From: Octopus vulgaris
Taxonomy: Eukaryota
Length of the DNA: 64,000 bases
Direction of reading: 5' to 3'
Assembly: GCA_951406725.2 (NCBI GenBank)
Contig: OX597839.1
Coordinates: 15,438,001-15,502,000, forward strand
Shown here piece by piece: positions 1-64,000 of this stretch (positions within the stretch are counted from its first letter, which is position 1; the number at the start of each line of letters is the position of its first letter). The notes beneath the pieces were generated by a model. The model saw nothing but the letters and a program-made list of their open reading frames with translations. It did not search any database and was not told the origin of the DNA. A program made the position numbers and the translations under genes.

Positions 1-16252: not shown

Positions 16253-16465
16253 TGTTTCACTCATTGGACTGCGGCCATGCTACTACACCATGCTGCTATA
16301 CTACCTTGAAGAGTTTAGTTCAAGAAATCTACCCCAGTACTCATTTTTTTAAAGCCTGTGTACTTATTCTATTTGTTTCATTTGCCGAACCGCCAAGTTT
16401 CGAGGACGTAAAGAAACCAACACCGGTTGTCAAGCGGTGGTGGGGGACAAAGACGCGCGCGCGCG
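16253..16465 (-). mobile_element. Diverged SINE 3' half with CATGGCC tail
   Basis: Reverse-complement similarity to 12117-12345. Confidence 0.7.
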
Positions 16466-16911
16466 CACACACACAGTCCCATTGCATGGCACCAAAATCT
16501 TGTGAATGGATTTGGTAGATGGAAACTCAAAGAAGCCCGTCGTATATGTATATCTGTATTTTTTTATTTGTTGTCCAAAAAAAACAAAAGTTCATGTCTG
16601 TTTTCGTTTCTCGTTATGGTCAAGGTTTTTTTGATGTCCTGTACCCATATATGCATGTATATGTACATATAGATGTAGCTATGTATATATTATTTATATT
16701 ATATATGTGTGAATTTTGGAGAGTCTGGAAGCGGTTGAAAAAAAAACTCACTTTGACAGAAAAAGTTAAAGGATGTTGTGGGGATAATGGTAGAATATCT
16801 CTTATGTCTAAAGGCGATGCGGGTTCAAGTTCCACGGACAGCCTTCAATATTTCGATTTTTTTTTTATTTTCAACTTAATATTTATATGCTATTTTTATA
16901 CTCTTTATTTA

Positions 16912-17283
16912 AGGCGGCACGGTTGTTAGCACGCCGGACGGAATGCTTCGCAGTATTTCGTCCGACTTGACGTTCTGAGTTCAAATTCCGCTGAGGGCGA
17001 CCTCGGCGGAATTTGATCTCAGAACGTCGCTACGGGCGGAATACCATTTCGTTTGGCGCGCTAACTGCCAGCTCGCCGCCCTTTTCAATGCTTTCTACTA
17101 ACGGCACAAGGCCTGAAATTTTGGGGTAGGAAATTAGTCGACTGCATCGACCCCAGTGTTTGACTGGTACTTAGTTTATCGACCCAAAAAGCATGAAAGG
17201 AAAAGTGAACCTCGCGCGGAGTTTGAACTCAGAACGTAGCGACGGGTGAAACACCGCTAGGCATTTCGTCCAGCTCGCCACCC
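16912..17283. mobile_element. Fold-back SINE pair (16912-17080) plus a minus-strand SINE (17090-17283)
   Basis: Two SINE 5' halves in opposite orientation joined at GAGGGCGACCTC; the next copy has tail, core and B box. Confidence 0.8.
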
Positions 17284-19728
17284 TATTAATGATAGTGGTA
17301 AGACCATAGAGGGTCTATTTCTAGCATATGGGTGTCCACTTAGTGGTCATCCCTCTTATATGTATGTAGTATAATTTTTCTATATGCTAGACCACTGGTT
17401 TTAAATTGATATTAATCAAATAAATATTTAATTTTTCACTCGTATTATTTAAGACCGATGATAAAAGTTCTTTCTATTTCTTACAAAATATTTTGTTACT
17501 AACACCATACAAATTGCTTTTATCGTTCACACCTTATGCAGAATTTATTTCTTTTTCGAATGATGCAGGCAATAACAATTTTTATACAGCTTGAAGAATT
17601 CTAATACTAAATTAATATAAAGGTTTCAAACTTATCGGCAAAATTAGTTTAAGAACATGTATGCAATTTTTTTTGCCAAAATGGGTGCTCACGCAACGAG
17701 CCTAACTGTACTAAATAGTGTTATAGTTTAATGTTATTATACAATTGGGGGCTAAAACTCAAAACAAAACGAATAATTTTAGACATACGCGTAACAATTA
17801 AGAAAAAAAAACCGAAAGGCTAAAATTTAGGGTGAGGGTTAGTGACAGGCTCAGTTTTAGACGCAGCAAATGATTTTAGCTAAATAGAGGCAATCGATTG
17901 GTTAAAATTCGAAAAATTAAACTACGTTAAACAAACAAATTACAATTTTCTCAAGAAAACCAAGAGAAAAAAATGTTTTATTTTGACACATTCTACCAGT
18001 ATACGAAGTTTAAAAGTGTTTAGTTAACTAGAAATTGTGTTGAAAACTGCTGTTCAAAAGGAAAAGATCCGAGCAAGATTGTATGGAAGACCAGCAATTA
18101 CTCATACAAAAGTCTTCCTTCATCATGCCGCCTACGTTGCAAAGGCCGATACATCTTAACGTCAGTGTCGTTGCAGAAGTTGCAAGATCGGACTAATTCG
18201 TAATTATTTTTTGCTTCTTTTAAGTAAAACTGGTACTACAGCTGAGCTGATAATCACTTCGCTGAAATTAAAATAAATAAATAAATAAATAAATGCGCAC
18301 AACTGGATGTAAAGTCACGAATGGATTAAATTAAGCGCAACTCTGTTGGATGCGGTGTTTATCATCATCTTCCTTATCATTGTTTCCAATTTTAGTGTGT
18401 TTATAACTGATACAAAATACAGTCCTTTCTGTAAACGGTTCTATATTTATCACAAAGAAATCCTCTTGTTTCCTGTCAGTGTTCCCCGTCTCTTTGTCTC
18501 ATTAACAGCAATCTGGTTTTATTTTATCCTTTCCCTGACAGTAATGTTATGTCGATAAAGTTTCAAACACGGTATGGAAAAGGATGCTTATTAATCTTAC
18601 AGAGTGGGTAATATTTCACTTTCTCTATAACTTCCGTTTCTTTTTCGGAAGTATAATTTAAAATAAAAAAAAGTACAGTTAAAAGGAAATTGTTAAAAAA
18701 ACGCCCTCCTCGGAATTTTAGGGCAAAGGTTTTTCAAATGACGCCCAATATTAAGCATTTAAATTCCGAACGGAGAACATTCAAGAAAAAAATACTAAAT
18801 CTTGCTTTTGTTTCTCACTGCAACCATTTCCTGTGTCTGCTCAGTATCTGTTTTCGTACACGACATTTCCTCATCGTTTCTTCATGGTTTCTCGTCATTT
18901 CCTCCTTTGCGGCACTCGGTTGTTTTTTTGTTTTGTTTGTTTATCTTTTTTTCCTGTATCACAAGTTGTACACGAGTATTCCAATAACATACTTAACATC
19001 CAACGAGAGACAATTTTCAAAAGTACCGATGTAGATTCTAAGTAGTCGCTTGACCTGTTCAACGTTATTGCAGTCAAATTATGTGATAAGTCCTTTAACC
19101 TGTTAAGTCAGTGGTAAACCATGAAGACTTCCTCTTCGTGCACCTTCCTCCTCACACACACACACAACGTTTTCTTCCTTGACTAAGGACCTCATCTGCA
19201 ACATCTCATTTTAGTTCATCTCACGGCTACAACAAGTACTTCTCTTTCTTTTCGTGAGAATTCGTGCTGCTCTTATCATGGGTATGACTTTAAACAGCAT
19301 CCAATATGGGAACTCTAGTTCGGGAATTACAGATAGACCGCTTCCGACAAGCAGAGGTCAATGTAGTGTCGATAGAACTCACACGAATCAGTCTAGTGAC
19401 TTTTACAGATGCAGTAATGGGAGATGGGGTGCAACACCATCCAAGATGCAGGAAGAGCATTCTCTTATGGACTTCACCAGAGCTTTGCAGAGAATCAACA
19501 ACTGATCAGGTTTGAAGTACTTTCAGTCTCCGAAGAGAAAAACCAATCTTTGTGATAGAATCTTTGATGAATTAAGGACTTGTGCTCACCGAGAGAGAGT
19601 CTTGGTGGTGGTGAGACCTAGCACTTAAAGCGATTGTGATAGTTCAGCTGCATGCTGTTCACATTTAAAAAGCACAAGTGATTTACCCTTATGTTTTATT
19701 GTATATAGTAACTGTGTCCTTTTGCTCT

Positions 19729-21426
19729 TGTAACGAACTTAGTGTGTGTGAATATATTCTCTTTTACGTCTGCGTCTTGTTGTTTCTGACTGGTAGAATT
19801 CTGGATTATTAAAGCAACGGCTAGTGATTGCTTTCTTGTACCCCGAAAGTACAAGAGAATATATTCACACACACTAAGTTCGTTACAAGAGCTTTGCCAG
19901 ACCAAAAAACAGCAAGAATATGCCAGTGGTTGAGCGATTATATGCCTCGTTCGTACAGGAACAAAAGTATGGCATGCTGGCGCGTTATAATGGACAAACA
20001 ACCCTCTCTATGTATACGTGACCGACCTAGGGTCTATAGAAATGAGGTGTGTCCACAAAAGGCAAATTCAGCATGGAAAAAAAACAAGCGAGAAAAGCAT
20101 GTGTGACGTATGTATGTGAGAGATAGCATTTATGTATGTGTACGTGTGTGCGACAAAAATACAACAAGGTGAAATGCGAGCAAAAATAAAAAAAATACAG
20201 CGCATAGAAAAAATGTCTCTCGGGGCTATTCCAGACAAGAGTTAATTTACCAGTCTGTAATAGCCTGATGCACAATAGCAGTTCGTTCTGTAACAGAATG
20301 TTGAAATCACAAATGCAGATGCCGGTTGAACACAATGTGTAGCGGTTGTAGCTTCGATGCTGTGACAGGTTAACTGGGTACAGAAGAAATCACGTAGATA
20401 GACGGTGCTGTTAATCCTTGGTGTGCATATGCACATACAGCATGCACGCTAAAGCTCCGCGAGTTGCTATGTACATCTTGTGGCGGTCGACGGTGTTGAA
20501 AGGCGACGGTGGTGGTGGCGACTGTAGTGGACTTGAGACAACATCGTTCTTAGTGATGATGGCGACGAAGATAACGACGACGTGAAGTAGAAAGACGACG
20601 ATGGCGATGACGAAGGTGGAGAAAAGGCATCGTTGATGTGATGGCGTTCGTCATCATGTTGAAGAATAAAAAGGTTCCTTCTATAACTGTTTGTGGTGAC
20701 CGGAAAACAAATCGTCGAAAGATGAATACGTAGAGTTAATCGTGTTCCGACTTCGCAGAAAAACTGGATTTTTTTTGTTGTTCAGTGATCTCTGGTTTTA
20801 GACCAGAATCACGTCGGGGTCACCAGTGTAACGAACTTAGTGTGTGTGAATATATTCTCTTGTACTTTCGGGGTACAAGAAAGCAATCACTAGCCGTTGC
20901 TTTAATAATCCAGAATTCTACCTGTCAGAAACAACAAGACGCAGACGTAAAAGATATATATACTACTTTATTCTCTAATGTGGTAACAGTAACAATAAGT
21001 GGTTATCTGGTATCCCTTTGGTATAAATGTGTCAGCGCTGAACCTTATCGCTGTAAAATAAGAAAGTGTTCAAATGCAAAACGACACTGGTCAAAGATGG
21101 CGTCCGGAACAGGGAGATGTGGTCTGCAACAATTTGGTGAAAACCTTCGGCCGACTGCTATCAGAGCTGGACAGCGAGAAAATATACGTCCGTCGCCTTC
21201 GGTCGCTGCTGTCCCAAGTCGCCGCTGACTGCTGCTAGTGGTCAAACGTTCTACGACCCCCTTGCCTTGGCTAACTACCACGTAGGCAAAAGGGTCGTGC
21301 TTCCGGTGGTTCGCGCATGCGCGAGAGGGCCCTTCCTTTCTGTGCCTTGGTGAAGGCACCAACACTCGCACGCGCGAAATAGAAAATGGACGGTGCGCGC
21401 GCGCGCACCGTTATAGGATCACTACA
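19729..21426 (-). mobile_element. Internally deleted LTR retrotransposon (gypsy-like)
   Basis: 5' LTR 20827-21426 (TG..CA, AATAAA), followed by a PBS. 3' LTR reduced to a rearranged remnant at 19729-19886. 4-bp TSD CTCT at 19725-19728 and 21427-21430. Confidence 0.8.
20808..20825 (-). promoter_or_regulatory. Primer binding site complementary to tRNA-Trp
   Basis: TGGTGACCCCGACGTGAT, 1 nt after the LTR end, complementary to the 3' end of eukaryotic tRNA-Trp (..ATCACGTCGGGGTCACCA). Confidence 0.85.
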
Positions 21427-21934
21427 CTCTTAAAAGTGACGAAATTGAAGTTCGGGGATGTTTTTGACGTTTCTATTCATGCAATCAGAGATTTAGCGTA
21501 AGGTGTTGGTGAAAAAGATTAAGAAGCAATGAAGGGTGGTAGGAATAGGCGGTGTTGAAAGCGACGGCAAGTAGGCAGTTGATGTTTGCTTTTCGCGAAG
21601 CGTAAGTTATCTGCCAATTTTCTATATTTTTTGCTCCTTACAGAATTGTCTCTTGCTAACACAATCGTCTGATGTTCATGTTAGGTATGTTATTGGAATA
21701 CTTTTAAACAACTTTTTACATAGAAAGAGAACTGCCTAGTGTCGTGAAGGTGGAAATCAAGGAAAAAAAACAAAGAGAAGATGTAAATGAGGAAAACTGC
21801 ATGTTAGCATTCGAACTGCTAAAAATAGCAAACAAATATCCCTCAGATCATACTTTATACCTGCTAAGCACTTAATCCTGCGTGCTAACAGTTCCGCCAG
21901 CTCACTACCCTAATTTTTTTTTCCCTTTTCCTTC

Positions 21935-22120
21935 TTTCTACTTTAGGCACAAGCCCTGAAATTTTGTGGGGGGGGGGACTAGGCCATTACATCAACACCT
22001 ATGTCCAACTGGTATTATCTTATCGACCTCGAAAAGAAGAAAAGCAAACTCGACGTCGGCGGAATTTGAATTCGGAACGTTAAGAAATGCCGCTAAACAT
22101 TTTGCCCGGCGTGCTAACGT
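21935..22120 (-). mobile_element. tRNA-derived SINE copy
   Basis: Same B box, core and tail as the 15510-16220 copies. Confidence 0.75.
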
Positions 22121-22157
22121 TTATTAGAAGGCAGTGAGTCAGCAGAATTGGTAGCAC

Positions 22158-24146
22158 ACTTCCGGTGTTTCACAAGGTGTACGTGAGTCAGTTTGACGGT
22201 GATTTTCAGTGTAAACATCGTTTTGTTTTTGTTCAGTGTTTTTTAAAAACCCTTTGTTAATTGTTTTTGTGCTGCTTTGCAACTATTTAGGAAAGAATTC
22301 CGCCCGTCCCCCCCCCCCCACACTCCATTTTCTCCCAAATTTGTTTATTTTTGTAATTTTTTTTTTTTTGCCAAAAATCCCCGTTTTTGGATACGGAAGT
22401 TCCGGAAAATTGTCAAAAATCGGCATTGTGAAATTCTGCCCCGCGCCTTTTACCCCCAACTTCTTCAATTTTTACCTTTTCCCCCAACACTAGCCCTAAA
22501 ACCGTAACCGTAAATACAGAAATGTTTTGAAATTTTTGTCCGAATCATGATGTCCGTATTTTTCCGCATATTTAGAAAAAAATTTCTTAAAAATAAATTT
22601 TACAATGATTTTTGGAAATTTTTTTCAGAATCATAATCTCAGTATTTTTCTGCATATTTGGGGGTGAGGGTGATAATTTAGAAATGAAGTCTGTGTTTTT
22701 TCAGACCTTAGTTGGTCTGAACTATCGCCGTCAGAAGAAGAACTGCTTAGAGCAGTAGGAAAAATGGATGAAATAATTAAGAAAGATGAAAAAAAGAAAA
22801 ACTTCGCGGAAGTGACAAGACAGAAGGAAGAGCAGATTAACAACAAGAGAATCAGTAATTTTTAAAATTTGACCTGTAGAGAGTTTTACAACGTGGAGTT
22901 GTCCCCTCCAAAGGAAACGTTGGAAGGTATCAGAAAAAAAAAACAATTACATACAAAACATTCTCAACGAAAGCAGGTAGGATTGAAAATATAAATACAT
23001 GCCAAATAGAAAACGTACTAAGACCCATGTGGCAGGATATAGTCTTTGTAAGGAGAGGAACGAGATTTGGTACAGTGGCGGTGAGGTTTGCAAAAGAACA
23101 AAACGCAAAGAAACAGGCAGCAAAGACAAAGAACGAAAAAGAGGTGATGTTGCCATATAAGTATATGGGCAGAAGGGTAACAAGGATAAAGTTGAAGGTA
23201 TTCCACCAGAAATAGACGTGATCTGGGTAGCGGCCACAGTCCTCAAAGGAAGTGAGGACGATATAGCGGTGCTTCAAGCCACAGGAACCAGATGTGGAGG
23301 GGAAAGACACTCAAGATAACAGCGCACGCATCAGCAGTAACCTTGGAAACGATAACAGAAATGGTCTTGTTTGATGAAGCAGAGATGAGGATCAAGGTGA
23401 AGGGCAGAGTCCCAAGATGCTACAAATGTGATCTAAAGGGCCACATTAGAGCGGACTACCCTTCACCGCCCGAGAAAAAAGTGGAAAAACAGTTGAAGAA
23501 AGCAGAGAAACCTGCAGAGATATTAGAAAAAGAGGAAGAGAAACTACCAGAAGAAGAAGCATGGTAAGTTTGAACTCTTAACCCCACCCCACCTATACCC
23601 TCTCAGATCCTCTCTTTCCCCATATACACCGAGCCTACCCATTCCCCTCCGACACGAAAACAAAAAAAAGCATACACACAAGATCTCTAACTCCCCCCCC
23701 CCCGACAAAAAAGACATGTCCAGTAATCATGATTGACGATTCAAACGAGGATTTGTGTAAAGAAATACTCAAGTTGGATGACTTTAAGGCGGTGGGAACC
23801 GAAGGGTTTGATAATGTTAAGACGCCGCACCATTGTGTGCTACCTACGGAAGAACTGTTGGAGAGATTACGGAAACATAAAAGTGGATATAGGTGGTGGG
23901 AGATAGAGATGGATAGGAAGGAGCTACCGGGATTTTCGACATACGTTGAGGACATTCTAGAAGGAACAGGGTACAAAAATGTGATAAAGGGTAGAAATGG
24001 GGTCGTCCAGAAGTGGGGCTGAGTGACCCCATTCCATTTATTCATTTTCACGTTATCATTCATTTTGTCAGACGTTTGTTTTCTTCATTCGTCGTTCTCT
24101 TCCCCACCTGTGATGTGTTGGCTCCCTGGTGGACAATAAAGAATCA
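22158..24146 (+). mobile_element. ORF1-only L1/Tx1-like retroelement inserted into a SINE head
   Basis: 14-bp TSD AGAAT(T/C)GGTAGCAC at 22144-22157 and 24147-24160; decayed gag-like frame; AATAAA at the 3' end; no RT. Confidence 0.7.
22766..24022 (+). pseudogene. Degenerate ORF1/gag-like protein (RRM-like segment + zinc knuckle)
   Basis: Fragments FVRRGTRFGTVAVRF and VKGRVPRCYKCDLKGHIRADY (CCHC knuckle with the last C lost), then a Glu/Lys-rich tract; frameshifts and stops. Confidence 0.65.
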
Positions 24147-24362
24147 AGAATCGGTAGCACGCCGGATAAAATCCCCAGTGACATTTCGTCCGCCTTTACG
24201 TTCTGAATTCAAATTCCGCTATGGTTGACTTTGATTATCATCCTTCCGTTATCGATAAAATAAGTACCAGTCGAGCACTTGAGTCGATATAACCGACCAT
24301 TCTTATCTCCCACCCCAACCCCAAATTTTAGGCTTTGTGCTTTTATTGAAAAGAATTATTAT
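24147..24362 (+). mobile_element. Remainder of the interrupted tRNA-derived SINE (head at 22128-22157)
   Basis: TAGCACGCCGG..GAATTCAAATTCCGC..AAGTACCAGT..AGAATTATTATT. Confidence 0.8.
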
Positions 24363-26112
24363 TTGAGTAACGGATACAAAAATACTTCACAGACAAAACC
24401 AAATTAGTAGTTGAAGATAAAGAATACTGCAGCACTTGAAGTCTTGGTTAGTAATATGTGAGTCTTAGGTGTATAACTTTTTTATGTCATCAGAAGTATC
24501 AATCAATATAAAGGCAGGCATTGCTACCACAACATTATTAGAAATAGTAGATTAAATTCCACAAGACTGAGCGACGTAGAGCAAAAAGTGAGATGCTGTC
24601 TAATCAAAGCTGCAGCTTCATTTTCGTTCTTATTTGAAGCCCTTTTCATTTTCACGAGGCCTGTAATATTGTGGGGAAGGAACACGAATGTGTAAATATC
24701 GGACGTTTTGCTAAACAAAAAAATAACCAAGTTAATGTCTTTTCTTCAATGCATGATTATTTCCAGTTTTTACTTAACGCTCACTTCGTTAAGTATTGTC
24801 ACAAACATCACTGTTGTTTTTCACTGTTTGATTTATTTCACTTTTTAATATGTTGATTTTTCACGCATAATCACGTACCTCTTCTGATTGCTTCGCTCAT
24901 CACTACTTAGTTATGCAACAAACATACAGCAAAGTATATGCTTCGTTAAGATCTACTCCTACAGAAACATGTGCAGAGCTGGCTTTTATACATGTCAAAA
25001 TGACCAAAATAATATTAATCATTGAGCTAATGATGAATTTTCTCCTTACCGCATAATCATTCCTAATTAGTTTTTTTTTTAATCTTATTTTTTCCCATAA
25101 ACGTTGAGGTCATTCTGTGTCAAAGGGCTTTAACTCTGTTCAAACTAAGGGAGAAAACTGTTTCGTTATTGGTGCTTCGTTACCTTAGTAACAAGCAACC
25201 ACCAAGCGTTGTTAATTGCCCTGGTGAAATCTTTATTCGAAATTAAACAACAAACTGTTTGTTTTTGTTAGGTATGTATTTACTATAAAGCCCATAGTGT
25301 GTTGCTGCTAAGATATCAATTCTTTTGAGAGACTGCTGTAGAAACTGTTCCAAATTCAAACGATTATATATATATATGTGTGTGTGTATATGTATCTCAA
25401 TTGCTAATATAGCAAATGAAAGCTTGTCTGTTTTGTTTTGTTATTTTATTTTGCTATTCTTGGACCTCTTGAGTAGGTGTGTGTTTCTACGATTTCGAGT
25501 GCATGAATGTTTGAAATTCTCGTAAGACTGACTTGTACGTCTATAATATACAAGGTAGTATAAACACATTTGTTTGTGAGTTTCAGTTCCAAAGACTGAG
25601 TTGAAATAATCTTAAACCTGAGAATGTGTGCGTGCCTTGGAGTGTGTTGTATGTTTTAGTATATAAACTGCCGTATTGTATTGCATTTAAACTTTATCAT
25701 AAATAAATAAGTATTTATTTATTCATTCATTTGGTATGTATATTTGTATTTCGTATGTCTATACTTATTCTCTGTTAAAGTAATGGTTTTGTCGAACATC
25801 CAACGTGCACTATCTTATGAGTATATTTGCATTTTTGTTATGTTCAAATCTCACCTGAGATAGTTTTGGGCCTTTCATTCCCTGGATCAAGGCATGTACT
25901 GGAATCCATTTAATCGACTAAACCTACCTCCAAATTTCTAGCCTTGTTGCTCGGGCAGAATTCAGTTTGAGGGAGATTTGATTGCCACTTTTTGCGGGTC
26001 GAATGACCACTTGAGGGCGTCTCCATTATTTGTATTATGGTTTGATATATTCATAGAACAATTTCGTAGAAACCATGCTCTAAAGTTGTTCCTGATTTAA
26101 CCTCAGCTTTAT

Positions 26113-26410
26113 TCATCATCATCATCATTTAACGTCCGTTCTCCATGCTAGTACGGGTTGGACGGTTCGACCGGGGATCTGGGAAGCCAGAAGGCTGCAC
26201 CAGGCCCCAGTCTGATCTGGCAGTGTTTCTACAGCTGGATGCCCTTCCTAACGCCAACCACTCCATGAGTGTAGTGGGTGCCTTTTACGTGCCTGGCGAG
26301 GCTGGCAACGGCCACGATCGGATTGGTGCTTTTTACGTGCCACTGGCACGGAAGCCAGTCAAGGTGGCGCTGGCATCGACCACGTTTGGATGGTGCTTTT
26401 TACGTGCCGG
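26113..26410 (-). mobile_element. Short retroposon with RTE-type 3' end and (GAT)n tail
   Basis: GGCGTTAGGAAGGGCATCCAGCTGTAGAAAC..GGACGTTAAATGATGATG; relatives at 50087, 50810 and 60830. Confidence 0.7.
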
Positions 26411-26729
26411 GTTTTAAATTCTAGTTGCTTGTATTGACTTCACTTTTCACCCCTTGTGGGGTTATGTAACACTCTTGCACATAAATAGCCAGTGGTGATA
26501 TGGCTTTTAGACAAGATAAAAAAACATTTCAGTTTTCTGAGTTCTTTCACATTTTCTCTTATATTTCAATGATCACAGTATAGTATCATGATCTAGTCAT
26601 ATGGTATTTAACTTACAAAACAATGTCGTGATTCAGTATTGTAGAAACCTCTCTATCTAGCTAGATTTCTATATTTCTTTGTCTTTCTGGAACATATATC
26701 TTCTCTTGTTAACAATCATTAAAGGGTCT

Positions 26730-26890
26730 TGTGGTATTTATTCCAGTTCTATGTTCTGAGTTCAAATCCTACAAAGGTTAATTTTGCCTTTGATCTTTCC
26801 ATGAACAATAAAATAAAAAGTACCAGAATAGATTTGATTGTTTACTTCCCGCAAATTTCTAATCTTGTGTTTATGTAAGAAATTATTATT
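26730..26890 (+). mobile_element. Diverged tRNA-derived SINE
   Basis: GTTCTGAGTTCAAATCC, AAGTACCAG core and AGAAATTATTATT tail. Another diverged copy lies near 25835-25960. Confidence 0.6.
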
Positions 26891-28199
26891 CGCTATTTTT
26901 ACTACTATATGTTAGAGTTGAGAAAAATTAAGATATGCCATTTTATACCCTCTTTGTTGTTTCTTTACACATATATTGTGACAGTGGGCATATGCCACCA
27001 TGGCCATAAGACATAACAACAACATCAAACCATATCTTAATTAAAGAGACACATTGGAACTTGTAGTCTCAGATAACTTGGCCTTGAAAGTAAGATGGGA
27101 TTGCTACAGTTAGAGTACCTTTAGTCGTAGGTTTCCCCAATCAAAGCAGGCTGAGGGAGATAAACAACAACAACAGAACCAATGGGGAGCCTTCATATCA
27201 TTACTCATCCTGCTAGAAATTACAGTGAAATCTCCCTGAATCACACACTTCCTTCTTTACTAAATTTTGTGATGTTCAGGGCTGGAATGTCTATGGTCAC
27301 AAGTTCTCTATCAGTTAGGTCTACGTTTGGTTAAACAATAGCAACAAGTAGTTTTATGTAGTTTTAAGCAGATGACAGGTTATGAACAGCCAACTGTATT
27401 CTATCTAGCTTTTCATTCATTTGTAAATTGGTTCAACCAGAGCTGATCTGAGACTAAACAGACATATTTTTCACCAGGAAAAAGCATTATTCAAATTTAA
27501 TTTATCAATATTTATGGTATGCCACTAGCTGGCTAACTGTCTTCTAAAGCATTTCCTGTATTCTGTATCTGATATAGAATTTCAATGCCAACTCTTGAAA
27601 TATATGGGATTGAGAAATAACGAACCTTAAGGTCATTTAAAAAGGGTGCAGCTAGCTAAGCCAGTAGGGGACTGGACTGCTAGCTGAGGGCTAAAAGTTG
27701 ATACTCTGTCTACCACCTTCCTGTAACATATCTGAAATCAAAGTACCAAGTTCTCGGCAAACCAGCTGTAAGCAGGGTATCATAGGGCGGTTATAATTCA
27801 CCAGTGTAAGTGCTGGCAACTACACTGTAAGATTTACAATTGATAAGAGAAGTTACCCACAGTAGCTCAGTAATGTATCCAAGATTTCTTTCACAAAAAC
27901 AGTTAATTAAAGAGATTCATGAATGAAAATGGTGAAATGAAGAGTGTATGAGATTTCTTAATCTTTTGTGACTATATTTTTTATGTAAATGTACAGTATA
28001 TGTTTTTCAATTTATAATGGAAATAATTGGTTATCTTTCTGATATTTGTATAGCATTTTGTATTTGTTGGAATGTTTCATCATAAGGGCATGTCAATACA
28101 ATTTTATTTCTATGTCGTTTAGTGTACAGTTGTTTACCATTAGCATGCTGAGAGTGTAATGATGTAGGTTCTTTTTTTTTTCATTTCTGTACTCTTCAG

Positions 28200-29400
28200 A
28201 TATACAGATTTCATCAATAGAGGAAAATCTAGAAGATGGCTTTATAATCTCACCAACTGAGGCAATATTACCTGTACTAAAAAGCAGATTAAGGAATGGT
28301 TGATGGGGTATTAAAAGATCAGGCATTCCAGGAAAATTTAAAACATGGCTCAACCAATAAGGGCTACTCGCTAGACTCAGGTGGCTGTTGACAGAATTTT
28401 AAGAGGTTCCAATGGCAAAGGTTGAAAAAGTGGAAAGAAAGATCAAATACCTTCAAAAGTGGTTGGAGATTCCTCACTTCAGTTGACCTACATATATTAT
28501 CAAACTGCCTTTGTCATCCAGGGTGGAAGAATTCAGTATAGCAAAGTAAAGAGTTGTAATGATGTACAGAAACTGTCAGGATGAGAAGGAGTCTCCTCAA
28601 GATCACATGGACAGACCTATGGAGACAAGAACCTGTCTGCATCTCCTTCTTTCTGTAAGTAGTGTATGAAATATGTCCAGTACCAACAAATCTGCACAGA
28701 TGGGGCATGAGGAAGGCCCAGCTGTATAGGCTTTGTGGAGAGAGGGACATTTAGTCACACATCTTATTGTATAAAATAGCACTTGCCCAAGGGAGGTACA
28801 TGTGGCTCTATGACAATGTGCTCATGACACTCACTCAAAGTAAGAGATGCAAAAAAAAATAGCTGCTCCAAAGAAAAGCAACATCCATCATGTTCAGAGA
28901 GAAGGCGAAATGTTTTGACCAGAGTAAGAACAAGCAGCTTCTTGCATAAAATCCAATCATGGGACATTAGTATAGACCAGAAAGAAAGGCTGCGGTTTCC
29001 ATGGGTAATCCAGACTAACCTAAGTCTATATGTGGTTTTGTAACCTGAAGAGACAAAGAAGATAATCATGATCAAGTTACAGTCTCATGAGAAGAGTACA
29101 GCCAAATATTTGGATGTAAGAGCACCAAGTATCAGGACCATTTGTAGAATTGCAAGAAAATTAATGGCTAACATGGCTATAAAGGATTGGAAGAAAAAGG
29201 GATGGCAAGTTAGCTGGAGAGGATTTCTTGCCCAGTCAGTACAGAGAATGCTTACAAATACAGCTGCTCACAGCAAAGGAGCGATGGCAGAAAAAGCTTC
29301 TTACTGGCTACAGTGGGAGAGAGAGGAGCTGAGCTGGAAGTCAAGAGAAGATGGGCAGGGATTTGGCTATTACTGCACCAACCTGATCAATAAGAGACTG
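28200..29400 (+). pseudogene. Decayed RLE-type (NeSL/HERO/R2-group) non-LTR retrotransposon C-terminus
   Basis: Fragments SGIPGKFKTWL, ITWTDLWRQEP..PTNLHRWG..LCGERG, ALAQGRY.W.YDNVL and KKIIMIKL..WQV..RGFLAQS resemble the thumb, CCHC and RLE regions; many stops. Confidence 0.65.
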
Positions 29401-29599
29401 AGAATTTAGGGTCAAAATACTCAAAAATCATTGGATGCTTTTGGTGACATCAATCCCTCCTAAGGTGACATAATCATTCTCATTCTTATATAGGGTATTC
29501 GAGCTAAATTTGATAGTGTGTATAAAAGGAAAAGAAAACACAATATCACACCCAAAAGTAAAAGTATTTAAAAAAAATTTTTAAATATCAACAAGGATA

Positions 29600-29765
29600 T
29601 GGTTTACTCAAAGGAGTCATTCTTTAACTTCCACCACAGCCTCAAGACGACTCTGCAGCCTGGTACTTGCGTTCCTCACTGTGACCCTAGAAATATCTTC
29701 AAAGACTTCCTTGATATTGCAGGCAGAGTGGTTGATGTCTTTCTCAACTATGCCACACACCTAGT
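29600..29765 (-). pseudogene. Tc1/mariner (DD37D-like) transposase C-terminal fragment
   Basis: Minus strand VCGIVEKDINHSACNIKEVFEDISRVTVRNASTRLQSRLEAVVEVK. Confidence 0.6.
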
Positions 29766-29911
29766 AATATATATATATACATATATTTTTATATGTACTT
29801 ATATTTTTTATTTATATATTTTTTATACAACGATCATTTTTCACGTGTATATCTTTCTGAGGAGTTTTGATATTGATTTCCTAAAATTAATAATAATATA
29901 TTATTTAAAAA

Positions 29912-29955
<44 letters not shown>

Positions 29956-30077
29956 CGCTCATATTAAATATATAAATATTTTAATAGTATTAATACTTTG
30001 ATACAATAGAGCAATCAATATAAATTCAGTATATAATATTTTTATTGAATATATTTAACTAAAGATTTATATATATA

Positions 30078-30410
30078 CTAGCACTGTGACCCAGCAGCGC
30101 CAGGTCGTAGTGCTAGAGCATGCACACATACATGCAAGTACTGTCCAAATCGCCGACCAATCACATACAGCTAGCTGGCATTCGACTGGCGTATCAAGTT
30201 TCAGGCATTTTGATTGGCTTTTGGATAGAAAATTCACAAAAAAGTCACTTCTATTGACTTTTTAATGGCTTTGCAGGGTGACTGGGGAAATATAAAGATG
30301 TGCACGGCCACCCTTGGACGGTTTTGAATGACCATAGAAAGTGTGAGCCCTCTAACTGAAAAATTGTGGATTTTTATAAAGGACACACACAGACATTTTG
30401 CTGTATATAT
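30078..30410 (-). mobile_element. Non-autonomous Helitron family C
   Basis: Minus-strand 3' end CTAGCACTACGACCTGGCGCTGCTGGGTCACAGTGCTAG|T (hairpin + CTAG); TA-rich 5' end. Confidence 0.7.
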
Positions 30411-30419
30411 ATATATATA

Positions 30420-32032
30420 CTAGCAGTATCGCCCGGCGTTGCTCGGGTTTGTAAGGGAAATAACTATATAAGCATTTTTAGAGAGTTATAGCCAAAAAAT
30501 AGCAAAAAATGCATTAAAAATGGAAAAAATATGATGGTAAATTTTTTAAAAAATCGTTGACTCATCGTAGACATTTTTAGAGAGTTACTTCCCTTATGTA
30601 ATAGCGAAAAAATGCATTAAAATGGAAAAAACCGATGGTAAATTTTTTTTTAAATCGTAGACTCATGTAGACGCTTTCTTAGCCATTTCTGTTTTGGTGT
30701 CTTCAAGCCATGAAGTCGTTGTTCTAACAGAATGCTGGTCTCCTTGACAACGCATTACGACGTTGATTTCCTTACACTCCCTTCCCCACAGGTGCAGGTG
30801 TGAGCGTGGACGCCAACTCCGCCGCCATCGACACACGAAAAATTATGCATTAAAATGGAATAAAAAATGATGTTAAATTATTTTTAAAATCGTAGACTCA
30901 TCGTAGACGCGCGCTAATACTCAGACGGGCTCGATATGAATCACGACTATAAGCTACCCGAATTTGGTTAAACTGCACCGCAAAATGTGGGAGTAGTTAG
31001 GAATCTAAATCGAAGGGGACAGACACTCACACAACTACAGTTTTATATATATAGATATACATAGCGCAGTAGTGGTGAGATGTGACAGCAAAGAAAAGCA
31101 TACATTCACTCTCTGCATGCAATTAGACTCGGAAAGTTCGTGAGGAACCCATTGACCCAATTTGCTGACTTTTCCGATAGCACACAGGTCTCAATGAATG
31201 GTTGAATGACCAAATCCAAGCTTCTCTGCTAGTTCCTCAACAGTTACGATGAGATTTTGTTCCACCAGGGTTTTCAGGATGTCCTTGTCGAGTTCTACAG
31301 ATCTTTCAGGATGAGGCTCGTCTTCTAGGCTGTAGTTTATGGCTCAGAATTTCTGGAACCACCATTGACACTGCCTTACGCTTATTGTCCAATCCCCATA
31401 TACTGCATTAATATTTCTTGTACTTTCCGTTGCGTTGTTGTCTTTATTGAACTCATAAAGCAAAATATGCCAAATATGCTCCTTTGTTACTTCCAACATA
31501 GCTTTGAAAAAAATAGCTGTTAAAATCGAAATGCACTCTTCAAAACTTGCACTATGAATAAGGACAAGATAAAATTACTACCTGCTTTTATAGCAAGTTA
31601 ATATAAGTAGTTTATCCCATTCCCCTCTGACTTTTAGTTCAAGCTGTTGAAAAAACCGCATTATTATATATATATACATACATACATACATATACACACA
31701 CACTCTCTCTCTCACACACATGCACACATTTATATTCTGTTATTCTTTTATATGTTTCAGCCTTGAGGTTGTGGCCATGCTGGATCATGTGTGTGTGTGT
31801 GTGTCTATCTGTCTGTCTGTCTGTATGTATGTATATATGTATATGTATGTGTGTGAACAATAATATTTTCAACAGATGTGTTGCAAATGTATCTGATTGT
31901 TCTCAAGCTTCAATACTGTGTCTGTGTGTATGTGTGTGTGTATGTATGTATGTATATGTATGTATGTATGTATATGTATGTATGTATGTGTGTATGTATG
32001 TATGTGTGTGTATGTATGTATGTGTGTGTGTA

Positions 32033-32063
<31 letters not shown>

Positions 32064-32576
32064 ATGTATGTATGTATGAGTGTATGTTTACTTTATTACT
32101 AACACAAGCCACTACGGTTATTTAATGTAAAGTCTTCCTCAAATCACTCTCTCTCGCTATTTACTCTCTTCCAAGAATATTTTCACTCACTCTTATCTCT
32201 TAGCTTCCCATACATTTTACTCATGTATCTATCAGCGTCATAGACAGAAACAAATATTACATCGCCATCGTTATCGCATTCTATTGTCTACCTGTCAACA
32301 CACTGAATTACTTTCACTTTATTCGTAGCACACTATGTGTGTGCGTTTGCGTGTGCTGTCAACCAGACTAAGAAAAGCATTTGACATACACACCAGAATG
32401 TGAGTTTTCTGTAAATTTTGCTTAATTGGAGTTTAAATTTTAAAAACTGGACCTGGCATGACCCGATGCATTGTACTCTTAAAAATGCTAGGTAAATTGT
32501 AATTGAAGAAATCCTATATTGTAGATTTCTATAAGATACAAAGGGAGGCAGATGCAATCTGCCTTTTATAATAAGA
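30420..32576 (-). mobile_element. Second copy of the composite Helitron (inverted relative to 43-1827)
   Basis: Contains Helitron B (30420-31055), mariner fragment, microsatellite and Helitron A 5' end, in the same order as copy 1. Confidence 0.8.
31075..31665 (-). pseudogene. Mariner 5' part (partial TIR, UTR, transposase N-terminus)
   Basis: ATG at 31499 gives MLEVTKEHIWHILLYEFNKDNNATESTRNINAVYG..WVPHEL; upstream ATAATGCGGTTTTTT is TIR-like. Confidence 0.85.
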
Positions 32577-32971
32577 CTAGCAGTATCGCCCGGTGTTGCT
32601 CGGGTTTGTAAGGGAAATAATTATATAAGCATTTTTAGAGATGTAAAGTATAATAGCCATCTCAATATGGCTAACCACAAAGGGGGAGGGGTGTTACTGT
32701 AGCTTTTTACGTTCTGAGATTTAATAATAAATTTTAGAGAGTTACTTCCCTTATATATGTCAAAAATGGATTAAAAATGGGAAAAATTGATGGTAAATTT
32801 TTTTTTAAATCGTAGACTCATCGTAGACGCGCGCTAATACCCAGACGGTCTCGATATGAATCACGACTATAAGATACCCGGTTTTGGTTAAACTGCACCG
32901 CAAAATGTGGGAGTAGTTAGGAATCTAAATCGTAGGAGACAGACACACAACCTCACTTTTATATATAAAGA
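32577..32971 (-). mobile_element. Helitron family B variant
   Basis: 5' TCTTTATATATAAAAG; 3' hairpin + CTAG directly abutting the next Helitron's TC. Confidence 0.85.
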
Positions 32972-33131
32972 TTTCCTCTATTTACATAATATTGAGGTCT
33001 CTTTCTTTCTTTTGTTATCTTACTGTTTTTACCAATATACATATATATATATATAAATATATATATAGTTACAGAGATGTACTTGCATAGCAAGTGACTT
33101 GATCTGAGATCGTGTGCTGGAACGAAAACAG

Positions 33132-33390
33132 TTGCAGCGTTGAAGGTGTTTATAAGCCATTTAAGAAACACACAAAAACCGTTAGATTCACTTCAACATT
33201 TAAATTTAATTTGTCAAAATATTTTCGTCGCTTTGAGACCGCGACCTGTTAGCACGATATTTTTGTCAGTGAACAGGTCGCGGTCTCAAAGCAAGGAAAA
33301 TATTTTGGCAAATTAAATTTAAATGTTGAAGTGAATCTAAGGGTTTTTGTGTGTTTCTTAAATGGCCTACAAACACCTTCCACGCTGCAA
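33132..33390. repeat. ~119-bp inverted repeat, Penelope pLTR-like, with hammerhead-like fold
   Basis: Arms at 33132-33250 and 33272-33390. Consensus of the two arms: TTTGTCA GTGAACAG GTCGC..GCGAC GAAA ATAT TT TGACAAA. Confidence 0.65.
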
Positions 33391-33469
33391 TATATATATA
33401 CACACATATATATATATGTATGTATGTATGTGTGTGTATATGTGTATGCATGTATGTGTGTGTGTGTGC

Positions 33470-33690
33470 GTGTCTGTGCTTGTGATTGTCCTCCACCACT
33501 GCTTGACAACGAATGTTGGTTTGTTTACATCCCTGTCACCTAGTGGTTTGACAAAGGAAACAGATAGAATAAGTACAATGCTTACAAAAATAAAACTGGA
33601 GTTGATTCATTAAACTACAATTCTTCAAGGCATTGCCCCAGCATGGCCACAGACCAATGGCTGGAAAAAGCAGAAGAATAAAAGAATACA
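33470..33690 (+). mobile_element. SINE 3' half with CCCCAGCATGGCCACAG tail
   Basis: Similar to 12117-12345. Confidence 0.75.
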
Positions 33691-33751
33691 TTCTCTGCTT
33701 TGGTCATATGTTGAAGGCATCAGAAAGCTTGAGTTTACATGAGAAGGCCTA

Positions 33752-34127
33752 ACAGACCTGGTAGAAACAGCAGCCAAATCTCCCTCAAATCACACCTTAC
33801 TGTCTTATGTATGTATATATATATGAGCCAATGAGGGGGACCTCTACATGGTAGCTAGATCTGGTAGAAATAGCAGCCAAATTTCCCCCAAATCACACCT
33901 TACTGTCTTATCTATGTATATATGTATGTATGAGCCTATGAGGGAGACCCCTACATGGCAGCTAGACCTGGTAGAAATAGCAGCCAAATTTCCCCCAAAT
34001 CACACCTTACTGTCTTATCTATGTATATATGTATGTATGAGCCTATGAGGGAGACCCCTACATGGCAGCTAGACATGGTAGAAATAGCAACCAAATCTCC
34101 CTCAAATCACACCTTACTGTCTTATCT
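33752..34127 (+). repeat. 107-bp tandem repeat, about 3.5 units
   Basis: GA(T/C)(C/A)TGGTAGAAATAGCA recurs at 33858, 33965 and 34072. Confidence 0.9.
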
Positions 34128-34367
34128 TTCTGTTACTTGGATATAGGTGTTATATTCATCGTAAAAAAACTTTCCTGTCACACACTCACGCACACGTACA
34201 CACACACACACACACACGCAGCCTCACACACACACACACGCGCACACCCACACACACCCACTCACACACACGCACGTTAGCTTACAATTTTATTTATATA
34301 TTTGCATGTCTGTGTGGAAAGAGGAAGTGGGAGGCAGAGTGAAAGAATCACTCACTACAGTAAGTCA

Positions 34368-34638
34368 GTTACTTTCATTTTATTCGTTGCCCACTGTGTG
34401 TGTGCGTTTGCGTGTGCTGTAAACCAGACTAAGAAAAGCATTTGACACACACACCAGAATGTGAGTTTTCTGTAAATTTTGCTTAACTGGAGTTTAAATT
34501 TTAAAAACTGGACCTGGCATGACGCGATGCATTGTACTCTTAAAAATGCAAGGTAAATTGTAATTGAAGAAATCCTATATTGTAGATTTGTATAACTCCC
34601 AAAGGGAGGCAGATAAAATCTGCCTTTTATAATAAGAG

Positions 34639-34639
<1 letters not shown>
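34368..34639 (-). mobile_element. Helitron family A 5' segment (third copy)
   Basis: Near-identical reverse complement of 43-312. Confidence 0.8.
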
Positions 34640-35460
<821 letters not shown>

Positions 35461-38310
35461 TGATTGATTGATTGATTGATTCTAGTTTCAGCTAATGAGC
35501 TGTGGCCATGCTGGGGCACCGCCATTTGGTGTTGCTACTTGGTTTTACTTCATGAAGGCTTTCTAGCAACTGCTATTTGGTGCATGAGAGAGTTCGATGC
35601 AGCTGCCCTCATCTGCCCCTCCTTCCGTGAAGTTGGTTCATCTGGGACACCTGACAGGAAGAGATCCAGCTTCATTTTAAAGACATCTGTATCCACCCCA
35701 TGCAGGTCTCTCAGGTTCTTCGGGAGGATATTGAAGAGCTGTGGGCCTCGGAAGCCCAGGCTACCACAGAATCTTGTCCTACATCTTGATGGCAAGTTTG
35801 GAGTCCTAGGCACCACGCAGTGGCGCCCAGTTCTGGCATTTGCGTAACTCTCGATGCCAAAGTTCAGGACACTTCCCTCCAGGATCTTCCAGATGTATAT
35901 TATGGCATATCTTTCCCGCCTACGCTCCAGGGAATATAATTTTAATCTCTTGAGTCTTTCCCAGTAGCTTACATTCTGCATAGAGGCTATCTTCTTCGTG
36001 TAGCTTCGTTGGATCGCCTCAAGTTCTGTGATCAACTTGACACTGGATGGTGACCATAGCTGTTAGCAATAGTCAAAGTGGCTTAGGACAAGTGTCTTCC
36101 AGAGGACCATCATGGTTTCTTGTTCTCTTGTTCTAAAGGTTCTAAGAATCCATCCAGCCAGCCGTCTGCATTTCATTGTCAGTTTAGCAACATGTACATG
36201 AAAGGTCGCGTCATCACTCATGTGAATACCCAGGTCACGCACTGATTGTGCCTCTGGGATTGCAATCCCTCCGGGTCCAGTGTATTCCTTGGGTATTGCA
36301 TTCAGTTTTGCATGCTGATAGTATAAAGCTTGAAACTTTTCAGCATTGAACTGCATGCTATTCTTTTCAGCCCACTTGTATATTTCGTCCAGCTCACATT
36401 GCAGGTGCTTAGTGTCTTCAGGGTTCTGTATTGCCTGTGAAACTTTTGTATCATCTGCATAACTTGTGATCGTGGCTCTCCGCATGGCTGAGGGCATGTC
36501 TGAGAGGGCCATTATGAACAGTAGTGGTCCCAAAACAGTGCCCTGTGGAACACCGCTCACTATTTGCGTGCTAATGGAAGTGCTAATTGGCTGCTACCAC
36601 CTGACTTCTATTCTTCAGAAAGTCATGAAGCCATTCTCCTAGTTTTCCAACTATGCCAAGATCACGCAGTTTGTGACATATCATTCCATGATCGACTTTA
36701 TCGAAGGCCTTTGCGAAATCGAGATATATGACTTCCACATTTGAGTGGTTGAGCAGTTGTTTCAGCACCCAGTCATAGTGCTGCAGGAGCTGAGTTAAGC
36801 AGCTTCTTCCTGGTCGGAAACCATGTTGGGTGTCAGGCAGCAAGTCATTTTCTTCAAGGAAGGTGATTAGCTTCCCTCTGACTATTCGTTCCATGACCTT
36901 GCTGATGTGTGAGGTCAGAGAGATAGGTCTGTAGTTCTTGGCCTCCGCTCTGCTACCTCCTTTATGAATAGGGCATATTTTACCTTCCTTCAGTTTTCTT
37001 GGAAGTTTTCCAGCTGCAAGGAAGCTCTGAAAGAGGAACTGCAGTGGTCTTGCTAGGACTCTCTTACATACTTTTAGAAGGATTGCCGGGAATCCATCGG
37101 GGCCAATAGCTGAGTCTATTTTCATTTCATCTATAGCCTTTATTACATCGTCTTCCTTTATATCGATGTAATTTATCGTCGCCGCCTCTGATTCTATATC
37201 TGCAGTGGTAAAGAAGTCAGTTGGATTGCTGATTTGGAAATGCCCAAGGGGTGGAGTGAAAACACTCTTGAATTGTTCATTCAGTATTTCACTTACCCTC
37301 ATTGGTTTTCCTGTGAGTGTGCCATCCTTTTCAAGGAGTGGCCCTATCCTACAGTGCACCGTAGCTGTTTCTTTGGCATACCTGTAGAAAGCTCTGGGGT
37401 TAGTTTTTATGTTGTCTATAGCCCAGGCTTCTTTGTCTGCTCTTTCCTTCTCATGGGAGAGTTGCAGACAAATTTCAATTTCCAACAGTTTTATTTTCAG
37501 GCGGGACTTTTCACTGCTTTCAATTTGTTTGTTTAGGCGATTTGAAATTTTTGTACGCCGTCTCATTAAAATTTTGTTCTTGTGTGTACAGTGGCCTTTC
37601 TCTCTGGGACACATTTGTAGCATATGGCTTGCATTACAGACATGAATTGTTGAAGTATCATGTCGATGTCCGGCGAGGAGAGACATTCAGGCCAGTTTTG
37701 TTTGAGGATCTCTTTCTCAATTTGTTTCCAGTTTGCCTTATTGAAGTTCAAGCTGGAAAGATTCTGAGGGTTTCTTGTAGGCTGCATGTCCGTGCTCTCT
37801 TTTGGCCCGTACATGGTCAGCTCTACCATGTTGTGATCCGAGAGTAGTGTCGGTGTCACTTTCACATTATGGATGAGATCCATATTATTTGTGAAGCAGA
37901 GATCCAGTGTGTTACCTGCTCTGGTTGGTTGGAGTATTACTTGCTCCATGTACAGGGTGTTGATGAGGTTCAGGAGGGACCTCGCCTGTCCTCGTTCACA
38001 TCTTGTCATTCCTGGGAGAGAAAGGCCCTCGGGCCATCTGACATTGGGTAGATTGAAGTCTCCCATGAGAAGTACACTTATGTGTTGTTCTAATGTGATT
38101 AGAACTTCTTCTATTTTTAAAAGGCAGTCCTCAAACTTGCCCATATGACTTGGGGCATCTGGAGGGCGATATGTAGCACACACAACTACATCAAGTTGCC
38201 TTATGTGTACAATTAGTGTGTCACACACCGAGTTTGAGTATGACAAAAGGACCTGGGGTGTGAGGTCCCCACGGATGTACATAGCAACTCCTCCATGACT
38301 CCTTTCTTTC
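35461..38310 (-). mobile_element. LINE family A copy, 5'-truncated, with frameshifts and a stop
   Basis: ORF pieces 37566-38282, 36583-37686, 36063-36560 and 35550-36035 match ORF2; (AATC)n tail. Confidence 0.95.
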
Positions 38311-39897
38311 GACGATAAATTACATCGATATAAAGGAAGACGATGTAATAAAGGCTATAGATGATATGAAAACAGACTCAGCTATTGGCCCCGATGGATT
38401 CCCGGCAATCCTCCTAAAAGTATGTAAGAGAGTCCTAGCAAGACCACTGCAGTTCCTCTTTCAGAGCTTCCTTGCAGCTGGAAAACTTCCAAGAAAACTG
38501 AAGGAAGGTAAAATATGCCCTATTCATAAAGGAGGTAGCAGAGCGGAGGCCAAGAACTACAGACCTATCTCTCTGACCTCACACATCAGCAAGGTCATGG
38601 AACGAATAGTCAGAAGGAAACTAATCACCTTCCTTGAAGAAAATGACTTGCTGCCTGACACCCAACATGGTTTCCGACCAGGAAGAAGCTGCTTAACTCA
38701 GCTCCTGCAGCACTATGACTGGGTGCTGAAACAACTGCTCAACCACTCAAATGTGGAAGTCATATATCTCGACTTCGCAAAGGCCTTCGATAAAGTCGAT
38801 CATGGAATGATATGTCACAAGCTGCGTGATCTTGGCATAGTTGGAAAACTAGGAGAATGGCTCCATGACTTTCTGAAGAATAGAAGTCAGGTGGTAGCAG
38901 CCAATGGGGCCACTTCCATTAGCACGCAAATAGTGAGCGGTGTTCCGCAGGGCACTGTTTTGGGACCAGTACTGTTCATAATGGCCCTCTCAGACATGCC
39001 CTCAGCCACGCGGAGAGCCACGATCACAAGTTATGCAGATGATACAAAACTGAATGCAATACCCAATGAATACACTGGACCCGGAGGGATTGCAATCCCA
39101 GAGGCACAATCAGTGCGTGACCTGGGTATTCACATGAGTGATGACGCGACCTTTCATGTACATGTTGCTAAACTGACAGTGAAATGTAGACGGCTGGCTG
39201 GCTGGATACTTAGAACCTTTAGAACAAGAGAACAAGAAACCATGATGGTCCTCTGGAAGACACTTGTCCTAAGCCACTTTGACTATTGCTCTCAGCTATG
39301 GTCACCATCCAGTGTCAAGTTGATCACAGAACTTGAGGCGATCCAACGAAGCTACACGAAGAAGATAGCCTCTGTGCAGCATATGAGCTACTGGGAGAGA
39401 CTCAAGAGATTAAAGCTCTATTCCCTGGAGCGTAGACGAGAAAGATATGCCATAATATATATCTGGAAGATCCTGGAAGGTCTTGTCCTAGACTTTGGCA
39501 TCGAGAGTCACACAAATGCCAGAACCGGACGCCACTGCGTAGTCCCAAGGACTCCAAATTTGCCATCAAGATGTAGGACAAGATATTGTGATAGCCTGGG
39601 CTTCAGAGGCCCACGGCTCTTCAATATCCTCCCGAAGAACCTGAGGGACCTGCATGGTGTAGATGCGGATGTCTTTAAAGTAGGACTGGATCTCTTCCTG
39701 TCAGGTGTCCCGGATGAACCAACTTCACGGCAGGAGGGGCAGATGAGGGCAGCTGCATCGAACTCTCTCATGCATCAGATGGCGTTTGCTAAAAAGCATC
39801 CGTGAGGTAAAACCGTGTAGCAAACCAAATGGCGGTGCCCCAGCATGGCCACAGCTCATTAGCTGAAACTGGAAGAATCAAAATCAAATCAAAAATC
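38311..39897 (+). mobile_element. LINE A/A2 copy, 5'-truncated, with in-frame internal deletion
   Basis: 479-aa frame at 38366-39805 with a YADDTK|LNAIP junction; A2-type C-terminus (AKKHP) and AAAATC tail. Confidence 0.95.
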
Positions 39898-41919
<2,022 letters not shown>

Positions 41920-42009
41920 GATTGTTGACACCCCACCCACAAAACCCCCCAATCCCACCGTTCCCCTAGCACCCCCCGATTACCTTTTCTCCTAAGACCT
42001 TTCACATAT

Positions 42010-42115
42010 TGTATGTGCACGCTTGTATATGTGTATCGTATATATGTATAGAAATGTATGGGTATAGTAGGAATATACGCATGTATTATGTGTGTGTGTG
42101 TGTGTATGTATATAA

Positions 42116-42160
<45 letters not shown>

Positions 42161-42562
42161 GGTGCGTGAGTGTGTGTGTGTGTGTGTATATATGTATATA
42201 TGTATGTATGTATAAATGTATATATGTGTGTATGCATATGTATGTGTATATGTATGTGTGTATGTATGTGTATGTATGTATAAAATATTATATAATTAGG
42301 GCTTAGTAAAATAAATTACTTTGCCACATACTGAACTTTCTAGAAATAGCAGCCAAAAAAGTTATTTAGCCTCTTCCACTACTTAGAGAATATTTTCCCT
42401 CAGACATTGTTTACTCAAAAAAATAATGGTCCTTTTACATACTGAATACTTGGTGAAATTGATTAATAACTAATTAACTTTACCCTCAATTGTTGATATA
42501 TGTATGTGTGTGTATATATATGTGTGTGTGTATATATATGTACATGTATGTATATGTGTATG

Positions 42563-42658
<96 letters not shown>

Positions 42659-42709
42659 TACATATATATATGTATGTGTATGTATTTGTGTATTATATAT
42701 GTATATATT

Positions 42710-42740
<31 letters not shown>

Positions 42741-43188
42741 GTGTGTGTGTATGTGTATATATGTGTATATATATGAGTGTACGCGAGTATGTAGATGTAT
42801 ATGTAGGTATGTAGAGTTATGTGTATGTGCATGTATGTGAGTGTAGATACAAATTGTAGATGTGTATATATATGTATGTGTATATATACATGTATATAGG
42901 TATATGTATGTGTGTGTATATGTATATATATATATATATATGTATATGCGAGTATGTAGAGATATAAGTATGTGCATGTGTATATATGTGTGTATATATA
43001 TGTATAGGTATGTGTATGTGTATGTATGTATATATATATATGTGTGTGCGTATGTATGCATATATGTATGTATGTATGTATGTATATGTGTATGTATATA
43101 TGTGTGTAAGTGTGTGTATATATGTAAATGTAAGTGTGTGTGCTTGTATGAGTATGTACGTATGTTTGCACACAGGTATATGTGTGTG

Positions 43189-43237
<49 letters not shown>

Positions 43238-43945
43238 ATATATATGTATGTATATATATATATGTGTATATATATATATGTGTATATGTGTGTGTGTGTA
43301 TATATGTGTGTATGTGTATGTATGTATATATATGCGTGTGTATGTGTATGTGTATATGTACATATACGCGTACGCTCATGTGTTTATGTATATGTAGGTA
43401 CGTAGAGTTATCTATGTGTGTATATATTTGTACATGTGTGTAAGTATGTATATATATATATATGTGTATGTGTGTGTGTGTATATATATATGTGTATATA
43501 TGTGTATATATATATATGTGTATATATGTATGTATATATGTATATATATATATATATATATGTGTGTAAGTTTATATGTATGTATCCGTCTATATAATAG
43601 GTAACTGCACGTACATATACTTAATATTTATTATTTATTTTTTGAGTATGCATGTATGAATAACTGCGCGTATATATATTTTACTATTTACTTATTTTTT
43701 GAGTATGCATGTAAGTATGAATATAAGGAGGCGCGTGTGTGTGTGTGTATGTGTAAGCATAGATATATGTATACTTTTACGCATGTGTGTACTCATGTGT
43801 ATATATGGATGCGCGCGTGTGTGTGTGTGTATGGGTACGCATGTACATGTGTATGTGCGTGTATGTGTATATGAGTATGTATGTATGTGTGTGCGTATAT
43901 TTGTATATGTATGTATGTATATGTATGTGTGTGTATGAATATGTA

Positions 43946-43985
<40 letters not shown>

Positions 43986-44645
43986 TATATATGTATGTAT
44001 GTGGGTGTGTATGTGTATAAATGTATGTATGTATGGATGTATGGATGTATGTATGTATGTATACGTATGTATGTGTATGTGTGTATATGTATGTATGTGT
44101 ATGTGTGTATATGTGTATATATGTGTATATGTGTATATATATGTATATATATGTGTATATATATGTATATATATGTGTATATACATATATATACACATAT
44201 ATATACACATATATATACATATATATACATGTATGTATTTGTATGTAGGTGTACGTGTATGTGTGTGTATTTATATTTATTGGTGTATATGTATAGACTA
44301 GCCTTCTAAGAGTGTAGACATGAATCTGTAGGTACGCGTACGTATGTGTATATACGTGAATGTATGTAGATGTATGTATGTATGAATATAACGCGTGCGT
44401 GCATGTATGTGTATGAGTGTACGAATGAGTGAGTATACGTGCTAAAGAGTGTGCGTGAGTGAATGAGTGCTTGTTTTCCAGTAGACAGATAAATGGACTG
44501 GCTGTCATAGCCAAGATGTTTGTGACCAAGTGGCCAAAGATAACAAAAGTAATAAACGAAGATAATAAAATTAAAATTAGGGAATGGGTCTGTATTTGTA
44601 TGTGTATATATATATGTGTGTATGTGTAGGTATGCATAGGTACAC

Positions 44646-44694
<49 letters not shown>

Positions 44695-45060
44695 CGTATG
44701 TGTGTGTATATATGTGTGTATGTGTATATATGTGTATGTAGGGACTAGTGTGCTGTGTGTGCATGTGTGTGTGTGGATTTGTGTGTGTATGCGTGTATGT
44801 GAGTATGTGTGTGTATGTGTATATATATTTTTCTGTGTGTATATGTATGTGTGGTCGTGTGTGTATATATACATGTGTGTATACGTGTATGCATGTGAGT
44901 GTGTGTATGTATACATATATTTGTATGTGTAGATATGTATATGTACGTGTAAGTGTATATATATGTATATATATACGTGTGTCTATGTATGTGTGTATGT
45001 ATATGTATATATGTTTGTATGCGTGTGTATATATGTATACATATGTGCATAGGTATAAGT
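42010..45060. repeat. Degenerate (TA/TG/TATG)n low-complexity region
   Basis: Purine-pyrimidine alternation with many substitutions and short unique islands. Confidence 0.9.
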
Positions 45061-45291
45061 GAGAATCTCCTTATTTACCTAAAACTCTATTCCCCTTTTT
45101 TTATATATATATATTTTTTTATTTTTTTATTTTTTATTTTTTTATTTATTCTTCTATCTAATTTAACACTGACTCCTTGACCACTCCCCCAAGTATGATA
45201 TTTTGCGCTATGCCTACCCCCAAAAAGTCCCCCAACAATACCCCTTTAAACCTGCCTAAATGTATAAATGCCAATACAATTCTTGTTAACT

Positions 45292-45342
45292 AGCTTCCTG
45301 AAGATTTCTCTTGAATGAAACAGTTCTAGTCCTGTAGAAGCT
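45292..45342 (+). ncRNA. Minimal type I hammerhead ribozyme motif (Penelope-type)
   Basis: AGCTTC CTGAAGA TTTCTCTTGAAT GAAA CAG TTCTAGTC CTG TA GAAGCT. Stem I 6 bp; GUA cleavage triplet ends at 45336; stem II is weak (U-U at its base). Confidence 0.7.
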
Positions 45343-45362
45343 CCTTCTATATAATAAATTAA

Positions 45363-46414
<1,052 letters not shown>

Positions 46415-46415
<1 letters not shown>

Positions 46416-49021
46416 CTCTTTTACTCTTTTACTTGTTTCAGCCATCCGGCTGAGGCCATGCTGGGGCACCGCCCTTGTTGCTACCCTCTCTAAGTCCAGT
46501 TTGCCGTGGCTGGCCACTGATCTAAGAGAGAGTTTGTAGCTGCTGCCCTTAGGTTACCTTCGTACCTTGCAGTGGGTTCATCTGGGATCCCGGAAAGCAG
46601 CTTGTCTAGATGTTTTTTGAAAATGTCCACATCCGCATCATGTAGATCTCTTAGTTTTCTTGGCAGTTTGTTGAAAAGCTGAGGGCCCCTGAACCCCAGG
46701 CTATTACAGTATCTGCTCCTTACCCTGGATGTGGAAGACGGGACCTTTGGCACCACACAGTGACGTCCTGTACGGGGATTGGAACAGCTCTCAATTCCAA
46801 AATTTGGTGCTAGTCCCTCCAGGATTTTCCATACGTATATCACTGCATATCTCTCTCGTCTTCGTTCCAAGGAGTACAAATTGAGTTCCCTAAGCCTCTC
46901 CCAATAGTTCTTTTCTTTCATGGTGGAAATCCTCTTGGTGAAATGTCTTTGGATTGTCTCAAGCTCTGTGGTTAGTTTGACACTATGCGGTGACCACAGT
47001 TGGGAGCAGTAGTCCAGGCGGCTTAGGACAAATGTCCTCCATAGTGTCAACATGGTCTCGCAGTCTCTTGTCCGGAATGTCCTCAGGATCCAGCCAGTGA
47101 GTCGTCTGCACATTGTCGCCACCTTCGCGATGTGTGAAGAAAAGATGCATCGTCACTCATGTCTATCCCCAGGTCCCGTATTGATTTCGATACTGGGATT
47201 TCGATCCCTCCTGGACCAGTATAGTTGTGTTGTAATGTATATGTGTTTACAGCTTGATATTGTAAGGCTTGAAATTTACCAGCATTAAATTGCCTGTTGT
47301 TGTCTTCAGCCCATTTGTATATGGCATCCAGATTTTGTTGTAAAAGGTCAGCATCAGCTGGGTTTTTGATTGCCTGTGCTACCTTTGTGTCATCAGCATA
47401 GCTAGTGAGGGATGTTGTTTGTGCTACCAAGGGCATGTCAGAGAGCGCCACCAAAAACAGCAAGGGTCCCAAGACTGTGCCCTGTGGCACCCCGCTTGCT
47501 ATTGGTGTCTTTCCCGAGAGGGCTCCATTGGCTGCAACCATCTGGCTTCTGTCCTTCAGGAAGTCATGTATCCACTCACCTACTTTTCCTGTTATGCCGA
47601 GTCTGAGTAATTTGTGACATATCACTCCATGGTCGACTTTGTCAAAGGCCTTCGCAAAGTCGAGATATACCACATCCACCTGTGAGCGATCCAGTAGTTG
47701 TTTCAGTACCCAGTCGTAGTGTTGTAACAGCTGCGTAAGGCAGCTTCTTCCTGGGCGAAAGCCATGCTGTGTGTCAGTGAGACGGTTAGTTTCTTCGAGG
47801 AACGTGATCAGTTTTTTCTGATGATTCGTTCCATGACCTTACTTATGTGTGACGTCAGGGAGACTGGCCTGTAGTTTTTGGCCTCTGCTCTACTCCCTCC
47901 TTTGTGGATAGGGCATATGGTGCCTTCCTTTAGCGCCCTGGGCAGTTTACCGTTAGCCAAGGAACCACTGAAGAGCTTCTTCAGTGGTCCCGCTAGGGCA
48001 TGCCTGCATGTTTTTAGGAGGACTGCTGGGAATCCATCTGATCCAGCAGCTGAGTTTATTCTCATTTCTTCTATGGCAGATATTACATCCCTCTCTGTTA
48101 TGTCTATGTGGTCGATGGTTGTTGTTTGGTTTTGGAGTGTTGTGGCATCAAAGAAAACTTCTGGGTTTGTGATTTGCATGTGCCCCAGAGGGGATGTGAA
48201 CACATTTTTATACTGTTCCTTTAGTATTTCACTTATCCCTTGGGGGTCCTCAGTTAGAGAGCCCTTTTTATCAAAGAGTGGGCCAATCTTGCAGTGTACC
48301 GAGGTGGTTTCTTTCGCAAATTTAAAGAAGGCTTTAGGGTTTGTTTTAATATTCTCTATGGCCCTGGCTTCTCTCTCTGCCCTCTCCTTCTCATAGGAAA
48401 GTTTGAGTGCAGTTTCTGTTTCAAAAAGTTTCAGGTGGAGTCCCTCATTGTTTCTCTGCCGTGCATTCAGTTGCTTCGAGAGCTTAGCTCTTCGCCTCAT
48501 AAGTATTTTCCTGTCTCTGGGAATAACGTTCCTATGCCCGCTGGCTTTTTTCTCCGGGACAAACTTATGGCATATGTTCTGTATTGTTGTCATGAAATGT
48601 TGGAAATGTGTGTTGGTGTCTTGTGTGGTGATGAAGTCACTCCAGTCATGTTTTCGGATCTCTTCGTTTATCTTCTTCCAGTTTGCCTTATGGAAGTTTA
48701 GACTGGATAGACCTGTGGTATTTTCTAATGGCTGCGTCTCAACTAACTCTCTCATACCATATATCATTACCTCTACTAAGTTGTGATCTGAGAGAATTAT
48801 TGGTGTTACCATTATGTTGTGGATGAGCATCGGGTTGCTTGTGAAACAGAGGTCCAAGACATTCTCACCTCTTGTTGGCCGAAGCACTGCTTGTTCCATG
48901 AAAAACTTGCGTGTGAGAGCCAACAAGGACTCTGTCTGTCTCTGTTCAAGTGATGTCATTCCAGGGAGGAGATGGCCATCTGGCCATTTGACTTTCGGAA
49001 GGTTAAAATCTCCCAGCAGTA
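46415..49021 (-). mobile_element. LINE family B copy, 5'-truncated in the endonuclease, frameshifted
   Basis: ORF pieces 47808-48959, 47083-47679 and 46490-47122 (GDFNLP, SDH, YADD); (GTAAAAGA)n tail. Confidence 0.95.
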
Positions 49022-49028
49022 GAAAGTA

Positions 49029-50008
49029 GATTACATCCGACGTTATAATTCAAATGCCCCAACTAACAGCGCGCCAAACTTTCACGGAAAACAAATACAG
49101 CATTTAGAAATAAATGCAGCATAATTATAATTAATTAATAAGGGTGAGAGAATTAGATACTAATTTAATAGTATATCTATTCTACACCAAGTGGCCTAGT
49201 GCTTCGAGAAACCTGGATTATTATAATATTTTATAATATATTATAATATTTTTACAAAATAAATATAAGAGAGTGGTCACTATATGGCTCACTCTAGCAC
49301 CAGTTAATCCAAAAGGTTTCAACCACAAAAATACATGTTTCCCATGAAAGTCAGTACGATTGTTAGCTCACACGGACAGGGCAAATAAAAAATAACAAAT
49401 ACAGATTATTTTGGGACAATTGTTTCGCTATTAATGAATTAAATGTAATTTTACTTACAATAAAATCCACTTGTAGCTCTGCTGCATTTATTTCTAAATG
49501 CTGTATTTGTTTTCCGTGAAAGTTTGGCGCGCTGTTAGTTGGGGCATTTGAATTATAACGTCGGATGTAATCAATTGAACCACACGCGTATTTATCGTTA
49601 TGGTAAAATCTGGCGTGTGATTGAGTGGATTTCATCCAGATAGTTTTGGCTGAAGAGCTACAAGTGGATTTTATTGTAAGTAAAATTACATTTAATTCAT
49701 TAATAGCGAAACAATTGTCCCAAAATAATCTGTATTTGTTATTTTTTATTTGCCCTGTCCGTGTGAGCTAACAATCGTACTGACTTTCATGGGAAACATG
49801 TATTTTTGTGGTTGAAACCTTTTGGATTAACTGGTGCTAGAGTGAGCCATATAGTGACCACTCTCTTATATTTATTTTGTAAAAATATTATAATATATTA
49901 TAAAATATTATAATAATCCAGGTTTCTCGAAGCACTAGGCCACTTGGTGTAGAATAGATATACTATTAAATTAGTATCTAATTCTCTCACCCTTATTAAT
50001 TAATTATA
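49029..50008. mobile_element. Non-coding HHR-containing element: forward monomer 49481-50008 and inverted permuted copy 49029-49480
   Basis: 49124-49480 is the reverse complement of 49654-50008; 49029-49120 is the reverse complement of 49481-49572. Confidence 0.8.
49644..49725 (+). ncRNA. Type I hammerhead ribozyme
   Basis: TTTTGG CTGAAGA GCTA..TAGC GAAA CAATTG TC CCAAAA. Canonical core, 6-bp stem I, extendable stem II, palindromic stem III; GUC cleavage after 49719. Confidence 0.85.
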
Positions 50009-50012
50009 TATG

Positions 50013-50043
<31 letters not shown>

Positions 50044-50044
50044 G

Positions 50045-50084
<40 letters not shown>

Positions 50085-50086
50085 TA

Positions 50087-50340
50087 TCATCATCATCATC
50101 ATCATCGTTTAACGTCCGCTTTCCATGTTAGCATGGGTTGGATGGTTCAACTGGGGTCTGGGGAACCCGAAAGCTGCACCAGTCCAGTCAGATCTGGCAG
50201 TGTTTCTACAGCTGGATGCCCTTCCTAACGCCAACCACTCCGAGAGTGTAGTGGGTGATTTTATGTGCCACCGACACAGGTGCCAGACGAGGCTGGCAGA
50301 CGGCCATGCTCGGATGGTGTTTTTATGTGCCACCGACACA
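50087..50340 (-). mobile_element. RTE-tailed short retroposon
   Basis: (GAT)n tail; same body as 60830-61175. Confidence 0.75.
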
Positions 50341-50449
<109 letters not shown>

Positions 50450-50474
50450 GTATATATATATATATGTATATATG

Positions 50475-50507
<33 letters not shown>

Positions 50508-50601
50508 GTATATGTATATATATATATATGTATATATATACATATATATATATATATATGTATATACATATATGTATATATATATATATATATGTATATA
50601 C

Positions 50602-50632
<31 letters not shown>

Positions 50633-50643
50633 TATGTATATAC

Positions 50644-50706
<63 letters not shown>

Positions 50707-50744
50707 ATGTATATATATATATAAATGTATATATATATATATAA

Positions 50745-50809
<65 letters not shown>

Positions 50810-50810
<1 letters not shown>

Positions 50811-51048
50811 CATCATCATCATCGTTTAACGTCCGTTTTCCGCGCTAGCACGGGTTGGACGGTTTCGACCGGGGTCTGGGGAGCTCGGGACTGCCCCAGG
50901 CTCCAGTCTAGTCTGGCAGTGTTTCTACAGCTGGATGCCCTTCCTAACGCCAACCACTCCGCGAGTGTAGTGGGTGTTTTTTACGTGCCACCTGCACAGG
51001 TGCCAGAGGGGTCTGGCATCGGCCACATTCGGATGGTGCTTTTTATGT
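50810..51048 (-). mobile_element. RTE-tailed short retroposon (variant)
   Basis: (GAT)n tail; CTGGATGCCCTTCCTAACGCCAACCAC core. Confidence 0.75.
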
Positions 51049-51439
51049 GGGGGGGGGTGCAGAAATATAGGAGAGCACCAGTGGGGAGGGGTGGTTCAGA
51101 GAAATGATTACAGGTTCTAGGCAAGTAGAACGTAGGATATCGAGAGAGGGGTAATGCATGGTGAAATAGCGTATTGAAGAGGGGGGGTTCAAAGAGTAGA
51201 CACCTATAATGGTGGTGGGAGAAGCGACATCCGGTATAGATGGAGCAAAAATATAGATATCCGGTATTGGTGGTGGGGGTGGGTAGGGCGGGTGCACCGC
51301 GAAGATACGAATGTTGATTACATACGAGGAGAAATGAAATGAAATGAATAAGATTAGATAAGATAGACAGATAGAGAAATTTGATAAAATTATGAATGGT
51401 CAGTAAAGAATTGAAAATAGCAATTCAAACACCTATCTT

Positions 51440-52131
<692 letters not shown>

Positions 52132-52222
52132 ACTTTGATACTTTGATACTTTGATAGGTTTCGGCCATTATTGGCCCAGGCCATGTCTAACTTAATAGCA
52201 CCACCTGGTGAAGTCTTTCAAG

Positions 52223-55200
52223 TCAGAATTTGGGCACTATGGCCCACTCAAGTAGAGAGTTATTGTTTACAGAGACATATCCGGGTGTAGGGGGTTTATC
52301 CGGGATTTCTTGAAGGAATCTGTCCAAAGACTTCTTGAACCCTATAGGGTCAGTTTCTGTTTTAATGTGTTTTGGTGTAATGTTAAAGAGAGCGGGGCCA
52401 ATTGAGGTGAAATAATTGTGCCGTATTGTTGTTATGAGATGAGAGTGCGATTTTTGTTTTGGGCGGATGGCACGGGGCCCAAGCCTTGGATGTACCTTAA
52501 AGGTGATGCCAACATCATTTGGGCAATGCTGATGGAATATTTTCCACATCATGCAGATGATGTAGCGCTCACGACGACGTTGGAGAGAATAGAGTTTTAG
52601 CTTTTCTAGTCGACCCCAATAGTCGAGGCCTGTCATGCCATCTATCTTTTTTGTGATTGCCCTTTGAGGTGCTTCGACTTTTATGATACCTTGTATTGTG
52701 TGGGGAGACCACAGTGGACAACAGTATTCAAGGTGGGGTCGGGCAAAAGTGGAGAAGAGAAGGATAATGGTGTGGATATCTCTCGACTGGAAAGTTCTGA
52801 GAATCCAGGAACACATTCTGCGGGCCATGTCAACTTTGGTGTTTATATGAGTGGCCCAGCTTACGTTGTTGTCCACAATTACTCCCAAGTCTCTGATGTT
52901 GTTGGACGCCGTGAGAGTTTCACCTGAAGGAAGGGAGTATGGGAGTTTCAGGGCATCCTCTTTTCCAAAGTGGATTAGCTCAAATTTATCCTCGTTCAGC
53001 AGCATATTGTTTTTTTCTGCCCATTGGATAACAGCCAGTAGATCTGACTGAAGGCATGTCCGGTCACTCGCCTCATTTATGACCTTCTGTAGCTTGGAGT
53101 CATCTGCAAAGATTTTTATGTTGCTGTGCTTGATGATGTCATTAATGTCATTAATGTAAATGATGAAAAGAAGTGGGCCCAGCACAGTGCCTTGCGGAAC
53201 GCCACTACTGACTTTGGCTGGGCTTGATTTTACCCCTTCAACTACAACATGTTGAGATCTGTCTGTCAGGAAACACTTAATCCATTTCAGTAACTTTCCA
53301 GAGACACCAATGTTGGATAGTTTTTTCAATAGGATCTTGTGATCGACCCTGTCGAAGGCCTTACTGAAATCAAGGTAGATGACATCGGTGTTGGAGCCCT
53401 CTCCCAAAGCTCTCAAAATGTCCTCAAAGTGATGCAGGAGCTGCGTTAGGCAGTCCCTTCCATTACGGAACCCATGTTGGTTGGAGATCAGCCGTCTGTT
53501 GCTTTCCAGAAATTGGGTTATTTGAGATCTCACCACCCTCTCAAATACCTTGATGATATGAGAGGTGAGTGAGATCGGACGGTAATTCACTGCAAGGGAC
53601 TTGTTTCCCTTTTTGAAAACTGGGACAACAGACTGGGACAGAAGGTTTTTTGGAATATAGCCAGCATCCAGTGAGTTTCTCCACAGATTAGCAAGGGGAG
53701 ATGCAAGTTGGTGTCGACACACCTTCAGGACACAAGCAGGGAACCTATCGGGGCCTACTGCTGAATTGTGTTTTATTTCGTTTATCGCCGCTAAGACATC
53801 AGGGGCACTAAACGTTATGTCCGATATAGTGTGTTGGGGGTTGACATCACTGATACAGCCCAGATCGGCCATATCAGGATTGCTGAAAACAGAGCAGTAT
53901 TGTTTCTGCAGTATCTCGGCCATGGATTTGGCATTATCTTGGAGAGTGCCAGTTTCGTCAATTAGAGGGCCTACAGTGGAGACAGTGACCCTGCGTTTCC
54001 TCGCAAATGAAAAGAACACTTTGGGGTTGAGTTTGATTTTTTCAATGGCCCACTTCTCCTCAGCTGATCTTTGGTTATTGATGAGGGACTTCATGCATTG
54101 TTGGAGGTTATATTTTTTGGATTCAAGCAGTGCGATAGCCGTCGAATGTGTGTGTTGCTGTTGGCAGTACTTTAGTTTGTTAATTTTTTTGTTTGTTCTT
54201 TTTATTTTTCTGATAATGGTTTTTCTGTTTTGGGGGATTCTGCACTTTTTGTTCACAGGTCTTGGTGGGGAGTGTTTTGCACATATGTCTGTGACGGTGT
54301 CTACAAAGATCTGCCAAGATGTTTTATGGTTGGTGGAGATGTGTGTATGTGTAAAGGACCAGTCAACATTTGATAGCTCGTTCCTGATTGCATCCCAGTT
54401 GGCTTTATGGAGATCCATGTTGTCAAATGGGTGGGCTGGAGGAAGGTCACTAGGATTAGCTTTCGGCTGGTGGAATTTCATGTTACAGAGAACCATGTCA
54501 TGGTCTGAAAGAAGGGTTTTTTCCACTGTAACGTTATGTATAGTGTTAGTGTGGTTACTAAACACTAGGTCCAAAATGTTCTGATGTCTTGTTGGTGCAA
54601 GGACAAGTTGGGACAAGAAAAACTCATTCGTAAAGTCGAAAAGTGACTCTGCTGCTTCTTTGTCAGCGGTTGAGGCGGGAGTGCTTGGTTTCAAACAGTT
54701 TGTAGTCCAGTCAACACAGGGTAGATTGAAGTCTCCCATCATGAGTATGTTGCTAGAATGGCACTGTTGAATAAAGCACTTAATGCTGTTGAGGCATTCT
54801 TTAAAGCACAGTATGGGTGTTTGGGGCGGCCTATAGAGTCCAATTACTGTCAGATCATTGGCTTTGTTGTGCACGGTGACTGATTCACAGTAGCCGTTGG
54901 AGAATATACTATTTCCATCTGCCGTAAATGAATCATGCAGGAAAATGGCAGTTCCACCCTTCCTCCTGCCGATACGATCCGCGCGGATGGTTGTGAAATT
55001 CTTCACTCTCACTTCGGCTTCCAAGTGGGAGTTGTCAAGGTGGGTCTCAGTGAGAATGAAGAAAGGGATGTGGTGTGAATGGTTACCAACCCAGTCTTCA
55101 ATGAATTGGACCTTCCATTTTTGTGCATTGATGGAAGGGCTGACACCTTGTGCATTGAGTAGGAATGTGGAGGTTAGTGTAGTGGCTGGTTTTGACTGTT

Positions 55201-55258
55201 GCAGGGGGCTTGGATTTTTTGTGTGTGTTAGTGGCAGCAATGTGGGGAATTGGTGCAC
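52223..55258 (-). CDS. LINE C ORF2: APE endonuclease + reverse transcriptase
   Basis: 1011 uninterrupted codons; LNAQG, TETH, YRPP, GDFN, SDH, QHGF, PQG, FADD. The frame is open from 55354; the first AUG is only at 54742. Confidence 0.95.
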   Translation of the reverse strand: MHQFPTLLPLTHTKNPSPLQQSKPATTLTSTFLLNAQGVSPSINAQKWKVQFIEDWVGNHSHHIPFFILTETHLDNSHLEAEVRVKNFTTIRADRIGRRKGGTAIFLHDSFTADGNSIFSNGYCESVTVHNKANDLTVIGLYRPPQTPILCFKECLNSIKCFIQQCHSSNILMMGDFNLPCVDWTTNCLKPSTPASTADKEAAESLFDFTNEFFLSQLVLAPTRHQNILDLVFSNHTNTIHNVTVEKTLLSDHDMVLCNMKFHQPKANPSDLPPAHPFDNMDLHKANWDAIRNELSNVDWSFTHTHISTNHKTSWQIFVDTVTDICAKHSPPRPVNKKCRIPQNRKTIIRKIKRTNKKINKLKYCQQQHTHSTAIALLESKKYNLQQCMKSLINNQRSAEEKWAIEKIKLNPKVFFSFARKRRVTVSTVGPLIDETGTLQDNAKSMAEILQKQYCSVFSNPDMADLGCISDVNPQHTISDITFSAPDVLAAINEIKHNSAVGPDRFPACVLKVCRHQLASPLANLWRNSLDAGYIPKNLLSQSVVPVFKKGNKSLAVNYRPISLTSHIIKVFERVVRSQITQFLESNRRLISNQHGFRNGRDCLTQLLHHFEDILRALGEGSNTDVIYLDFSKAFDRVDHKILLKKLSNIGVSGKLLKWIKCFLTDRSQHVVVEGVKSSPAKVSSGVPQGTVLGPLLFIIYINDINDIIKHSNIKIFADDSKLQKVINEASDRTCLQSDLLAVIQWAEKNNMLLNEDKFELIHFGKEDALKLPYSLPSGETLTASNNIRDLGVIVDNNVSWATHINTKVDMARRMCSWILRTFQSRDIHTIILLFSTFARPHLEYCCPLWSPHTIQGIIKVEAPQRAITKKIDGMTGLDYWGRLEKLKLYSLQRRRERYIICMMWKIFHQHCPNDVGITFKVHPRLGPRAIRPKQKSHSHLITTIRHNYFTSIGPALFNITPKHIKTETDPIGFKKSLDRFLQEIPDKPPTPGYVSVNNNSLLEWAIVPKF

Positions 55259-56457
55259 TGGGGTAATAGCATAGGATGGTGTTGAGTGATGGCTAGAATG
55301 TTTTTGTGTATCTCTTTTGCCATGTTCAACATGGCTAAAAAAGAATTTTCCTGCTTAGGGAGCAGTTTTTGGCTGGAGGTGTGGTTGCACTGTTGGATAG
55401 GGTTGTAGTTTCCACTTTTGTTGTTGTTGTTTTTGTGTCTTCCTGAAAAGACTGGACCAGCATTACTGCAGCATGGTGTGTTTCTATTTTTATTGTTATT
55501 CAGGTTTGTGTGTTGGCTTGAGGCCCCGTTTCTGTTTGTGCGTCGGGTCCCTGGAAGATGAGTGAAGGGACAGTCACTCAGTAGACATGTTCTCTCACGT
55601 TGGGAATACCGGCAGATTTTGGGACTCCGAGTTGTGTGTGTTTTGAATTTCGATTTACTATTTGGTGGTGTTGATGTTATTGTGGGATGCGTGCTTTGGC
55701 CTTGGCCAGTAGTGCGTCTAGTGCCGGGTAGATGCGTGAAGATGCAGTCACTATTTGTGCAGAGTCTCTGGCGCAGTGAATAGCGGCATATTTGGGGATT
55801 TCTTGTTTGTGCCGTGGGGGGCGCATTCTGCTTCCTATGTTTCTTTAAGTTTTTGTTACTGCAGTAGTATTGAGGTGGTGATGTGGGGGAAGAGGGCAGT
55901 GGTTTCTTATTTGGTTTTCTGTTGGTATTTTTGGTGATAGAAGACGATGGTGGCAGCGGTGGTGATGATGATGATGATAATTGTGGTGGTTGCTGTGAGA
56001 GCGGTGAAAAGATACTGGCATTTAGTGAATCGTCTAGTAAGCTAGAGTTGAGGAGTGGCTGTTGTTGTTCTTGTTGCTGTGGCTGTTGTTGTTGTTGTTG
56101 TGCCTGACCGATGTCAGGGTCAGCCATTGTGTTGGGAACCAGGAGTGGCTCATTCTGTTGTTGTTGTTGTTGTGGCTGCTGATTTTCTAGCTGTTGTTGT
56201 TCTTGAACTGTGAAAATATGTAGAAGCTTTTCATAATGGCCTCTTATCAGTTTGAAAGATACTTCGATATGTTTCAACTTGCTACGAATCTGTTTGACGG
56301 ATCGTGTGTTGACCACTTGTGATGTTTTTTCGGCAATCTCATTCAAACACAAGACATTTAGATTTTCTGTTTGGGAAAGAGAGAGCCATGTGTTTATTAA
56401 AACATCAATTTCGTTATCAGACCAATTTCGTCTGTTGCAGGCCTGCAAGTTAGTCAT
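55228..56457 (-). CDS. LINE C ORF1: Myb/SANT-like N-terminus, polyQ tract, two CCCH zinc fingers
   Basis: 409 aa from ATG; NWSDNEIDVLINTW..RSVKQIRSKLKHI; two copies of ICRYS-x5-C-x4-C-x3-HLPGTRRT. Confidence 0.85.
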   Translation of the reverse strand: MTNLQACNRRNWSDNEIDVLINTWLSLSQTENLNVLCLNEIAEKTSQVVNTRSVKQIRSKLKHIEVSFKLIRGHYEKLLHIFTVQEQQQLENQQPQQQQQQNEPLLVPNTMADPDIGQAQQQQQQPQQQEQQQPLLNSSLLDDSLNASIFSPLSQQPPQLSSSSSPPLPPSSSITKNTNRKPNKKPLPSSPTSPPQYYCSNKNLKKHRKQNAPPTAQTRNPQICRYSLRQRLCTNSDCIFTHLPGTRRTTGQGQSTHPTITSTPPNSKSKFKTHTTRSPKICRYSQRERTCLLSDCPFTHLPGTRRTNRNGASSQHTNLNNNKNRNTPCCSNAGPVFSGRHKNNNNKSGNYNPIQQCNHTSSQKLLPKQENSFLAMLNMAKEIHKNILAITQHHPMLLPQCTNSPHCCH

Positions 56458-56784
56458 GTTTGTTTTTCTTTTGTTTGTTTTCCTTTTGATTTTTGAAAAT
56501 ATATATATTCTTTCTTGGGAGTTAAAGAAGTGTATATATATATAAATGTTCTCTCTTAAGGGTGTGAGTTTTTGATTATTTGGTTGTTTGAGGATATTAA
56601 AAGAAAAACAGGTGTATATAACAATTTGTAGTTAAATGAAAACGTACTTACGGGTTTGTAGGCAAACACGTGGTTACAAATATATATATATTTAAGGTCA
56701 GTTAGTTTTGAAGCTGTGTAGCTTGCTACTGACTCGGGAGAGAAACAAATAGACGTCCGTCCAGTTCAACAGTTAATCCACATC

Positions 56785-56932
56785 AGCAAGGGTCCCAAGA
56801 CTGTGCCCTGTGGCACCCCGCTTGCTATTGGTGTCTTTCCCGAGAGGGCTCCATTGGCTGCAACCATAAGCTGTCCTTCAGGAAGTCATGTATCCACTAC
56901 CTACTTTTCCTGTTATGCCGAGTCTGAGTATT
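56785..56932 (-). mobile_element. LINE family B internal RT fragment abutting the family C 5' end
   Basis: Matches 58553-58710 with small deletions. Confidence 0.85.
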
Positions 56933-56940
56933 TGTATATA

Positions 56941-57175
<235 letters not shown>

Positions 57176-57182
57176 GTATATA

Positions 57183-57337
<155 letters not shown>

Positions 57338-57370
57338 GTATATATATACATATATATGTATATATATATG

Positions 57371-57405
<35 letters not shown>

Positions 57406-57406
57406 G

Positions 57407-57453
<47 letters not shown>

Positions 57454-57460
57454 GTATATA

Positions 57461-57527
<67 letters not shown>

Positions 57528-57528
<1 letters not shown>

Positions 57529-58714
57529 CTCTTTACTCTTTTACTTGTTTCAGCCATCCGGCTGAGGCATGCTGGGGCACCGCCCTTGTTGCTACCCTCT
57601 CTAAGTCCAGTTTGCCGTGGCTGGCCACTGATCTAAGAGAGAGTTTGTAGCTGCTGCCCTTAGGTTACCTTCGTACCTTGCAGTGGGTTCATCTGGGATC
57701 CCGGAAAGCAGCTTGTCTAGATGTTTTTTGAAAATGTCCACATCCGCATCATGTAGATCTATTAGTTTTCTTGGCAGTTTGTTGAAAAGCTGAGGGCCCC
57801 TGAACCCCAGGCTATTACAGTATCTGCTCCTTACCCTGGATGTGGAAGACGGGACCTTTGGCACCACACAGTGACGTCCTGTACGGGGATTGGAACAGCT
57901 CTCAATTCCAAAATTTGGTGCTAGTCCCTCCAGGATTTTCCATATGTATATTACTGCATATCTCTCTCGTCTTCGTTCCAAGGAGTACAAATTGAGTTCC
58001 CTAAGCCTCTCCCAATAGTTCTTTTCTTTCATGGTGGAAATCCTCTTGGTGAAATGTCTTTGGATTGTCTCAAGCTCTGTGGTTAGTTTGACACTATGCG
58101 GTGACCACAGTTGGGAGCAGTAGTCCAGGCGGCTTAGGACAAATGTCCTCCATAGTGTCAACATGGTCTCGCAGTCTCTTGTCCGGAATGTCCTCAGGAT
58201 CCAGCCAGTGAGTCGTCTGCACATTGTCGCCACCTTCGCGATGTGTGAAGAAAAGGATGCATCGTCACTCATGTCTATCCCCAGGTCCCGTATTGATTTC
58301 GATACTGGGATTTCGATCCCTCCTGGACCAATATAGTTGTGTTGTAATGTATATGTGTTTACAGCTGGAAATTTACCAGCATTAAATTGCCTGTTGTTGT
58401 CTTCAGCCCATTTGTATATGGCATCCAGATCTTGTTGTAAAAGGTCAGCATCAGCTGGATTTTTGATTGCCTGTGCTACCTTTGTGTCATCAGCATAGCT
58501 AGTGAGGGATGTTGTTTGTGCTACCAAGGGCATGTCAGAGAGCGCCACCAAACAGCAAGGGTCCCAAGACTGTGCCCTGTGGCACCCCGCTTGCTATTGG
58601 TGTCTTTCCCGAGAGGGCTCCATTAGCTGCAACCATCTGGCTTCTGTCCTTCAGGAAGTCATGTATCCACTCACCTACTTTTCCTGTTATGCCGAGTCTG
58701 AGTAATTTGTGACA
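57528..58714 (-). mobile_element. LINE family B, 5'-truncated copy
   Basis: 316-aa frame at 57601-58551 with YADD; GTAAAAGA tail; TA on both sides. Confidence 0.93.
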
Positions 58715-58724
58715 TATATATATG

Positions 58725-58893
<169 letters not shown>

Positions 58894-64000: not shown

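Follow-up and report, generated by a model that had tools for sequence, protein, structure and literature searches.

A conserved slippery heptamer in the ORF1/ORF2 overlap of octopus LINEs and their relatives suggests −1 ribosomal frameshifting

The window analysed here, a stretch of 64,000 nucleotides of Octopus vulgaris DNA, contains a full-length LINE (family C) in which −1 frameshifting on a U_UUU_UUA heptamer probably yields an ORF1-ORF2 fusion protein of about 1411 amino acids. In all 12 families of the lineage with a readable junction, ORF2 occupies the −1 frame, and the same ORF1 Phe marks the position of a slippery heptamer. The heptamer is conserved at the nucleotide level beyond the constraint of the encoded protein.

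Results

The family C element

Family C is a young LINE family with at least 40 near-identical copies (40 of 960 genome candidates were scored, each about 100% identical over 1 kb), so its layout is not an accident of one copy. The parts of the copy in the window are as follows.

52131..56783, minus strand: full-length family C LINE, about 4.65 kb (5′ end from copies)
56458..56783, minus strand: 5′ UTR (from the sequence; 5′ end common to full-length copies)
55228..56457, minus strand: ORF1, 409 aa, first AUG in good context
56239..56433, minus strand: Myb/SANT-like region of ORF1 (Pfam, 25 bits, just below the cut-off of 27)
55558..55788, minus strand: two CCCH-like Cys/His motifs of ORF1 (pattern match)
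52223..55354, minus strand: ORF2 frame, 1043 codons, with linker, APE endonuclease and RT (residues 583-825)
52176..52208, minus strand: 3′ UTR stem-loop (predicted fold)
52131..52156, minus strand: terminal short tandem repeats, about 3 copies of an 8-nt unit, that pass into a TA microsatellite

Family C has the features of an APE-type non-LTR element (LINE): APE and RT domains, both assigned to ORF2 by Pfam, dispersed copies, many of which are 5′-truncated, and a repeat tail. Self-BLAST revealed no terminal repeat, and hence no LTR, and Pfam found no protease, integrase or LTR in the element. From the resemblance of its motifs we tentatively take family C to be CR1-like. In an alignment, N67 (at 55156), E103 and Y174 of ORF2 match N14, E43 and Y115 of the L1 endonuclease, and these residues are presumably catalytic in family C as well. 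Pfam also gave a weak zf-CCCH match in ORF1 of family A, a relative in the same window.

A TA microsatellite lies at the 5′ side in all nine family C copies examined for it (flanks of L006-L026); for the copy in the window, by contrast, the neighbour is an RT fragment belonging to a different LINE (56775-56885). The 3′ stem-loop is almost identical in family D (3′ end of L219), despite endonucleases that are 60% identical, and families A, B and L131 have a related 3′ stem-loop in common.

The ORF1/ORF2 junction

The junction of family C comprises the following features.

55355..55357, minus strand: stop codon TAA opening the ORF2 (−1) frame
55336..55342, minus strand: U_UUU_UUA, the slippery heptamer, in frame with ORF1 (Phe-Leu)
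55319..55335, minus strand: 7-bp hairpin without spacer, not conserved, unlikely to be a stimulator
55231..55354, minus strand: ORF1/ORF2 overlap, 41 codons, encoding the helix-like C-terminal peptide of ORF1 in frame 0 and a stop-free linker in frame −1
55235..55240, minus strand: ORF2-frame codons UUG and CUG, located 10 and 7 nt ahead of the ORF1 stop, a rival non-AUG start

The minus strand reads as it had been quoted in an earlier sequence-only reading of this DNA, which had also claimed, correctly, that the heptamer is in frame with ORF1, four codons past the opening TAA (a distance of 12 nt), and that the −1 frame then stays open into the endonuclease. ORF1 itself ends at a stop codon at 55230-55228 (minus strand). 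Two features of a −1 frameshift signal are present: the heptamer is in phase with the zero frame, and the −1 frame is open from the site and closed upstream of it. The earlier reading had placed the first AUG of the ORF2 frame at about residue 173; it is in fact codon 205 (54742), although it does lie, as stated there, beyond the N, E and Y motifs. A start at this AUG would therefore give a broken endonuclease. No AUG precedes the endonuclease in family C, and no near-cognate start codon was found between the opening stop and the heptamer.

The heptamer is present in 30 of the 30 best-matching family C copies, a sample that is biased because the query contained the site. Five family C copies with a visible site came from the Pfam search and were thus found without query bias; the site is intact in one of them, has a point change in one, is one base short in two and two bases short in one. 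This counts against the frameshift reading; the copies concerned are older and low-ranked, and the T-run is mutable. A longer or shorter T-run unites the ORF1 and ORF2 frames in L228, L230, L234, L226 (family C2) and L112 (family C), which were chosen for long open frames and so give no estimate of frequency.

Conservation of the site among relatives

The 12 families consist of C, its sister C2, D, A and B from this genome and seven families from 12 metagenome contigs. Their APE domains are 29-61% identical among 11 of them, and C2 is 72% identical to C (151/209); a quick APE tree served only for grouping the families. Two conditions that the sequence-only reading had named as refuting, a heptamer that is not conserved and an in-frame AUG before the endonuclease, did not hold: every related family read has a heptamer, and family C has no such AUG. 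The site is U_UUU_UUR in nine families, A_AAU_UUU in B, G_GAU_UUU in the L124 group and G_UUU_UUA in the L126 group. Sites beginning with G_GA and G_UU are listed among slippery variants, and G_GAU_UUU is a viral site, in the part of PMC5009743 consulted. The heptamer is shifted upstream by one codon in the two cases, B and the L124 group, in which a codon other than UUR follows Phe; selection on the protein does not explain this switch.

The site was also followed in the copies of each octopus family. In family A, ORF2 is 36% identical and the heptamer, three codons past the opening stop, occurs in 20 of the 20 best copies; its junction lies in the same window.

4833..5007, plus strand: family A junction, with the opening TGA at 4833-4835, U_UUU_UUG at 4845-4851 and the ORF1 stop at 5005-5007

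Family D has U_UUU_UUA one codon past the opening stop (10 of 30 Pfam loci, most of the others being 5′-truncated), and in family B, 9 of 20 loci have A_AAU_UUU at the corresponding position, one being altered and many truncated. Among seven top loci of C2, five have U_UUU_UUA, one has a point change and in one the run is displaced after a deletion.

An AUG before the catalytic Asn codon is absent in eight of the 12 families and present in four (A, D, C2 and L131). Family A has ORF2-frame AUGs at codons 26 and 54. The upstream AUG lies 10 nt before the ORF1 stop in A and 7 nt before it in C2, where family C has a CUG. These codons bear on termination-reinitiation, by which ribosomes that have finished ORF1 would resume translation in the ORF2 frame at an AUG or near-cognate codon close by (CUG or UUG in family C), making ORF2p as a separate protein. 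This is the mechanism reported for the LINEs tested in the parts of PMC2881922 and PMC10275272 consulted, and the distance from the end of ORF1 to the catalytic Asn codon is always 2-80 nt, as would suit reinitiation. An AUG of the SART1 type, overlapping or beside the ORF1 stop, occurs in A and C2 but not in family C. No start-like codon lies between −45 and +60 nt of the stop in D and L133, however, and in the other families such codons are scattered and in poor context. Moreover, reinitiation leaves unexplained both the conserved heptamer, 37-96 codons upstream of the ORF1 stop, and the −1 frame that is free of stops from there on. We consider it unlikely as the explanation of the junction, though, given the AUGs of A and C2 and the CUG of C, it may operate alongside frameshifting.

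Chance, codon constraint and selection

We compared the site with a null model in which the same four residues are encoded by synonymous codons drawn from the codon usage of each element (11 families; C2, found later, was left out). The chance of a heptamer at the Phe ranged from 0.012 to 0.33 per family. The joint probability was 1e-14.9 for the 11 families and 1e-12.8 for the nine strict sites, values that overstate independence because the families share ancestry and the Phe anchor is post hoc. With one family per deep lineage (seven families), the product of the per-family values was still about 1e-9. Neither the Phe anchor nor the two non-strict sites had been specified before the data were seen, but the margin is large even so.

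The conserved Phe-Leu motif opens the helix-like C-terminal segment of ORF1, and the heptamer might be a by-product of this motif, with no role at the RNA level. Selection on the ORF1 frame is indeed visible in the overlap: substitutions between close relatives are mostly silent in this frame (third positions), and the −1 frame changes freely. This pattern indicates that the ORF1 tail is under protein selection and that the −1 frame is merely kept open, as a linker would be. The ORF1 peptides of the overlap are 7-23% identical to that of family C, F and L being the only nearly invariant residues. Codon choice, in contrast, argues strongly against the by-product reading. UUU is the minority Phe codon at control positions of the same elements (167 of 426), yet it is used at 12 of 12 sites; control Phe-Leu pairs are written UUU-UUR in one of 57 cases, and control Phe codons carry a strict heptamer in 9 of 426 and an extended one in 18 of 426. 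In addition, ORF2 would still need a start. We regard this reading as scarcely credible.

Across 693 overlap codons the −1 frame has no stop, whereas 53 stops fall in the 634 codons that precede them; read in the +1 frame, the overlaps contain 54. The joint probability that all −1 overlaps stay open under synonymous shuffles is 1e-10.75.

Processes at the RNA level

Two further explanations place the change of frame in the RNA. In one, the U-run and a following AG would be a 3′ splice site joining an upstream exon to the ORF2 frame. Family C does have a pyrimidine tract followed by UAG at the site and a donor-like GTAAGT in its 5′ UTR, and an AG follows the run in L131, L133, L134 and C2 also; the AG is missing, however, in seven of the 12 families, and the first AUG past the site is in the ORF1 frame. 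In the other, transcriptional slippage would add one U to the run and bring ORF2 into frame. The run is mutable in DNA (copies have 4, 5 and 7 T), but it is just six long, with four in B and the L124 group and five in the L126 group, and what is conserved is its phase relative to the ORF1 codons.

Contigs of eight of the 24 listed runs, which are only guessed to be RNA, cross the junction with neither an indel nor a joint. This speaks against slippage, and against splicing with the reservation that contigs drop rare forms. We judge splicing very improbable, and transcriptional slippage deserves equally little credence.

The sequence 3′ of the heptamer

Frameshifting at the heptamer could be aided by a 3′ stimulator, for which the sequence-only reading had pointed, with doubt, to a GCCATGT-TGA-ACATGGC hairpin. 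The hairpin is real and has a spacer of 0, as described (−8.3 kcal/mol), but its proposed role was not upheld, and we rejected it as a stimulator since it falls inside the ribosome footprint and is not conserved in relatives. By established geometry, a structure with no spacer lies within that footprint. The 100 nt after the family C heptamer fold no better than shuffled sequences (z −0.71), and 45-nt windows gave no sign of a conserved 3′ structure in any of the 14 junctions (z between −1.7 and +1.7). With 70-nt windows z fell below −2 only in C (−2.2), B (−3.4) and L134 (−2.5).

Pairing of the sequence after the heptamer with the 3′ end of the element was clear in one of eight lineage families, L133. 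There, sequence 8 nt past the heptamer is complementary over 11 bp to part of the element's last 40 nt, which gave the best match among about 230 windows. In family C this pairing ranked 0.04 at spacer 0 and only 0.75 and 0.96 at longer spacers; in D it ranked 0.02 in one of three windows, and in A, B, L126, L130 and L131 it was not significant. Probably the heptamer acts by itself and with low efficiency, or together with an element that these folds cannot reveal.

Distant relatives

Two more distant families of this genome also have a −1 overlap without AUG. In family E, G_GGA_AAC immediately precedes the ORF1 stop (10 of 12 copies), and family F has G_GGU_UUU and G_GGU_UUA (11 of 12 copies). 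In all seven octopus families whose junction is readable, the −1 overlap includes a strict heptamer in phase with ORF1.

Searches of outside collections returned 73 loci, 43 of which contain the start of the endonuclease; the viral and prokaryote collections contributed one and seven loci, respectively, of which one was useful (L187). One of the 13 closest loci is cut inside the overlap; in the other 12 (seven families) the −1 overlap spans 66-107 codons and a slippery heptamer occurs at the ORF1 Phe. No ORF1 was called in 12 of the 30 more distant loci, although L142 and L147 among these still have a heptamer in the −1 arrangement. The 18 distant loci with an ORF1 are diverse: three (L138, L143 and L155) have a −1 overlap with a heptamer and no AUG, the family L158/L160 has a −1 overlap with an AUG and no heptamer, loci with a +1 overlap have an AUG in three of four cases, three have ORF1 in frame behind a single stop, and six show no overlap or a doubtful ORF1 call.

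The heptamer stands directly before the ORF1 stop in several distant families (L102/L194-L205 of this genome; L147 and L155), as G_GGA_AAC-UAA, G_GGA_AAC-UAG and A_AAA_AAC-UGA, and L142/L143 have A_AAU_UUU one codon past the opening stop. At L187:1474-1482, L171:951-959, L173:2889-2897 (and L174) and L172:378-386, ORF1, where intact, is in frame with the endonuclease behind a single UGA. The codon after this UGA is CUA in three unrelated contig families and CAA in one, and the CUA cases have no AUG before the endonuclease. UGA-CUA and UGA-CAA are readthrough-prone contexts.

Some relatives encode long single frames. In P0022 (a single record), CCCH fingers and ORF2 form one frame of 1185 aa, suggesting that an ORF1-ORF2 fusion is tolerated; a search for further single-frame CCCH-ORF2 proteins returned P0022 alone. 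L109 and L110, considered as in-frame fusions, were rejected, being one base short. P0044 and P0045 each have one long ORF, of 1761 and 1418 aa, respectively, and P0044 carries, ahead of the endonuclease, PF02338, which we take to be the OTU protease family.

We tentatively suggest, with slightly less than even confidence, that −1 frameshifting may be ordinary for a large part of the CR1-like LINEs, with UGA-CUA readthrough in other branches and an AUG in the branches with a +1 overlap.

Discussion

The earlier proposal of an ORF1-ORF2 fusion is supported by the heptamer conserved in 12 families and by the lack of an AUG in family C. The frames, the heptamer, its conservation and the absence of AUG were computed directly, and from these we infer the fates of ribosomes. 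Ribosomes would initiate by scanning at the ORF1 AUG, and most would finish ORF1, giving a protein of 409 aa that ends in the conserved helix-like segment. A small share would slip back by one base on U_UUU_UUA. The shifted product would keep the N-terminal 374 residues of ORF1, with the Myb-like and CCCH-like regions, and the helix would be replaced by a free linker of about 55 residues read in the −1 frame, followed by endonuclease and RT. A low ratio of ORF2 to ORF1 would thus be set without a second initiation.

Given a conserved −1 site, the active enzyme of these elements would be an ORF1-ORF2 fusion that stays unprocessed and carries Myb-like and zinc-finger modules, which bears on the assembly of the RNP and on the choice of target (copies lie in TA microsatellites). 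It also affects the annotation of ORF2, which gene callers start at a downstream Met or at a near-cognate codon. As family C is young and has many near-identical copies, an active reporter construct should be easy to build, and the site offers a precise and cheap test.

The translation of ORF2 in two-ORF LINEs is called an open question in the part of PMC3894237 consulted. Our literature search, with most subscription papers and Repbase reports outside its reach, did not turn up any account of a conserved slippery site for CR1-type LINEs of animals. The word frameshift does not occur in PMC4120745 or, by a term search, in a 2026 CR1 survey (PMC13343379), and the consulted parts of PMC1925062, PMC11203168 and PMC5006619 hold nothing on slippery sites in these elements. 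Atlas searches returned no name or clade. Turtle PsCR1 reportedly has a −1 overlap.

In its APE-RT ORF2 with no RNase H, its 3′ stem-loop and its short-repeat tail, family C resembles the LINEs of the CR1/L2 lineage of the Jockey superfamily as described in the part of Metcalfe and Casane 2014 (PMC4120745) consulted. Unlike the ORF1 types in Table 1 of that paper (PHD, RRM, CCHC, Tnp22 and esterase), however, its ORF1 is Myb-like and CCCH-like.

Like SART1 and human L1, family C would have a bicistronic RNA in which ORF2 depends on the translation of ORF1 (PMC2881922, PMC3894237 and PMC10275272, in part). According to the consulted parts of PMC2881922 and PMC10275272, SART1 (UAAUG coupling) and L1 (AUG-independent reinitiation) make a separate ORF2p, starting at or after the ORF1 stop. 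Family C, in contrast, has a −1 overlap of 41 codons, no UAAUG and no AUG for 204 codons.

Frameshifting has been raised for other non-LTR elements. It is stated for the gag of HeT-A, and for Paramecium LINEs a +1 shift, reinitiation or readthrough was suggested (PMC5405496, in part). For ORF2 of the APE-type Dictyostelium elements TRE5-A and TRE3-A, both of which are said to need a −1 frameshift, it was already proposed (PMC5911963, in part); what appears to be new here is a conserved site in animal CR1-type LINEs. The TRE elements are amoebal, and the part of PMC5911963 consulted names neither a slippery site nor an experiment; our proposal for family C rests on conservation of the site in 12 families.

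The closest parallel is with retroviral gag-pol. HIV-1 uses the same heptamer, of the X_XXY_YYZ class (PMC5009743, in part), in frame with an upstream RNA-binding ORF, and in family C too the enzyme ORF lies in the −1 frame without a start of its own and the predicted fusion is a minor protein. Unlike retroviruses, family C is a non-LTR element with APE and RT, has no predicted stem-loop at a spacer of 5-9 nt and no protease to cut the fusion. If −1 frameshifting is indeed ordinary among CR1-like LINEs, these elements would share the gag-pol strategy of retroviruses, with the DNA/RNA-binding modules of ORF1 joined to the endonuclease.
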